A stretch of 64,000 nt of DNA from Candidatus Borrarchaeum weybense. GTDB taxonomy: Archaea; Asgardarchaeota; Sifarchaeia; Borrarchaeales; Borrarchaeaceae. A program made the position numbers and the translations under genes. The first letter of the stretch is position 1; each line of letters opens with the position of its first letter. Below are positions 1-64,000 of the stretch, in pieces. Under the pieces are notes generated by a model that saw only the letters and a list, made by a program, of their open reading frames with translations, had not been told where the DNA came from and did no database searches. The stretch spans positions 32,001 through 96,000 of the forward strand of contig JAHQJS010000008.1 in the NCBI GenBank assembly GCA_019057385.1. The letters run 5' to 3'.

Positions 1-1041
1 GTGCCCCGAACCCCTGTAATGGCAGTTACGCACTTTGTCGGGGCAACCTATAAACACCAACGAACCTGTAAGGTGATCGGCTATAACTATCGCCAGTTTT
101 CTCCTGAAATCTTTTGCATAATTTACCCGTTTCCTGTAGAGTTTTTTCAAAACCGCGTATTTCCCTATCCGCTTCAACTTAGCGATCCTATTGTTGAGTT
201 GGCACATCCTGATGAAGAACTCTTTGTAGTCCTCTTTCTTAAAGAAGAGGTCACGTGCTTCGCCTGCAAGCTCATATTTTACAGCAGTCGCCAGCCGCTT
301 CAAGCCGAGATCAATGCCTGTAACGGACTTCAGCACAGGGCAAACTTCTTTTTCTATGACGACATGCACTTCGTAGCGTTTTAACCTGTAGTTTTTGACC
401 ACCTGAAAAGACTTAACACGCCATTCTTTATCATGGAAGTGCTTTTCGGCATGCGGATACACATACAACGGTAAATGTAACTTCTTACCTTTTTTAAGCG
501 TGGAAATCCTAGCCCAGAGAGGAAACACCTTTGATGTGCGGGAAAGGGCGATGTCGCCTACACGGTAGTCGAACATGACGGGCACCTTCCCCCTAATAGT
601 CGGTGATGACGGTTCCCTCTTATTCCAGCGGTATAGTTTGTGCAGTAACTTCCGCAACCTTTTCTTATCTTTAACAGTGCTCTTCTTGGTAAGGCGTTTT
701 TTACAGGTGGTTATTGACCTTTCCAGACGGTTGACGTCTCGCTGCCAGTCATGGTGCAGTTTTTGATATGACTTATACATCCAGAGGGCTTTATCACGAC
801 AGGCTTGTGCGAAGCCTGAAGACAGCCCCGTAACCGCTTGTACGTCCTTGCGGTATTTTTCCACTTCTTTGGTAGCAGTTATGTTTTCAGAGATGATATT
901 TTCAAGAAAAAGTTGCACCCCGTAAGTGATCCGTGAGGTAAGGTTGTCGAGGAACTTCATTTTTGTTATTGTGATCTTGTCGTCAACGGGAAGCACTAGC
1001 GTCTTGCACATTAGAAGTGGTTTGGCAAGTTGAAGTTCCAT
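1..1041 (-). CDS. tnpB: TnpB-like RNA-guided nuclease family protein, 3'-truncated by window edge (not in ORF track)
   Basis: Manual translation from ATG at 1041 stays open to position 1 (MELQLAKPLLMCKTLVLP...EVHVVIEKE..SVTGIDLGLKRLAT...LVFIGCPDKVR). RuvC-I GIDLG at 304-318; basic helical N-terminal half; IS605-type left-end hairpin upstream. Confidence 0.85.
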   Translation of the reverse strand, partial: MELQLAKPLLMCKTLVLPVDDKITITKMKFLDNLTSRITYGVQLFLENIISENITATKEVEKYRKDVQAVTGLSSGFAQACRDKALWMYKSYQKLHHDWQRDVNRLERSITTCKKRLTKKSTVKDKKRLRKLLHKLYRWNKREPSSPTIRGKVPVMFDYRVGDIALSRTSKVFPLWARISTLKKGKKLHLPLYVYPHAEKHFHDKEWRVKSFQVVKNYRLKRYEVHVVIEKEVCPVLKSVTGIDLGLKRLATAVKYELAGEARDLFFKKEDYKEFFIRMCQLNNRIAKLKRIGKYAVLKKLYRKRVNYAKDFRRKLAIVIADHLTGSLVFIGCPDKVRNCHYRGSGH

Positions 1042-1185
1042 CTTTTCCCTCCATGACACTCTAAGGAATTATGGGAAGGTAAACTTAAAAATGTTTCGTT
1101 ACAAAGATCATGATACGAAAAAACTATCAAAACAGCTACGCAATTCATCCCCCATCAAGTTGAGGGGTCTTCTTGCGAAGTAACT
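1..1185 (-). mobile_element. IS200/IS605-family (IS1341-like, TnpB-only) element, left part
   Basis: Minus strand reads TTAT|agttacttcgcaag-AAGA-cccctcaacttgatggggg-atgaattg, a subterminal hairpin (1149-1167) similar to the left ends at 37373-37419 and 12829-12876. No tnpA between the end and tnpB. Confidence 0.7.
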
Positions 1186-1263
1186 ATAAAAAACTTCCAA
1201 TTTCTTTATTCAAAGAATTAAATAAAAAGTAGGTTTAATCACAAGCGTTTGCATTTCTTGAGT

Positions 1264-2406
1264 TCAAGAAAATATTCTTCTAAGTGTTTCATGCGTGCTT
1301 TCTTTTTTAATAAGAGCAAGAGTCTCATAGATTTGTTTACTCGTTATTCGATCTTCAGATTTAACCAGTGCTTGGTGCAAAGCGCTTTTTAGTAGTTTCT
1401 CTTTTAGCGCTCTACCACTAAAGCCTTCTGTGTCAACAGCCAACTTCCGAATATTCACTTCAATTTGTAATGGCAGTTTGTCAATGTACATTTCGAGAAT
1501 TTTAATTCTATCTTCTAAAGTTGGTAGTAGAAATTCAATCTCATCTTCAAATCGACTTCTTATTGCACGATCGAGGAGTTTGGGTGCATTAGTTGATCCA
1601 ATAGTCACAACACCCTTATTTTCAGTTATTCCGTCCATTTGCTGCAATAGAGCCGTAACTACTTCTGAAACATCCCCTCGAATGTTTTGATAACTTCTAT
1701 CAAGTCCTATTGCATCTAATTCATCTAAAAATATAATACATGGAGCTTGTGCCTTTGCTTCTTTGAACAGGTTCGAAATCCTTCGACTAGCATCTCCAAC
1801 ATGAATTCCAATCAGTTCAGTGGATGATATTGCGAAAATTTCGGAATTCGTTTCCGACGCCAGTGCCCTCGCAGTCATAGTTTTCCCAGTTCCTGGAGCC
1901 CCATAAAATAAAACACTTCGGGGTCTCCATTCTGAAAAGCGTTCTGGATCTTTAAGATAATTTTTGATTATTTTACATTTTTCTTTTGCTTGTTGATGAC
2001 CAATAATCTCATCAAAAGCAACTTTTGGTATTTCCTGATGCATATATGATGTTTTCTTTGACTTAGAGTCTAATATTATCTTAGTCTGAGTGCCAATTAC
2101 TCCACCTTTTTTTGGTTCGCAGTTTTTTACTTCGAATGCGTAATCTGGAACCATAAATTGGTCGAATAGAAAGTCTCCTTCGTTCACCTGAAATCCTGCC
2201 CACTGTTCTCTTGCGTATGCTTCAAAAAGCCTAGGATTGTCTGTATCAACTTCAATATCTTTTTCCTCTTGAAATCGCAGGGGGTAGCCTGCAGGTTGAA
2301 TATGTATTATATTAAGTGGTATCTTTAGTTTTCCTTTTGTTGTTTTTTTATCAATTAGATCATCTGAAGGCGCCGATGAAACATGCCAAAGTTTTGTTTT
2401 TTTCAT
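1264..2406 (-). CDS. AAA+ family ATPase (archaeal single-AAA type)
   Basis: Walker A GAPGTGKT, Walker B IIFLDELD, SRH TNAPKLLDRAIRSRF. Confidence 0.9.
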   Translation of the reverse strand: MKKTKLWHVSSAPSDDLIDKKTTKGKLKIPLNIIHIQPAGYPLRFQEEKDIEVDTDNPRLFEAYAREQWAGFQVNEGDFLFDQFMVPDYAFEVKNCEPKKGGVIGTQTKIILDSKSKKTSYMHQEIPKVAFDEIIGHQQAKEKCKIIKNYLKDPERFSEWRPRSVLFYGAPGTGKTMTARALASETNSEIFAISSTELIGIHVGDASRRISNLFKEAKAQAPCIIFLDELDAIGLDRSYQNIRGDVSEVVTALLQQMDGITENKGVVTIGSTNAPKLLDRAIRSRFEDEIEFLLPTLEDRIKILEMYIDKLPLQIEVNIRKLAVDTEGFSGRALKEKLLKSALHQALVKSEDRITSKQIYETLALIKKESTHETLRRIFS

Positions 2407-2645
2407 ATATTCAAAACCCTCTTCTTATGATCCATGTATTCAATTCTGTGCACAATTGTCAGATATTTTATCAACAATAAAAACTTCATACACCAACTTG
2501 TTTTTCAATCTATTGTTATTTTAAAAATCACAAGAACAAATCTAATACAGTTCTCTATAAAGATTAAAACAATTATTAACTAATTTGAATCCGTATTACA
2601 AAAATAATTACTTTTATTCTGGCAAAAAGTATTGTAAGAAAGGTT

Positions 2646-3224
2646 GTGGGGAAAATATCTGAACAAATACGCGCGTTTCTAGCAATAGATATAGATGAAC
2701 ATTTATTTGATAAAATCAGAGAAATACAAGATTCTCTCATTCAAATTAAGGATGATTTAAGATTAGTACCTCTTGAAAACATCCATATTACTCTCGAATT
2801 CCTTGGAAATCTCCCCCCATCGATGGTTGATGAAATTTCTCGAATAATGCAAGTAATTTCGCTAGAACCTTTTAACCTTGAGTTTAAGGGTGTAGGGATT
2901 TTTAATCCAAAATTCATAAGAGTAGTATGGATTGGTACTGGGGACGGGAGCAAAAATGCGATCTCTCTTGCTGAGGATTTAAAAAAGAGACTGAAAACTC
3001 TTGGCGTAAGAATTACCAAAAAAAGATTTACGCCACACGCGACAATTGCAAGGGTTAAGAGCAAAAGGAACACTCGCGAACTTGCTAGGTCAATTCAGGA
3101 ACTCTCGGAGATAAAAATTGGAACAATGATGGTTACTTCATTTAAACTAAAAAAAAGTGAATTGAGACCAAGAGGTCCTATTTATACAGATCTAAAAATA
3201 CGTCAACTGGAGCCTCTTCAGTAG
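2646..3224 (+). CDS. thpR: RNA 2',3'-cyclic phosphodiesterase (2H phosphoesterase)
   Basis: RAFLAID N-terminus; two HxT motifs (HITL, HATI); typical position upstream of cca. Confidence 0.92.
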   Translation: MGKISEQIRAFLAIDIDEHLFDKIREIQDSLIQIKDDLRLVPLENIHITLEFLGNLPPSMVDEISRIMQVISLEPFNLEFKGVGIFNPKFIRVVWIGTGDGSKNAISLAEDLKKRLKTLGVRITKKRFTPHATIARVKSKRNTRELARSIQELSEIKIGTMMVTSFKLKKSELRPRGPIYTDLKIRQLEPLQ

Positions 3225-3254
3225 ATATTAAGAGATTGTATCAGGTATTGAAAA

Positions 3255-4673
3255 ATGAGCATTCAAAGTGTATTAAAAAATGCTATAAAAAGACTGAAAC
3301 CGACAAAGAAAGAAAGCCAAGATGTTCAGCATCAAGTTAAAACTATAATTGACGAGTTAACTATTGGGCTCAAAAACTTCTATCCAGATATCGAAGTTCA
3401 TGTAGAAGGATCAATCGCTAAGAACACTTGGATTTCCAATAGTAAGGAAGTCGATATTTTTATTCTTCTTCCTTCAGAGGCAACGCGAGAACATCTTCAA
3501 GATGTGCTGAGCACCGTAAAAAATGTAATTAAGGCTCAGTGGATTGAAAGGTACGCAGAACATCCCTTCCTTGAGTTTTCCATAAACGACTATAAAGTAG
3601 AGATAGTTCCTTGTTTTAAAGTGCTCGATTCAAAGCATTTGAAATCAGCGGTTGATAGAACACCTCTCCATACACGATATGTTAACAAAAAAATGACCCA
3701 ACAATTAAGAGATGATGTCCGCTTATTGAAGGGTTTTACCAAAGGAATTGGCGTTTATGGTGCTGAATTGAAGATTGGAGGTTTTTCAGGATACCTTTGT
3801 GAACTTCTAATCATTGCATATTCTGGTTTTTTAAGACTCTTACAAGAAGCAACTTCATGGACAACTGGAACTGTGATTGATATTCAAAATCACTACAAAA
3901 ACTTTAATGAATTACGAAAATTATTTGATTCGCCTCTTATTGTCGTGGATCCTATTGATATTTCACGAAATGTTGCATCCGCATTAAATCTCAAAAATTT
4001 CTCGATTTTTGTAGCTGCTGCTGGCGAGTTCTTAAGGAGACCTCATCTCCACTTCTTTTTCCCTCCATCTACACCAAAACTCTCTGTCAAAGAAATAATT
4101 TCACGAATGAATTCACGTGGAACTCATTTTCTTTTTCTAGTGATTCCTGCGCCATCTGTTGTTTCAGATATTCTGTGGGGACAACTCTATAAATCTGTTT
4201 CAGCACTTCATACTTTTTTTGAACATCATGATTTTCCAATATTCCGCAAAGATGTTTGGACTGACGAACAAACTCTCGTGATTTTTATATTTGAGTTAGA
4301 ACACAAAACTATCCCTTATGTTGTGAAAAGAATTGGACCTCCAATAACATCACCTCAACATGCAACCAAATTCATTAAAAAGTATATTAAAAGCAAAGAT
4401 ACTTTATCCGGTCCGTGGATAAATGAAGATGGAAGATGGATCGTTGAAATAAAAAGAGATTTTACAAAAGCAGAAGAATTACTTGCCAGAAAAATCCTTG
4501 ACAAATATTTAGAGGAAATTGGTCTTGGAAAATATATTAAAATGGAACTTCCATCGGCAAAAGTCTACTTGGATTCTGAGATCGCATCTCTTTTGAAGGA
4601 AACTCCCGATTTTCTAGATTTTTTCACTAATTATCTTGTTAAAACACCTAAGTGGCTAACAAAGAACTCCTAG
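3255..4673 (+). CDS. cca: Class I (archaeal) CCA tRNA nucleotidyltransferase
   Basis: GSIAKNTW..EVDIF, YAEHP, SAVDRTPLH, GVYGAELKIGGFSGYLCELL motifs. Confidence 0.95.
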   Translation: MSIQSVLKNAIKRLKPTKKESQDVQHQVKTIIDELTIGLKNFYPDIEVHVEGSIAKNTWISNSKEVDIFILLPSEATREHLQDVLSTVKNVIKAQWIERYAEHPFLEFSINDYKVEIVPCFKVLDSKHLKSAVDRTPLHTRYVNKKMTQQLRDDVRLLKGFTKGIGVYGAELKIGGFSGYLCELLIIAYSGFLRLLQEATSWTTGTVIDIQNHYKNFNELRKLFDSPLIVVDPIDISRNVASALNLKNFSIFVAAAGEFLRRPHLHFFFPPSTPKLSVKEIISRMNSRGTHFLFLVIPAPSVVSDILWGQLYKSVSALHTFFEHHDFPIFRKDVWTDEQTLVIFIFELEHKTIPYVVKRIGPPITSPQHATKFIKKYIKSKDTLSGPWINEDGRWIVEIKRDFTKAEELLARKILDKYLEEIGLGKYIKMELPSAKVYLDSEIASLLKETPDFLDFFTNYLVKTPKWLTKNS

Positions 4674-4989
4674 TTACACAAACTATTTTTGAACTACTCT
4701 TTCCTATCGAAATGAACTTTTTGCCGAACAAGTTAAATACTGTGTTTGAGAATAGGTAACTGCATATTCTTCGATTAAGAAGAGAATTTGTCATAAATAT
4801 GATTATTTAATTCAAAATCAAATGAAAGCAACACAATCAAATTCATTTAGCGTTAGCAATACTTCGACAAAACATCAAAAAACATGAAGTAAGTATATTA
4901 CGTTCTTAAAGAAAATAAATCATATGTAATCGTGTGAATACCAAATCAAGTTATTATTTACAAAATCTCTTTAGGATGTAGGATGGGAT

Positions 4990-6198
4990 GTGTTCGCATT
5001 GGAAGAAGAAGATCTTGTTGAAAAGATATTATTAGGTGCGTCTGTTTTTAGGGACGAGCGTTCTTTATTTCCAGAATTTCTACCTCAAAAACTTCCTAGA
5101 CGTGAAGAAGAAATTTCTCGCCTAGCTACAGATTTTCGTCCACTTATTCAAAAAAAGGGATCTTTTGCTATTAATATAGCAATTACTGGAACTGCTGGGG
5201 TTGGAAAAACGGCAGTAGCGAGATATTGCGGAACACATATCGAAAACGCTGCAAAGAAAAAGAATATAGCGATTAAATTCATTTTATATAATGCACATAC
5301 TTTTCGGACAAAAACTTCGATTTTAAGAAATCTTTTGACAGACCATTTCAATGTTACAGCTAGAGGTTTTTCTGATGAGGAAATTCTGGGCATGTTAGTT
5401 AAACGACTTGAAAAGGACGACATGCGTTTAATAATTGCTCTTGATGAAGCTAATCTTCTAGGTAGTGAGGAAATTCTGTCAATAATTCATGCTAGTGAAG
5501 TTTTTGGGATAGAACGTAGCCGAATCTCCACAATAATAATCTGCAGACGGACAGAATGGCGGGCTATACTTAATGCCCCTCTTTCTGGACATATTCACGA
5601 TCAAATTAATGTACCTGGTTATACAAAAGATGAGTTATTCGATATCTTGAGTTATCGTGCACAGTTAGCATTTAATTCCGGAGTTATTTCTGAGGATATC
5701 ATCGATATGGTTGCAGAAATTGCTAGCCAAACACAGAACGCAAGACATGGTATTGAGATTCTATTAAGGTCCGGAAAAATGGCTGATTACGAACATTTTA
5801 ATGAGATAAACGCAGAACTTGTTCGAAAGGCGAAAGTTGGAGTGTATCCTGAACTACGCCCTGATGTTCTTGACGATTTAAATGATCACGAACTTTTGGC
5901 AGCACTTGGTTTAGCAAGGCGCCTTAAACACCACGGAATAACTGCTACTACTATTAATGAAGCTTACAAATACTACCAGATCGCATGCGAAGAACGCGAG
6001 GGAATAAAAGCGCAAAGCTTGTCAGCCTTCAGAAAATATGTACATCGTCTTGATTCAGTAGGTATAATTGGAAAGGCAGTAGGACCACTTGGTAGAGGAA
6101 GACGTGGTCGAAGAGCGCGCATTACGTTATACGATCTTCCAGCAACAGTTTTAGAAGAGCGTGTGTTAAAGATATTCGAGTTGCATAACAAAAAATGA
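4990..6198 (+). CDS. cdc6: Cdc6/Orc1 family replication initiator
   Basis: FLPQKLPRREEE, Walker A GTAGVGKT, Walker B IIALDEA, C-terminal winged helix with GRGRRG wing. Confidence 0.92.
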   Translation: MFALEEEDLVEKILLGASVFRDERSLFPEFLPQKLPRREEEISRLATDFRPLIQKKGSFAINIAITGTAGVGKTAVARYCGTHIENAAKKKNIAIKFILYNAHTFRTKTSILRNLLTDHFNVTARGFSDEEILGMLVKRLEKDDMRLIIALDEANLLGSEEILSIIHASEVFGIERSRISTIIICRRTEWRAILNAPLSGHIHDQINVPGYTKDELFDILSYRAQLAFNSGVISEDIIDMVAEIASQTQNARHGIEILLRSGKMADYEHFNEINAELVRKAKVGVYPELRPDVLDDLNDHELLAALGLARRLKHHGITATTINEAYKYYQIACEEREGIKAQSLSAFRKYVHRLDSVGIIGKAVGPLGRGRRGRRARITLYDLPATVLEERVLKIFELHNKK

Positions 6199-6344
6199 AC
6201 AGAGAGCAAGTCCTTCCGTATCGCAAAGAGTAATTTATATATCAAGATATACAAAACCATCGCTAGTTAAATCAAACTAGATAGCCAATAATGCAATAAC
6301 TTGAAAGTTTTCCTCAGAAACAGTAATCATTATATCATATTAGA

Positions 6345-7076
6345 ATGGAGCAAAAATCTATGAAACAACTACAGACTGGGATATCCGGCCTAGATGAAAT
6401 ACTTGACGGTGGAATCCCTGAAAAAAAAGTAATTATGCTTACTGGTTATGCTGGTACTGGCAAGACAATTTTTAGTACACAGTTTTTAATTGGCGGTATA
6501 AAAAACCAAGAAACTGCCGTATATGTTACTTTCGAGGAAACTGCCCAAGAGATAATTGATAATACAATGAAATTTGGATGGAATTTGGAATCATTAATTG
6601 AGGAAAAGAAACTTGTTTTTGTAGAGGTGTTTGCCAGCGAAGAATCGGTAAGGATAGTCCGAGAAGTTGACGACCTGACACCTCTTATTGAGCGCATTAA
6701 ACTTGCAATAAAAAGAAACAAAGCAAAGCGAGTTGTTTTAGATTCCATTACGGCACTTTTAATGGCTTTGAAAAGTAAAGATGTTGTACGCCGAGAATTA
6801 CATCGTTTATGTGCAATTTTGAAGAATATGGGCTGCACAATTTTGATGATTTCTGAAGTGCCTGAAGTATCGTTTGAACATGCTTCTACTGTGCTAAGTC
6901 GATATGGCGTTGAAGAATTCGTGGCAGATGGGCTCATTACCTTGTACTTTAGGCCTGAAGGAATGACACGTGAACGATATATTGAGATTCGTAAACTCCG
7001 CGGCGTTCATCATAAAATTGGCGTGTATCCCTTTGAAATTACTGATCATGGTATAGAAATAAAACCACGTGCATAG
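6345..7076 (+). CDS. KaiC/RAD55-like RecA-superfamily ATPase (single domain)
   Basis: TGISGLDEILDGG, Walker A GYAGTGKT, YVTFEE, VVLDS, KLRG motif. Confidence 0.9.
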   Translation: MEQKSMKQLQTGISGLDEILDGGIPEKKVIMLTGYAGTGKTIFSTQFLIGGIKNQETAVYVTFEETAQEIIDNTMKFGWNLESLIEEKKLVFVEVFASEESVRIVREVDDLTPLIERIKLAIKRNKAKRVVLDSITALLMALKSKDVVRRELHRLCAILKNMGCTILMISEVPEVSFEHASTVLSRYGVEEFVADGLITLYFRPEGMTRERYIEIRKLRGVHHKIGVYPFEITDHGIEIKPRA

Positions 7077-7117
7077 GGGGGAAAAACCTGTCACAATCAA
7101 GGGATGATGTAGACCGA

Positions 7118-7771
7118 ATGACATCTGGAATTGAAGGCTTAGATGATTTACTTAAAGGAGGTTTCCCTAGAGGAAGTTTTATCAGCGTTTGGGGCTTTGA
7201 TGGATATGCAGAGTCAATTTTCTCCAAACAATTCTGCTTCAAAGGACTTGAAAACAATGAAAAAGTTTTGTACGTAGCTACAACTGAGACAGAATATGTA
7301 TTTCGAAAACAAATGGAAGTATATGGTTGGGGTACATCTAGTATGTCCACTTCTCTCAACTTTCTTGAAATTCCTGAAACTGTTTTAACTGACCTTAATG
7401 CAGCCAGTAGACTAATTTATGATAAATTTGAACGTTTACAAGGAGTTGATAGATGTTGCATAGTTATGACACCACTTGTTCATCTTAGTCCACCAGCCCA
7501 CACGTTAGGAGCGACAAAAATTTGGCGTGATCGCTTCTGGAGATCACGTTCTGTTGGTATCGCAGTATATACAAGGGGCGGTATTCCTACACCACTAGAA
7601 GTGTCGATTCGGGCGAGTTTTGATGGTGTTATAGACTTCTTACCCTCCGAAAAAGAAGAATATGATGGATATTTGCGTATTTCTAAACTACATCGAACAA
7701 AAACCCCTCCGGAATATATTCCGTTTATTCTTGAACCAAAAATTGGTATCGTCTTAAAGAAAAATGATTGA
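7118..7771 (+). CDS. Degenerate (probably inactive) KaiC/RAD55-like domain protein
   Basis: SGIEGLDDLLKGGFPRG and FDGVIDF..LRISKL are retained, but the Walker A position reads GFDGYAES and the Walker B Asp is absent. Confidence 0.8.
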   Translation: MTSGIEGLDDLLKGGFPRGSFISVWGFDGYAESIFSKQFCFKGLENNEKVLYVATTETEYVFRKQMEVYGWGTSSMSTSLNFLEIPETVLTDLNAASRLIYDKFERLQGVDRCCIVMTPLVHLSPPAHTLGATKIWRDRFWRSRSVGIAVYTRGGIPTPLEVSIRASFDGVIDFLPSEKEEYDGYLRISKLHRTKTPPEYIPFILEPKIGIVLKKND

Positions 7772-7985
7772 TTTTTTGAATGCCTCTTGAAAGGTTGAGT
7801 ATAACTGGGTTTTTTAGACGTCTTTTTGACGATTTTTAACGTATCTTAAGAAAGCTAAATTATTGAATAAGTTTAAGTGTGAGAAAATTATATGAGCAAA
7901 ATCACACGAACAGATATCAGATAGCGTATCAAGTGAGACTATTCAAGGCTACAATGGATCTATCTTATTGGAGGACATAAAAAAA

Positions 7986-8753
7986 ATGCCAAAACAATCT
8001 GTCTGGGAATATTTACGAAATAAAACAGAAGAACACTCTGCTATACATCTTACACTCATTGATCCTGATCCTTTAAGTGGAACTACTTCAGAAGTAGCTG
8101 GAGAGATAGCCAAAATTGCTTTTGAAGTTGGAACTGATGGAATTATGGTAGGAGGGTCAACAGCTTTTGGTATTCTAGATGATACTGTAAAAGAAATAAA
8201 ACGATATGTAGATGTACCAGTGATCTTATTCCCTGGAAATATCACGGGTTTGAGTAAATTTGCAGATGCTGTATTTTTTATGAGTTTAATGAATTCTCGA
8301 AATCCTTATTGGATCTCTGGAGCACAAGCAATGAGCGCACCAATTCTAAAAAACTGGGATCTAGAGGCAATATCAATGGCTTATTTACTTATAGAACCCG
8401 GTGCAACGGCTGGATTCGTTGGAGATGCGAATTTACTTCCGAGAGAAAAACCTAAAATTGCAGCAGCATATGCTCTTGCATCACAATACTTAGGATTCAA
8501 ACTTGTTTATCTGGAAGCGGGATCTGGCGCCAATGCAGCGGTTCCTTTAAACATGGTTAAAGCAGTTTCACAAACAATAGATATACCGTTAATTGTAGGT
8601 GGCGGCTTAAATTCAGTAGACGCGGTTGTTAACTGTGTTAAAGCAGGGGCAAATATAGTTGTACAAGGTACATTTGTCGAAAAGACTGTCCCGATTGACA
8701 GTGGAAAATCTCTTTCCGAAATAATCCAGGCACTTAAGAAGATACAAAGGTAG
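7986..8753 (+). CDS. Geranylgeranylglyceryl phosphate synthase
   Basis: HLTLIDPD, IMVGGS, ILFPG, YLEAGSGA, VGGG motifs. GGAGG before ATG 7986 (track start 7968). Confidence 0.93.
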   Translation: MPKQSVWEYLRNKTEEHSAIHLTLIDPDPLSGTTSEVAGEIAKIAFEVGTDGIMVGGSTAFGILDDTVKEIKRYVDVPVILFPGNITGLSKFADAVFFMSLMNSRNPYWISGAQAMSAPILKNWDLEAISMAYLLIEPGATAGFVGDANLLPREKPKIAAAYALASQYLGFKLVYLEAGSGANAAVPLNMVKAVSQTIDIPLIVGGGLNSVDAVVNCVKAGANIVVQGTFVEKTVPIDSGKSLSEIIQALKKIQR

Positions 8754-8827
8754 CTGAATCTACTTTCTTGAAATAAACAGTTTTGCTATTAAATCTTATT
8801 TTTATTTCTACGGGGGCCCTAGTGTTG

Positions 8828-9973
8828 ATGAATTATGATATAATTATTGTTGGTGGAGGCTTTGCTGGATTAGCTACTGCAATAACTGCATCAAGGAACA
8901 ATTTAGATTGTTTAGTAATTGAAAAAGAGAAGGAACTGGGTTATCCTGTTCATACAAGTGGAGGTTCCTGGTATAGTGAGATGCTCCATCTTGGGCTTGA
9001 TAAAAACCTTTTGCATCCCATAAATTCTATTGCTTTTCACTCTCCTTCAGGAGATGTTGTCTCTGCTAGTTTTAAAGATCAAGACCCTTATGGTTGCATA
9101 ATAGATGTAAGAGGGACAATTCAGTTTTTGGCAATGAAGGCGGCACAAGAAGGTGCGCACATCCTTCCCAATACCAAGGTACTCTCACCAATCTTGGAAA
9201 ATGGTGAGATTGTTGGTGTTAATACTAAATCTTCTGGTTCAGAGTCCAAAAACATTTTCTCAAAAATTGTTGTAGATGCCTCTGGTAGTTTATCACTTAT
9301 TACACGTCGATTAGGATTAAAAGAAGGCAAATGGCAAAGATATGGTATCGGTGCAGAATATGAAGCATATGTTCCTAAACTGCCAGATGAAAACCATGTT
9401 GATTTTATTTTGGGAGAAAGATTTGCGCCTGCAGGTTATGCATGGATTTTCCCAACAGGTAAAAATCGCGCTAGAATTGGTGTCGGGATTATAAGACCTG
9501 ATAGTAAAGAAAATCCGTTCAAATATTTGGAAGTCATAATGCAACAGCATCCAAATATTTCCAAATATCTAAAACATGCGGTGCCTATTGAGTATCACCA
9601 TGGAATTTTCCCTTGTGAGGGGCCACTTCCGAAAACAGTATCGAATAGATTTATCAGCGTTGGGGATGCTGCTGGTCAGGGGAGTCCACTAGTTGGCGAA
9701 GGAATCCGATATGCAATACAATTTGGTTATTTAGCTGGAGAGGTTGCTGCTAAAGCAATAGCAACCGATGATGTATCAGAAGACTATCTTATGCAATTCT
9801 ATGAAGAAAAATGGAAAGAGCAAATAGAAACAAATTTTAAGATAGCCTTAGAAATACAAAAAAGGCTTGCGAGACATTCTGATGACGATTGGGAACGAAA
9901 AATATCAATGCTGAAAGCACTGGATTTTGATAAACTTGTAGTTTTTTTGAATAAACTAAAGGGCGAACTTTAA
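8828..9973 (+). CDS. Geranylgeranyl reductase family FAD oxidoreductase
   Basis: GGGFAG FAD motif, VVDASG, PAGYAWIFP, VGDAAG...GEGI; follows GGGP synthase. Likely start ATG 8828 (track 8783). Confidence 0.88.
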   Translation: MNYDIIIVGGGFAGLATAITASRNNLDCLVIEKEKELGYPVHTSGGSWYSEMLHLGLDKNLLHPINSIAFHSPSGDVVSASFKDQDPYGCIIDVRGTIQFLAMKAAQEGAHILPNTKVLSPILENGEIVGVNTKSSGSESKNIFSKIVVDASGSLSLITRRLGLKEGKWQRYGIGAEYEAYVPKLPDENHVDFILGERFAPAGYAWIFPTGKNRARIGVGIIRPDSKENPFKYLEVIMQQHPNISKYLKHAVPIEYHHGIFPCEGPLPKTVSNRFISVGDAAGQGSPLVGEGIRYAIQFGYLAGEVAAKAIATDDVSEDYLMQFYEEKWKEQIETNFKIALEIQKRLARHSDDDWERKISMLKALDFDKLVVFLNKLKGEL

Positions 9974-9986
9974 CTAGATTTAATTT

Positions 9987-10298
9987 CTATATTCTTGTAT
10001 AAATCTTTATACCGCAGTATCCACATTTAATAATATTGTCAGGATTTGGTGACATTTCAATCTCTTTCCCACACTGAGGGCACTTTGGTAACGTTTCAAG
10101 TGCACTTGGTGGAAGAATTAATTTATTGAACCAGTCCACTGCTCCAGACCACTCTCCTTTTTCCCAAAGTTCTAAGATTACCTCTTTGCATCTCCTAATA
10201 GTAGGTATTTCAAATCGCTCGCAGATATCACCAAGAGTTGTACGACCTTTGATTGTGGTGTACTTTATGATCTTCTGTGCCAGTTCGTTCATTTTCAT
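9987..10298 (-). CDS. Small winged-helix (PCI-like) plus Zn-ribbon protein
   Basis: RTTLGDICERFEI..EVILELWEKGEWSGAVD helix-wing pattern, then CPQC..CGYC. Confidence 0.6.
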   Translation of the reverse strand: MKMNELAQKIIKYTTIKGRTTLGDICERFEIPTIRRCKEVILELWEKGEWSGAVDWFNKLILPPSALETLPKCPQCGKEIEMSPNPDNIIKCGYCGIKIYTRI

Positions 10299-10566
10299 CC
10301 CTCAGCGCGCTATCATAACCTTATATTAGAAGCCTACACATCATAGTTTAAATATTTCTCGTAAAAATTTTGATCTAAATACTTAGAGATGTTGCTATAC
10401 ATGGATTTTTGGTCTTTTTCAAGCCTTCAATTTCGAATTTGGTGATCGTTGATGTCAAAAAGCAGCTGAATCGATTATTGCCGACTCTCAAGAAAGTTAT
10501 ATGAACCAGTAATTTAACAAGTTAGTTGTAGAAACCTTTCTCAATTACTAGGAGAATTGATCTGAT

Positions 10567-12105
10567 TTGATGACAGAATTCATTATCAAGCCGATTGACA
10601 TTACCTCTGGAAAGAATGAGGTCATTTTAAATGAAGATGATGCTACAAAAATGGGATTTAAAAACGGCGATCGACTCAAGATAAGACAAAGTGAAGTATC
10701 TACAGTTGGTATGGTTGAAACCACTAAGACAGTCGTAAATGAGGGCGAAATCGGAATTTATAAGGATATTTTAGAAAAATTTGCTTTTGAATTACGTGCG
10801 GGAGTAGAGGTTACAGCTGTAGGACGCCCTGATTCCTTCTACTTCATAAAAGAAAAAATGAAAAGTGAGAAGTTATCAAAAGACAAGATTTATTCAATTG
10901 TTGCTGATGCTGTTGCAGGAAACCTCTCTAATTTGGAACTTGCGGCTTTTATACTAGCTGAAGAGTTTGTTGGATTAGATATGGAGGAAATTGGGCATCT
11001 TACAAAAGCGATGGCAGAGACAGGACAAATGATCGATTTTGAAGAAACCGTATTTGATAAGCATAGCATTGGAGGCGTGCCAGGGAATAAAGTGACCCTA
11101 CTCATTGTGCCCATCGTTGCTTCAGCTGGATTACTCATCCCCAAAACCTCAAGCCGTGCAATTACTTCCCCGGCTGGTACAGCAGACACCTTTGAAGTAT
11201 TGGCGGATGTAAAATTTAATATAGACGAACTAAAAGAGTTGGCAAAAAAAGTCCGAGGAACCATTGCCTGGGGAGGCTCTCTTAATCTTGCTCCCTCTGA
11301 TGATATCTTCATTCACCGTGTTGAACATGGACTTGGCATAGATCCATTGCCGCAAATGATGGCAAGCATTTACTCAAAAAAACTGGCAACTGGTGTGGAT
11401 TTTCTTGTTCTGGACATTCCTACACTTACCCGATATTATGAAAGAGGTGCAAAGGTTAGAAGTGTCGAAGAGGCGCGTACTCTCGCTAGACAATTCGTTG
11501 AGCTTAGTGACCGAATAGGAATAAAAACAGAAGCTGCAATTACCTATGGCGGACAACCTGTTGGCCATGCAATAGGACCTGCATTGGAGGCAAGAGAAGC
11601 ACTTCAAGCTTTAGAAGGACTTAGACCCTCAGCTAGTTTAATTGAAAAATCATGTGCTCTAGCCGGAGTGCTTATTGAGATGTCTGGAAAAGCAACTAAA
11701 GGTCAAGGAAAGCAACTTGCTGAAGAAATTTTGAACTCAGGAAAAGCATTAAGCAAAATGAAAGAAATAATTGAAGCACAAGGCGGTAATCCTACTATTG
11801 AATCACAGGATGTTGCTATAGGCAATTATAAGGCGGAGTTGCGCTCATCCAGCGATGGCTATATAGTAAGAGTCGATAACAAACAGATTGTGAAGATTTG
11901 CAATACCGCAGGAACTCCTCGTGATAAAGGTGCTGGAATATTACTCCATGCAAAGGTGGGTTACAAAGTGAAAGCGGGTGACTTACTTCTTTCAATCTTC
12001 TCTAATAGTGAATCACGGCTCTCAAAGGCACATGCAATTGCACTTAAAAACAATCCAATAGTGTGTGAAGGCATGCTCATTGAAAGAATCTCTGATCTCA
12101 CCTAA
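10567..12105 (+). CDS. AMP phosphorylase (archaeal thymidine phosphorylase family)
   Basis: N-terminal extra domain, DKHSIGGVPGNK, KTSSRAITSPAGTAD, QPVGHAIGPALEA. Confidence 0.93.
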   Translation: MMTEFIIKPIDITSGKNEVILNEDDATKMGFKNGDRLKIRQSEVSTVGMVETTKTVVNEGEIGIYKDILEKFAFELRAGVEVTAVGRPDSFYFIKEKMKSEKLSKDKIYSIVADAVAGNLSNLELAAFILAEEFVGLDMEEIGHLTKAMAETGQMIDFEETVFDKHSIGGVPGNKVTLLIVPIVASAGLLIPKTSSRAITSPAGTADTFEVLADVKFNIDELKELAKKVRGTIAWGGSLNLAPSDDIFIHRVEHGLGIDPLPQMMASIYSKKLATGVDFLVLDIPTLTRYYERGAKVRSVEEARTLARQFVELSDRIGIKTEAAITYGGQPVGHAIGPALEAREALQALEGLRPSASLIEKSCALAGVLIEMSGKATKGQGKQLAEEILNSGKALSKMKEIIEAQGGNPTIESQDVAIGNYKAELRSSSDGYIVRVDNKQIVKICNTAGTPRDKGAGILLHAKVGYKVKAGDLLLSIFSNSESRLSKAHAIALKNNPIVCEGMLIERISDLT

Positions 12106-12129
12106 AGATTATCTCGTTTCTTTTTAATG

Positions 12130-12723
12130 TTAAACCGCAAGTTTTTCATAACTGGATATTAGTTTCCTACGTTCTTCATTGAGCTGCCGCAATTCTGAAA
12201 GTTTCTCAGAGAATACATTTAAATTTTCAATGCCGGCGCCTACAAAATTCTCGTTTATAATTTCATTTTTAAAGGACATTACACTCTCTTCTAACGCTTT
12301 CAGTTCAGTAAGAATATTGAATTCAAGAACTCGTACGAATTTGAAATCAATATCCTCAATTTTCTTGACTTCAAAATACGTGGAAAACCCATAATCTGGA
12401 TTGGTTACGTCGTTATAAAAGTTTTCAGCCAGGTCAATAATTGAGTCCATCTGAGTCCATGAATTTAAAAGCTGTAACTCGATGAATTTTACATGGGCTT
12501 CTTTTAATGCATCTCCTATCGTAACTAATCCTGTCTTTAAACATCCTCTCACGATTTTTTCTGCGCGATTCCTACCTTCAAGATCAATATACTTTTTATC
12601 ATCTGGTAGTTTATCAGGATCAATTTTAGTAAATTCGTCTTCTGAATCACTCTTTAGCGTAATCTTATGCAGAGTGCCTTTTGACATTTTCTTGATTTTT
12701 TTCCAAACCAAATTGAAAACCAC
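12130..12723 (-). CDS. Hypothetical helical protein
   Basis: 197-aa ORF with normal composition (DYGFSTYF motif, coiled C-terminus); function not recognised. Confidence 0.65.
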   Translation of the reverse strand: MVFNLVWKKIKKMSKGTLHKITLKSDSEDEFTKIDPDKLPDDKKYIDLEGRNRAEKIVRGCLKTGLVTIGDALKEAHVKFIELQLLNSWTQMDSIIDLAENFYNDVTNPDYGFSTYFEVKKIEDIDFKFVRVLEFNILTELKALEESVMSFKNEIINENFVGAGIENLNVFSEKLSELRQLNEERRKLISSYEKLAV

Positions 12724-12828
12724 CTTGGATAATTTAGATGATTGGTAATTGTTAATCTGCTCGAAGTAAAAGTGTCTATATCATGCATTCTCTTATTACG
12801 TTTTAGGCTAAAAGCACACATACCTTAC

Positions 12829-13032
12829 TGATAACTGAGCAGGAAAGCACCAATGCTTAAGCAAAGTGATGAATTGTGTTGTGGTTATATAGCTTGTTGG
12901 TGACAAAGTTTATGAGTACCTACGGGGCGTGGGGATGTTAAGCCTGTGGAGATAAGACCTCCGTAACCTGCAAGGGGATCGAGTCTGTCATAGAAGCAGG
13001 AAGCCTAAAAGCTTTAGCACGAGATAATTCAT
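12829..13032 (+). mobile_element. Non-autonomous miniature IS200/IS605 derivative (left end + omega-RNA/right end, no protein gene)
   Basis: TTAC (12825-12828)|15 nt|AAAG + hairpin caccaatgcttaagcaaagtg + atgaattg matches the left end of the 35957-37419 element. The 3' part gcctgtggaga...agaagcaggaagcct..gctttagc..gagataattcat matches that element's right end. Confidence 0.82.
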
Positions 13033-13050
13033 CTAACATATTCCATTCTC
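12914..13050 (+). ncRNA. Putative stand-alone TnpB omega-RNA (scaffold ~12914-13032, guide ~13033-13050)
   Basis: Similar to the 3' end of the tnpB element at 35957-36100. TTATATAG at 12885-12892 upstream; T-tract at 13051-13071 downstream. Confidence 0.55.
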
Positions 13051-13074
13051 TATTTTATTTTTTTTTATTTTGTG

Positions 13075-14847
13075 CTATTCAATTTTCTTTAACTGACCTT
13101 TGAAAAGGTCGATTATTTCCTGTTGAGATGTTGCTTGTTCAGCTGTCTTATCATCCCTTATACGTCCAGTAAACCTTGGGAAACGCATAGCTAGACCGCT
13201 TCCCTTTCTTATCATATCTAAAGCACATGTATGCACTGGCGAAAGTGTTAGTTCAGCAGCTTGAACCTCTAAAACAATTGTTGGTTTGATCCATATGTCT
13301 GGAACTGTTGAGTTTTTGATAATTACTCGAGGTGGTTTCTTCGAGACGCGATATTGGTCTAATAATTTTTGAAGAGTCTCCAAATGTTCGTCTGTAAAGC
13401 CACTACCCATTCTACACACGCTTTTAAACTGATTTTCGATTGGGTCATAACACGCCATGAGAAGAGAGCCATAGAAACCTGTGCGCGCTCCGTACCCCAC
13501 ATATGCTCCAATTACAACCGCGTCGATCGTATCTGCAACTTCGCTTTTATAGTCTCTTTTAAATTTAATCCACAGCCAGCCTCTTGCACCCGCCTGATAA
13601 ATGGATTCTTCTTGAATGGATTTTGCCATAATGCCTTCGCATCCCTTTTCAACCGCTGATTCGAAAAATTCTTCTAATTCATCTTCAGAAGTTATCTCTT
13701 TTTGAACTGCAAGTCTAAGTTGTTCTGTTTCGTTTACTATCTTCTCCAGCGCTTTTCTACGAAGAGGATAGTTTTTATTTGTGAAATCTTTGTTATCAAG
13801 GTATAAAAGATCAAATAGGAAAAGATTAACTGGAATCGCTTTCATAGTTTTCTTTATTCCATATTTTCTGCGTCGATGCATTAGTTCTTGAAAAGGACGT
13901 AATTCTCCAGTTTCAACATTATATGCAACAACTTCTCCTTCTATAATTGCATTATTAGCACGAATCTGTGCTCTAACCATTTCACATACGTCAGGATATT
14001 GTTCACTAATTTCTTCAAGTCGTCTTGAAAAAATAAGCACCGTTTCCCCATCCTTGTGAATCTGAAGACGTTCTCCATCGTACTTAAATTCAGCAATAAA
14101 TGTTCCTTTTAACTTTGCAAATATTTCTTCTTTCTCTCCTGACCTTTGTGCCATCATCATACGAATTGGATGCCGAATCGTGACCTTAAAGTCTTTGACA
14201 GACTCTATTCCTTCCTTCACTAATCTTTCTGCAATTAGACCAAGATCAGACGAAATATTGAACGCTCTTTCTATTATAGGTCTATTTGTTGCATTATCAG
14301 TATAGGCAATTGCAAGTGCATCCATAATAGTCATATCCGCCATACCAAGTCTCATTTGACCTAAAATTGTCCGGATTATGTACCTAGCTTCTAAAGGAGA
14401 CGCATTTGTTAGCAATCCTGCTAATAGTTTAATCTTAGTGTCTACTGATCCCTTACCACTTGTTCTGCCTATCTTATCAAGTGTTTCTGACATGTATTTG
14501 ACATCAAGTAGCTTTGTGAACAAAGTTGTTTGTTTTTTAATTGCTAACTCTTCTTCCGCAGCCTTTCCTAGATCCCCTTTCTCTTTCATTTTTTCTACAA
14601 TTTGATTGGTAGTTAATCCGGTAGCATTTGCAATAGATTTTATTACCATTTTTTCAGCCATTCCGTATTGGAAATCTTCATAATCAGGGTAAGGTGAGCC
14701 TCTTATAAGGCCAATAACGTCACGGATATGGTCTGGAGGAGTCGCTTTAAATAACTCCACTAAATGGTTTGTCATCTCCGTTCGCTTTGACGTAACTTCT
14801 ATCTTACTCAATTTTCCTGCTAAGACCTGATATTTCACTTTTCCCAC
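13075..14847 (-). CDS. lig: ATP-dependent DNA ligase
   Basis: Motif I EFKYDGER, EGIMAK, YQAGARGWLWIKFK, RFPRF. Confidence 0.96.
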   Translation of the reverse strand: MGKVKYQVLAGKLSKIEVTSKRTEMTNHLVELFKATPPDHIRDVIGLIRGSPYPDYEDFQYGMAEKMVIKSIANATGLTTNQIVEKMKEKGDLGKAAEEELAIKKQTTLFTKLLDVKYMSETLDKIGRTSGKGSVDTKIKLLAGLLTNASPLEARYIIRTILGQMRLGMADMTIMDALAIAYTDNATNRPIIERAFNISSDLGLIAERLVKEGIESVKDFKVTIRHPIRMMMAQRSGEKEEIFAKLKGTFIAEFKYDGERLQIHKDGETVLIFSRRLEEISEQYPDVCEMVRAQIRANNAIIEGEVVAYNVETGELRPFQELMHRRRKYGIKKTMKAIPVNLFLFDLLYLDNKDFTNKNYPLRRKALEKIVNETEQLRLAVQKEITSEDELEEFFESAVEKGCEGIMAKSIQEESIYQAGARGWLWIKFKRDYKSEVADTIDAVVIGAYVGYGARTGFYGSLLMACYDPIENQFKSVCRMGSGFTDEHLETLQKLLDQYRVSKKPPRVIIKNSTVPDIWIKPTIVLEVQAAELTLSPVHTCALDMIRKGSGLAMRFPRFTGRIRDDKTAEQATSQQEIIDLFKGQLKKIE

Positions 14848-15011
14848 GATCCGTTATAGCAAAATTTAAAGTAACCATTATCACAATCAAAGCCTTGTTA
14901 TTCACAAAGTGTAATGCAAGAATTAATTTAAACATGATACCAAACAAAAGACACTGGTAACCAATTTCCAAGCTATTATTCTTTCAATTCATTTCGGAGA
15001 GGTGTATTTGA

Positions 15012-15932
15012 ATGTCACGTAAAAAATCAAGTTCAAAAGAAGATATATTTGAGAAATATAGAAAAGCCGGTCATATTGTTGCGAAGGCAAAAGAATACAT
15101 TCGACCATTTGTAAAAATTGGTACAAAACTCTTTGATATCTGCGAAAAGGCTGAACAATTTGTGATAAAAGAAGGAGGAAAACTTGCCTTTCCTTGTAAT
15201 GTCTCAATTAACCATATAGCCGCCCATTATTCATCACCACCTGGGGATAAGACAATAATAAAAGAAGGCGATATCGTGAAGGTAGACATCGGTGCACACA
15301 TCGATGGTTTTATTGCAGACTCAGCATTTACAGTAAACTTCGATCCAGATTTCGATAAATTAGTTGAAGCTGCGGTGGATTCTTGCCATGCCGCAATTGA
15401 AGCAGTGCTTCCTGGAACCAACACTAAAGATATTGGCAAAATAGTTGAATCTACTATAAAATCAAAATCATCTAAATATAGGCCTATCAAAGAACTTTCA
15501 GGACATATTCTAGATGAATATTCGTTACATGGGTCAAAAACAATCCCAAACGTCCCTATTCCATACGGGGTTAAGATCGAAGAGGGAGAAGTGTATGCCG
15601 TTGAAACATTTGCCAGTTCTGGTTCTGGCTCTGTTCATGATTTACCCTATGGCTATATCTACCGTTTACTGCCAGTTCGAACTCCAGTTAGATCAAAAGG
15701 CGCTCGAAAAATAATTAGTGCTGTTTTAAAGGAGCATAAAACGTTACCATTCAGCGAGAGATGGATCGCCAAACAAGTCAAAGCTTATAAAGTGGCCTTA
15801 AATGAACTCGTCACGAAGGGTGTCTTCCATCGATATAAAGTACTTTCAGATAAGAAAGGCTGTAAAGTTGCTCAAAATGAAGAAACGATGATTGTCACGA
15901 AAGAAGGACCTGAAATTACAACAACAATTTAG
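15012..15932 (+). CDS. map: Type II methionine aminopeptidase
   Basis: AFPCNVSINHIAAHY, KVDIGAHIDGFIAD, LSGH, YAVETF. Confidence 0.95.
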   Translation: MSRKKSSSKEDIFEKYRKAGHIVAKAKEYIRPFVKIGTKLFDICEKAEQFVIKEGGKLAFPCNVSINHIAAHYSSPPGDKTIIKEGDIVKVDIGAHIDGFIADSAFTVNFDPDFDKLVEAAVDSCHAAIEAVLPGTNTKDIGKIVESTIKSKSSKYRPIKELSGHILDEYSLHGSKTIPNVPIPYGVKIEEGEVYAVETFASSGSGSVHDLPYGYIYRLLPVRTPVRSKGARKIISAVLKEHKTLPFSERWIAKQVKAYKVALNELVTKGVFHRYKVLSDKKGCKVAQNEETMIVTKEGPEITTTI

Positions 15933-16027
15933 TTTATAATGTATTTCAGAGAATTGCGATTTATACTATAAGCCCATAGATGAAACTGAGGTCAAATTAA
16001 AGAATTACAGAAAAAGGTATAAAGCCT

Positions 16028-17461
16028 ATGACTAAAGCGCAATCACTTTTTTCTCTAACCAGGGATATAAGGACACGTCTTTTTATTAGCGTCTTAATTG
16101 TGTATGTCTACTTTATTAACGGCTTTAATTCTCCCAACGAAGGGTCTCGCCTTGCTTTAATTATGGCAATTGTAGAACAGCAATCGTTTAAGATCAATGA
16201 TTTTATGGAATGGACATGGTGGATAGATTATAGTGAATACCCTCCTGGGAGCGGAAACTATTATTCGGATAAAGGACCAGGCTTGAGTTTTTTAGGAATT
16301 CCCTTCTATTTTCTTGGTAAATTTGTTGCATATAGACTGTATTCAGATCCTTTATTAGTTAACGGAACGTTGGCAAGTTTTGTAGTCTTATGTGGCTCTA
16401 TATTTACTGTACTTAGCGTTGTGGTGGTTTTCGAGTTTTGTAAGTTGCTTGAAATTAATGAAAAAACGAGTCTCCTTACAGCTTTATCTTATGCCTTTGG
16501 TACAATCGCTTTTGTCTATGGGAAAACCTTTTTTGCACATGGAACATCCGCATTTCTATTAATTTCAGCGGCGTACCTCACAGTGCATTACTTTCAAAAT
16601 GGAAGGAAAGACAGTACAAAAGTATTCCTTGCTGGCCTTGCCTTAGGATATTCTGTTTGTATAGATTACCAAAATGTACTTGCATTACCACCAATTCTCG
16701 CATTTTATGCGTTTAAACGAGAATTTAGAAAATTATTGTTATTTCTAGTTCCTTACCTAGCATGTTTAGGACTGCTCGCCTGGTACCATTTTGTAATTTT
16801 CGATAGCCCATTCTCAACGCCATATATGTATACTGGCTATTATGGAGAAGTACAAAGTTTTCAGGCGTTTTCTTATCCCATGTACCTCGGTTTGTGGGGC
16901 TTATTGTTCAGTACCTATCGTGGATTATTTTATTTTTCGCCATTTCTTCTATTTACAGCATATGGTTTTGTATTGTTCTTTAGACGTTATCCACAAGAGG
17001 CAATTTGGTTTGCGTCAACCTTCTTATTGATGTTATTTGTGTTGTCTGTGTATGTTGTATGGCATGGAGGCGGAGCTTACGGCCCAAGGCTTTTATTGAG
17101 TGTCATTCCTTTCATTGTCGTCCCCATAGGAATACTTTTAGATACTCCCCATATTGCGAATAATCGCTGGTTTCAAGTGATTTTTTTTGGTACTTTGGCA
17201 TATAGTATTTTTACCCTAGCAACTGGTGCAGTTACTGATCCAGTTCCTTTTCCATGGACTCCAAATCCGTTTTTAGAGTATAACTTACCCCTTTTGATCG
17301 GAGGAAATTTAGATAGCGCTTTATTCAAATACATTTCGCCGTATACAATCATTCTGGTACCAATATTGCTTCTAGTAGTAAATCTGCGACAAATTCACCT
17401 TCTTAAATTAAGAAATAAATTGCTTGACACAATTAACGCTTTTAGAAAGGCTCTGCCATAA
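16028..17461 (+). CDS. Polytopic membrane protein, GT-C (PMT/GT39-like) glycosyltransferase fold
   Basis: Many hydrophobic segments; NEGSR, YYSDKGPGLS, GLFYFSP and WHGGGAYGPRLL motifs. Confidence 0.7.
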   Translation: MTKAQSLFSLTRDIRTRLFISVLIVYVYFINGFNSPNEGSRLALIMAIVEQQSFKINDFMEWTWWIDYSEYPPGSGNYYSDKGPGLSFLGIPFYFLGKFVAYRLYSDPLLVNGTLASFVVLCGSIFTVLSVVVVFEFCKLLEINEKTSLLTALSYAFGTIAFVYGKTFFAHGTSAFLLISAAYLTVHYFQNGRKDSTKVFLAGLALGYSVCIDYQNVLALPPILAFYAFKREFRKLLLFLVPYLACLGLLAWYHFVIFDSPFSTPYMYTGYYGEVQSFQAFSYPMYLGLWGLLFSTYRGLFYFSPFLLFTAYGFVLFFRRYPQEAIWFASTFLLMLFVLSVYVVWHGGGAYGPRLLLSVIPFIVVPIGILLDTPHIANNRWFQVIFFGTLAYSIFTLATGAVTDPVPFPWTPNPFLEYNLPLLIGGNLDSALFKYISPYTIILVPILLLVVNLRQIHLLKLRNKLLDTINAFRKALP

Positions 17462-17642
17462 CATGCTTTCATTAAACTTTGTTTTGAGAAAACAAGAGTA
17501 ATGTAAGTTTGTTTTTGTGTATTTGTCCGCCCACAATTTCTATAAGGTTGGTCTTTCCTCTCACGGAAAGATTGAGAATTCTTATAAAACGTGGAGTTTT
17601 ATAAATAATCATAAGGTTAGGTTGGGATTCACATATATCTAA

Positions 17643-18071
17643 ATGGGAGGTTTTCCATTGGATGACATAGACCAAAAAATTATTGATCTCTTAAAAAAAG
17701 ACTCCCGTACTTCCTTTGTAAAAATTGCTGACGCTGTGGAACTTTCAGAAACTGCTGTTCGAAAAAGGATAAAAAATCTTCAGGATAATGGCATCATTAA
17801 GCGTTTTACTGTTGAAATCGATGAAGAACAACAAACAAAGGCTATCGCGATGATAGAAACCCAAGCAAGCATGCATACGCCCGAGATTTCTCAAAAATTC
17901 ATTGAAATTGAAGGAGTGTCATATTTATTTGAAACAACTGGAGAGTACGATATCATTGCTGTTCTTTCAACTACGACAATTGAAGAGCTTAATCGAACAC
18001 TTGAAAAAATCCGGTTAACTGAGGGTGTAATTAGAACAAACACAAGTCTCGTCTTACGCAGTTGGTTTTAA
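17643..18071 (+). CDS. lysM: Lrp/AsnC family regulator (LysM-like)
   Basis: LDDIDQKIIDLLKKDSR..SETAVRKRI HTH, TGEYD RAM domain; directly upstream of lysW. Probable start TTG 17658 after GGAGG. Confidence 0.82.
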   Translation: MGGFPLDDIDQKIIDLLKKDSRTSFVKIADAVELSETAVRKRIKNLQDNGIIKRFTVEIDEEQQTKAIAMIETQASMHTPEISQKFIEIEGVSYLFETTGEYDIIAVLSTTTIEELNRTLEKIRLTEGVIRTNTSLVLRSWF

Positions 18072-18189
18072 TTACTTGATCGGTGGGAAGTCCCCTCCTT
18101 CGGAATGGAAGTATTTTACTAACGTAACTTTTTTATTTCTTCTTGAATTAGATTTTCGTATGTTGCTCGATTTTTTGAAAATTTTCACA

Positions 18190-18253
18190 ATTTCGAACCA
18201 AAAAAATCGAATTATGAACCTCGAATTATGTTTTCAAACACAACATTTATATA
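18190..18253 (+). promoter_or_regulatory. lysW promoter with periodic TCGAA motifs (candidate LysM/Lrp operator) and TATA box
   Basis: TCGAA at 18193, 18207 and 18221 (14-bp period; tcgaattatg twice), then TTTATATA at 18246-18253. Confidence 0.5.
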
Positions 18254-18329
18254 GTGAAAACTATTATTCCGAATCAAGTATCTTAATCACGAACAATAAT
18301 CTTATCAATATTACTTGAGGTGACCCAAC

Positions 18330-18506
18330 TTGTACGATGTTGAATGTCCAGAATGTTGTGCCGCAATAGATGCCCCCGATGACGTAATGGAGGGCGAAAT
18401 ACTCGATTGTCCCGATTGTGGAGTAGAAGTCGAGGTTAGAGAAATCAATGGAAATGGTATCGAGGTCTGCATAGCTGAAATTGAAGGAGAGGACTGGGGC
18501 GAGTAA
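18330..18506 (+). CDS. lysW: Amino-group carrier protein LysW, copy 1 (missed by ORF track)
   Basis: TTG start after GAGGTGA; MYDVECPECCAAIDAPDDVMEGEILDCPDCGVEVEV...EIEGEDWGE*: Zn ribbon plus C-terminal EDWGE. Confidence 0.95.
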   Translation: MYDVECPECCAAIDAPDDVMEGEILDCPDCGVEVEVREINGNGIEVCIAEIEGEDWGE

Positions 18507-18737
18507 ATAAATTCCATGATTTTTTCTTATTATTTTTCAGCTAGTTTTTTATTATTTTTCAGCCTCTATTTTGATTTTAAACACAATGGCTCCAATATAA
18601 TCACATACAGAGACATAAAAGACTGTAAATTGCCTTTAATCACTAGTCAGCGCATTCTTTATAAACTAACTATTATTATTCATACTCCTTAGAATGTTAA
18701 CAATGAAATCTTTATGTTGACAATGAGATGACCTTGT

Positions 18738-18914
18738 TTGAAATCTATTGAATGCCCTCAGTGTGGTGCCTTGATAGACGTCCCCGAAGACGTAGTAATG
18801 GGTGAAATCCTTGACTGCCCCGATTGCGGGACTGAGCTAGAAGTAACAAAAGTCAGTGAAGGAGAAATAGAAATTTCTTCTGCTGAAATTGAAGGAGAAG
18901 ACTGGGGTGAATGA
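18738..18914 (+). CDS. lysW: Amino-group carrier protein LysW, copy 2 (missed by ORF track)
   Basis: MKSIECPQCGALIDVPEDVVMGEILDCPDCGTELEV...EIEGEDWGE*. Confidence 0.95.
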   Translation: MKSIECPQCGALIDVPEDVVMGEILDCPDCGTELEVTKVSEGEIEISSAEIEGEDWGE

Positions 18915-19011
18915 TTAAAATATTTTTAACTTCAAATTTATTATTTTAAAAAACTAAATTGATCAAAATGAAATTATGTTCATACATTTGTGATAAGAGA
19001 AACTGAGCGAT

Positions 19012-19896
19012 GTGGATAACGAAATGAAAACCATTGGACTTCTTTTTGATAGGCTTAGATGGTACGAAAAATCGATAATCCAAGCGGCAGCAAAAAAAGG
19101 TATTGAAGTTGCAAAGATTGACGCAAAAGATCTCTCCATTGATATTACCCGTTCTGATAACGATTTTGGCGAAAACGATGTAATCCTGCAAAGATGTATC
19201 AGTTATTATCGTGGTCTATATCTCACAGCGGTTTTAGAAAACGAAGGCACACAGGTAATAAATCCTTTTCAGGTATCTCAAACCTGTGGTAACAAACTTC
19301 TGACTACAATGGCTCTGAAAAAGGCGAATGTGCCTACACCACGAACTATAATAGCATTTACACCAGAATCAGCACTCAAAGCGATTAAGGAAATTGGTTA
19401 TCCCGCCATAGTCAAGCCAATTGTAGGAAGTTGGGGCCATTTTATTGCACCTGTCAATGAAGATAACGTAGCAAAAGCTATTATCGAACATAGAGAATCG
19501 ATGTCACCTCCTCTTGGCAAAATCTATTATATCCAAGAGGAAGTTAAGAGGCTACCTACAGAGTTGCGGAAGCGCGATATTCGTAGTTTTGTAATCGGAG
19601 ATGACGTGGTTGCGGCTATTTATAGAGTCGCTAAAGAAGGTGAATTCATAACAAACACCTCACGCGGAGGCAAAGCTTTACCATGTGAAGTGGACAGCGA
19701 AATCGAAGAAATAAGCCTGAAAGCAGCTGAAGCTGTTGGAGGCGGGGTTCTAGGAGTCGACTTAATGGAAAGCCCTGATGGATATGTTTGTCATGAAGTG
19801 AACCACGTCATGGAATTTCGCAACACTGTTGAAGTAACAGGCATCCCAGTTCACGAAATAATAGTGGATTACCTTATTGAACAAGCTAAGAAATAA
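19012..19896 (+). CDS. lysX: LysX/ArgX family ATP-grasp ligase (alpha-aminoadipate/glutamate-LysW ligase)
   Basis: RCISYYRG, CGNK, KPIVGSWG, RDIR, AIYR..FITNTSRGG, EVNHVMEF. Confidence 0.92.
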   Translation: MDNEMKTIGLLFDRLRWYEKSIIQAAAKKGIEVAKIDAKDLSIDITRSDNDFGENDVILQRCISYYRGLYLTAVLENEGTQVINPFQVSQTCGNKLLTTMALKKANVPTPRTIIAFTPESALKAIKEIGYPAIVKPIVGSWGHFIAPVNEDNVAKAIIEHRESMSPPLGKIYYIQEEVKRLPTELRKRDIRSFVIGDDVVAAIYRVAKEGEFITNTSRGGKALPCEVDSEIEEISLKAAEAVGGGVLGVDLMESPDGYVCHEVNHVMEFRNTVEVTGIPVHEIIVDYLIEQAKK

Positions 19897-19971
19897 CTAC
19901 TTAAATATTTCAAAACTCTTGTTTTGTCACGATTTTCAAGAGTTTATGATAAACGCAGGTGAGAAAAAGCT

Positions 19972-21039
19972 ATGATAAACGCAGGCATAATTGGTGCAAG
20001 TGGGTATACTGGCGGTGAATTGTTAAGACTACTTGTAATGCATCCAGAAGTAGAAATTTCATACGTTACGTCTGAAAGATACGTGGGTGAATATGTCCAT
20101 CGTCTTCATCCGAATTTAAAAGGCTTACTTCAAATGAAATTTTCGTCTCGTAAAACAGTAGATTTATGCAATTGTGACGTGATTTTCACGGCAACTCCAC
20201 ATGGCGCATCCATGAGTTATGTACCAGATCTAATAACGGAGTGTGACATAAAAATTATTGACTTGTCAGCAGATTTTCGACTCAAGAATCCAGAGAAATA
20301 TGATGAATATTACAGCCGTACGCACCCAAATCCTCAGTTATTGAGTGAAGCTGTTTACGGGATCGCAGAACTTCATCGTGAAGAGATAAAAAAAGCAAGG
20401 ATTGTTGCATGCCCTGGCTGTCTGGCAGCTAGCGCAATTATTTCTTTATTCCCTATTTTCAAAGAACTTGCCGACCAAATAGATTTAAAGCGGATTATTG
20501 TTGATAGCAAAATTGGTAGTTCTGCAGCGGGAGCAACACCTTCAACCGCAACTCACCATCCGCATAGAGCGGGCATTGTTCGACCATATAAACCCACTGG
20601 TCACCGACATACAGCAGAAATAGAACAGGAACTTCAAGAAGCTTCTGGCAAACCTGTAGAAGTCTTTATGACGCCACATGCGGTTGACATCATTAGAGGT
20701 ATTTTGAGCACCTCTCACGTTTTTCTTGATGGCGGAACTGAGGTAAGTGAAAATGCGATTTGGAGAATTTATAGAAATTTCTATAGAGATGAGCCTTTTA
20801 TTAGATTTATCAGAGACAAAAAAGGTCTTTATAGATATCCAAATCCTAAAAATGTTATAGGAACGAATTACGCAGACATTGGATTCGATATAGAATCAAA
20901 AGGCGTTAAACGTATTGTTGTATTTTCAGCAATTGATAATCTCGTTAAAGGTGCTGCAGGAGCTGCTGTTCAGAGTTTGAATCTTATGTTTGGGATGGAA
21001 GAAACAACTGCTCTCACCTTTCCGGGATTACATCCTTAA
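19972..21039 (+). CDS. lysY: [LysW]-aminoadipate/glutamate phosphate reductase (ArgC family)
   Basis: GASGYTGGEL, DLSADFRL, ACPGC, HRHTAEI, DNLVKGAAG. Confidence 0.92.
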   Translation: MINAGIIGASGYTGGELLRLLVMHPEVEISYVTSERYVGEYVHRLHPNLKGLLQMKFSSRKTVDLCNCDVIFTATPHGASMSYVPDLITECDIKIIDLSADFRLKNPEKYDEYYSRTHPNPQLLSEAVYGIAELHREEIKKARIVACPGCLAASAIISLFPIFKELADQIDLKRIIVDSKIGSSAAGATPSTATHHPHRAGIVRPYKPTGHRHTAEIEQELQEASGKPVEVFMTPHAVDIIRGILSTSHVFLDGGTEVSENAIWRIYRNFYRDEPFIRFIRDKKGLYRYPNPKNVIGTNYADIGFDIESKGVKRIVVFSAIDNLVKGAAGAAVQSLNLMFGMEETTALTFPGLHP

Positions 21040-21057
21040 TTAGTTGGAAGTGATGAT

Positions 21058-21861
21058 ATGCGCATCGTAGTTAAAGTAGGAGGTACTCTTATCGCAGAAC
21101 CAGATATCTTTACAAATATCGCACAAGACTTCCAAGAAATAACAACTACAAATCAATATGTTTTGGTTCATGGAGGCGCTAAAATAGTGAATAAAGTCGC
21201 CGAAAAGATGGGCAAAGAACAAAGATTTGTTACGTCAGCGAGCGGCTTTAGAAGTAGATATACTGATCGCGAGACCATGGAAATTTTTGAGATGGTTATG
21301 GCTGGTAAAATAAACAAAGAACTCGTTGTTTCACTACAGAACAACGGTATAAATGCAATCGGCCTGTCTGGAGTTGATGGAGGCTTAATTCGTGCACAAA
21401 GAAAAGGTAGAATAAAGATTATCGACGAAAACGGACGAAAGCGGATGATTAGCGGCGATTATACTGGAAAGATTAATGAAGTCGATGGGAACTTGCTTAC
21501 CCTCCTTCTTGAAAATGGTTATTTACCTGTAGTTGCCCCTATCGCGCTCTCTCATGAATATGAACCATTAAATTGTGATGGTGATAGAACTGCTGCTTAT
21601 ATTGCTAGCGCCGTTTCAGCTGATAAACTTATCCTTTTGACTGATGTCTCAGGTCTTTTAGTTAACGATAATGTAGTTCCTGTATTGACTGCTGCAGAGG
21701 CAAAAAATGAAATCGATAAGATCGGTGCTGGCATGAAGAAAAAGGTCTTTGGAGCATTAGAAGCCCTTGAAGGAAATGTTAAAGAAGTTATAATTGCATC
21801 TGGTCTTGTAGATGCTCCAATAAGTCAGGCTTTAGAACATAAAGGTACGGTGATATCATGA
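21058..21861 (+). CDS. lysZ: [LysW]-aminoadipate/glutamate kinase (ArgB family)
   Basis: VVKVGG, VHGG, SRYTD, GDYTGKI, LNCDGD, GMKKK. Confidence 0.92.
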   Translation: MRIVVKVGGTLIAEPDIFTNIAQDFQEITTTNQYVLVHGGAKIVNKVAEKMGKEQRFVTSASGFRSRYTDRETMEIFEMVMAGKINKELVVSLQNNGINAIGLSGVDGGLIRAQRKGRIKIIDENGRKRMISGDYTGKINEVDGNLLTLLLENGYLPVVAPIALSHEYEPLNCDGDRTAAYIASAVSADKLILLTDVSGLLVNDNVVPVLTAAEAKNEIDKIGAGMKKKVFGALEALEGNVKEVIIASGLVDAPISQALEHKGTVIS

Positions 21862-23057
21862 ACTCACAAGAGATAATGCAACTTGAAGATGAATACCTCT
21901 CAAATGTGTATCCGAAGCGAAATGTGGCTATAGTGAAAGGACAGGGCGCTTTACTATGGGATGCTGATGGAAAGGAATACATAGATTGTATTGGCGGTCA
22001 TGGTTCCTGTAATATCGGTCATTGCCATCCTCGTGTCATAAAAGCTATAGAAGAACAATTACCAAAACTCATGATTTGCCCTAGCATCTTATATAGCGAT
22101 ATTCGGGCTGTTTTCGGAGAAAAAATTGCAAAACTCACTCCAAGCGGTTTAAGCAAAAGTTTTTTGAGCAATAGTGGTGCTGAAGCGGTAGAATGCGCTA
22201 TAAAACTTGCACGGAAATATACCAAAAAAACTGATATCCTTGCGATGAAAAAGGGCTTTCACGGTCGTCTAGGCTTTTGTCTATCAGCGACATGGAAACC
22301 AAAATATAGAAAACCCTTTGAACCGCTTAACCCAGGTTTCTCTCATGCAAAATTTGGAGATATTCAATCGATAAAAGATGCAATAACCGAAAAAACAGCC
22401 GCCGTACTCGTTGAATCGATACAGGGTGAAGGAGGGATAAATCCCGCACCAGAAGGATTTCTTCAAGAGTTGCGAGAACTATGTAATGCAAAAGATATTC
22501 TGTTTATTCTTGATGAAATCCAAACAGGATTTGGACGAACTGGTAAAATGTTTGCTTGCGAACACTGGGACGTCGTTCCTGACATAATGTGTCTCGCTAA
22601 ATCAGTTGCTGGCGGTGTTCCTATGGGAGTGACTTTGGCAAAAGAAAACATTATGAATGCGTTCGATCCTGGCGAACACGGAACAACCTTTGGCGGAAAT
22701 CCGATAGCATGTGCTGCTGCAAATGCTTCACTTGATGTGTTGGTAGATGAGCGACTTCCTGAACGTGCTTCAGAAATAGGCGCATATTTCAAGAAAAAAC
22801 TCTCACAATTAAAAGAAAAATACAAGATCATACGTGATGTACGTGGCACGGGTCTGATGATTGGTGTTGAACTTCGATTTGACTGTAGAGATATACTTCT
22901 GGGTGCCTTGGAACGTGGTATTCTGATTCTCTCTGCCGGGCGGAACGTGCTCAGATTCCTACCCCCTCTAGTTATTAAAGAAGAGCATATTGACTACGTC
23001 ATAGATACTTTAAACGAGTTGTTTAGGGAGCAAGAAGCAAATTGGATGAAAAAATAG
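21858..23057 (+). CDS. lysJ: [LysW]-semialdehyde transaminase (class III PLP, ArgD family)
   Basis: NSGAEAVE, FHGR, DEIQTGFGRTG, AKSVAGG, HGTTFGGNP. Confidence 0.92.
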   Translation: MNSQEIMQLEDEYLSNVYPKRNVAIVKGQGALLWDADGKEYIDCIGGHGSCNIGHCHPRVIKAIEEQLPKLMICPSILYSDIRAVFGEKIAKLTPSGLSKSFLSNSGAEAVECAIKLARKYTKKTDILAMKKGFHGRLGFCLSATWKPKYRKPFEPLNPGFSHAKFGDIQSIKDAITEKTAAVLVESIQGEGGINPAPEGFLQELRELCNAKDILFILDEIQTGFGRTGKMFACEHWDVVPDIMCLAKSVAGGVPMGVTLAKENIMNAFDPGEHGTTFGGNPIACAAANASLDVLVDERLPERASEIGAYFKKKLSQLKEKYKIIRDVRGTGLMIGVELRFDCRDILLGALERGILILSAGRNVLRFLPPLVIKEEHIDYVIDTLNELFREQEANWMKK

Positions 23058-24127
23058 AATTTTTGAAGCAAGTGCTTGAGATTTACAGCCCAAGCGGGGA
23101 TGAACAAAAGTTAGCGGAATTTCTATGTTCAAAAATGAAACAACTTGGCTTGAATTCATGGATTGATGAAGTAGGCAATGTTATTGGAGAAATCGGTAGT
23201 GGGCGTCCAATTCTTCTTTTTTTACCACATATAGATACAGTTCCAGGATATATTCCAGTCGAAGAAAGAAATGGAATAATCACAGGGCGTGGGGCGGTAG
23301 ATACTAAATCTTCTCTTGTTGCAATGATCATAGCTGCCTCAAGTTTTGTCGATAAGGAAATCCCTGGTAAAATTAAAATAATAGGGGTTGTCCAAGAAGA
23401 GACCGATTCAAAAGGCGCCAGATTTCTATTAGAAAAAGGCATTGACGCAGATTATATTGTCATTGGAGAACCCAGCGGATGCGGTGGAATTACTTATGCG
23501 TATAAGGGGAGGCTAGATTGCAAATTATCCCTTAGCACTGAAACTGGGCATACAGGTGCATGTTGGCAATATAAAAATGCGATAGAATCCGCCTTTGAAC
23601 TGTGGACTACAATCGTAGAGAGCATAGAACACTATGAAGAAGGAAGTTATTTCAACTCAGTCATTCCATGCCTTACGTTTATTCAAGGAGGAAGATACGA
23701 AAACATCGTTCCCAATGAATGCGAAATGAGGTTTGATGTCCGCTATCCACCAAAATATACTTCCAAAGAGTTGTTTAATGAGATTCAATCTTGTGTTGAA
23801 AGGTTTAAGGCTCAAAATCAAGTAAAAATTGAAATCAGCTTAATTTCAGCATCGGAAGCAATTGAGACTGATAAACGCTCAGATTTGATGAAAGCCTTTA
23901 AGAAAGCAATTAGAAAGGTTCTAAAGGGCCATCCTCGTTTGATTCGAAAGACTGGTAGTTCGGATATGAATGAAATTGGGGCACAAATACCAATTCCACT
24001 AGTTGCATACGGTCCTGGAGATTCTAAACTTGATCATTCACCAAATGAGCGTATTGAGATTCACGAATTTATTTCAAGTATTGAAGTTTTAAAAGAAGTT
24101 GTTTTAGATATTCTAAGTGCTTGTTAA
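23042..24127 (+). CDS. lysK: [LysW]-lysine/ornithine hydrolase (M20 peptidase)
   Basis: HIDTVPG, GRGAVD, QEE, IGEPS, YGPGDSKLDH. Confidence 0.9.
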   Translation: MDEKIEFLKQVLEIYSPSGDEQKLAEFLCSKMKQLGLNSWIDEVGNVIGEIGSGRPILLFLPHIDTVPGYIPVEERNGIITGRGAVDTKSSLVAMIIAASSFVDKEIPGKIKIIGVVQEETDSKGARFLLEKGIDADYIVIGEPSGCGGITYAYKGRLDCKLSLSTETGHTGACWQYKNAIESAFELWTTIVESIEHYEEGSYFNSVIPCLTFIQGGRYENIVPNECEMRFDVRYPPKYTSKELFNEIQSCVERFKAQNQVKIEISLISASEAIETDKRSDLMKAFKKAIRKVLKGHPRLIRKTGSSDMNEIGAQIPIPLVAYGPGDSKLDHSPNERIEIHEFISSIEVLKEVVLDILSAC

Positions 24128-24142
24128 TGCGCATGCTATTAA

Positions 24143-25105
24143 TTATTCCTTTTTCTTCAAAGAATATGTATATGCAGCCGCCAGAGCTTCAATAATAATT
24201 GCAGTCGCGTTAGATGCAGTAATTCCTGCAGAATCATGAGGCGGGGCGACCTCAACTAGATCCATCGCAACCATACGTTGCCCGAGTATGGCTAACATCT
24301 TGAACAATTCCCAGGGAGTTAAGCCGCCAGGTTCATGTAATCCTGATCCAGGGGCAAAGGCAGGGTCGAGCACATCAATATCTATTGAGAGATAAAAAGA
24401 CTTTGTATTCTTTGTAGCAATCTCTACGCTTTTCTTAGCTATTTTTTCCAGACCTTCTTCGCGTATATCATATATACTAAACCTACTTATGCCTGCTTTA
24501 TCGACTTCTTCTTCGTGTTCAGGATGACTTGCATATCCTGAATACCCTATCACAACAATATTTGTTGGATCAATAAATGGCAATTCACTGGTTCTTCGAA
24601 GACTACAAGAGTGCGAATAACGTTGCCCTGGAGGGTATTCATTATCAAAATCAAGGTGGCTATCGACCCAAATAACCCCTATGTTTTCTTTGAGTATATC
24701 ATGAGCCTTTATTGCTGGATAAGTAATTGAGTGGTCGCCTCCAATAATAGCAGATGTTATATTCTTTTTAATCAACTGTTTAACAGTTTCATAAATTGCC
24801 ATGTGACTCTTTTCAACATTGCCTGGAATAACGGGCACATCACCAGCATCAATAATGGTCAAATCATTCAAATCGAATTTAGATCTAAGAGAATATCCCG
24901 AAAAACTAGTAGAAGCCTCTCTGATAGCACGTGGTGCTAGGCGGGCTCCCGGTCTATGAGTTGTTGTCTCATCTAGAGGGACGCCTACAATTGCAACGTC
25001 TACATTTCGTAGGCTTTCAATGTCTTTGATATTCACATGTGGAAACTTAAGAAAGGTTGGGATTCCTGCGTAAGGAGCTTCAAAATCCTCCAATACTCTC
25101 ACCAA
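24143..25105 (-). CDS. speB: Agmatinase / ureohydrolase family
   Basis: GGDHS, DSHLD, SIDIDVLDPAFAPG, EVAP. Confidence 0.85.
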   Translation of the reverse strand: MVRVLEDFEAPYAGIPTFLKFPHVNIKDIESLRNVDVAIVGVPLDETTTHRPGARLAPRAIREASTSFSGYSLRSKFDLNDLTIIDAGDVPVIPGNVEKSHMAIYETVKQLIKKNITSAIIGGDHSITYPAIKAHDILKENIGVIWVDSHLDFDNEYPPGQRYSHSCSLRRTSELPFIDPTNIVVIGYSGYASHPEHEEEVDKAGISRFSIYDIREEGLEKIAKKSVEIATKNTKSFYLSIDIDVLDPAFAPGSGLHEPGGLTPWELFKMLAILGQRMVAMDLVEVAPPHDSAGITASNATAIIIEALAAAYTYSLKKKE

Positions 25106-25111
25106 AAAGAG

Positions 25112-25429
25112 TTAAGACTCGTGGGTTTCTACTTCCTCTATAATTACCTTTCCAGCTACAGTTTGATCAATGCTATGGATTACAGCTCCAGACTCCTCCA
25201 AGGATTTCGCAATTAACTCGTAATCCAACGAATTTCCTTCAATCGTGATTTTTACCGATTCGGTATTCTTGTCTACTTCGATTAAACTAATATTTACGCC
25301 AGCTACACCACTCAATCGACTCAATTCGACTGAAAGTTCGGGAAGAAGTGGCATATGTGGTTTTAAAACATCCAGAACTAATCGTTTTAAACCTCTTTCC
25401 TTCGTTGATTCTGACATTTTGACAGACAT
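25112..25429 (-). CDS. DUF211 family protein
   Basis: LKRLVLDVLKPH...GAVIHSIDQ signature. Confidence 0.85.
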   Translation of the reverse strand: MSVKMSESTKERGLKRLVLDVLKPHMPLLPELSVELSRLSGVAGVNISLIEVDKNTESVKITIEGNSLDYELIAKSLEESGAVIHSIDQTVAGKVIIEEVETHES

Positions 25430-25463
25430 CCAGTTTAATTCAGTTCTTTTATTCTTATATGGT

Positions 25464-26150
25464 TTATATCTCTAACACTTTTTGAACTATTTCAGGAATC
25501 TCGTCTAGTGAATTAATTAAATAGTCATATTTTTCTTCTTTTAATAATTCCTTTTCATTTCGCGGTGTGAGAACTCCAACTGTGATTGCATTCATTAGAT
25601 TGCCTGCCTCAATATCAATAGTATGATCTCCAATTACAATGGATTCGTTTCCTTTAACTCCGAGTTTTCCGAGACAGTTGCGTAAATATTTCATTTTTAT
25701 GCTCTTTTCATAAAAATCACTCACGCTATTTCTTGTAACGACCGCATCAAAGATTTCCAAGAGGTTGTTTGCCTTTGTAAGTAATATTTCAACTATTTTT
25801 CTCTGATTGAGCGTAAAAATCCCTAACTTTAGATTCATCTCTTTTAGTGTTTTTAAGACTTCTGAAACGCCTGTGATTACTGCATTATTCTTTGCACCCT
25901 CTAACTCATAAAAATCAATGATTTCCTCTGTTTCACGCTCAAGGGTGTCTATATCTTTATTGTTCAATAATTCACGTGCCTTCTTCAATGTAACTCTTAT
26001 AGGATCTTTAACATCAAATATATCCTCAGAGATGCCCGTCTCTGCAATTTTATTGATAATTCCTCTCCTTAAAGCTATGTAATCCATCTTAAATGGAACA
26101 AGAGTTCCGTCAAAGTCAAAAACAGCCGCTTTAATGCGCAAAATTCTCAC
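25464..26150 (-). CDS. HAD-superfamily hydrolase
   Basis: FDFDGTL motif I, IGDHTID motif IV. Confidence 0.9.
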   Translation of the reverse strand: MRILRIKAAVFDFDGTLVPFKMDYIALRRGIINKIAETGISEDIFDVKDPIRVTLKKARELLNNKDIDTLERETEEIIDFYELEGAKNNAVITGVSEVLKTLKEMNLKLGIFTLNQRKIVEILLTKANNLLEIFDAVVTRNSVSDFYEKSIKMKYLRNCLGKLGVKGNESIVIGDHTIDIEAGNLMNAITVGVLTPRNEKELLKEEKYDYLINSLDEIPEIVQKVLEI

Positions 26151-26314
26151 ACTGAGTTTTTTTAATTGAAGTTATCATTTTATATTGCATTTTCTTAAAA
26201 GCTTTAAATAATTTGACTTGTCAGATATCTAACTTCAAAGAATTATGTATGTGGTATGTCAGTATATTTGACAAATTAAATACGATTTAAGTTATTTAAG
26301 GAGGCTAATTAAAA

Positions 26315-26698
26315 ATGGGGTTAATTAAAGAAAAGGCTAAGAAACAAAAAAATATTGCAGATAAAGAAATGGAAATCGCGAAAAAACGAAAGAATATTGC
26401 AAATAAATTAGAAAACATAGGAAAGGAAGAAGATAAAGTTCTAGATTTAGAAAAGGATGTCGCTAATCTTAAGAGAGATCTTGAAAATAAAAATGCTGAC
26501 GTTCATAAGGCTAAAAATGAGAAAGACAAGGCAAACAAAGAAAAGAAAGCAGCAGAAGCTAAAGAAAAACTAGCGAAGAAAGAAAAAGAAGTGGCACAAA
26601 TAAAAGAACAATTTGAAAAAAGAAAGTTAGAAGTTACGGACCTTGAGAAAAAAATCAATGAATTAGAGCGTAAGATTATAGAGATCAAAGGGCAGTAA
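26315..26698 (+). CDS. Lys/Glu-rich coiled-coil hypothetical protein
   Basis: AGGAGG RBS; heptad-like K/E-rich sequence. Confidence 0.7.
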   Translation: MGLIKEKAKKQKNIADKEMEIAKKRKNIANKLENIGKEEDKVLDLEKDVANLKRDLENKNADVHKAKNEKDKANKEKKAAEAKEKLAKKEKEVAQIKEQFEKRKLEVTDLEKKINELERKIIEIKGQ

Positions 26699-26808
26699 TC
26701 AATACTAATACTTTCTTGGTCATTTTTCTTCCTTTTTCAAAGGATTATCTAACGAGAAATTAGTTAATCTATTATTTCTTTCATATTTTCCTCTATTTTG
26801 GTGAAAAA

Positions 26809-27144
26809 ATGTCTTTGGATGAGTTTCTAACAAAAAAAAAGAAGGGTTCTAAAGAGCCTCCCTTAAAGGATGAACCCCTCGAACCCCTCCCTGATCCAAT
26901 TACAGAAAGTGAACCATTTAACACTAGTACGTCTGAAGATTTATGGTCTATCTTGGTAGAGGCAGTCAAAGGTGACGTTGTTTTGTTCCCTAATTTGAAG
27001 GCTTATGTTCAAGGTCAAATCCTGCCACGTGAACCCGATATTTCTCCTAAGGAATTAGCATCACGATTGAATATTTCAATTGGTACTGCAATGGTTTTGC
27101 TTTCTGAAATAAAGTCTAATTCTATATCCAACGATCAAAGATAA
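26809..27144 (+). CDS. Hypothetical protein with C-terminal HTH-like segment
   Basis: GGTGA RBS; SLDEFL N-terminus; ISPKELASRLNISIG. Confidence 0.6.
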   Translation: MSLDEFLTKKKKGSKEPPLKDEPLEPLPDPITESEPFNTSTSEDLWSILVEAVKGDVVLFPNLKAYVQGQILPREPDISPKELASRLNISIGTAMVLLSEIKSNSISNDQR

Positions 27145-27260
27145 TTTAAAGCTTTAAGATGCTTTGTTTTTTCCTAAAACACCTTGAGATAACTTATTAA
27201 CAAGAAAATAGATCTCTCTATTTTTCGTGCATTTTTATTAGTTTAATATATCCAAATTTC

Positions 27261-27593
27261 GTGGTGCTTAAATTGCCTATCAAGCATCAAATTATGATAC
27301 TGATGGACACTCAGAGCAAAGTCAATGAAAGAAAAGAAGATATACAAACAAAAATCGCACTTCTTGAAGCATGGATAAAAGCAGAAGAACAAATCGTCGA
27401 GAAATTGGTAGAAATTGCTCATTTCATCCTGGGAGAACTTGATGGGATTTATAGTCAGAAAGAGATTTTACCCTTTAATGTAAACAATCGAGAACTTCTT
27501 TTTGAACTTATCGGCAAATATATGAGTATGTGTGCTAATATGTCAGAAAAACTGACGGCAATTCAAATCGGAAATACTATTTTGGACACCTGA
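27261..27593 (+). CDS. Hypothetical helical protein
   Basis: ORF track; start uncertain. Confidence 0.5.
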   Translation: MVLKLPIKHQIMILMDTQSKVNERKEDIQTKIALLEAWIKAEEQIVEKLVEIAHFILGELDGIYSQKEILPFNVNNRELLFELIGKYMSMCANMSEKLTAIQIGNTILDT

Positions 27594-27716
27594 TTTATTT
27601 TGTACTGTTCAATCTTTTCCTTTGTTAACTTAGTTATAATTGCCTCTTTTTTCAAAATTAAATAATAGAACTTGGAATAACTATCTTCTCAAAAATAAAA
27701 AGAGTATTAGATGTGA

Positions 27717-28391
27717 ATGAAAATAGGTGTAATAGGCGGTACAGGAAGTCATGGTGGAGGATTAGCTCTTAGGTGGGCTATTGCAGGAGAAAATGTTGCA
27801 ATCGGTTCTCGTTCATTAGATAAAGCGATAAAAGCAGTCAATAAGTATCAAGATATTGTGAAAGTTAGTAGTGGCAAAGCAATAAAACTAGAAGGGCGCG
27901 AAAATCCTGATGCTGCAAAGGATTGTGATGTTGTAGTTCTTTCTGTTCCTTATACTAGCCAAGTTCAAATGCTCCATGAAATTCAACCTTTTATGAATCC
28001 AGAAACCATTCTCATAGATGTGTCAGTTCCTCTTGAATGGAAAAATGGTCAACCTACACCAGTAGCAATCCCTGAAGGATCATGTGCAGAACGCGCTGCT
28101 AGTGTCTTAAAAGATAGTGATATCATTGTGATAGGCGCTTTTAAGACAATTGGTGCATATAGTCTCCGCGACGTTCTTATTGATTTAAAGGGTGATGTTT
28201 TTCTTTGCGGTGAAGACGAAGATGCCAAAGAAACAGTTGCGCAATTGGTAAAAAAAATCAAAAAATTGAGACCCCTAGATGCTGGACCCTTAAGCAGTTC
28301 AAGAGCATCTGAGTTGATGGTTCCGCTGCTTATTAATTTGAACAAACGCTACAAATCTAAGCAAGCTTACATAAAAGTACTTAATATTTAG
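27717..28391 (+). CDS. fno: NADPH-dependent F420 reductase
   Basis: IGGTGSHGGGLALRWA, IGSR, EGSCAE, LDAGPL, LINLN. Confidence 0.9.
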   Translation: MKIGVIGGTGSHGGGLALRWAIAGENVAIGSRSLDKAIKAVNKYQDIVKVSSGKAIKLEGRENPDAAKDCDVVVLSVPYTSQVQMLHEIQPFMNPETILIDVSVPLEWKNGQPTPVAIPEGSCAERAASVLKDSDIIVIGAFKTIGAYSLRDVLIDLKGDVFLCGEDEDAKETVAQLVKKIKKLRPLDAGPLSSSRASELMVPLLINLNKRYKSKQAYIKVLNI

Positions 28392-28401
28392 GATCAATTA
28401 A

Positions 28402-29121
28402 TTATAAGGTTCCTCGTAAAGTGTTTACGATTTCCATTATCTCCTTAGCTTCATCTTCTGAGGTAATTCCAACAGCTACAGCATCAATATTTTGTTGGAA
28501 AAGGAATTCTAATGCATCTTGAGGCGCAATCTCGCCTGCGGCTAATGGTTTCATCGCGATAATTTTTGTATTTGAGCTATTTTCGTTTATGACTTTTAAT
28601 AAGTCTTTGAGATCATTAACAAACTTACCCATTGCGTTTAAAGGTGTCATAAGATATTCAAGATCCAAACCACTTTGAAGCAATTTTGGCAGCGTTTCGT
28701 TTGGGCTATGTGTTGCTGCGCCTGGGATTGCAAATTCTCGTACTTGTTTAACAAATTTTACTAAGGTTTCATAATCATTTGACATGAGAGCTTTATCAGT
28801 GATTGCTCCATGAGCGAGTACAACTTCCGCTTTCATGTCTGCAAGATTCCACAGACTTTCTTGTATTTCTCTCGGTGGCACACTTGCAATTATAGGAATA
28901 TGTTGTCCCGTATTCTCTCGTGCGACATAAAGGGCATCTAATATCCTAGGATATGCCACAGCTTGGATCCCATCAAATTTTAGCTCAATGGCCGTCATAA
29001 ACATCTTTATCATGTTTTCAGGCTTGTTCCAAAACGTTTCATAGTAAACTCTTGAGCGGCTTCCGAACTGTCCTGCTCCCATAAAAGGGCTTGTACCCAT
29101 GTAAACCTCTATTTTTTTCAA
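28402..29121 (-). CDS. Aldo/keto-reductase-like TIM-barrel protein
   Basis: MGTSPFMGAGQFG, PGAATH, IIAMKPLAAG. Confidence 0.65.
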   Translation of the reverse strand: MKKIEVYMGTSPFMGAGQFGSRSRVYYETFWNKPENMIKMFMTAIELKFDGIQAVAYPRILDALYVARENTGQHIPIIASVPPREIQESLWNLADMKAEVVLAHGAITDKALMSNDYETLVKFVKQVREFAIPGAATHSPNETLPKLLQSGLDLEYLMTPLNAMGKFVNDLKDLLKVINENSSNTKIIAMKPLAAGEIAPQDALEFLFQQNIDAVAVGITSEDEAKEIMEIVNTLRGTL

Positions 29122-29195
29122 AAAAGCTCCTCCTCATAGAAAATTAAATTGAAGAAAAATCTTTCGGGTTCTAGTGCATAGAGCATTTTGATATC

Positions 29196-29933
29196 CTATT
29201 CACTATTTCGATTGTTACAATCATTTTTTGAAATTAATTCTTCCTTTGAAAATTGATGCTTTTTTGCTATCTCTTCTAATGCAAGTTCAGCTTCTTGACG
29301 AACATCGGGGCTTTTGTCCTTTTTTAATGCTTCAACTAACGGTTTTATTGCCCGTGTATCACCAATCTCTCCAAGCGCCCAAGCAGTCCAGTCTCTAATA
29401 TTTGACTCCTTTTCTTTTTTTTCATCAATCAATGAAATTAGTGGAAGTACGGCAGCTTTAGCATCTTTTATTGCTCCTAAAGCTCTGACTGCCGCCCAAC
29501 GGACTCTTCCATTATTTGAGTTCAGATTCTGCAGTAAATAGGGTACTGCTGTTACGATCTTCATCTTTCCAAGCGCTAATGACGCTTCGCTTCTTATTTG
29601 CGGATCTTTATCACTAAGAAGTGGAATCAAAAAAGGAATCGCTTTTTGTTCCCCTATTTTTCCTAAAGACTCAACTAAGGCTTCTCTAACATAAGAATTT
29701 GTCTCATCCTTTAATGTTCTAATTAAGAATGGAAAGGCTCTTTTATCTTGCATTTCGCCCAGTATTTCAGCTATTTTGTATCTTACATACCACGAATCAT
29801 GTTGAAGTGCATCAGTCAATTGACCAATAGCATTCTTCCCTATAGCAATCAGCTCTTTAATAATCTCCATATTGTCTTTGGTGCTTATGCCATTAATTAA
29901 TTCCTTTATTCTGCTGCTGGACATTTTTTCCAC
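29196..29933 (-). CDS. HEAT-repeat (PBS lyase-like) protein
   Basis: Repeated VR..A..ALG.I.D..A...L...L units. Confidence 0.9.
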   Translation of the reverse strand: MEKMSSSRIKELINGISTKDNMEIIKELIAIGKNAIGQLTDALQHDSWYVRYKIAEILGEMQDKRAFPFLIRTLKDETNSYVREALVESLGKIGEQKAIPFLIPLLSDKDPQIRSEASLALGKMKIVTAVPYLLQNLNSNNGRVRWAAVRALGAIKDAKAAVLPLISLIDEKKEKESNIRDWTAWALGEIGDTRAIKPLVEALKKDKSPDVRQEAELALEEIAKKHQFSKEELISKNDCNNRNSE

Positions 29934-30247
29934 GATGTTGCACTCTAAAACAAAACATCTTGAGTGTTATAGTATTTCCTTCTTGAATAGTCTAGTCAGA
30001 GTTTTAATCCATGAATAATTTTTTAATCATTTGATTTCCTTTTGATGAATGATTTCTTAAATTTCATTAAAGAATGAATTTGAAAAACTATACAATTCTA
30101 ATTGATTTCATGACATTAAGAAGCTATGTACTGTAGTGTTAGTCCTGGTATTCACACAAAATTAATTCTAATTATGTTACTTACGATATTGGATCATACT
30201 CATTCGTTAGAAGAGCTATGAAAAAAAATCCCTCGTCTAAAAGAAAC

Positions 30248-30257
30248 TTTTATAAAT
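30248..30257 (+). promoter_or_regulatory. Probable BRE/TATA of the ribosomal protein operon
   Basis: aagaaac-TTTTATAAAT upstream of the repeat and rpl22. Confidence 0.5.
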
Positions 30258-30285
30258 ATTTCAAAAAATAGGAAGAGGTACTAAT

Positions 30286-30395
30286 AGAAGGATTATTCAG
30301 ATTACGCAAAAATCATAAAGAAGGATTATTCAGATTACGCAAAAATCATAAAGAAGGATTATTCAGATTACGCAAAAATCATAAAGAAGGATTAT
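30286..30395 (+). repeat. Perfect tandem repeat, 3 x 33 bp + 11 bp
   Basis: Unit agaaggattattcagattacgcaaaaatcataa at 30286, 30319 and 30352, partial at 30385; no spacers. Confidence 0.95.
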
Positions 30396-30440
30396 ACTGA
30401 TACGTTCTTCTTCCTTAATACTTGTTGGAAGGAAAGAATT

Positions 30441-30902
30441 ATGCCAAATTACAAATATTCAATTTATGGTCTGGATCCAGATAGAACTGCTAAAGCAAGC
30501 GGCAGAGACTTAAGAATTTCACCGAAGCATGCAAGAGAGATTTGCGATGCTTTAAAAGATATGGATCTCGACAAGGCGAAGGAATTCCTCGAAGATGTAA
30601 TTGATATGAAGAAAATGGTGCCATTGAAGCGTCATAAAAGAAAAAAGCCGCATCATAAAGGCCTAAATAAGTGGTATGCGGGTGCGTATCCTGTAAAAGC
30701 AGCCGATGCTATTTTGACTATCCTTGATAATGCAGAAGCAAATGCGGAGTATAAAGGGCTTGATATTGACAGATGTAGGCTTATTCATATTGTGGCGCAT
30801 CGAGCAATGAAGATTAAGAACTATATTTCTCGCGCCTTTGGAAAATCGTCACCATATTTTAATACGTTAACACATATTGAGGTTATAGTTGAAGAACAGT
30901 AA
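30441..30902 (+). CDS. rpl22: 50S ribosomal protein L22 (uL22)
   Basis: LRISPKHAREIC, YPVKAA, LTHIEV. Confidence 0.95.
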   Translation: MPNYKYSIYGLDPDRTAKASGRDLRISPKHAREICDALKDMDLDKAKEFLEDVIDMKKMVPLKRHKRKKPHHKGLNKWYAGAYPVKAADAILTILDNAEANAEYKGLDIDRCRLIHIVAHRAMKIKNYISRAFGKSSPYFNTLTHIEVIVEEQ

Positions 30903-30953
30903 ATGTGAGTTTAGACTGTAAAAAATCCTAATGATAAACCTGGGGGGAAAAAA

Positions 30954-31652
30954 ATCCCAACGAAGAATCATTTCATCGAAAAAGGCATATTACAAAATGA
31001 TATTGACGAATATTTCAGATCCAAACTCGCACGTGCGGGTTATAGTAACTTGGAGATATTCAAAACACCACTTGGTACTCGTGTTATTATTAATGCTGAA
31101 CGTCCTGGTATGATAATTGGTCGCCGAGGTCGAAGCGTTAAAGAACTTACGATTGACCTTGAACAGCGGTTTAACCTCGAAAACCCTCAGATTGAAGTAA
31201 ATCAAATTGACGTACCTGAGTTAGATGCAAAAGTTATGGTCCAGAGAATTGCTAGCGGGTTAGCTAGAGGTATACATTTTAGACGTGCAGGATATAGCGT
31301 CTTAAGACTAGTAATGAAAGCAGGAGCCAGAGGCGTAGAAATTACCATCAAGGGAAAGATTACAAGCCAACGTGCTCGAACAGAAAAATTTCGAGAAGGT
31401 TTTGTTGCAAAATGCGGCGAGCCTGCCTTACTATATGTAGATCAAGCAACAACCCATGTGCCACGAAAAAGCGGTGTCCTTGGTGTCACCGTAAAGATTA
31501 TGCTCCCTCAGGGAGTACTTCCTGACGAAGTAGAATTTATTCCTGGAACCAAACCTGATGAAAAAGAAATCGTTGAAAGCCCGATTGATGAACTGATCGA
31601 AGAAGAACCAGAGAATAAAGAATCTGACAGTGATGAAGAGGTGTCCGATTAA
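30954..31652 (+). CDS. rps3: 30S ribosomal protein S3 (uS3); homologous N-terminus begins near ATC 30954
   Basis: Frame is open upstream of track start 31050 and encodes IPTKNHFIEKGILQNDIDEYFRSKLARAGYS, then KTPLGTRV, RPGMIIGRRG. Confidence 0.9.
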   Translation: MPTKNHFIEKGILQNDIDEYFRSKLARAGYSNLEIFKTPLGTRVIINAERPGMIIGRRGRSVKELTIDLEQRFNLENPQIEVNQIDVPELDAKVMVQRIASGLARGIHFRRAGYSVLRLVMKAGARGVEITIKGKITSQRARTEKFREGFVAKCGEPALLYVDQATTHVPRKSGVLGVTVKIMLPQGVLPDEVEFIPGTKPDEKEIVESPIDELIEEEPENKESDSDEEVSD

Positions 31653-31861
31653 TGGCGATATTACGTTCTAAAGAAATTAGAACAATGGAACCTTCTGCTA
31701 GACTAAAAAAATTGATGGAACTCAGAGCAGAATATATGGAAAATAAGGCAAAGATAGCAACTGGAGGGGCCTTAGAGAGCCCTGGACGAGTAAAAGCATT
31801 AAGAAGAACTATTGCCCGACTAGTTACCATCATTCGTGAAGAAGAAGCGAAATCAAAATGA
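31652..31861 (+). CDS. rpl29: 50S ribosomal protein L29 (uL29)
   Basis: MAILRSKEIR...PGRVKALRRTIARLVT; operon position. Confidence 0.93.
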   Translation: MAILRSKEIRTMEPSARLKKLMELRAEYMENKAKIATGGALESPGRVKALRRTIARLVTIIREEEAKSK

Positions 31862-32136
31862 CATTAAACCGTAATGCAAAGATCCTGTTAAGTCGTGAAT
31901 TCATTGGTTTGAGAATAAAGGTTATGAAATCCACTCATAGTGAGCTATGTGGTATATTCGGTACGATTATTGATGAAACTAAGAATACGTTAGTAATTTA
32001 CCATAAAGGAAAACCCAAAATCGTTCCAAAAAAGTATTCTACATTTCATTGCATTTTACCTGATGAGAAAATCATTGAAATCGAGGGAAAACTGTTAGTT
32101 GGACGTCCTGAAGATCGTATAAAGAAAAAACGGTGA
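31858..32136 (+). CDS. rnp1: Ribonuclease P protein component 1 (Rpp29/Pop4)
   Basis: EFIGL, GTIIDETKNTL, VPK, GRPEDRIK. Confidence 0.92.
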   Translation: MTLNRNAKILLSREFIGLRIKVMKSTHSELCGIFGTIIDETKNTLVIYHKGKPKIVPKKYSTFHCILPDEKIIEIEGKLLVGRPEDRIKKKR

Positions 32137-32142
32137 GATTGA

Positions 32143-32469
32143 ATGATAAGAAATATTGGGCTAGATGTGGATCCCCCAAAAAGTATATGTGAGGATCATC
32201 ATTGTCCTTTTCATGGGATCAACCCAGTGCGTATTCGAGGAAGGATATTTTCTGGGGTTATTGAAAATGATAAAATGGATAACACTGTCATTGTTCGACA
32301 AGATTATCTGAAATATAGTCGAAAGTTCAACCGATATGAGCGTGCAACTTCGCATATTCCCGCACATAATCCACCTTGTATAGATGCAAAAAAGGGTGAC
32401 AGAGTAAGAATAGCAGAATGCCGACCCATCAGTAAAACAGTATCTTTTGTCGTTGTTGAAAAACTATAG
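32143..32469 (+). CDS. rps17: 30S ribosomal protein S17 (uS17)
   Basis: [19 protein letters not shown]. Confidence 0.95.
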
Positions 32470-32488
32470 AAATTGGAGGAATAACTCA

Positions 32489-32911
32489 ATGTCAAAAAGA
32501 GGACGTGCATCTGGTAGTGCCTATAAAGTAGGTGTTACTAAAGGTTTACCTTTAGGTGCTGTCTTAAAATGCGCAGATAATTCTGGCGCAAAAGTTCTGA
32601 AAATTATTGCAGTTCTAAGATATGGAGGAAGGCTACGTCGTCTTGCATCAGCCGCTGTTGGGGATATGGTGGTTGTTTCAGTAAAGAAAGGAACGCCACA
32701 GATGCGCAGACAGGTTATTAACGCTGTTATAGTACGACAAAAAAAGCCTTATAGACGATTTGATGGCACTTGGATTTACTTTGAAGAAAATGCTGCTGTT
32801 ATTACTACACCTACAGGCGAACCCCGTGGAAGCGATATAAGAGGCCCTGTTGCGAAAGAGGCTGCTGAACGGTGGCCAAGAATCGCTAGCACTGCGAGGA
32901 TGATTATTTAG
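32489..32911 (+). CDS. rpl14: 50S ribosomal protein L14 (uL14)
   Basis: [35 protein letters not shown]; GGAGG before ATG 32489. Confidence 0.95.
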
Positions 32912-32923
32912 GAGGATTTCTTA

Positions 32924-33313
32924 ATGCGAGTAAAATCAAAACAACCAAGAAAGCAACGTAAAGCGTTATTTAAAGCACATCTTCACCAAAGACAAAAACT
33001 TGTTTCCGTTCATTTATCACCTGAATTACGAGAAGAACTGGGTTTACGCTCACTTACTGTAAGAAAAGGCGATTTAGTCGTCATTAAGCGTGGAGGACTA
33101 CGTGATGTCGAAGGAAAAGTCACTGATGTCAATTTGAAGAAAATTCAGGTTTTCGTTGATGGTGCAACAAGAGACAAAGCGGATGGTACTACAATCAATA
33201 TACCTTTTCATCCCTCAAATTTGATGATTATTAAATTAAATTTAAAAGACAAGCGACGAAAAGCAATTCTCGAAAGAAAGGCAATTGGAAAGGAAGAACT
33301 GTTTGAAGAATAG
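32924..33313 (+). CDS. rpl24: 50S ribosomal protein L24 (uL24)
   Basis: SKQPRKQRK, VRKGD, HPSNLMI. Confidence 0.95.
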   Translation: MRVKSKQPRKQRKALFKAHLHQRQKLVSVHLSPELREELGLRSLTVRKGDLVVIKRGGLRDVEGKVTDVNLKKIQVFVDGATRDKADGTTINIPFHPSNLMIIKLNLKDKRRKAILERKAIGKEELFEE

Positions 33314-33327
33314 AGGTGAACATTAAA

Positions 33328-34074
33328 ATGGCGAGAATGGGAAGTAAAAAACACTTAAAGAGGCTAGCTTCGCCGCGTTTATGGCAGATCCACAGAAAAG
33401 AGGCAAAGTGGGCACCAAGAACAAGACCAGGCCCACATCCACTAAATAAATCAATACCACTTCAAATTATTATCCGTGATATGCTAGGTTATGCAAAGAC
33501 TTATCGAGAGACGAAAAAAATACTAGCAGAAGGCAATGTTCTCATTGATGGAGTAGTGCGTGCAGACGAACGTTTTCCTGTTGGACTAATGGATGTTATT
33601 GAGATTAGAAAGATAGACCAATTCTATAGAGTTCTTCCACACCCCTCAAAGGAACTTATCCTTCACGAAATAGGAGGAGAAGAAGTCACCTTTAAATTAT
33701 GTCAATTAATAAACAAGGTCACCGTTAAGAAAGGTAATATTCAATTGAATTTTCACGATGGAAGAAATATTCTGGTGAAAGTTCAAGATCCTACCAATCC
33801 TGTAGAAGATACGTATAAATCAAGAGACGTATTACAGCTCGTTCTCCCAAATCAAGAAACCATCAATCATTTTAAATTTGAAGAAGATGTCCTCGCGATT
33901 ATTATAGGTGGCAAGAACGCGGGATTAGTAGGACGTATTAATGAAATTGAAAAAAGAATTGGTCATCATGCAAGCGTCGTCACGCTTGAAAATGCTCAAG
34001 GGGAATTAATTAGAACTGCTCTTGAATATACTTTCCCTATCGGGACAGATGAACCAATAATTTCCTTGCCATAG
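33328..34074 (+). CDS. rps4e: 30S ribosomal protein S4e
   Basis: KHLKRLASP, PGPH, FPVGLMDV, NFHDGRN. Confidence 0.95.
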   Translation: MARMGSKKHLKRLASPRLWQIHRKEAKWAPRTRPGPHPLNKSIPLQIIIRDMLGYAKTYRETKKILAEGNVLIDGVVRADERFPVGLMDVIEIRKIDQFYRVLPHPSKELILHEIGGEEVTFKLCQLINKVTVKKGNIQLNFHDGRNILVKVQDPTNPVEDTYKSRDVLQLVLPNQETINHFKFEEDVLAIIIGGKNAGLVGRINEIEKRIGHHASVVTLENAQGELIRTALEYTFPIGTDEPIISLP

Positions 34075-34109
34075 TAAAACATAATCTAAAAATTCTAACG
34101 TGAACGCTT

Positions 34110-34718
34110 ATGTCAAGTATTTCAGATGAAGAAAAAGTGTCAAGTATTTCAGCTGAAGAAAAAGAGAGATTACTTAACGATTGGAAAGAATATCCTATGC
34201 GTAGCCCAAAAATTGCAAAAGTCGTTGTGAATATGGGTGTAGGAAGATCTGGAGAGTTATTGGAACGTGCTAGAAACGTTCTTGAAAGTTTGACAGATCA
34301 AATTCCAATAAATCTTATTGCAAAACAGACTATTCGTGATTTTGGAATTCGAAAAAATGAACCAATATCGTGTAAAGTGACCTTAAGAGGAGAAAAGGCA
34401 AGATCATTCTTAGAAAAAGCAATTGTTGCTGTTGATAATCAATTACTACTCAATTCCTTTGACAAATTTGGCAATTTCTCTTTTGGAATTAAAGAGCATA
34501 TTGATATTCCGGGAACACAGTATGATCCGGATTTAGGAATTTTTGGGATGGATGTATGCGTAGCTTTAGAGCGACCTGGGTATAGGATTGCTCGACGTCG
34601 TCGACAGCGTTATTCTGTTCCTATGAGGCATAGGCTTACAAAAGAAGAAGTGAGACTTTTCATGGAAGAAGAGTTTGGTGTTGAGATTGTTAAAGAACGT
34701 AGAATGAAATTCTTTTAA
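34110..34718 (+). CDS. rpl5: 50S ribosomal protein L5 (uL5)
   Basis: KVVVNMGVG, FGIRKNEPI, FSFGIKEHIDIPG, YDPDLGIFGMD. Confidence 0.95.
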   Translation: MSSISDEEKVSSISAEEKERLLNDWKEYPMRSPKIAKVVVNMGVGRSGELLERARNVLESLTDQIPINLIAKQTIRDFGIRKNEPISCKVTLRGEKARSFLEKAIVAVDNQLLLNSFDKFGNFSFGIKEHIDIPGTQYDPDLGIFGMDVCVALERPGYRIARRRRQRYSVPMRHRLTKEEVRLFMEEEFGVEIVKERRMKFF

Positions 34719-34741
34719 TGTGAATATTAGAGGTGAAATGT

Positions 34742-34891
34742 TTGCCTGAACGTGCAAAATTTGGAAAGGGAAGCCGAAGATGTAGACGGTGTGGAACTCA
34801 TAGAGGTTTGATCAGATCTCATGGCATAAATATTTGTCGCCGTTGTTTCCGGGAAGTGGCTGATAAACTTGGTTTCAAGAAATTTGGGTAA
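34742..34891 (+). CDS. rps14: 30S ribosomal protein S14 (Zn type; missed by ORF track)
   Basis: TTG start after GAGGTGA; [49 protein letters not shown]. Confidence 0.95.
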
Positions 34892-34902
34892 AGGAGATTA
34901 AA

Positions 34903-35295
34903 ATGACTCTTATGGATACTTTAGCAAATGCAATGTCTAATGTTTATAATCATGAACTTGTTGGTAAGAAAGAAGTAATAGTTAAACCAGCGTCTAGAGT
35001 AATTGCAGCCACCTTACGCGTACTTCAAAAAGCGGGTTACGTTGGTGAATTTGAGTTTATCGACGATGGACGCGCAGGGATATTTCGAGTGCAATTATTA
35101 GGACGAATTAATAAATGTGGTGTTGTAAAGCCACGTTATCCTGTTAAGTTTAGAGATTTTGAAAGATGGGAAAAACGATATCTTCCAGCTAGAGGCTTTG
35201 GCTTGCTCGTAGTGTCAACACCCGAAGGTGTTATGTCTCATACAGATGCAAAACATCAAAAAACCGGTGGACGGCTGTTAGCTTACGTATATTAG
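34903..35295 (+). CDS. rps8: 30S ribosomal protein S8 (uS8)
   Basis: [29 protein letters not shown]. Confidence 0.95.
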
Positions 35296-35338
35296 ATCTT
35301 ACATGAAGGATTTTGACTTAAACTTTAGGTGAATTACG

Positions 35339-35881
35339 ATGGTGAAACAAGCTCTCGTTGAAGAAATGATTGAGATTCCAAGGGATGTAAGTGTGGATTT
35401 AAATGAATCTACTATAATAGTCAAAGGTCCAAAGGGAGAACTGAAAAGAGATTTTAGCCATGCTCACGTTTCAATTATAAAAGAAAATAATGTGATTAAG
35501 ACCCAAAACTACTTTCCTAGAAAAAAAGAAAGGGCACTTGTAGGTACTATTGCTTCCCATATACGAAATATGCTCAAAGGCGTGACAGATGGGTTTATTT
35601 ACAAAATGAAAATTGTGTACTCACATTTCCCGATTTCAGTAGAAGTTAGGGGTAAAGAAGTTCGTATCAAAAATTTTACCGGTGAACGTTCTCATAGAAG
35701 AGCCCGTATTATTGGACACACTTCTGTACTCATGGAAGGCAAAGATACATTGCTCATTGAGGGTATTAATATAGAAGAAGTTGCTCAAACCGCTGCAAAT
35801 ATACAACAATCGACTAAAATTAGAAAAAAGGACATTCGTGTGTTTATGGATGGCATTTACGTCTCAGAGAAAATTAAGTGA
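35339..35881 (+). CDS. rpl6: 50S ribosomal protein L6 (uL6)
   Basis: VKGPKG, VYSHFP, NFTGE, DIRVFMDGIY. Confidence 0.95.
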   Translation: MVKQALVEEMIEIPRDVSVDLNESTIIVKGPKGELKRDFSHAHVSIIKENNVIKTQNYFPRKKERALVGTIASHIRNMLKGVTDGFIYKMKIVYSHFPISVEVRGKEVRIKNFTGERSHRRARIIGHTSVLMEGKDTLLIEGINIEEVAQTAANIQQSTKIRKKDIRVFMDGIYVSEKIK

Positions 35882-35956
35882 GATTGATTGACTTTTTCCA
35901 AAAACTCAAAGTCTTGTTTTGCTGATTTGTAAAGAATGAGATATCTTATTTTATAA

Positions 35957-36100
35957 GTGAACTACCTCACGCTAAAGCAGTGAGGCTTCCTGTTTCTGCG
36001 ACCATACTTGCCTCAACGTAGGCTATCTGATTCAGATACTCCAACATTAAGGTAGAGGTATTAGTCTCCACAGGCGTGACTTCGGTAGGTCCCCTACCTA
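35957..36100 (-). ncRNA. Putative omega-RNA (reRNA) scaffold overlapping the tnpB 3' end
   Basis: taggtaggggacctacc hairpin, gcctgtggag, terminal hairpin and TTCAC end. Guide would be the flank from 35956 downward (ttataaaataagatatctca). Confidence 0.7.
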
Positions 36101-37238
36101 GTAACCTACGCCCTTCGTGTTCTAGCACACAACTGCTGTTATAATCACGGTCTATCACTAGACCACAGTGGTGACATGCATAGGTGCGTTCGGCTAAACT
36201 CATGGGGCGCTGATGACCGCAACGCGAACAAGTCTTTGTGGAGGGGAAGAAACGGTCAATTTCCACCGGTGTATGCACCTTTGTTTCAAGCATGCGAATT
36301 ATCCCACCCAGGCTGGTTGATAGCATTCTGTTACCCCATAGGCGTTGCCAGGCGCGTAAATTCTCAGTTTGATAACATACCATTTGGAAATTAATGGCAA
36401 GGAAATGAACCAGTTTATTACGAATGTCTCGTTTTATATTGGTAGTTTTGGCATATGCTTTGAGCAACTTATAGAGCGTTTTCCACCAATTCTTACTGCG
36501 ATACTGTTTACGACTTAATTGCTTACACAACTGCTTTATACGGCGTGTAACTGGCACCTTGTAGCGTATACGCACACCGTTCGACAGCGATAACTGATGC
36601 TTTACCCCAAAATCAATGCCAATTGATTGGGTTGGCATTACCATCGCCGGTCTGTGTTCTCGCGGCGTATAGGTAGTTATGGATACGTAATAATCGCCAT
36701 GCTGGTGCAGTAGGGTAGCATTGGCACATTCACAATTGGACGGTAGTTGTTCCAAGCCGTTGACACGCAGTTTTTGCGGTATCCTTTGAATGTGCAAGTA
36801 TTTCCTGTTGATAAGCTTGTAGGTATTGCCGTATTGCTTGAGCGGGATGGAATTCACATATGACTTAAACTTCAACCTCCCCACTTTACGACCCTTCGCT
36901 TTCGCACGCGCTAAGCTATGGATATTCTGTTGGGTGCGCGTGATGATGCTCTGACGCATGTGTGACGATAACTGCCCTAATTGGCGCATCTCAAACTGAT
37001 CTTTAACCTTCACTGACACGGCTGTGATTTTATCATCGATAGAGAACACGTTAGGGTGGCTAACACAATAATTATACCGCCATTTAGCTTCTAAGAATAA
37101 GCGCTTCAAGCGAATTAACGAATCTTTGTTTAAGTGCGAATGGTCTAGCTTCACGGTATACACCCGACACTTCATGTGTTTACGCCGCTCCTTAGTGTCC
37201 TTCAAGGTATTTTTGATCTGTTCGTTCTTTGTTAACAT
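35967..37238 (-). CDS. tnpB: RNA-guided endonuclease TnpB
   Basis: RuvC-I GIDFG, RuvC-II CYQTENL, Zn finger CSRC/CHHC, RuvC-III DRDYN. Likely start ATG 37238 (track 37256). Confidence 0.93.
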   Translation of the reverse strand: MLTKNEQIKNTLKDTKERRKHMKCRVYTVKLDHSHLNKDSLIRLKRLFLEAKWRYNYCVSHPNVFSIDDKITAVSVKVKDQFEMRQLGQLSSHMRQSIITRTQQNIHSLARAKAKGRKVGRLKFKSYVNSIPLKQYGNTYKLINRKYLHIQRIPQKLRVNGLEQLPSNCECANATLLHQHGDYYVSITTYTPREHRPAMVMPTQSIGIDFGVKHQLSLSNGVRIRYKVPVTRRIKQLCKQLSRKQYRSKNWWKTLYKLLKAYAKTTNIKRDIRNKLVHFLAINFQMVCYQTENLRAWQRLWGNRMLSTSLGGIIRMLETKVHTPVEIDRFFPSTKTCSRCGHQRPMSLAERTYACHHCGLVIDRDYNSSCVLEHEGRRLLGRGPTEVTPVETNTSTLMLEYLNQIAYVEASMVAETGSLTALA

Positions 37239-37481
37239 GGTATGAGTGCTCCGCACAACTTACAATAACTCGTTAATAATGTACAACATAATTGCTCACT
37301 CTGTGTACTCCATCCCTGTTTATAAACTCAGCAAAAAGTAGCACAAAGTTAAAAAATGTAAAATCCTGACACCATTCATCCCCAGGCTCAAGCAATGGGG
37401 CTTTCTTGTGTTATCTTATGTAAGCTTGCTGTTTGAGACAATCTCAAATTCACATTTTAAAAGATAAATTATCTTGCTTAT

Positions 37482-37889
37482 TTATTTGAGCGGTACAAAT
37501 TGAGAACTCTTAGTAGCTCCAACACCAGGATTACCATGATTTACCCTTTTACATGTCGGGGCGAGTTCACCCAAATACTTACCAATCATTTCTGGTCTTA
37601 TTGTGACCTCTATGAAAGTTATTCCATTGTATATGCCGATTGTGAAACCGACGAGTTCAGGTAAGACAACCATGTCCCTATTGTGTGTTCGAATAATTAC
37701 CTTCTTTCCTTTTTTGACCGCGCGCCTTGCTTTCCTAATATTTTCTAATAACTTTTTTTGTCGTGGTGGTAGACCGCGTAATAAAGATCTCCGCTGTCGT
37801 GCTGGTAATAGTTTAATGATGTCATCCATAGACATTTTTTGTAACTCATCAAGAGTGTGGCCGCGATATGTGAAAACCTTCTTGGACAT
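37482..37889 (-). CDS. rps19: 30S ribosomal protein S19 (uS19)
   Basis: [45 protein letters not shown]. Confidence 0.96.
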
Positions 37890-37953
37890 CAGAAATCACC
37901 TTTTTCTTGCACTACAAAGGATGTTCAGCTCCTTTTAAGAACCTTACGATTAT

Positions 37954-39474
37954 TTATAAAACAGCTGAATGGTTGATAAAATTCCACGTTTTATGATAAT
38001 CATCAATCTTTTCATGAGAGGAAAGACCAGCCTTAAGGTTATCAGGCTGTGCGCTCGTCACCGAGTTCAGGACATGCTTCATTACTACTGTTTTTTTCAG
38101 TATTTCGGCAGTCTTGAAGGAGGTTATCCCGCTGTGCTCAAAGAGGTCATGAATCATCGACCATCTACGGTAAGGACTGCCCTTTTTCAAACGAGGTTCT
38201 ATGAACTCCCCGACTTGTGAGAGCACCCAATTGTAGACGGCTGGAACTGCTTCCTTGAAACCCAGCCCTCTTCGAGCTATTACATAACTTGCTAAATGAT
38301 GTACCATCAAATTATGTAATCCTGAATATTTGTATTTCCCAATGAGGGAAGTATATCCGGGAAATACCTTTCGGAAGGACACACCGCGCTTTTTACACTT
38401 TCTCTCTAACAAATGCAGGGCGGTGGTCTTTAAGTTGTTTAATTTTCGATTGCGTTTTATATTGTAGGAAAATTCTTGATCGAATTGTAAGTCCTCTACC
38501 ACGATTCCTTTACCTTTATTGATGCAATAATTAACGATTTTATCCATTTTATAAGAGATGTAATCGTTACGCTTGTTTTTTCTATATGTATGAAGGTTAC
38601 CAAAAGATATGGTATGATAGGAAAGAAGTTTACCATATGCATTTACATTTGTTAAAGCAACAAAATTATAGTTAAAATCCAGTCCGATCGCGCCAGATAT
38701 ATATCCGTAGAGTGGTGCAGGCTCTGAAATCTCATAAGATACATGAGCATAGTAGCGGAGTTCTCCCTTTATGAGCTGTCTTTTCACGGTTACAGTGTAT
38801 TTGTCGAGATTAAGAATTTCCTGAAACCATTGTTCCTGCACATGGTTTAATGACATGGGAAAAATGAGCCATTTACGTCCTTTTTGTTTAGAGAAGGTGC
38901 GTAACTTAACCGTTTTATCTGGTAATACTTTGATATTATCGTTTGTTGACCTCGTCTTTCCAATACACTTAAAGGAAGAATCACGTCTAATCTTAAACGC
39001 CTCTCTACTTATCTTGCCAAGGATTCGGTCTCTAAATAATTTCTTACCACCAAACACCACGGGTTTAAGCATTAAATTGTTTACTTTAGCCAGTAGGGAG
39101 GATCTACGCGCGTATAATCCCTTTAGCCTTCTGTCGTGCTTATTCTTTTCCTTTATTGTGTTGATTTTCTTGGTAATGACTGTTAATTGTTGCTGCATGT
39201 ATTTCCGTTGTTTTTCTAGCCATGTCTTTTGTGCTTCCAATTTCTGATTGTTATCAATCAGGATGGTGTTAACATAGGCGTTATTGTGACATACGCTCAT
39301 CAAACACTGCTGTATTGTTCTTACTTCTCCAAATCTGTCAGCAATATATTTCTCACCATAGAACAGCAGGTTATAACCGATCCTTTTCACCCGGTTATAG
39401 ATAGTGAAAATCTCATGTAGAGCATATTCCTGTTTTTTGTCGGGATAGATTCGAAATTTAACCGTTTGAATCAT
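37954..39474 (-). CDS. TnpB-related protein, atypical (no Zn finger, non-canonical RuvC-III)
   Basis: MIQTVKFRIYP N-terminus, VVFGGK, RuvC-I GLDFN, RuvC-II IVVEDL, then PGYTSLIGKYKY..HHLASYVIARRGLGFKE. Confidence 0.85.
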   Translation of the reverse strand: MIQTVKFRIYPDKKQEYALHEIFTIYNRVKRIGYNLLFYGEKYIADRFGEVRTIQQCLMSVCHNNAYVNTILIDNNQKLEAQKTWLEKQRKYMQQQLTVITKKINTIKEKNKHDRRLKGLYARRSSLLAKVNNLMLKPVVFGGKKLFRDRILGKISREAFKIRRDSSFKCIGKTRSTNDNIKVLPDKTVKLRTFSKQKGRKWLIFPMSLNHVQEQWFQEILNLDKYTVTVKRQLIKGELRYYAHVSYEISEPAPLYGYISGAIGLDFNYNFVALTNVNAYGKLLSYHTISFGNLHTYRKNKRNDYISYKMDKIVNYCINKGKGIVVEDLQFDQEFSYNIKRNRKLNNLKTTALHLLERKCKKRGVSFRKVFPGYTSLIGKYKYSGLHNLMVHHLASYVIARRGLGFKEAVPAVYNWVLSQVGEFIEPRLKKGSPYRRWSMIHDLFEHSGITSFKTAEILKKTVVMKHVLNSVTSAQPDNLKAGLSSHEKIDDYHKTWNFINHSAVL

Positions 39475-39681
39475 TGTGTTTCTCCCTTACCTTCCCCTAA
39501 AGTCTTTTTTTGGCCTTATCAGAAAATTATTATACAATATTATATATGTATCTGCTGGTTTATATAGTTTTTGATGTTTATAAAGGCGTATAAATCTCAA
39601 ACGTTTCCTTATGTTATATGCATAATATCTGGGTAATATTTTTAAACAGTATAGTCTATATAACTATTCAGGGAATGGAAT

Positions 39682-39900
39682 ATGAAACGCTCAATGCTTG
39701 AGATCGTAAAAACACTTTTTGACACCCTTGATGAAAATGGATCAAATCCATTTATTCGCACCATAGAGATCGTTGAGAAAACCGGCATAAGTCATCGCTC
39801 TCTAAAGACACTGGTCGAATTGATTCAGTTTATTCAAGAACAAAAACCCCTCAAATTCATCCAACAATCGCCAAGGGTAACACTGTATTTTCTTGAGTAA
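39682..39900 (+). CDS. Small winged-helix-like hypothetical protein
   Basis: RTIEIVEKTGISHRSLKTLVELI; divergent from the tnpB-like gene. Confidence 0.55.
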   Translation: MKRSMLEIVKTLFDTLDENGSNPFIRTIEIVEKTGISHRSLKTLVELIQFIQEQKPLKFIQQSPRVTLYFLE

Positions 39901-40038
39901 GTGGGACATATTTACAAGGAAAAAGTTCACGGGCAGCAAGTTCTTAGAACATGTGTTCAAATTGAGCTTCACCTCAACAGCTTGATCTCTAAGATACTTC
40001 AATGATTTTTCTACTATCTTCACATCATTTCAAACTCC

Positions 40039-40404
40039 TCAAAATCTCTTAGCCCATTGCCATGACATCCTCCGAGCCACCTCATACGCTTTGTTCTCCC
40101 TTCCTTGCTTGACATACATTCCAATCAACGTCCTTCGGATTGATAATAACTCGTGAAAAATACATGTCTCTTGGATTTCAAATTCAGTAATTTTATCGCC
40201 ACAACGAACACACTTCATTTTTAGTTCTTTAACTCTTTTTGTGTCTCCGTTAAATTTCGCTGCCCTCTTTTCTGCGTCTAATTTGTCTTGTCGTCTGTAG
40301 TATCCTCTTAAAATGGCTCGTATATTTGTTAGTTTGCTGATAGTTACACGTTCAAGGATTAGTCTTTTTTCGAGTTCTTCATTAGTTTCCTCTACCATTT
40401 CCAC
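40039..40404 (-). CDS. Hypothetical basic protein
   Basis: Strong GGAGGGGGAGG RBS; 121 aa. Confidence 0.55.
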   Translation of the reverse strand: MEMVEETNEELEKRLILERVTISKLTNIRAILRGYYRRQDKLDAEKRAAKFNGDTKRVKELKMKCVRCGDKITEFEIQETCIFHELLSIRRTLIGMYVKQGRENKAYEVARRMSWQWAKRF

Positions 40405-40819
40405 TAATCCTCCCCCTCCTAAAATCCATTAAAAAGACCAAATAGCTTAAATACAACCTAAGAATGAAGGCTGAATTCTTCTTCTTAGTTTAAAAGACGT
40501 TAAAATAGCGGCATTAATAGCCATTTTCATCACCTCGTGGGCAACGGGTTTGTAGAGTTGGTTATGGTACAGTCCGTCATAACTTTCTGCGTGTTACGTC
40601 ACCTGTATTCAACCAAACTTTGCTTCTTAATGTCAATTATTGTACAGCATAATTTAAACACCACCAAAAATCGCTGGGTTTATATACTAAAATGCGTGCT
40701 GTGACTATCACTTCACACATTGCCAAAAGAACAAATTAGACTCATAATTCATTTTTAAGGTAAAAAAACTAGCTATCGTCCATTTCAGGTAGATCTATTA
40801 TTACAATCATTCCCTTCTT

Positions 40820-43234
40820 TTAATTTCTGATCTTTTCTTGGCAGTATTTTACCAGCTCTTGTGTACTTAAATTCTCTACTAATTCCCTCTCAACCTCATT
40901 TAATAGATTATTCCACAGGAATAACACTTGGAGGTTGACGAGATTTTCAAGTCCTTTGATTTCTTCTATCAGATTATCATGAAGGTATAATTCCTTTAGA
41001 TTAGTGATGTTATCCAGCCCCTTAATCTCTCTTATCTTGTTAAAACTTAGAATTAATACTTCAAGTTCGGCAAGGTTATCCAGTCCTGTGATCTCTGTAA
41101 TATCTCTAATATCCATCCAGCTAAGATTCAATCTACGATTCTTAACTTCAACAACCTTACCTCTGACCATCACAGCTGGTAGTTTTCTCATTTTAATTTG
41201 ACAAAATTTAACTACATAAGGAGCGTTCAGGTATCCACTGTCCCCTAAATACTGTTCATCTTCTTGTATTGGATTATCTGTTAGGTTAAGTCTCCTCAAG
41301 TTGTTGAGATTTTCCAAGCCTTTGATTTCTTCTATCAGATTTCCACGTAGGTATAGCTTTTTAAGATTAATGAGAGTATCCAATCCTCGAATATCTTTGA
41401 TCTGATTATCGCTTAGATCAAGTGATTCAAGGCAAGTGAGCCTTTCCAAGCCTTTAACTTCTTCTATCTGGTTATTACTAAAATATAACTCCCGGAGATT
41501 AGTTAGATGTTCCAATACGGTGAGTTTTTCTATTTGATTGCCATTAAGATACAGTATTTTAAGCTGAGTGAGGTTCTCTAATCCTCTGATCTCGATAATA
41601 TCAGAAAGTCCTATCTCACTAAGATCGAGTATATTGTTAGATACATAATATTTTTCCCCTTTAATTGTCACAAATACATCAAATTCGACTTTTATTTTGT
41701 CTTGACAATGTTCAACGACTTTCTGAGCCTGTTTTAAGCCTTGAGCTGCGAGATGTTTCTGATCCTTTCTTAATGGATTTCCTGTAAGATCAAGTTTTTT
41801 TAGTTGCGTAAGCTTTTCTAACCCGCAGATTTCACTTATCTGATTACCTCTAATATTAAGTTCTTGGAGATTGCTGAGAGTGTCTAATCCTTTAATTTCT
41901 CGGATGTCAGCTATTTTTAATTGGCTTAGGTCGAGTTTCCCCATTGTATAATACTTGTCTCCCTTAACTGTCACAAAGGGAATTCGTTCTTCCGTTTTAT
42001 CCTGACAATAACGAACAATCTCCTGTGCGTTCATATCTACGATCTGTGGCTCATCGAACCGTATCGGATTACCCTTAAGATCAAGATACTGGAGATCTTT
42101 CAGACTCTCCAGTCCTTTAATCTCTTCTAGTTGATTATTGCTTAACCTTAACTCTTTGAGTTTAGTAAGGTTGTCCAATCCTTTGATCTCGTAGATATCC
42201 GTGATTTCTTTCTCGCTAAGATCTAAAGTATCGAAAAGAACATAGTAATTTTCCCCTCTAAACGTCACATAATTGTTGCCCGACTTTTTCTCTCGACAGT
42301 ATTTCACAACCTCTTGTACATCTCTCATATCATCTGGTAACGGTTTTTCTATACCAATAGAATAGTTTTGGGACATATCGTTCCATTCTGGAATATATTC
42401 ATCACGAATTGTTGTATAGATTACAGACATTTCATCGTTTCTTATCGGATTAGCACTAAGATCTAGTTCCTGGAGGTTTTTAAGATTCTCCAGTCCTTTA
42501 ATCTCGAAAATACAATTATTATTGAGATACAGGTTTTGGAGGTTTTTAATATTAGTTAATCCTTCAAGTTCTTTGATCTGATTGTTATGTAGGTTTAATT
42601 CCCTTAGCATAACGAGAGTGTCCAAACCCTTGATTTTTTGGATCTGATTACCATAAAGATTAAGTTCTTTGAGGTTAGTGAGGTGTTCAAGTCCTTTAAT
42701 GTCTTTGATTTGATTTTCACCAAGATCTAGTCGTTGAAGGTAAGCAAGATTTTCCAGCCCTTTGATTTCTGTAATGAAATTACCCTTACCCACTTCTGCA
42801 GACCAATAATCAGGACCATTTAGATAGAGTTCTTGTAAGTTAATGAGGTGTTCCAAGCCCTCAATTACTTTTATTTTATTAGTACTGAGACTAAGTATTT
42901 TTAGATTTTTGACGTTCTCCATTCCTTCAATCATTTCTATTTCATTATCCGCAAGATAGAGTTCTTGGAGATTTATGAGGTTCTCCAACCCTGTTATTTC
43001 TATGATCCAATTATTTTCGAGGTTTAATTCCTTAAGATTGTTAAGGTTTTCAAGTCCTTTGATCTCTCTTATCCTGTTATTACTTAGAATTAGCGTTTGA
43101 AGATTGGTGAGATGTTCCAACCCTTTTATTTCTTTGATATCTGTGATTCTACGATTACTAAGATCTAGTACTCCGTCTTCAGCAAAATATTTCTTGCCTT
43201 TAACCGTCACAAACTCCTTTCCCATCCGTCCCAC
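40820..43234 (-). CDS. SDS22-like leucine-rich repeat protein with five capped LRR modules
   Basis: Many 22-aa LENLxNLxxLxLxxNxIxEIxG repeats; recurring N-cap (F/Y)VTxxGxxY..LDLS and C-cap NP(I/L)..xxVVKYC. Confidence 0.93.
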   Translation of the reverse strand: MGRMGKEFVTVKGKKYFAEDGVLDLSNRRITDIKEIKGLEHLTNLQTLILSNNRIREIKGLENLNNLKELNLENNWIIEITGLENLINLQELYLADNEIEMIEGMENVKNLKILSLSTNKIKVIEGLEHLINLQELYLNGPDYWSAEVGKGNFITEIKGLENLAYLQRLDLGENQIKDIKGLEHLTNLKELNLYGNQIQKIKGLDTLVMLRELNLHNNQIKELEGLTNIKNLQNLYLNNNCIFEIKGLENLKNLQELDLSANPIRNDEMSVIYTTIRDEYIPEWNDMSQNYSIGIEKPLPDDMRDVQEVVKYCREKKSGNNYVTFRGENYYVLFDTLDLSEKEITDIYEIKGLDNLTKLKELRLSNNQLEEIKGLESLKDLQYLDLKGNPIRFDEPQIVDMNAQEIVRYCQDKTEERIPFVTVKGDKYYTMGKLDLSQLKIADIREIKGLDTLSNLQELNIRGNQISEICGLEKLTQLKKLDLTGNPLRKDQKHLAAQGLKQAQKVVEHCQDKIKVEFDVFVTIKGEKYYVSNNILDLSEIGLSDIIEIRGLENLTQLKILYLNGNQIEKLTVLEHLTNLRELYFSNNQIEEVKGLERLTCLESLDLSDNQIKDIRGLDTLINLKKLYLRGNLIEEIKGLENLNNLRRLNLTDNPIQEDEQYLGDSGYLNAPYVVKFCQIKMRKLPAVMVRGKVVEVKNRRLNLSWMDIRDITEITGLDNLAELEVLILSFNKIREIKGLDNITNLKELYLHDNLIEEIKGLENLVNLQVLFLWNNLLNEVERELVENLSTQELVKYCQEKIRN

Positions 43235-43404
43235 TCCCTTAGATGTATATTATTAAGGATTATGAAGTCATTTCTATTTTTTTGCCTGCTCAACGCTTCA
43301 GTCATCCATATAAGACCTTTTTACCTAAATAAACCTTAGTTATTGATTGTAAACAGTCAGCGTAATTAAATACAAATAAGGCTAAGGCAACTCATTATAT
43401 GACT

Positions 43405-43550
43405 TAATGGCGCGGCGAGGTTGTCTGTGACGACCGAGAGTAGGCAACACGACGGAGTGTTAGTTTGAGGACTGTCTAAAGAAAACTACGTGAATTGCAG
43501 GTTGCCGTTACACGTTCGAGCCCAACCGCCTGAAGTTATAAGGGCTCTAC
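43405..43550 (+). ncRNA. Candidate structured RNA (unassigned)
   Basis: GC-richer intergenic stretch with 4-5 consecutive stems and a possible pseudoknot; strand uncertain. Confidence 0.3.
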
Positions 43551-43556
43551 TAATCT

Positions 43557-43817
43557 TTATTTAGAGGTTAAAACAAACCGTCTACTTCGCGACTCTTCCT
43601 CCTCTTTTTCCCACTTGTCAAAATCAAAATCAATTACAGCTTTTCTTACTGAAAAATTATGGTAACGGAAAAAGTCCCATATTTGATTCGCTAATTCACT
43701 AACATCAATGTAGCAGTGACCTGACGCAGGAGGGGAAAAAGTTAAATTGGGCGGTTCGGCGCCTACCAAGCCCACGAGGACTGCATTCACACAACCGTTG
43801 AAAACGACATAGACCAC
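43557..43817 (-). CDS. Hypothetical small protein (start uncertain)
   Basis: ORF track; C-terminal part looks protein-like (YIDVSELANQIWDFF..). Confidence 0.35.
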   Translation of the reverse strand: MVYVVFNGCVNAVLVGLVGAEPPNLTFSPPASGHCYIDVSELANQIWDFFRYHNFSVRKAVIDFDFDKWEKEEEESRSRRFVLTSK

Positions 43818-44638
43818 ACAGCTTTTGATTACTAGAGAAAGTCAAAAACAATTTAATGAATTCGTATTAGACACAGAATTAGCAATTCACATGATTTTAA
43901 AAGATTTTTTAATAGTTCTTATATTTTTAAAATGAATTATAAGTATTTCAATAGTTTTTTAGGTGGTGTAAAGCATGGTAACAGCGTTTCATACCAAACT
44001 TACAGCGTTTTGACTTACCAATTTTTTTCCAACCAATTCGATGAAGCTTTCAATATTTTCGATGAAATTTCTAACGATTGTGATAGTATTTTTTCCCCTT
44101 CGATAGATAGTTGTTTAGAACTGTTGACATATTAACTGCTCGCTTTCCTTCAACCCATTTATAAAGACATGCTGCTCATTTATAAACAAATGCGTTTTTT
44201 TCAACGTTGTGTCTTAAGCTTAAGTGTTGTTACGTTTAGTAACGGAAGAAAAAAGGTTTTACCTCATTGTTAAAAGAGATCAAAAATTGTTCTTGCCTTA
44301 ATTCTTTTAAATTAATCTTTATACAGTAATAGCTTTATATAAGGTCTCTTTCAACGCTATGTAATAAGATAATACGCTCATTGGGAATCATAACGACTAC
44401 CGTCAAAAAAATCACTACCGTCAAACAGATCACTACTTGAGGGCAAAAAACTCCTTTTAAGAATGTTTTGATGAAGTAGTGGATTTATTTTGTTTCTTAC
44501 ATCTGAGATGGAATAATATAAAATGAGGTGGTAATCTCTTTGAAAACCATCAAGCAATTTAAGGGTTCTATGATAGCTTTTATAATATGTTTAAGAGTCT
44601 AAACTGAAATATCAATAAAAAAATCTACGAGGCTTAAA

Positions 44639-46015
44639 GTGGTAAAAATGGTAAGAACACAGAAACAACTCTTTGGTACAAACGGCATACGCGGTGTTGC
44701 AAATAAAGAAATTACTGCTGAATTTTGTGTTAATATGGGTAGTGCCATTGCAACCCATTTCGGGAGAGGAACCCTGATTGTGGGGTGCGATGGGCGTACA
44801 AGTAATCAAATGCTGAAATCAGCTGTCATCTCAGGTATCGTTTCCGCAGGTCTCGGCGTGCTTGATATCGGCTTATGCCCAACGCCTGCACTCCAGTATG
44901 TGATACCTCTCTACGGTGTTAGAGGGGGCGTAATGATAACAGCGTCACATAATCCACCTGAATACAATGGCATCAAGGTTATGGATAGAGATGGGGTTGA
45001 AATCTCTAGTGGAGAGGAATTAGCTATTGAGACAATTTATTTTGAAAAAAGACAACATCTGGCAGAATGGAATATGATTGGAACCATCCAAACGGAGTCA
45101 AAGACATGTGATGTATACAAAGAAGCAATAAAGACACATGTGACGGGCAAAGATGAGATTCTAAGGACAAACTTGAAAGTAGTCGTCGACCCGGCAAACT
45201 CTGTTGGTGCATTAGTGACCCCGTATGTACTTAGGGAACTTGGCTGTAGTGTAATAACTATTAATGGCCACATTGACGGTAGTTTTCCAGGAAGAACCCC
45301 AGAGCCCACTCCAAAGACACTTAAAGACCTTTCAAAAATCGTAGTCAACGTAGGTGCAGATTTCGGTGTAGCGCACGATGGAGACGCTGATCGTGCGATA
45401 TTTGTGGATGAAATAGGAATAGTACAACCAGGAGATCGTACTTTTGCACTTATCGAAAAACATGTCCTGTCAAATAATCCGAAAAACAAAGTAGTAACGC
45501 CCGTTGCTTCTTCTTCAATGATTCAAGAGATTGCAAAGGAAAGTGATTGTGAAATTGTATGGACAAAAGTCGGATCGGTAGGTGTCTCAAGAGCAATTTT
45601 AAGTGAAAATGCGATATTAGGTGGCGAGGAAAATGGTGGTGTATTTTTCAGTGAATTTCAACCCGTGCGTGATGGGGCAATGACTGCTGCATTGATTGCG
45701 GAGATTGTTTCTAAATCGAAAAAAAGTCTATCTACTTTATTGGGCGAATTACCGCAGTATTTTAATGTAAAACTAAAGATTTCGTGCCCGAACGAAAAGA
45801 AAGCGCAAGTAATTGAAACAATTTTAGAAAACACGAAAGAGTACGATTCGATTACAATTGATGGTACGAAGATTCTTACGGATGATGGTTGGGTTCTTAT
45901 TCGTCCCAGTGGTACTGAACCGATTTTTCGAAGTTTTGCTGAGGCAAAAACACAAGAACGCGCAACAGAATTAGCTGAATGGGGTATTTCGCTCGTAAAA
46001 GATGCGCAAAATTGA
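44639..46015 (+). CDS. glmM: Phosphohexomutase (phosphoglucosamine mutase / PMM-PGM)
   Basis: LFGTNGIRG, TASHNP, DGDADR, GEENGG, RPSGTEP. Confidence 0.9.
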   Translation: MVKMVRTQKQLFGTNGIRGVANKEITAEFCVNMGSAIATHFGRGTLIVGCDGRTSNQMLKSAVISGIVSAGLGVLDIGLCPTPALQYVIPLYGVRGGVMITASHNPPEYNGIKVMDRDGVEISSGEELAIETIYFEKRQHLAEWNMIGTIQTESKTCDVYKEAIKTHVTGKDEILRTNLKVVVDPANSVGALVTPYVLRELGCSVITINGHIDGSFPGRTPEPTPKTLKDLSKIVVNVGADFGVAHDGDADRAIFVDEIGIVQPGDRTFALIEKHVLSNNPKNKVVTPVASSSMIQEIAKESDCEIVWTKVGSVGVSRAILSENAILGGEENGGVFFSEFQPVRDGAMTAALIAEIVSKSKKSLSTLLGELPQYFNVKLKISCPNEKKAQVIETILENTKEYDSITIDGTKILTDDGWVLIRPSGTEPIFRSFAEAKTQERATELAEWGISLVKDAQN

Positions 46016-46064
46016 TGGAAAAAACATTAATGATTGATGACAAAAATAGTATGAGGTAATTGTT

Positions 46065-47417
46065 TTGGTACTTGAAAAACTTAGTGGCGCTTTGAATGGT
46101 GCGCTACGCAAATTACTACGTATGCCTACCGTTGACGCAAAAGCGATTAAGGAACTTGTAAAAGACTTGCAACGAGCCCTGTTACAAGCTGACGTAAAGG
46201 TTGATCTTGTTTTTGAACTTTCAAAGAACATTGAACGACGAGCGTTATCAAAGGAACTTCCTCCAGGTATCACTAGAAGAGAACATGTTATAAAGACCGT
46301 TTATGATGAACTTGTAACAATTCTTGGTGAAAAAACTGAAGTTATTCGTATAAAACCTGGTCAAACTTCCATTATAATGTTGATTGGGATTCAAGGCAGC
46401 GGAAAGACGACGTCTTGTGGTAAATTAGCCTATTTTTATAAAAAGAAAGGATTCAAGACTGCACTCGTATGTGGTGATACCTATCGGCCTGCGGCGTTTA
46501 ATCAACTCTCACAACTTGCTGCATCCATAAATGTACCGATTTTCGGAGATACTTCGGAAAAGGACGCAATAAAGGTTGTAAAAAAAGGGGTTGAGCAATT
46601 TACAAATGAAAAACATGAAGTAATTATTGTAGATACCGCTGGACGCCACAAAGATGAAACATCACTTATAGAGGAAATGAAAGGCATAGAACGTTCCATT
46701 CATCCACAAGAGATCATTTTGGTAATAGATGGAACTCTTGGTCAACAAGCGTATACTCAGGCTGAGGCTTTTAATGATGCTACAGATATTGGGGCGATCC
46801 TTGTAACAAAACTTGATGGAAGTGCTCGTGGAGGCGGTGCTTTATCTGCAGTTGCTGCTACAGGAGCTCCAATAAAATTTATCGGTATTGGTGAAAAAAT
46901 AGAAGATTTGGAGAGATTTAATAGCCCTAGATTCGTTGGCAGATTACTTGGAATGGGTGATCTATCATCCCTTATTGAAAAATTGAGAGACGCAGAAGTC
47001 ACCCCTTCTAAAAAAGAAGCCAAAGTATTTCTTTCAGGTAAATTCACCCTGTTAGAGTTCAGAGAGCAGATCAAGAAAATGAAAAAAATGGGTCCTCTAT
47101 CAAAGATATTCAGTTTTCTTCCAGGTGTATCTAATATTCCTGATGAAATGAAATCAATGTCTGAAGAAAAAATCAAGCGATGGGAACATATTCTTGATAG
47201 TATGCGCAGTGAAGAATTAATAAACCCTAAACTTTTGAAACGTTCTCGTGTTGTTCGTGTAGCAAGGGGTTCTGGAACAGATATAAAAGATGTAAGAGAA
47301 TTACTTCAACAATATAACATGCTCAGAAAACTTATGAAAGGCATGAGAGGACGAAGGCGAATGAAAGGACTTCCTATGATGCCCGGTGGGCTTCCTGATA
47401 TGCCCATGGACCTATAG
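46065..47417 (+). CDS. srp54: Signal recognition particle protein SRP54
   Basis: GIQGSGKTT, DTAGRH, TKLDG, M domain (RVARGSG). Confidence 0.96.
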   Translation: MVLEKLSGALNGALRKLLRMPTVDAKAIKELVKDLQRALLQADVKVDLVFELSKNIERRALSKELPPGITRREHVIKTVYDELVTILGEKTEVIRIKPGQTSIIMLIGIQGSGKTTSCGKLAYFYKKKGFKTALVCGDTYRPAAFNQLSQLAASINVPIFGDTSEKDAIKVVKKGVEQFTNEKHEVIIVDTAGRHKDETSLIEEMKGIERSIHPQEIILVIDGTLGQQAYTQAEAFNDATDIGAILVTKLDGSARGGGALSAVAATGAPIKFIGIGEKIEDLERFNSPRFVGRLLGMGDLSSLIEKLRDAEVTPSKKEAKVFLSGKFTLLEFREQIKKMKKMGPLSKIFSFLPGVSNIPDEMKSMSEEKIKRWEHILDSMRSEELINPKLLKRSRVVRVARGSGTDIKDVRELLQQYNMLRKLMKGMRGRRRMKGLPMMPGGLPDMPMDL

Positions 47418-47470
47418 TTCACAATCATTATGTCGTCTTTTTCCTTCCACCGTAGAAGTAGCGGGTTTCC

Positions 47471-48844
47471 TTGAGTTGTTTTTACGGAATTAATGTGATT
47501 TCTATGAATGAAAACCACCTTGACAATAAGATTTGCAGTAAGGCAATTGAACTTCTTAAATCTCATAAATATTTATGCGACAGTTGTCTTGGTCGGCAAT
47601 TTGCGGCTTATGGTAGTGGTTTGGCTAATAAAGAACGAGGATTTGCAATTAAAACTCTACTAACTATGAATGCGCATCGCCTTGAAGATTTGGAATTATT
47701 GAAAGTCCTTGCCATTCATGGTAAATGTGAAAGTGCTATTAAAACACTATTAATTTTTGGAATAGACACGCAACCCCATGATTCAAAGTGCTCTTTATGT
47801 GAAGGAATATTTGATGATTTGCCAAAATATGCAAATGAAATTATTGAAAAAATCAAAGATGTTGATTTTGATACCTTTCTTGTCGGCTCAAAAATTTCGC
47901 CGTTACTATTAGAGCGTGAGGATGAACTTCGAGCAAATTATCGTATTGAATCGGGTGAAGCGTGCAAGTCTGAATTAAATAGAGAACTCGGAAAATATAT
48001 TCACAAATTTACTGAAAAGAATGTAAGTTTTCAGAATCCAGATGTAGTTATTCTTCTGGATACTATAAATAACGAATTATCGATATCTGTGAATCCGCTT
48101 TTCATCTATGGACGTTACCGGAAATTAATTCGAGGAATCCCACAAAGTACGTGGATCTGTTCATCATGTCAAGGAAAAGGATGTAGTGAATGTAATGGGA
48201 CGGGGAAACGATATTCTGAATCAATAGAGGAACTAATCTCCAATCCCACATTAGAATTAACCAAGGGCAAAGATGGCATTCTTCACGCCTCAGGACGCGA
48301 AGATATAGACGCAAAGATGCTTGGAAATGGAAGACCCTTTGTGCTTGAAATTAAAGAGCCTAAAATACGCAACATTTCGCTAGATAAACTTCAAGAGGCA
48401 ATTAACAACTATGCTCAGGGAAAAGTAGAAGTATTAGATCTAAGGAAGATCACTCGAGAGATAATTAGACAAATCAAGGCGCGCTCTAAATTCACAGAAA
48501 AAACTTATAGATTGCTTGTAAAGGTTTCTCGCAAAATAGAAGTTGTTGATGTAAATAGAATTGAGCAAGCATTTCAATCTATCACCATCGATCAGCGGAC
48601 ACCTCAACGAGTTCTGCACAGGCGTGTAGACAAGATTCGTCAGAAAAGAGTATTTAGTTTTAAGATTAATCAAGTCCTTGATGATAATATTATGGAAGTT
48701 ATTGTTCACTGTGAAGGAGGCCTCTATGTCAAAGAATTGTTAACAGGAGATGAAGGATTTACTAAACCCAGTGTTAGCGAATTACTTAATTCAGACATTG
48801 AAGTATTAGAAATTGACGTTATCAAGGTTCATTCTAACTTATAA
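47471..48844 (+). CDS. pus10: tRNA pseudouridine(54/55) synthase Pus10
   Basis: LCDSCLGRQF, GRYRKLIRGIPQ, GREDIDAKMLGNGRPF, QRTPQRV, GGLYVKE. Likely start 47504. Confidence 0.94.
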   Translation: MSCFYGINVISMNENHLDNKICSKAIELLKSHKYLCDSCLGRQFAAYGSGLANKERGFAIKTLLTMNAHRLEDLELLKVLAIHGKCESAIKTLLIFGIDTQPHDSKCSLCEGIFDDLPKYANEIIEKIKDVDFDTFLVGSKISPLLLEREDELRANYRIESGEACKSELNRELGKYIHKFTEKNVSFQNPDVVILLDTINNELSISVNPLFIYGRYRKLIRGIPQSTWICSSCQGKGCSECNGTGKRYSESIEELISNPTLELTKGKDGILHASGREDIDAKMLGNGRPFVLEIKEPKIRNISLDKLQEAINNYAQGKVEVLDLRKITREIIRQIKARSKFTEKTYRLLVKVSRKIEVVDVNRIEQAFQSITIDQRTPQRVLHRRVDKIRQKRVFSFKINQVLDDNIMEVIVHCEGGLYVKELLTGDEGFTKPSVSELLNSDIEVLEIDVIKVHSNL

Positions 48845-48847
48845 TAT

Positions 48848-49453
48848 TTGATTTTTGGTCAAATCTCTCAATTGAGGTTGTCTTTAGACATGTCAAAAGC
48901 ACTTAAATGCGAATTTGTTGAAATCTGTAAACTTCTTTATTTAAGAGGTCTTGCTAAGGCTTGGGGAGGAAATGTAAGCGTTCGGAATGGAAAAAATCAC
49001 ATAATCATTACCCCGAAGGGGACATCATTATTTGATATCTCTTTAGATAATCTTGTTGTAACAACTCTTGACGGATTAGTGGTAGAGGGGGGTCAGCCTT
49101 CATCAGAATTACCTATGCATAGTGCAATTTATCATGCAAGATCTGATATAGGGGCTATCATTCATATTCATTCTCTTTATTCGACTCTTTATTCAATTCT
49201 TAAAAAACCAATTGAATTATTTACCGCTGAGAGCAAAATCCTCATTGGAGCACTTCAATTTGTTGAATATGCTGAACCTGGTTCGCAGAAACTTGCTGGT
49301 CTCGTAGTTAATCGCTTTAAAGATCATAGTGCTTGCATTCTTGCTCGCCATGGAATTGTTGTTGGTGGAAGTTCTTTAAAAAACGCCTATTATCTCGCTG
49401 AATTGATAGAGGAGGCTGCGAAACTTAATTTTTTGAAAAAATTAGTTTGTTAG
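48848..49453 (+). CDS. Class II aldolase/adducin family protein
   Basis: GNVS, PSSELPMH, IIHIHS, HG. Confidence 0.88.
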   Translation: MIFGQISQLRLSLDMSKALKCEFVEICKLLYLRGLAKAWGGNVSVRNGKNHIIITPKGTSLFDISLDNLVVTTLDGLVVEGGQPSSELPMHSAIYHARSDIGAIIHIHSLYSTLYSILKKPIELFTAESKILIGALQFVEYAEPGSQKLAGLVVNRFKDHSACILARHGIVVGGSSLKNAYYLAELIEEAAKLNFLKKLVC

Positions 49454-49574
49454 CTAAAAATTAACATAAACGGTTCTTTTAAGATTTTAAATGACAAAAT
49501 ACCTTTGCCTAATGCAAAATTTTCTAAATACAAAAAAACTAGATTGAAAAGAAAAAATGAGAAATTTGATTGAT

Positions 49575-49853
49575 TTAATCAGAGATCGTCTCTAAGATAC
49601 TAACGGCATTCCATATTCGCGTCCTAGCATGGAGGGGACAATTTGGATCCTGAGAAATTTCATCTAGAATTGAAATCGCATTAGAAGCTTTTACCGCAGC
49701 GCTGTCTACCTTATCTGTTTCTATTGCATCGATACTCTCATTGGCAGCTCTTCGAATATTTCTGGGGACACTGGTATCCTCTGATATCATCTTAAGGACT
49801 TGGAGGACTTGCTTTAATTTTTCCTGTGTTTCTTCGCTCATTTGTTTCGCCAC
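49575..49853 (-). CDS. UPF0147 family protein
   Basis: [25 protein letters not shown]. Confidence 0.88.
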
Positions 49854-49942
49854 CTCAGCAAAAGAACTAATAGTAAACTATTCATATTCCTTAATCATAC
49901 AGCAGTAAGAGAGGTTTTTAAAACTTTTTCACTATACATTAG

Positions 49943-50347
49943 TTGTTAAAGGAATCTGAACTGCAGGCGAGACTGTTGAAAGAATCTGATACAAAAAAAG
50001 AAGAGGCTGGCATTCAAAAAGCAGTTGAATTGATGAGGAAGGGCGCGACGATGCTAAATGAGGCGTGCCCAGAGTGTTCTGGTCCTCTATTTCAGTTGCC
50101 AGAGTCCCGCGATATCATCTGCCCCCAGTGTGAGAAAAAGGTGTTAATAGTTTCCGATGAAGCAGAAGTTCAAGAATTAGAGAAAGAATCTCTTTTGACG
50201 GAATTAGATCAAGCTATTTGTATACAAATTGAAAATGTGATGAGGAGATTAAAAGAAGAAATTGATGCCGACGAACTTATGACAATAGGACGTCTAACCA
50301 TTTTATGGCTTGAAATCCTCGAAAAAACTAAACGTATACGCTCTTGA
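49943..50347 (+). CDS. Sjogren/scleroderma autoantigen-1 (UPF0148) family Zn-ribbon protein
   Basis: ELMRKGATMLNEACPECSGPLF...CPQC. Confidence 0.85.
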   Translation: MLKESELQARLLKESDTKKEEAGIQKAVELMRKGATMLNEACPECSGPLFQLPESRDIICPQCEKKVLIVSDEAEVQELEKESLLTELDQAICIQIENVMRRLKEEIDADELMTIGRLTILWLEILEKTKRIRS

Positions 50348-50446
50348 AAGGATTTATTTTATCCTCTCCAGTTTATGATTTTACATAGTTTGCTTGCCCT
50401 GTTCAGTGAAATCTTGATTTTTTAATGACATTTGAATACTTGGTGA

Positions 50447-50791
50447 CTAAATATTGGCAATATATGCTTTTATTTCTTCTAAAATCTTTTTTCTTAGGCT
50501 CATAACCTCGCGCACTTCAATTTCGCGAGCCTCTTTAATAATTGTCTTTAGTTGAACAATATTTCCTACTGCTTGGATGTTTTCGATACCTACTGGAAAT
50601 TCTACTTCAAGACCTTTAACAACAATTTCTGCCTTAATTTGAGGAAGCTGTGATAAACTCAATCTTACACTGCGGATTATTCCGATCCTTCTTGCTCCAG
50701 CATCAACAACTTCTTTACCTAATATCTTTCCTGGCACGATGAGTTCGTATAGCTCAATTTCGGTGAGTTTTTTTCCTTCAGGGTGTTCCAA
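50447..50791 (-). CDS. PRC-barrel domain protein
   Basis: ILGKEVVDAGARRIGII...FPVGIENIQAVGNIV. Confidence 0.75.
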   Translation of the reverse strand: MEHPEGKKLTEIELYELIVPGKILGKEVVDAGARRIGIIRSVRLSLSQLPQIKAEIVVKGLEVEFPVGIENIQAVGNIVQLKTIIKEAREIEVREVMSLRKKILEEIKAYIANI

Positions 50792-51100
50792 TTTCGTTCT
50801 AGCCCTCCTTGTCTTATTCTTACTACACTTAATAATTGGTGAATTTTTCCTTTTTTTAATTATGTATCATTAATGAAAGTTGTAGATTAGCATTTGTTTG
50901 TTATCTTGAGATTTCAATTAAAAACTACATCACACACTTCTCTATACTTTTTTTAACTTAGTCTTTTCTTCTCCTACACTATGTTTGGGTTAAACTCATT
51001 AATGAAACATTATTGAAATTTAATCTTGTAGAAACAAAATTGAATATCCTTCGTATAGAACATTTATCCATTTGCTTATAGCGGTTTCTGGTGCGAATTC

Positions 51101-52351
51101 ATGACTTATAAAGCAGTTATAATCACCCCATCGTTTCCTAGATACCTTAACGATCCAGTTTCTCCATTTCTTTTTGAATTGTTTACTCGGGTTGCAAAAC
51201 TTGGCTTTGAGATTCACGTCGTTTCACCTCAGGATTATATGATACCAGGTATTGGACCAATATTAGACGAAGAAATCTTAGGGGGTATCCACGTACATCG
51301 TTTCACGTATATGCGTCCACCATGGCTTCAAACTTTGACTTACCGAGATAGAATGCCCGCTAATCTCGAAGAATCAGCATTTGCAAAAATGCTTACGCCT
51401 TTTTACTTGCTAAATGCTGCACGGAAGACTATAGAAATTTGCAAGAACTATAATGCCGATATAATCTGTCCTTTCTGGGCGCTCCCACAAGGCCTCATAG
51501 GAATCTTGGTTAAACGCATTTTTAACCGACCACTGATAGTTGGGACGTTTCCTGTTGAAATTGCTCTTTCTCAATCTAAGTATCAGTTTATGATGCCTGC
51601 CCTTGATTTAGTCTTCAAAATGGCTGATGTAATTATACCTAATTCAAATTTCACAAAAAAAGAAATTGAACGTATGGGCGTTAACCCCAATAAATTGAAA
51701 ATGGTTTACCCAGGCGTAGATCCTAAAAAATTCAATCCAAATTTAGATGGTTCCCTTGTTAGGGAAAAATATAATTGTAATGGCGATCCAATTCTTCTTA
51801 CTGTTTGTAGATTGGTTGAGCGGAAAGGGATAAGATATCTAATAGATGCATTACCCTCAATAAGAAAAGAGTTTCCGAATGTGCAACTTTTAATCGCAGG
51901 AGATGGTCCTGAAACAAATATTTTGATGAGCCAAGCAAAAAGACTAGGAGTTATGGATAGCACAGTATTCTGTAGAATGGTGCCTGATGATGACCTTCCA
52001 TACTTCTATGCGATTGCTGATGTTTTTATTTTGCCCGCGATTATAGACTCAAAGGGAGATACCGAAGGGCTGGGTGTGGTAATGCTTGAAGCCATGGCTA
52101 GCGGAGTCCCAGTAATTGCCTCAAGAGTGGGAGGAATCCCGGAAGCATTAAACTACGGAAAAGCTGGAATTCTCATCGAACAAAAGAACCCTAAACAAAT
52201 TAAAGAGGCGGTGATCTCTCTCTTACACAATGATGACTTAAGAATGTCTTTGAGCAAAAAAGGCAGAGAATGGATACTTAAAACTTTTAGTTGGGACAGT
52301 CTTGCCAAACAAATAACTGAAATTTTCCGCTATTCCCTTACTCGTTACTAA
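51101..52351 (+). CDS. Glycosyltransferase family 4
   Basis: RLVERKG, EGLGVVMLEAMASGVPVI, GGIPE. Confidence 0.92.
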   Translation: MTYKAVIITPSFPRYLNDPVSPFLFELFTRVAKLGFEIHVVSPQDYMIPGIGPILDEEILGGIHVHRFTYMRPPWLQTLTYRDRMPANLEESAFAKMLTPFYLLNAARKTIEICKNYNADIICPFWALPQGLIGILVKRIFNRPLIVGTFPVEIALSQSKYQFMMPALDLVFKMADVIIPNSNFTKKEIERMGVNPNKLKMVYPGVDPKKFNPNLDGSLVREKYNCNGDPILLTVCRLVERKGIRYLIDALPSIRKEFPNVQLLIAGDGPETNILMSQAKRLGVMDSTVFCRMVPDDDLPYFYAIADVFILPAIIDSKGDTEGLGVVMLEAMASGVPVIASRVGGIPEALNYGKAGILIEQKNPKQIKEAVISLLHNDDLRMSLSKKGREWILKTFSWDSLAKQITEIFRYSLTRY

Positions 52352-52442
52352 TTGATTTCAAACTATTTAACTCCTTAGAAGCCTTAATTTTTTTAAATCG
52401 GCTTTAGCTTTCGAAGGAAAAAACATGAAGAAATGCCAAGCA

Positions 52443-52940
52443 TTATTTATGAAGAAAAATTTTTATTTTGCGCAAAAGCACTTCATTCCACACACTTTGA
52501 AAGTGTTTCAAAAACTTCCATGTCTTTTCTAATTCTCCGTTAAGTCGTGATTTTTGCGCTGCTTCCAGAAGTTGATGCATGAAAAATAAACTATGATAAG
52601 GGGATTCGTCTGTATGAAAAAAGAGTGAAGTCGATTCCACAGGTTTGATTGGGGGGGCTATAGTAATCCTTGTCCGCCATGTTGAGGCTAAGAATAAACT
52701 TAGTATTGCGATATATAAAACCCAAATCAGCGAATTATTGCGGACATTAACTATAAATACTCCTAGAATAGCATAAACTAAAGTAAGAAGTGCCATTAGA
52801 CTGACTGCGAATAGAGATACAACAGTTCTTCGATATCTTCTTGAATTGTGGATGAGATCCTTGAGGAATAACAAATCATAGACTAAAACAGATAAAAAGA
52901 GTATATAGTCGTAACCAATCTTTTTAACAATTCTTTTCAT
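52443..52940 (-). CDS. Hypothetical membrane protein
   Basis: Three hydrophobic segments. Confidence 0.55.
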   Translation of the reverse strand: MKRIVKKIGYDYILFLSVLVYDLLFLKDLIHNSRRYRRTVVSLFAVSLMALLTLVYAILGVFIVNVRNNSLIWVLYIAILSLFLASTWRTRITIAPPIKPVESTSLFFHTDESPYHSLFFMHQLLEAAQKSRLNGELEKTWKFLKHFQSVWNEVLLRKIKIFLHK

Positions 52941-53014
52941 TAGGATCGTTATCCAAAATCTACTTTATGAACAATCTGTATTCTTCTAGAAATACACTGG
53001 TTCTCAATTTTCCA

Positions 53015-55747
53015 CTAACTTGTCTTTTTTTTAGTTGTTGCTTTTGGAAAATCAATATAATCGCATTCTTTATTGGGGCATTTCCAGTACCGGTTCTTTT
53101 GTTTTGAAAGTTTGCTGATAAGAGGGAATCCGCATTTCGGACAAGCAGTTTTTAAAGGGTTATCGCCAGGATATAGTGAGATGGTTAGTTTACATTCGGG
53201 ATAATTAGAGCAACCAAGAAACCTTCCAAATTTCCCTGTTCTTTCAATTAACTCTCCTTTGCCACAAGCAGGACACTTTACAACACCGCTTTCATGTTTT
53301 CGCGCCTCTTTTTGATCAATTTCTTCAGTGCATTCCTTGTTCGAACACTTATAGTAACGTTTTTTATTTTTTGAGAGTTTTGAGATAATAGGCCATCCAC
53401 ATGTACAGACCTTTTTCAGAGGTCGATCACCAGGATATAATGTAATCGTAGTTTTACATTCGGGATAATTAGAGCAACCTAAAAATTTGCCGTATTTTCC
53501 TCTTCTTTCGACTAATTCTCCTTCCTTACAAACAGGACACTTTTTACGTGATTTTTCATCAACAACCTTCCCCTTGCAATCCTCAACCTCGCAGTTGAAG
53601 CACGGACCACGCTGTTTTTTTCCTTCTTCTGTTTCAATTTCCTCAATCCAGCAAATTGGACAGAGATTGTACTGTACTCCTTTTGGTGAGGTCATCGTTA
53701 TAATTGGTTTATCACATAAAGGACATATGAATTTTGCGGCTCTGGGTATCCCTGCGGGAAGTGGGTATGATGTTTTACATTCTTTCTTATCTGGATTAGT
53801 ACATCGTAAGTAATATCCTTTTTTTCCTTTGAAAATCTCAATTGGGTGGCCGCAGTTTAGGCAATTAAATAATTCAACTTTTGGAGTACTTTTCTTCCTT
53901 TCGGTCTGTATGGCCTCTGCTAGGGCGTTTATTAAAGTTTCTTCTTTTGCGACAACTTCTTTGAAGAGTTTTTTCATGCGTTTCGACGAATCTTTGACAA
54001 CAGTTTCTTTTTTTTGCTCTCCTGTCGCAACAAGATTCGTTTGGTTCTCGATATAGGCTCTGAGTTCTGGTTTAACAAGCATCTCATCAATATTTCCTAA
54101 TCCGGTGATTAAAGCTATACCCAGCAAAGTTGGTTGAATCGTTCGTCCTTTTCCAGAGATTTTAAAATAGTTTCGCAGTTTATTTGTTTTAATGTGCTGT
54201 GGGATTGTAGCATCTGTCCCGATACCATTTTTATCCATTAATTTGATTAATTCAGTTTCTGTGATCCGACGTGGAGGTTTAGTTTCTCCTTTTTTCATTT
54301 CTAGGTTGGCGATATTTACTTCATCGCCTTTTTTAAGGACTGGTAGTAACCTTTCAGTAATTTTTCGAAATGGATATATTTCTAAAAAACCGAGCTGCTT
54401 CAGTTGCTTTCCAGTTAGATTAAACATTTCTTGACCGATTTGAATGGTTATTTTCATTTCTGAATATACTGCGGGCATGCTCATGGTGGCAAAAAAATGT
54501 CTTGAAATCATGTCATAGACTGACCATACAGCATTTTTGTCAAATTTTTTGACCTCAGGCAATTTTTCCAATTCGCTTTTTTCAATACTTTTTGTAGGAT
54601 GAATTGGTGGATGTGCTTTATCATCTCGCTTTCCGCGTGTAGCTCGTATGCGTTTTTGTAGTAACTTTGAGACATAGTCACCCCATTCTGGATGGTCAGC
54701 ATGTTGCTCTAGCAATCTTTTAAGGCTAAAGGTTCGTGGATAGATTTCTGTTTCTGTTCTTGGATAACTTATAATTCCTGCATTATACAAGCGCTCTGCA
54801 ATTTCCATGGCGCGTTCAGATGCAATTTGTAGATGTTTTGCCGCCATACTAACAAATTGAACCGTGTTTAAGGGCTTTGGTGGATATGCTTTCTTTTCTT
54901 CGGTAATTACATCTTCCACTCTGCCCTTTGTTTCTTTTTTCAATCCATCAAAAATTTTCTTACATTCTTTTTTATCGAATAGGCGATCTTTCTCCCATTT
55001 GAGATCATAAAGTTGTTTTTCAATCTCAATTTGAGCAAAAATAAACCAGAATGGTTCTGGAACAAACGCTTCCCGTTCCAAATGTCTTCCAACTACAAAA
55101 GAAAGTGCAGCAGTTTGACATGGACCGAAACTTACTATTTTAGGCGCAGACACTGGATTGACTTTACGCACCCCCATTGTTTGAAAGCGAGTAAACGCAC
55201 TGCCAGATCTTAGATCTATTTCTTGGCGTGATTCTACCTTTTCTACTATGTTACTATCTAATGTAGTCTTACTTGCCTCACTGAACGCCTTTTGGATATC
55301 TTGTTTTGTGACAGCAGAAAATATCATTCGATGTACTGTTATGTTTGGATTTATTTCCAAAATAATCGCTGCTATATCGTATCCAATTTTTTCTCCTTCA
55401 GAATCTGCGTCTGTAGCTATTATAAGTTCATCTGCATCTTTACCGAGTTTCTGGAGTTGATTAATCACCTTTGGGATCTCTTTGTTTGTCTCATTAATTT
55501 TATAAATCGTAGGTGCATCAAATAAGCTTTCAGGGTCAACTTTATCCCATTTATTGTATTTATCCTCAAAATCAAGAGTTTTTACATGACCTAAAACAGA
55601 AGTTACAGTCAGATCATCATTATTAATTTTAAATCGATGAATAGGAGTATATTTGCTCATACCTTTCTCTTTAGTCACTTTTTTGCCCAAAATATGACTA
55701 ATTCTTCTAGCGATGCTGGGTTTCTCAGTAATTATTAATATCTGCAT
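53015..55747 (-). CDS. topA: Type IA DNA topoisomerase (Top3-like) with multiple C-terminal Zn ribbons
   Basis: TEKPS, DADSEGE, SFGPCQT, ISYPRTET (catalytic Tyr), AHPPIHPT, GIGTDAT; GCSNYPEC Zn ribbons. Confidence 0.95.
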   Translation of the reverse strand: MQILIITEKPSIARRISHILGKKVTKEKGMSKYTPIHRFKINNDDLTVTSVLGHVKTLDFEDKYNKWDKVDPESLFDAPTIYKINETNKEIPKVINQLQKLGKDADELIIATDADSEGEKIGYDIAAIILEINPNITVHRMIFSAVTKQDIQKAFSEASKTTLDSNIVEKVESRQEIDLRSGSAFTRFQTMGVRKVNPVSAPKIVSFGPCQTAALSFVVGRHLEREAFVPEPFWFIFAQIEIEKQLYDLKWEKDRLFDKKECKKIFDGLKKETKGRVEDVITEEKKAYPPKPLNTVQFVSMAAKHLQIASERAMEIAERLYNAGIISYPRTETEIYPRTFSLKRLLEQHADHPEWGDYVSKLLQKRIRATRGKRDDKAHPPIHPTKSIEKSELEKLPEVKKFDKNAVWSVYDMISRHFFATMSMPAVYSEMKITIQIGQEMFNLTGKQLKQLGFLEIYPFRKITERLLPVLKKGDEVNIANLEMKKGETKPPRRITETELIKLMDKNGIGTDATIPQHIKTNKLRNYFKISGKGRTIQPTLLGIALITGLGNIDEMLVKPELRAYIENQTNLVATGEQKKETVVKDSSKRMKKLFKEVVAKEETLINALAEAIQTERKKSTPKVELFNCLNCGHPIEIFKGKKGYYLRCTNPDKKECKTSYPLPAGIPRAAKFICPLCDKPIITMTSPKGVQYNLCPICWIEEIETEEGKKQRGPCFNCEVEDCKGKVVDEKSRKKCPVCKEGELVERRGKYGKFLGCSNYPECKTTITLYPGDRPLKKVCTCGWPIISKLSKNKKRYYKCSNKECTEEIDQKEARKHESGVVKCPACGKGELIERTGKFGRFLGCSNYPECKLTISLYPGDNPLKTACPKCGFPLISKLSKQKNRYWKCPNKECDYIDFPKATTKKKTS

Positions 55748-56044
55748 TTAACAAGCCTCATCGTGATTACCGGTGTTGCTCCCTTTATAAAATTCAAGTA
55801 GATGTGCACAATATAAAATTATAAACATAACGATTGTGACTATCTAAATTGCTTTTCGTTTGATATACAGTTTATATGTTTGCGTAGCTTTTCTTAGTGA
55901 ATATCAGAAAATTTGAGTATATTACGGTAATTAAGATACGCACTGAATTTTTCAAAATTTGACTCATATCAAATTTCGATATGTTTAAATATCTACTCAT
56001 CGCGAAGTTATTAAGTTTTTAAGTTTTTCAAAGGTGATGATTTT

Positions 56045-56293
56045 ATGGCTTCCGAAAAGCTACCATTGAAGTTATTGATGCATATAGTTAACTCAGAAAT
56101 AATTATAAGACTCAAAGACAATAGAGAATTTCGAGGGCGCCTTCAGAGTGTCGACAACTATATGAACTCTATCCTGAGCGATGCCATCGAAATAAAGGAT
56201 GGAAACAAACTTGCTAAGTACGGAGAAGTGTTTATCAGGGGTAATAACATACTTTGGATACAGACAGAATGGGACGAGGTTGAAACGGATTAA
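56045..56293 (+). CDS. Sm/Lsm family RNA-binding protein (SmAP)
   Basis: Sm1 G.L..VDNYMN, Sm2 YGEVFIRGNNI. Confidence 0.92.
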   Translation: MASEKLPLKLLMHIVNSEIIIRLKDNREFRGRLQSVDNYMNSILSDAIEIKDGNKLAKYGEVFIRGNNILWIQTEWDEVETD

Positions 56294-56458
56294 TTAAATC
56301 CTTTTAATCCACGAAATATGAGGAAACTTAACGAGACGTAATTAAATCCCTTTACCCTTAACCAAAACTAATCTAATAGATTTAAAAACAATAATTACAG
56401 TGCATTTTTGAGTATACAATAATTACTCAATCTGTAATTTTCTTCAAGAAATTAAGGC

Positions 56459-57025
56459 ATGATAGTTATGCCTGAATTAAATGAATTTTCTTATAAGAAA
56501 CGCATTATGAAACTCTATTCTGAACCAAGCTATGTTAAGACATATGACAGACGATATAATTCAATTCAACGTGAAAAGTACGAGATTATTTTACCATACC
56601 TCGAAAATCACCCACTTTGGATTTTAGATGTTGGTATTGGAACTGGACTATTTTTAAATAAAGTTGTAAGGCAGTGGACACTGATAGGCACAGATTTATC
56701 CTTAAGAATGTTACATATAGCTAAAAAAAGAGCAAAAAAAAACACTAATGTTGAATTAGTTTTGGCTGATGCAGATTATCTTCCTTTTAAAGAACGCATT
56801 TTTCAGATTGTCACAACGTTTACGTTACTTCAAAATGTACCCAATCCTTTGAAGACAATTCAAGAACTTAAACGTGTAAGCGATAATTTAGTTGCTATAA
56901 CAGTTTTGAAGAAGAAAATAAATGTACTTTCCCTTAGGGAATTCCTCAAGAAATCAGGGGTTACAAAGTTTAACATCATAGAGAGGGAAAGTGAAGATAT
57001 TTTTGCAGTTTGTTATGTCACCTAA
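56459..57025 (+). CDS. Class I SAM-dependent methyltransferase
   Basis: ILDVGIGTG, DLSLRML, ADADYLPF. Confidence 0.88.
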   Translation: MIVMPELNEFSYKKRIMKLYSEPSYVKTYDRRYNSIQREKYEIILPYLENHPLWILDVGIGTGLFLNKVVRQWTLIGTDLSLRMLHIAKKRAKKNTNVELVLADADYLPFKERIFQIVTTFTLLQNVPNPLKTIQELKRVSDNLVAITVLKKKINVLSLREFLKKSGVTKFNIIERESEDIFAVCYVT

Positions 57026-57029
57026 CGAA

Positions 57030-59138
57030 TTATTGTCCTGTTGAATCATCTTGGATTATATCATTCATTTCATCCAGTTTTTGTTTTCTGTATTCCTTGA
57101 TTATCTTTTTTAACATATCTTGTGTCTTTTCTTTCAGCAGTTGATTATATCTTTTTTCCCATTCCAGAAGTTTCTCATCCAGTTCATTCTTGTCTACTAT
57201 GGCGAATTCGTCTACATTTTTTAATGTTTTTAATTCATTTCTCTCGATTAGGGGTATTTCGTATTCTAAAAAGCGAGCTTCTGCAATATGAGACATTTTT
57301 TTGCAATCAGTAATGATCGCCTTGATCTCAAAAGAGATTAATATGTCTGCTGTAGATTTTGAGCCTCCGGATGGATCTAAAAGCAAACAAACGTCTCCTT
57401 TTTTAATTCCAAATTCTTCTTTTGCTTTATTAATGCCTTCTACACTGAATATTTCGATTATACGGAGAGGAATAGCATATCCTCGTGTTTCAATCAACTT
57501 CAAGCGTTTAAGATCACTGAACTTAGACCTTAATTGTGAGATTTCGTTCTTAAAATCAATTTCTTGTTTTCTGAGTCTTCCTATCTCTTCATCTCTAAAT
57601 TGTATTTCTCTGAGTTTTTTCAGTTCAGTTCTCTCTTCTGATTGAAGTAGTTTGATCTTTTCCTGAAAATCTTTGATAATTGTTTCTAACTCACTTATTT
57701 TAGAAGAATAAAGCTCGTTTTGGGTTCTTAAATTATCAAGTTGTTCTTCTTGGAGTTTTATTTTTGCCCTTGATTCTGATATCTTTGCTTCCATTTGTTC
57801 AGTGGTCAAGGTCACTTCAATTGCTTCTTCGATAATTGTTTCTTCCTTTTCTTCTTGTACAAGGCGATCAATGGCGTCTTTTATTGGTATGTCTTCTTGT
57901 ACAACTAAGGCTTTTACATTATCGATGAATGAGCGCGAAATAGGGATTCTAACATCAAGCTTTTTAATCGCAGCCTCTATTCGGTCAAAAACATTTTTGT
58001 GCGAAGAATATGCGTTAAGTGCGGCTACTAATGCGTCGCGTTCATGACTATTTGATGGCTTAGTGCCATTTGTATTATTGAACGTACGAATCATTGCGTT
58101 TTTGTCGCTAACAGTCATAACTTTGGTTGCAGAGTGAATTCTTGAATTGAATTTTGTTGAAAGTGTTTGAATAAAGGCTGGTACAGATGTGACATCGGTT
58201 GCAATGATAGTAGCTGTGCCATACTCTGAAATTTTTCTTACTACATCACCTCTGGATAAGCCCTTTGCACTATCAAGTAGTATTACTCCCCCACGCAGAT
58301 CAAGAATAGCGATACCTACAGTAACACCAGGATCGATACCTACAATTAATTTTTTCATTTTAGTAACTGTTGCCTGAACAGGGAAATTCGTACCCCCTAA
58401 CGACGGTATGAATTCAATTCGTTTCCTTTTAACAGGATTGATTTTAATTTGAATATCAGGACCTTTTGTTTTTTTGATAATACCGTAAAGTTTATCCTGC
58501 GAAGTATAAACTGTAAAAATTGCTCTATCTAAACCATAAGCAGAATCTTTTATCGTGATGTCGAAGTCTAATGAAGCGCTTTCCAGTCGATCTCGTATTT
58601 CTTTTGCAGCATTCTGAATAAGGGCGCTTATTCTACGGTGATATCTATCTTGAGACCATCCACCAGATCCCAATGATCTAGCTCGTGTTACATAGATTTC
58701 AGTTTCCTCTTCAAAAGGAGAGGCTATATATCCAACATTTTTAGCTGCCAATCGAGCAGAAACTTCGGCTTCTTCTATTGCGTTTCCCTTCCCTGAAATA
58801 GGAATGCCATATCGATTTGCAACTCTGTTTAGCGGTTCCATTCCGTGAGAAGGATGTGGCGATCCTGTGACTTGTATCAATTTCATTGTTGGAGGAAGAC
58901 GGGCTAAAAAGGACACTAAGGCTTCACTAGTAGGTGCTAATTCATAGATATTATCAATAGCTAAGATGTCTGCATTAAGTTCTTTAATTAGTTTAACAAG
59001 ACGATATTTTGTAATAGCGGTTTTACGGTCGACAATATTATCGTTTTGCAGGACTACTGCAGAAAACTTCGGAGGTGATTTAACAGAAGAGCTTTGTGGC
59101 AGTATATCGATTCCTATTATGATACGTTCATCTTCCAT
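57030..59138 (-). CDS. DUF460 family protein (RNase H-like domains plus coiled coil)
   Basis: IIGIDI, GGWSQDRY, IVGIDPG, HERDAL, long coiled coil. Confidence 0.88.
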   Translation of the reverse strand: MEDERIIIGIDILPQSSSVKSPPKFSAVVLQNDNIVDRKTAITKYRLVKLIKELNADILAIDNIYELAPTSEALVSFLARLPPTMKLIQVTGSPHPSHGMEPLNRVANRYGIPISGKGNAIEEAEVSARLAAKNVGYIASPFEEETEIYVTRARSLGSGGWSQDRYHRRISALIQNAAKEIRDRLESASLDFDITIKDSAYGLDRAIFTVYTSQDKLYGIIKKTKGPDIQIKINPVKRKRIEFIPSLGGTNFPVQATVTKMKKLIVGIDPGVTVGIAILDLRGGVILLDSAKGLSRGDVVRKISEYGTATIIATDVTSVPAFIQTLSTKFNSRIHSATKVMTVSDKNAMIRTFNNTNGTKPSNSHERDALVAALNAYSSHKNVFDRIEAAIKKLDVRIPISRSFIDNVKALVVQEDIPIKDAIDRLVQEEKEETIIEEAIEVTLTTEQMEAKISESRAKIKLQEEQLDNLRTQNELYSSKISELETIIKDFQEKIKLLQSEERTELKKLREIQFRDEEIGRLRKQEIDFKNEISQLRSKFSDLKRLKLIETRGYAIPLRIIEIFSVEGINKAKEEFGIKKGDVCLLLDPSGGSKSTADILISFEIKAIITDCKKMSHIAEARFLEYEIPLIERNELKTLKNVDEFAIVDKNELDEKLLEWEKRYNQLLKEKTQDMLKKIIKEYRKQKLDEMNDIIQDDSTGQ

Positions 59139-59269
59139 GAAATCACCGATTAATGGACCCTCGTTGTTTTTAAGGGTTCACTTATCGCGTGTAATTTCTT
59201 TAGAGGGTATCTCATTTCTATATACATTATAATGGCAAAGTTAATTTTTCTTTCTATGTGTTATAAACT

Positions 59270-60163
59270 TCATCCACGCTGTATAAAATTTTGAACTTTG
59301 ATTAGATCTTCATAGATCTCAAATCTTTTTTGAAAAAAGGTTAATACATTATTTATGTCACGTTTAAGCATTGCTTCTGCGTTTGGATGCTTTTTATTTG
59401 CCCATTGGGGCCAATCAATAATAATGGTATTATATTCGGGAGTAACAAGAATATTAAATTCTGAAAGATCCGCATGAATAATTTCACAAGATCGATAAAT
59501 TGTTTTTACGATTTCAATGATTTCAGTTAGTATAGCATTAGGTTCTTCTATCTCTAAGATGATAGATAGTTCCTCACCCTCAATCAACTCCATTACTACA
59601 CAATGCCTATTTTGCCCTAGTGGCTCAGGAACAGATGATATTACAGGATAAATTCTCTTTAATGCGACATATTCTCTTCTAGCAGCTATTTGTGACTCTA
59701 GCAACCATGAAAGATGCTTTCTGCCTGCAGTGTATGACCTCAAGCGGCGTGTTTGGCGAAAACTTGTCCTACCAAGCCTGTGGAATTTTATAACAACGGT
59801 CTCACTTTCAGGTGTAAGCGCTTCATATACATCAGATTCCTTACCTACTCCTATGGGCATTCCAATCGCTTCTATAACATTAGCACAAACTAGTGTGTTA
59901 AGAGCCAAACAATCATGCCCATTAGAATTCAATTCAAACCCTAAATATGATCCGCCCCAACGGAGGATCAACTCAAGTTTGTTAAGCTTATCAAGTCGGA
60001 ATACGACTTCATCCTCAGGAAACCCTGAGATCAGGGAGATTATCTTTATAGGGACATGCTCATATGCTCTTATACCGCGCTCAATCGCTTCTAGAATTTT
60101 GAAATCGTCGGGATCCAATTTCTTAAATGCGTTGATAGCTTTTTGTGACATTTCTAAACCCAA
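59270..60163 (-). CDS. rio2: RIO2 serine/threonine kinase
   Basis: N-terminal wHTH, IGVGKESDVY, KFHRLGRTSF, IHADLSEFN, IIDWPQ. Confidence 0.93.
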   Translation of the reverse strand: MGLEMSQKAINAFKKLDPDDFKILEAIERGIRAYEHVPIKIISLISGFPEDEVVFRLDKLNKLELILRWGGSYLGFELNSNGHDCLALNTLVCANVIEAIGMPIGVGKESDVYEALTPESETVVIKFHRLGRTSFRQTRRLRSYTAGRKHLSWLLESQIAARREYVALKRIYPVISSVPEPLGQNRHCVVMELIEGEELSIILEIEEPNAILTEIIEIVKTIYRSCEIIHADLSEFNILVTPEYNTIIIDWPQWANKKHPNAEAMLKRDINNVLTFFQKRFEIYEDLIKVQNFIQRG

Positions 60164-60319
60164 TTAACACCTTTTTTAACCGGTGATATTAACTTTCATA
60201 AAGTATATCTTGACAACAAAGATCTATAAGTTTAGATTTTACTTTAAATGTTATAGCATGGATAAATATATATTTAACATTGTGCATTTGTATTGAATGA
60301 GAATTTATTTGTTTAAATA

Positions 60320-60616
60320 ATGGTAGGATGTGCAGAGATGCCTAAAGACTTAATTGTAAAAGATGAAGATGTCTCAAATGTTGCAAAAGCATTAGCTTCG
60401 GGAACAAGATGGGAAATACTTAAGTTATTGAAAGTCGAGGCACTCGATGTAAGTAGAATTGCTGAAAAACTAGGTCAGACTGAAGCAAACATAAGCGCAC
60501 AGATCAAAATAATGGAAAATGCGAATCTTATCGAAACTCACTACGAGCCTGGAGTGCATGGAGTTCGAAAGGTGTGTAAGCCTGCCATTGATCGTATTAT
60601 TCTTACGATAGATTAA
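60320..60616 (+). CDS. ArsR-family HTH transcriptional regulator
   Basis: KALASGTRWEILKLL, TEANISAQIKIME. Confidence 0.85.
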   Translation: MVGCAEMPKDLIVKDEDVSNVAKALASGTRWEILKLLKVEALDVSRIAEKLGQTEANISAQIKIMENANLIETHYEPGVHGVRKVCKPAIDRIILTID

Positions 60617-62124
60617 GGGCTTTTTCCCTCATATTTCTTCGCAATTTCTTCTAATGACATTGAAATCTGCGGAGAAGGTGAATATCGATTTCTTATTTTG
60701 ACAAAGATTGGATGTGACACCGCATTTCCCACAATGAGTGCCTCACCTACGTTAAGGGTTGTTATTGTATCTAATGAGGCTTTGTCAACCATTTCTGAAC
60801 TCTGACCAATGAGCTTAAGGTCGTATGGGTTCGTTATTCGCAGATAAATTTGGCTGTTTAACTGGCTAAGCACAGTAGTACTTAAGCGCACAGGTCGCTG
60901 TGAGATTAGCACTAATGAAGCATAGAACTTCCGACCCTCTCTAGCAATCGTTTCAATAATGCCCTTTGATATGGCAGGTCCTTCTGGACAGAATTGATGA
61001 GCTTCCTCTAGAATAAAAACGAAGGGTGGGATTTCTCCTCGCTTTCTCAAATTAAATAAACTATTAATTAAGTAATTGACTATTATCTGCTTTTTTCGTA
61101 GACTTATGATTTCACGAAGATCGAAGATTGTGGCTTCACCAACTCGAATTCTTTCTTTTAGCGAAGGATGTTCCTCAAATCCGAACAACTGCGTACTTTC
61201 TAAGTCGTAAAACCATCCCATCATTGCCTCTTTTGTTCTTGGATTCATTTCACTTTGTTCAATCATTCCAATAAGCTCATTTAAATCGTAGGGTTTTCCA
61301 GTTTTACCACTCATTCCTCTCAATTTTTTGATAATCTTGTTTAACTCCCTTATTTGCACGTAGCTCATTTGTGATTGAAAACTTGCAAAATTATAACTGG
61401 TAAGTTTAGGGACACCAAGTTGAATGTAGGGGCCATTTATCACCGTAGTTTTCTCAGAAAAATCAGATTTTGTTGAGTCAGAGGCTGTCGCGAGACTCGT
61501 ATATTCTCCATGTACATCAAGAATTACGACTGCCACTCTACCTTGTTCTGGTTTTCTCATTAACAATTCTTCAATCAATACGCTGGTTAGATAACTTTTA
61601 CCCGCACCTGAAATTGCAAGGATTGCCACATGTTTTTGAAATAACCTCGTGAGATTGAGTGTTACTGGAACATCATGATGGAGTAATTTCCCAAGATTGA
61701 CGCCCGAGGGATCTAATCCTAATACCTGTAGTAGCATCTCCGGAGTTGCTAAAAAAACGCGGTCGCCAGGACCGGGCGGGAAAGTGACGCGTTCAAGCCG
61801 TCCCGATGGGGAGATTCTGCCCATAGGTTTCGCTTCAGCAAGTATGTATTCCCAACGATCTGCTGGAAAGATAGTTGTAAGAGGTCCACTTCTTTCATAT
61901 TCTTTTACGGCTTCTGCGCTCTCAAAGTACCGATTTGTCTTCATAATATTTGTTACTGTCGCAATGAGCATTCCATCAACATCAGCGCTTTCAACAGCTA
62001 TAAACTGACCCTTTCTCAACGGTATCGAATTTTCGATTTCCGTGATGACCAGTTTGAATTCACTAGGAGTTGGTGAATCCCTCGCTGCAATAACAGTACC
62101 TATCAGCTTTTTCATGTTTTTCAC
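60613..62124 (-). CDS. herA: HerA helicase/ATPase
   Basis: HAS barrel, Walker A AISGAGKS, LEEAH, IAREGRKF, ISQRP. Confidence 0.9.
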   Translation of the reverse strand: MKNMKKLIGTVIAARDSPTPSEFKLVITEIENSIPLRKGQFIAVESADVDGMLIATVTNIMKTNRYFESAEAVKEYERSGPLTTIFPADRWEYILAEAKPMGRISPSGRLERVTFPPGPGDRVFLATPEMLLQVLGLDPSGVNLGKLLHHDVPVTLNLTRLFQKHVAILAISGAGKSYLTSVLIEELLMRKPEQGRVAVVILDVHGEYTSLATASDSTKSDFSEKTTVINGPYIQLGVPKLTSYNFASFQSQMSYVQIRELNKIIKKLRGMSGKTGKPYDLNELIGMIEQSEMNPRTKEAMMGWFYDLESTQLFGFEEHPSLKERIRVGEATIFDLREIISLRKKQIIVNYLINSLFNLRKRGEIPPFVFILEEAHQFCPEGPAISKGIIETIAREGRKFYASLVLISQRPVRLSTTVLSQLNSQIYLRITNPYDLKLIGQSSEMVDKASLDTITTLNVGEALIVGNAVSHPIFVKIRNRYSPSPQISMSLEEIAKKYEGKSP

Positions 62125-62129
62125 TTTTT

Positions 62130-63281
62130 TTACCTAAACGGTCTTCGATCGCGTCTTAATTTTAATAAAGATGATGAATGCCCGATCTTATCAAGTAATT
62201 GACTATATACCAAATCTAAATCATAATCATGTATCTTAGCTCTCGCGTCGGCCTCGATCAGAACAGATGGTATTCCGTATGCCGCGTGATGGCTTGAAAG
62301 TGGATAGACGACCGAAGATACTCTGTCTGCAGTTTTAGGGGTCTCAACGTGTTCTGGATTAAGAAACTCAATGCGAGTTGGTTGATCAAAATCAACAGAT
62401 TTTAGGTAGAAAGCAAAGAGTTTATCACGCCATTGTGCAGAAATACGTGATGGCGATTTCTTAGCATCTGAGGTTAGTAGTCTATAAACCGCAGATCTTT
62501 CACCAGATTTTAAAACGCGATATAATAAATCTGTATCCTTTATTTGTTTAATTATGCCTCTATAATCAACTTGTAGTAGTTCAAATAGTTCGGGATACTT
62601 TTTTATTAGAGAAGGTAGAATTTCACCTAAGATTTGAGTAAACCGTGTTGATCTACTGTCCTCAACACAACCCACTAATAAAGTCCCATTTTCACGCGCT
62701 TTTTCGTAGAGTTTTTCATAAAATCTCGTCAAGAGTTCTCCTCTTGCAGCAATGGTGGATGTAGCGAATATATCGTATTGTTGGGGATAGATTGATCCAT
62801 CCATGCATAGGATGTCGATTTTAGCATAGTCCAAAACATCTATGGCTACTCTTACTTCTCCAATTGCTCGTTCGAGGGCGCTTGACGTGTCAATCTCTGT
62901 TCTCGATACGGGCATATAGTTCACGAGCACGTTCAGCGGCGGAACGTCCGATGGGTAATATCTAACAACTGGTTTATCTTGAGAAAAATCGAAGATAGTA
63001 GCCGCTGCTTTGGTGAGGATAATGTCAATTGCATGATATAGACGAGAAACTACGCCACCATCTATTCCCGCAATTCTGAGACCAGTTAAACTTGTAGATT
63101 CTACCTTTTTTACTAATTTTCTCTCAATAATCCCATCTTCTTTGAGTTTTGGAAAAGCATCCAAGTCAATCTGTTCTAGCCCTCCCCTAAGGAGCATGCT
63201 AAACATTTCTTTATCTCTTTCAAGTTGCTTTAACTTTCTTACAATTTCGCCGAGTTCATTATGAAGCGATTTGATATACAT
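62130..63281 (-). CDS. nurA: NurA DNA double-strand break repair nuclease
   Basis: IAGIDGG, MDGS, YGIPSVLIEAD; adjacent to herA. Confidence 0.9.
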   Translation of the reverse strand: MYIKSLHNELGEIVRKLKQLERDKEMFSMLLRGGLEQIDLDAFPKLKEDGIIERKLVKKVESTSLTGLRIAGIDGGVVSRLYHAIDIILTKAAATIFDFSQDKPVVRYYPSDVPPLNVLVNYMPVSRTEIDTSSALERAIGEVRVAIDVLDYAKIDILCMDGSIYPQQYDIFATSTIAARGELLTRFYEKLYEKARENGTLLVGCVEDSRSTRFTQILGEILPSLIKKYPELFELLQVDYRGIIKQIKDTDLLYRVLKSGERSAVYRLLTSDAKKSPSRISAQWRDKLFAFYLKSVDFDQPTRIEFLNPEHVETPKTADRVSSVVYPLSSHHAAYGIPSVLIEADARAKIHDYDLDLVYSQLLDKIGHSSSLLKLRRDRRPFR

Positions 63282-63380
63282 CTTCTTTAGCCCTTTATGG
63301 AATCTTGTATTCTTTGCCCTTTCTTCATCTTACATCCTAAGAGGCCAAAATTGGAATGAAAATTGTTTTTTCGATGATAT

Positions 63381-64000
63381 TTATTCGTTAGCATTCGTTC
63401 TTAATGTAGATCTCTCAAGTGCATGTTTTATGAAGGCAAAATACAAAGGATTTGGTCTGTTTGGTCGAGAGGTGTACTCAGGATGAAACTGTACTCCCAC
63501 GCAAAACGGATGATCGGCAATCTCTACAGCATTAACAATTTTCCCCGTGTCATCATATGCACTGGTAATGAAGCCTTTCTCTTTCATCTGGCCCATATAT
63601 TCCTCAATTATGTGATATCTATGACGAAAACGTTCATGAATAACTGATTGATGATATGCATCCCAAAGTTTTGTTCCTTCTTGAATAATGATCTTGTGTG
63701 CACCAAGTCGCATGGTTCCGCCCTTTTCTTGGATAATTTTTTGCTCAGGAAGGAAATCTATAACAGGTAATTGCGTTTCGGCATCAACTTCAGTTGTATG
63801 TGCCTCTTTCCACCCCATTACATTTCGAGCGAACGCAACAGTTAGAAGTTGTGCACCAAAGCAGATACCAAGATAAGGTATGTTTTTTTGAATAGCATAG
63901 CTTGCAGTTTGAATCATACCTTCAACTCCTCTCGATCCAAATCCTGGTGTAAGTAAGCAGCCATCACATGAGTCTAAAACGCGAATTTTATCAGGATTTT
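63381..64000 (-). CDS. pyrG: CTP synthase, C-terminal glutaminase domain (5' part outside window)
   Basis: PGFGSRG, GICFGAQ, GGTMRLG, ERFRHRY, QFHPE; frame open to the window edge. Confidence 0.93.
   Translation of the reverse strand, partial: NPDKIRVLDSCDGCLLTPGFGSRGVEGMIQTASYAIQKNIPYLGICFGAQLLTVAFARNVMGWKEAHTTEVDAETQLPVIDFLPEQKIIQEKGGTMRLGAHKIIIQEGTKLWDAYHQSVIHERFRHRYHIIEEYMGQMKEKGFITSAYDDTGKIVNAVEIADHPFCVGVQFHPEYTSRPNRPNPLYFAFIKHALERSTLRTNANE

Follow-up and report, generated by a model that had tools for sequence, protein, structure and literature searches.

The 204-bp segment at 12829-13032 of the window, by which is meant the whole stretch of 64,000 nucleotides analysed here, is a non-autonomous element of the IS200/IS605 group, a PATE/MITE of the IS608-like type that targets TTAC. 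The kind is already described, and this element is one of about 37 copies in its genome. As judged from its homology to the right ends linked to tnpB genes, and from a structure conserved with compensatory changes, the right end is a scaffold of the TnpB omegaRNA type. The copy studied here, hereafter the focal copy, is an old insertion that has lost constraint and now most probably a decaying relic, unable to move and without host function.

The boundaries of the element were obtained by comparison with related genomes. Four genomes of the same genus (G001-G004) were searched with the focal locus. In G001, G002 and G003 the orthologous flanks are directly joined as ...CTTAC|CT(A/T)ACATA..., without the element and without any duplication; the G002 empty site reads TTAT in place of TTAC. 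G004 carries the element at the same site, within flanks that are about 95% identical. The precise empty sites in three congeners set the bounds at 12829-13032 and indicate a scarless insertion 3' of TTAC. The element shares several properties of a PATE: it contains no gene, its ends are homologous to those of full-length members, an exact empty site exists and the copies are numerous and dispersed.

All the features of the locus are read on the plus strand. The TTAC target site and would-be TAM (12825-12828) belongs to the flank. The left end starts with 15 nt (12829-12843) followed by AAAG (12844-12847), at the position of an IS608-like TnpA guide; the ..AAGCAAGAAAGC of this start is conserved across the short-form copies described below. 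A subterminal hairpin comes next (12848-12868, CACCAA / AAAGTG), in which three of six pairs remain, then the TATA-like box GGTTATATAG (12883-12892, including TTATATAG at 12885-12892) and a variable spacer (12893-12914) leading to the scaffold. The latter (12915-13032, 118 nt) is the right end of the element; it contains the terminal, guide-proximal hairpin (13004-13024, CCTAA / CGAGA, two of five pairs) and finishes with the cleavage tetranucleotide (13029-13032), which is TCAT where the family has TCAC. The right flank CTAACATATTCCATTCTC (13033-13050), which would be the guide if an RNA is made, directly follows TTAC where the site is empty, in G001-G003. A T-rich tract (13051-13071) lies outside the element, in intergenic DNA past the stop of a DNA ligase gene on the opposite strand. 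The preliminary description had placed the TTAC, the 15 nt, the AAAG, the TATA-like box, the scaffold, the 18-nt flank and the T tract at these same positions. Its reading of a protein-free, IS608-like mini-element also holds, as no ORF of at least 40 aa is found inside 12829-13032 and the ends align to those of a tnpB element. The C-G to A-T change that it had reported in the left stem is confirmed and agrees with the family consensus CACCAC-loop-GTGGTG, but the stem is reduced here to half of its pairs, and its arms are equally degenerate in the G004 ortholog.

The element is antisense to both of its neighbors, which are encoded on the minus strand, and lies in their spacer of about 150 bp, between the stop of a 590-aa ATP-dependent DNA ligase (13075-14847; stop at 13075) and the start, at 12723, of an unnamed 197-aa ORF (12130-12723). 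The type of ligase and an adjacent AMP-phosphorylase-like gene indicate an archaeal host; a taxonomic comparison of the ligase in the ESM Atlas pointed to mixed Archaea and no further. The TATA-like box at 12885-12892 is nearly palindromic and is located about 160 nt upstream of the 197-aa ORF; it could in principle fire in that direction.

The family was surveyed with blastn and nhmmer in the organism's own 4.18-Mb assembly (G000). With nhmmer, the right-end block was found in 37 high-scoring protein-free copies with unrelated flanks. Seventeen of these are short forms of about 208 nt (206-211 bp), the focal element being counted among them, and approximately 20 are long forms (303-327 bp, about 318 nt), in which an additional inner segment is present. 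Eight full-length relatives carry tnpB, five in group A (about 1,460 bp, including the window element at 35957-37419) and three in group B (1,442-1,714 bp), and several fragments were detected in addition. The protein-free copies finish with ...GAGGTAGCTCAC, exactly where the similarity ceases; on the left side, 32 of 36 copies have TTAC upstream, and the similarity begins directly after it. Chance is excluded by a wide margin by the 37 scaffold copies set in unrelated flanks and by the empty sites in three congeners. A genome scan for tnpB-free copies, as the preliminary description had proposed, shows that the locus is not singular. At C7:698570-698624, where G004 has a complete copy (L032), G000 holds a left-end-only remnant, which is a partial deletion of a family member. 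In the long-form copy at C6:872235-872550, the right flank (872551-872600) resembles the 3' half of a tRNA, with a T-arm GCTGG-TTCAAAT-CCGGC followed by ...GGGGACCA; no tRNA is detected there by aragorn, whether the element is present or removed.

Conservation is unequal along the short forms. Their mean pairwise identity is 87% in the scaffold, 81% in the TATA-like box, on either side of which conservation is poor, 80% in the left-end AAAG and hairpin and 70% in the first 15 nt. It falls to 54% in the spacer ahead of the scaffold, the least conserved segment of the element, and to 27% in the flanks. Since all parts of one copy are equally old, this pattern suggests that the scaffold, the box and the hairpin are under constraint and that the spacer is not.

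The window contains one full-length group A element (35957-37419, minus strand, TnpB at 35967-37238), which the preliminary description had used as its comparator. Both ends of the focal element do align to the ends of this element, but with a column identity of only 72-75%; closer relatives elsewhere in the genome reach 82-93%, and the close match claimed for the scaffold with 35957-36100 was overstated. The TnpB of the window (423 aa) has the Pfam domains OrfB_IS605 and Cas12f1-like TNB, and the Asp, Glu and Asp positions of the RuvC domain are apparently present when it is aligned to the ISDra2 TnpB. Of the tnpB genes in the genome, three in group B and four in group A are intact, and the ends of the focal element are closer to those of group B. 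In the group-B element at C6:305855-307296, tnpB is preceded by the left-end hairpin and the GGTTTATATAG box of the protein-free copies and by a leader similar to theirs. An inner segment of the long-form type is present in two other group-B elements. The shared left end, TATA box and leader argue that the protein-free copies descend from group-B elements by deletion, with the tnpB promoter left in place. On the basis of these similarities, the likeliest protein partner would be one of the group-B TnpBs encoded elsewhere in the genome, the parents of the family, and not the TnpB of the window that had been put forward for testing.

The relationship between the scaffold and the group-B right end is modular. 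Identity is about 94% over the first 38 nt and about 80% over the last 48 nt; between these parts, a group-B stem-loop of about 30 nt is replaced in the protein-free scaffolds by a short CCC-GCAA-GGG hairpin. An alignment of 73 scaffolds was built from 37 copies of G000, 26 copies of G004 and 10 tnpB-linked right ends, and an alifold consensus was computed as well. Five stems (S1-S5) are paired in almost all of the 73 scaffolds. Stem S1 shows full CG-to-GC strand swaps at three pairs between the group A scaffolds and those of the PATEs and group B, although these represent few independent events, and the closing pair of the terminal stem S5 (pair 5) varies between GC and AT. The loop of stem 1 (12925-12927) and the tail (13028-13030), which could pair over three bases, read GGG/CTC in the protein-free copies and GGA/TTC in all 10 tnpB-linked ends. 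This G:C to A:T covariation is a single event and gives only a hint of a pseudoknot similar to that of ISDra2. The alignment of the right end to tnpB-linked right ends agrees with the omegaRNA-type scaffold that had been recognized in the preliminary description. In Rfam 15, the whole window gave no match at the gathering score, and the element gave only a chance-level lncRNA match at E<=1.

A distance of 22-23 nt separates the TATA box from the transcription start in the usual archaeal promoter. In the protein-free copies, the TATA-like box stands 22-23 nt before the conserved scaffold in an archaeal host, and a transcription start near 12914 can be fairly predicted for the family as a whole. 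The guide RNA with its own promoter that had been proposed is reasonable at this level; transcription from the box and the use of the product by a TnpB are both predicted activities of the family.

The comparison with G004 also shows that the family has moved recently. Among 26 G004 copies taken with their flanks, 18 map cleanly onto G000: 13 lie at sites that are empty in G000, four are shared and one corresponds to a left-end remnant. Since 13 of the 18 mappable copies are absent from G000, the family has been mobile since the two genomes diverged. The focal copy belongs to the small set of older insertions common to both genomes and predates the split between G000 and G004.

The focal copy and its G004 ortholog differ at 11 of 204 positions. 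When these differences were polarized with the other short forms, nine were assigned to the G000 lineage (12904, 12931, 12969, 12990, 13007, 13024, 13027, 13028 and 13032), seven of them being GC-to-AT changes; one was assigned to the G004 lineage and one was ambiguous. Between the two genomes, the total divergence of the flanks is 4-6%, which means that the focal copy has changed at or above the rate of its flanks and the G004 copy below it. The right end of G004 keeps the consensus CCTCA...CGAGGTAGCTCAC (stem CCTCA / CGAGG) where the focal copy reads CCTAA...CGAGATAATTCAT. The preliminary description had seen the replacement of TCAC by TCAT as a break of the right-end stem; the substitution is confirmed, with the correction that the hairpin itself is broken too. 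A terminal stem with two of five pairs is a state absent from the other 72 scaffolds, and the focal copy ranks 30-32 of 37 by its distance from the right-end consensus. Stems S1-S4 and the possible pseudoknot are intact, the two changes in stems 1 and 4 yielding G-U pairs.

The degeneration of both end hairpins, together with the change from TCAC to TCAT, makes the focal copy probably immobile, as the preliminary description had suspected. With its TATA box undamaged, the copy may continue to be transcribed, and its RNA might retain the capacity to bind a TnpB. The loss of mobility and of function in this copy is presumed from comparative sequence data. The lack of conservation across the genus, and the nine changes on the lineage of the focal scaffold against one in its ortholog, are the outcome that the preliminary description itself had named as refuting its proposal and as indicating a simple deletion relic. 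Five of the nine lineage changes lie in the terminal 26 nt of the element (P about 0.001 in a post hoc binomial test). This clustering could reflect a selection for immobilization, a relaxed constraint on that part alone, or a gene conversion of the G004 copy towards the consensus.

Targets of the presumptive guide were searched in several collections. In the organism's own genome, blastn-short returned no second site, only partial matches of 13-16 nt, none of which combined a matched TAM-proximal part with TTAC; TTAC followed by the guide had no match in viral contigs. In metagenome contigs, TTAC followed by 16 identical nt was found in six contigs representing two distinct sequences, neither of which is an orthologous empty site. 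The expected number of chance matches to a 20-mer in this collection is about one or two by a rough estimate. One sequence lies at the end of a bacterial Fic gene beside trigger factor, a chance-level match that was rejected as a target. The other, in a freshwater phage-like contig (L047-L051, e.g. L047:520-539, minus strand), was likewise judged to be due to chance; this contig encodes Acb1 (anti-CBASS), NUMOD3, NUDIX and Thg1-like genes. The search for TTAC plus guide in genome, metagenome and viruses, which the preliminary description had called for, gave no second target beyond chance.

The T tract at 13051-13071 had been described as a terminator of the guide-RNA gene. It is present, but it is a flanking sequence that existed before the insertion, as the empty sites contain it in a form shorter by about 10 nt. 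Runs of five or more T located 10-45 nt past the right end follow 16% of the family copies and 11% of random TTAC sites, which is no enrichment, and a terminator proper to the family was rejected on these two grounds. An oligo-T tract could nevertheless stop the archaeal polymerase accidentally at the focal locus. As regards the RNA itself, one wetland metatranscriptome contained 9% of the words sampled from the locus. Its contigs cover only 12915-13023, with seven mismatches, and their flanking sequences are those of a long-form copy that belongs to a different locus or organism; these are the sole related metatranscriptome contigs, and no RNA from the focal locus was seen.

Several other explanations of the focal copy were weighed against a decaying relic. 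The most substantial of them is a selfish guide-RNA gene that no longer moves and still works: transcribed from its TATA box and loaded in trans by a group-B (or group-A) TnpB, its RNA would direct the cutting of empty alleles (TTAC plus flank), and the element would persist or spread by homing without TnpA. The intact TATA box, the preserved stems S1-S4 and putative pseudoknot, and the supply of intact tnpB genes of both groups, with RuvC residues apparently present in the TnpB of the window, all fit this explanation, and the empty alleles of the congeners do carry a near-identical target of the guide. The related long-form scaffold seen in RNA-library contigs can be added to this list with little weight, as it consists of contigs from another locus for which a carry-over of DNA is possible. 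In ISDra2, however, the WED domain of TnpB holds stem 4, the one next to the guide, and the pseudoknot involves base -3 (PMC10097598); it is the hairpin equivalent to stem 4 that is broken at three of five pairs in the focal copy, uniquely among the 73 scaffolds. With a load of lineage substitutions at or above the level of the flanks, and no RNA seen from the locus, a working selfish gene is considered unlikely. A more far-reaching variant would be a selective immobilization with the RNA retained, leading to an early, fixed guide gene independent of TnpA, loaded in trans by a group-B TnpB and on its way to domestication. It is based on the five of nine changes that hit the hairpin and the cleavage site recognized by TnpA, together with the survival of the TATA box, of S1-S4 and of the putative pseudoknot through changes that preserve the structure, and it appears very improbable.

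The preliminary description had suggested a step towards a domesticated RNA-guided system. A fixed guide-RNA gene that serves the host in defence or regulation, with its TnpA-recognition end deliberately inactivated, would account for the clustering of the lineage changes at this end, for the preservation of the upstream stems and for the maintenance of the insertion in two species-level genomes. This explanation is hardly credible for an ordinary member of a recently mobile family of about 37 copies, absent from three of four congeners, whose ortholog retains a consensus right end that looks mobile. In addition, the guide is a plain insertion flank with no second target in the genome, no viral match and only chance-level matches in metagenomes, and the TnpB of the window has, as far as its residues tell, the appearance of a normal nuclease and not of a dead binder. 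A last explanation, in which the insertion matters mainly as cis-regulatory DNA, the TATA box or the structured DNA altering the expression of the flanking minus-strand genes, draws on the position of the element in the spacer of about 150 bp between the ligase and the 197-aa ORF, antisense to both, and on a TATA sequence that reads alike on the two strands. As the site is indistinct from the other 36 or so insertion sites and the congeners cope without the insertion, such a role seems highly doubtful.

The family would have arisen by internal deletion of group-B tnpB elements, with retention of the left end (TnpA guide and hairpin), of the TATA box that formerly served to express tnpB, of a short variable leader and of a streamlined 118-nt scaffold. 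It would constitute a mobile cassette made of a promoter and a guide RNA, the movement of which would depend on a Y1 TnpA acting in trans. A TnpB, presumed to act in trans as well, would re-cut the vacated site (TTAC plus right flank), so that the element would be copied back; for the focal copy, this target would be TTAC followed by CTAACATATTCCATTC. The focal copy itself would have been inserted before the G004 split and would then have lost constraint in the G000 lineage. The assembly contains only one Y1 tnpA (C7:194221-194586), and no PATE-type ends were found near any tnpA in G000 or G004. The tnpA gene lies in a complete tnpA plus tnpB element (142 aa and 427 aa; C7:194100-195900, L001), the ends of which are unrelated to the mini-element family. 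In comparison with this single tnpA, about 41 matches to the TnpB TNB domain were counted in G000.

The principle of such elements is already in the literature. PATEs often encode omegaRNAs that TnpB uses in trans, as reported in Geobacillus stearothermophilus (Meers et al. 2023, PMC10055086). The PATEs of that organism share with the present family the lack of an ORF, the ends of a tnpB element, a high copy number, a scarless location beside a 4-nt target and a right end carrying an omegaRNA scaffold that needs a TnpB made elsewhere. The present family differs by its archaeal host, by a TATA-type box that precedes the streamlined scaffold of 118 nt by 22-23 nt and by two size classes derived from two parent subtypes, and the focal copy differs by the loss of its end hairpins. 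With IS608 of Helicobacter pylori, which is moved by a Y1 TnpA in the peel-and-paste mode, the resemblance extends to the TTAC found 5' of the left end, the succession TTAC / 15 nt / AAAG, the subterminal hairpins at both ends of the family consensus, the absence of target duplication and the exact empty site. The right-end tetranucleotide is TCAC in the family (TCAT in the focal copy) and TCAA in IS608, the hairpin sequences are unrelated, and a tnpA with matching ends, as in IS608, was found neither in G000 nor in its sister G004.

The scaffold itself is best compared with that of ISDra2 from Deinococcus radiodurans, in which the functional core of the omegaRNA corresponds to the last 116 nt (PMC10097598). 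In both cases the scaffold is the right end of the transposon and its flank the known or presumed guide, the size is similar (a core of about 116 nt against 118 nt), a hairpin lies next to the guide and the last few nucleotides of the scaffold are engaged in a pseudoknot, a putative one in the present family. Unlike ISDra2, the present scaffold stands apart from any tnpB and the would-be TAM is TTAC instead of TTGAT; no sequence similarity to ISDra2 and no Rfam match were detectable. With TldR and other domesticated systems derived from TnpB, the only common ground is a guide RNA untied from transposition, whereas no nuclease-dead partner, no conserved non-self target and no genus-wide locus were seen here and the scaffold is decaying. 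Reduced to a compact cassette of the ends, a TATA box and a minimal omegaRNA of 118 nt, the family illustrates cleanly, in an archaeon, how guide RNAs can part from nuclease genes. The scaffold being its best-conserved part, it fits the published idea that homing by TnpB also maintains elements devoid of genes, and the focal copy illustrates their ordinary fate, the loss of end structures and an AT-biased decay. The dated pair formed by the intact ortholog and the decayed copy could act as a natural mutant for the scaffold requirements of TnpB and TnpA.

Other sites are occupied in both G000 and G004. The site C4:389088-389405 carries a long form (318 bp) in G000 and a short form (209 bp) in G004 (L034, contig C57, near 1411-1620 of the locus); both flanks are 90-95% identical and the right ends of the two copies are nearly identical. 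This exchange could result from an independent re-insertion at one TTAC, from a deletion in situ or from a recombinational replacement between copies. In the shared insertions C4:1151362-1151675 (paired with L017) and C4:1163914-1164123 (paired with L028), the scaffold differs by 3-5% and the left part by 15-20%, and in one of these pairs a flank is 99% identical. These values suggest either a constraint on the scaffold or its homogenization by gene conversion, or else a turnover of copies at the same site.
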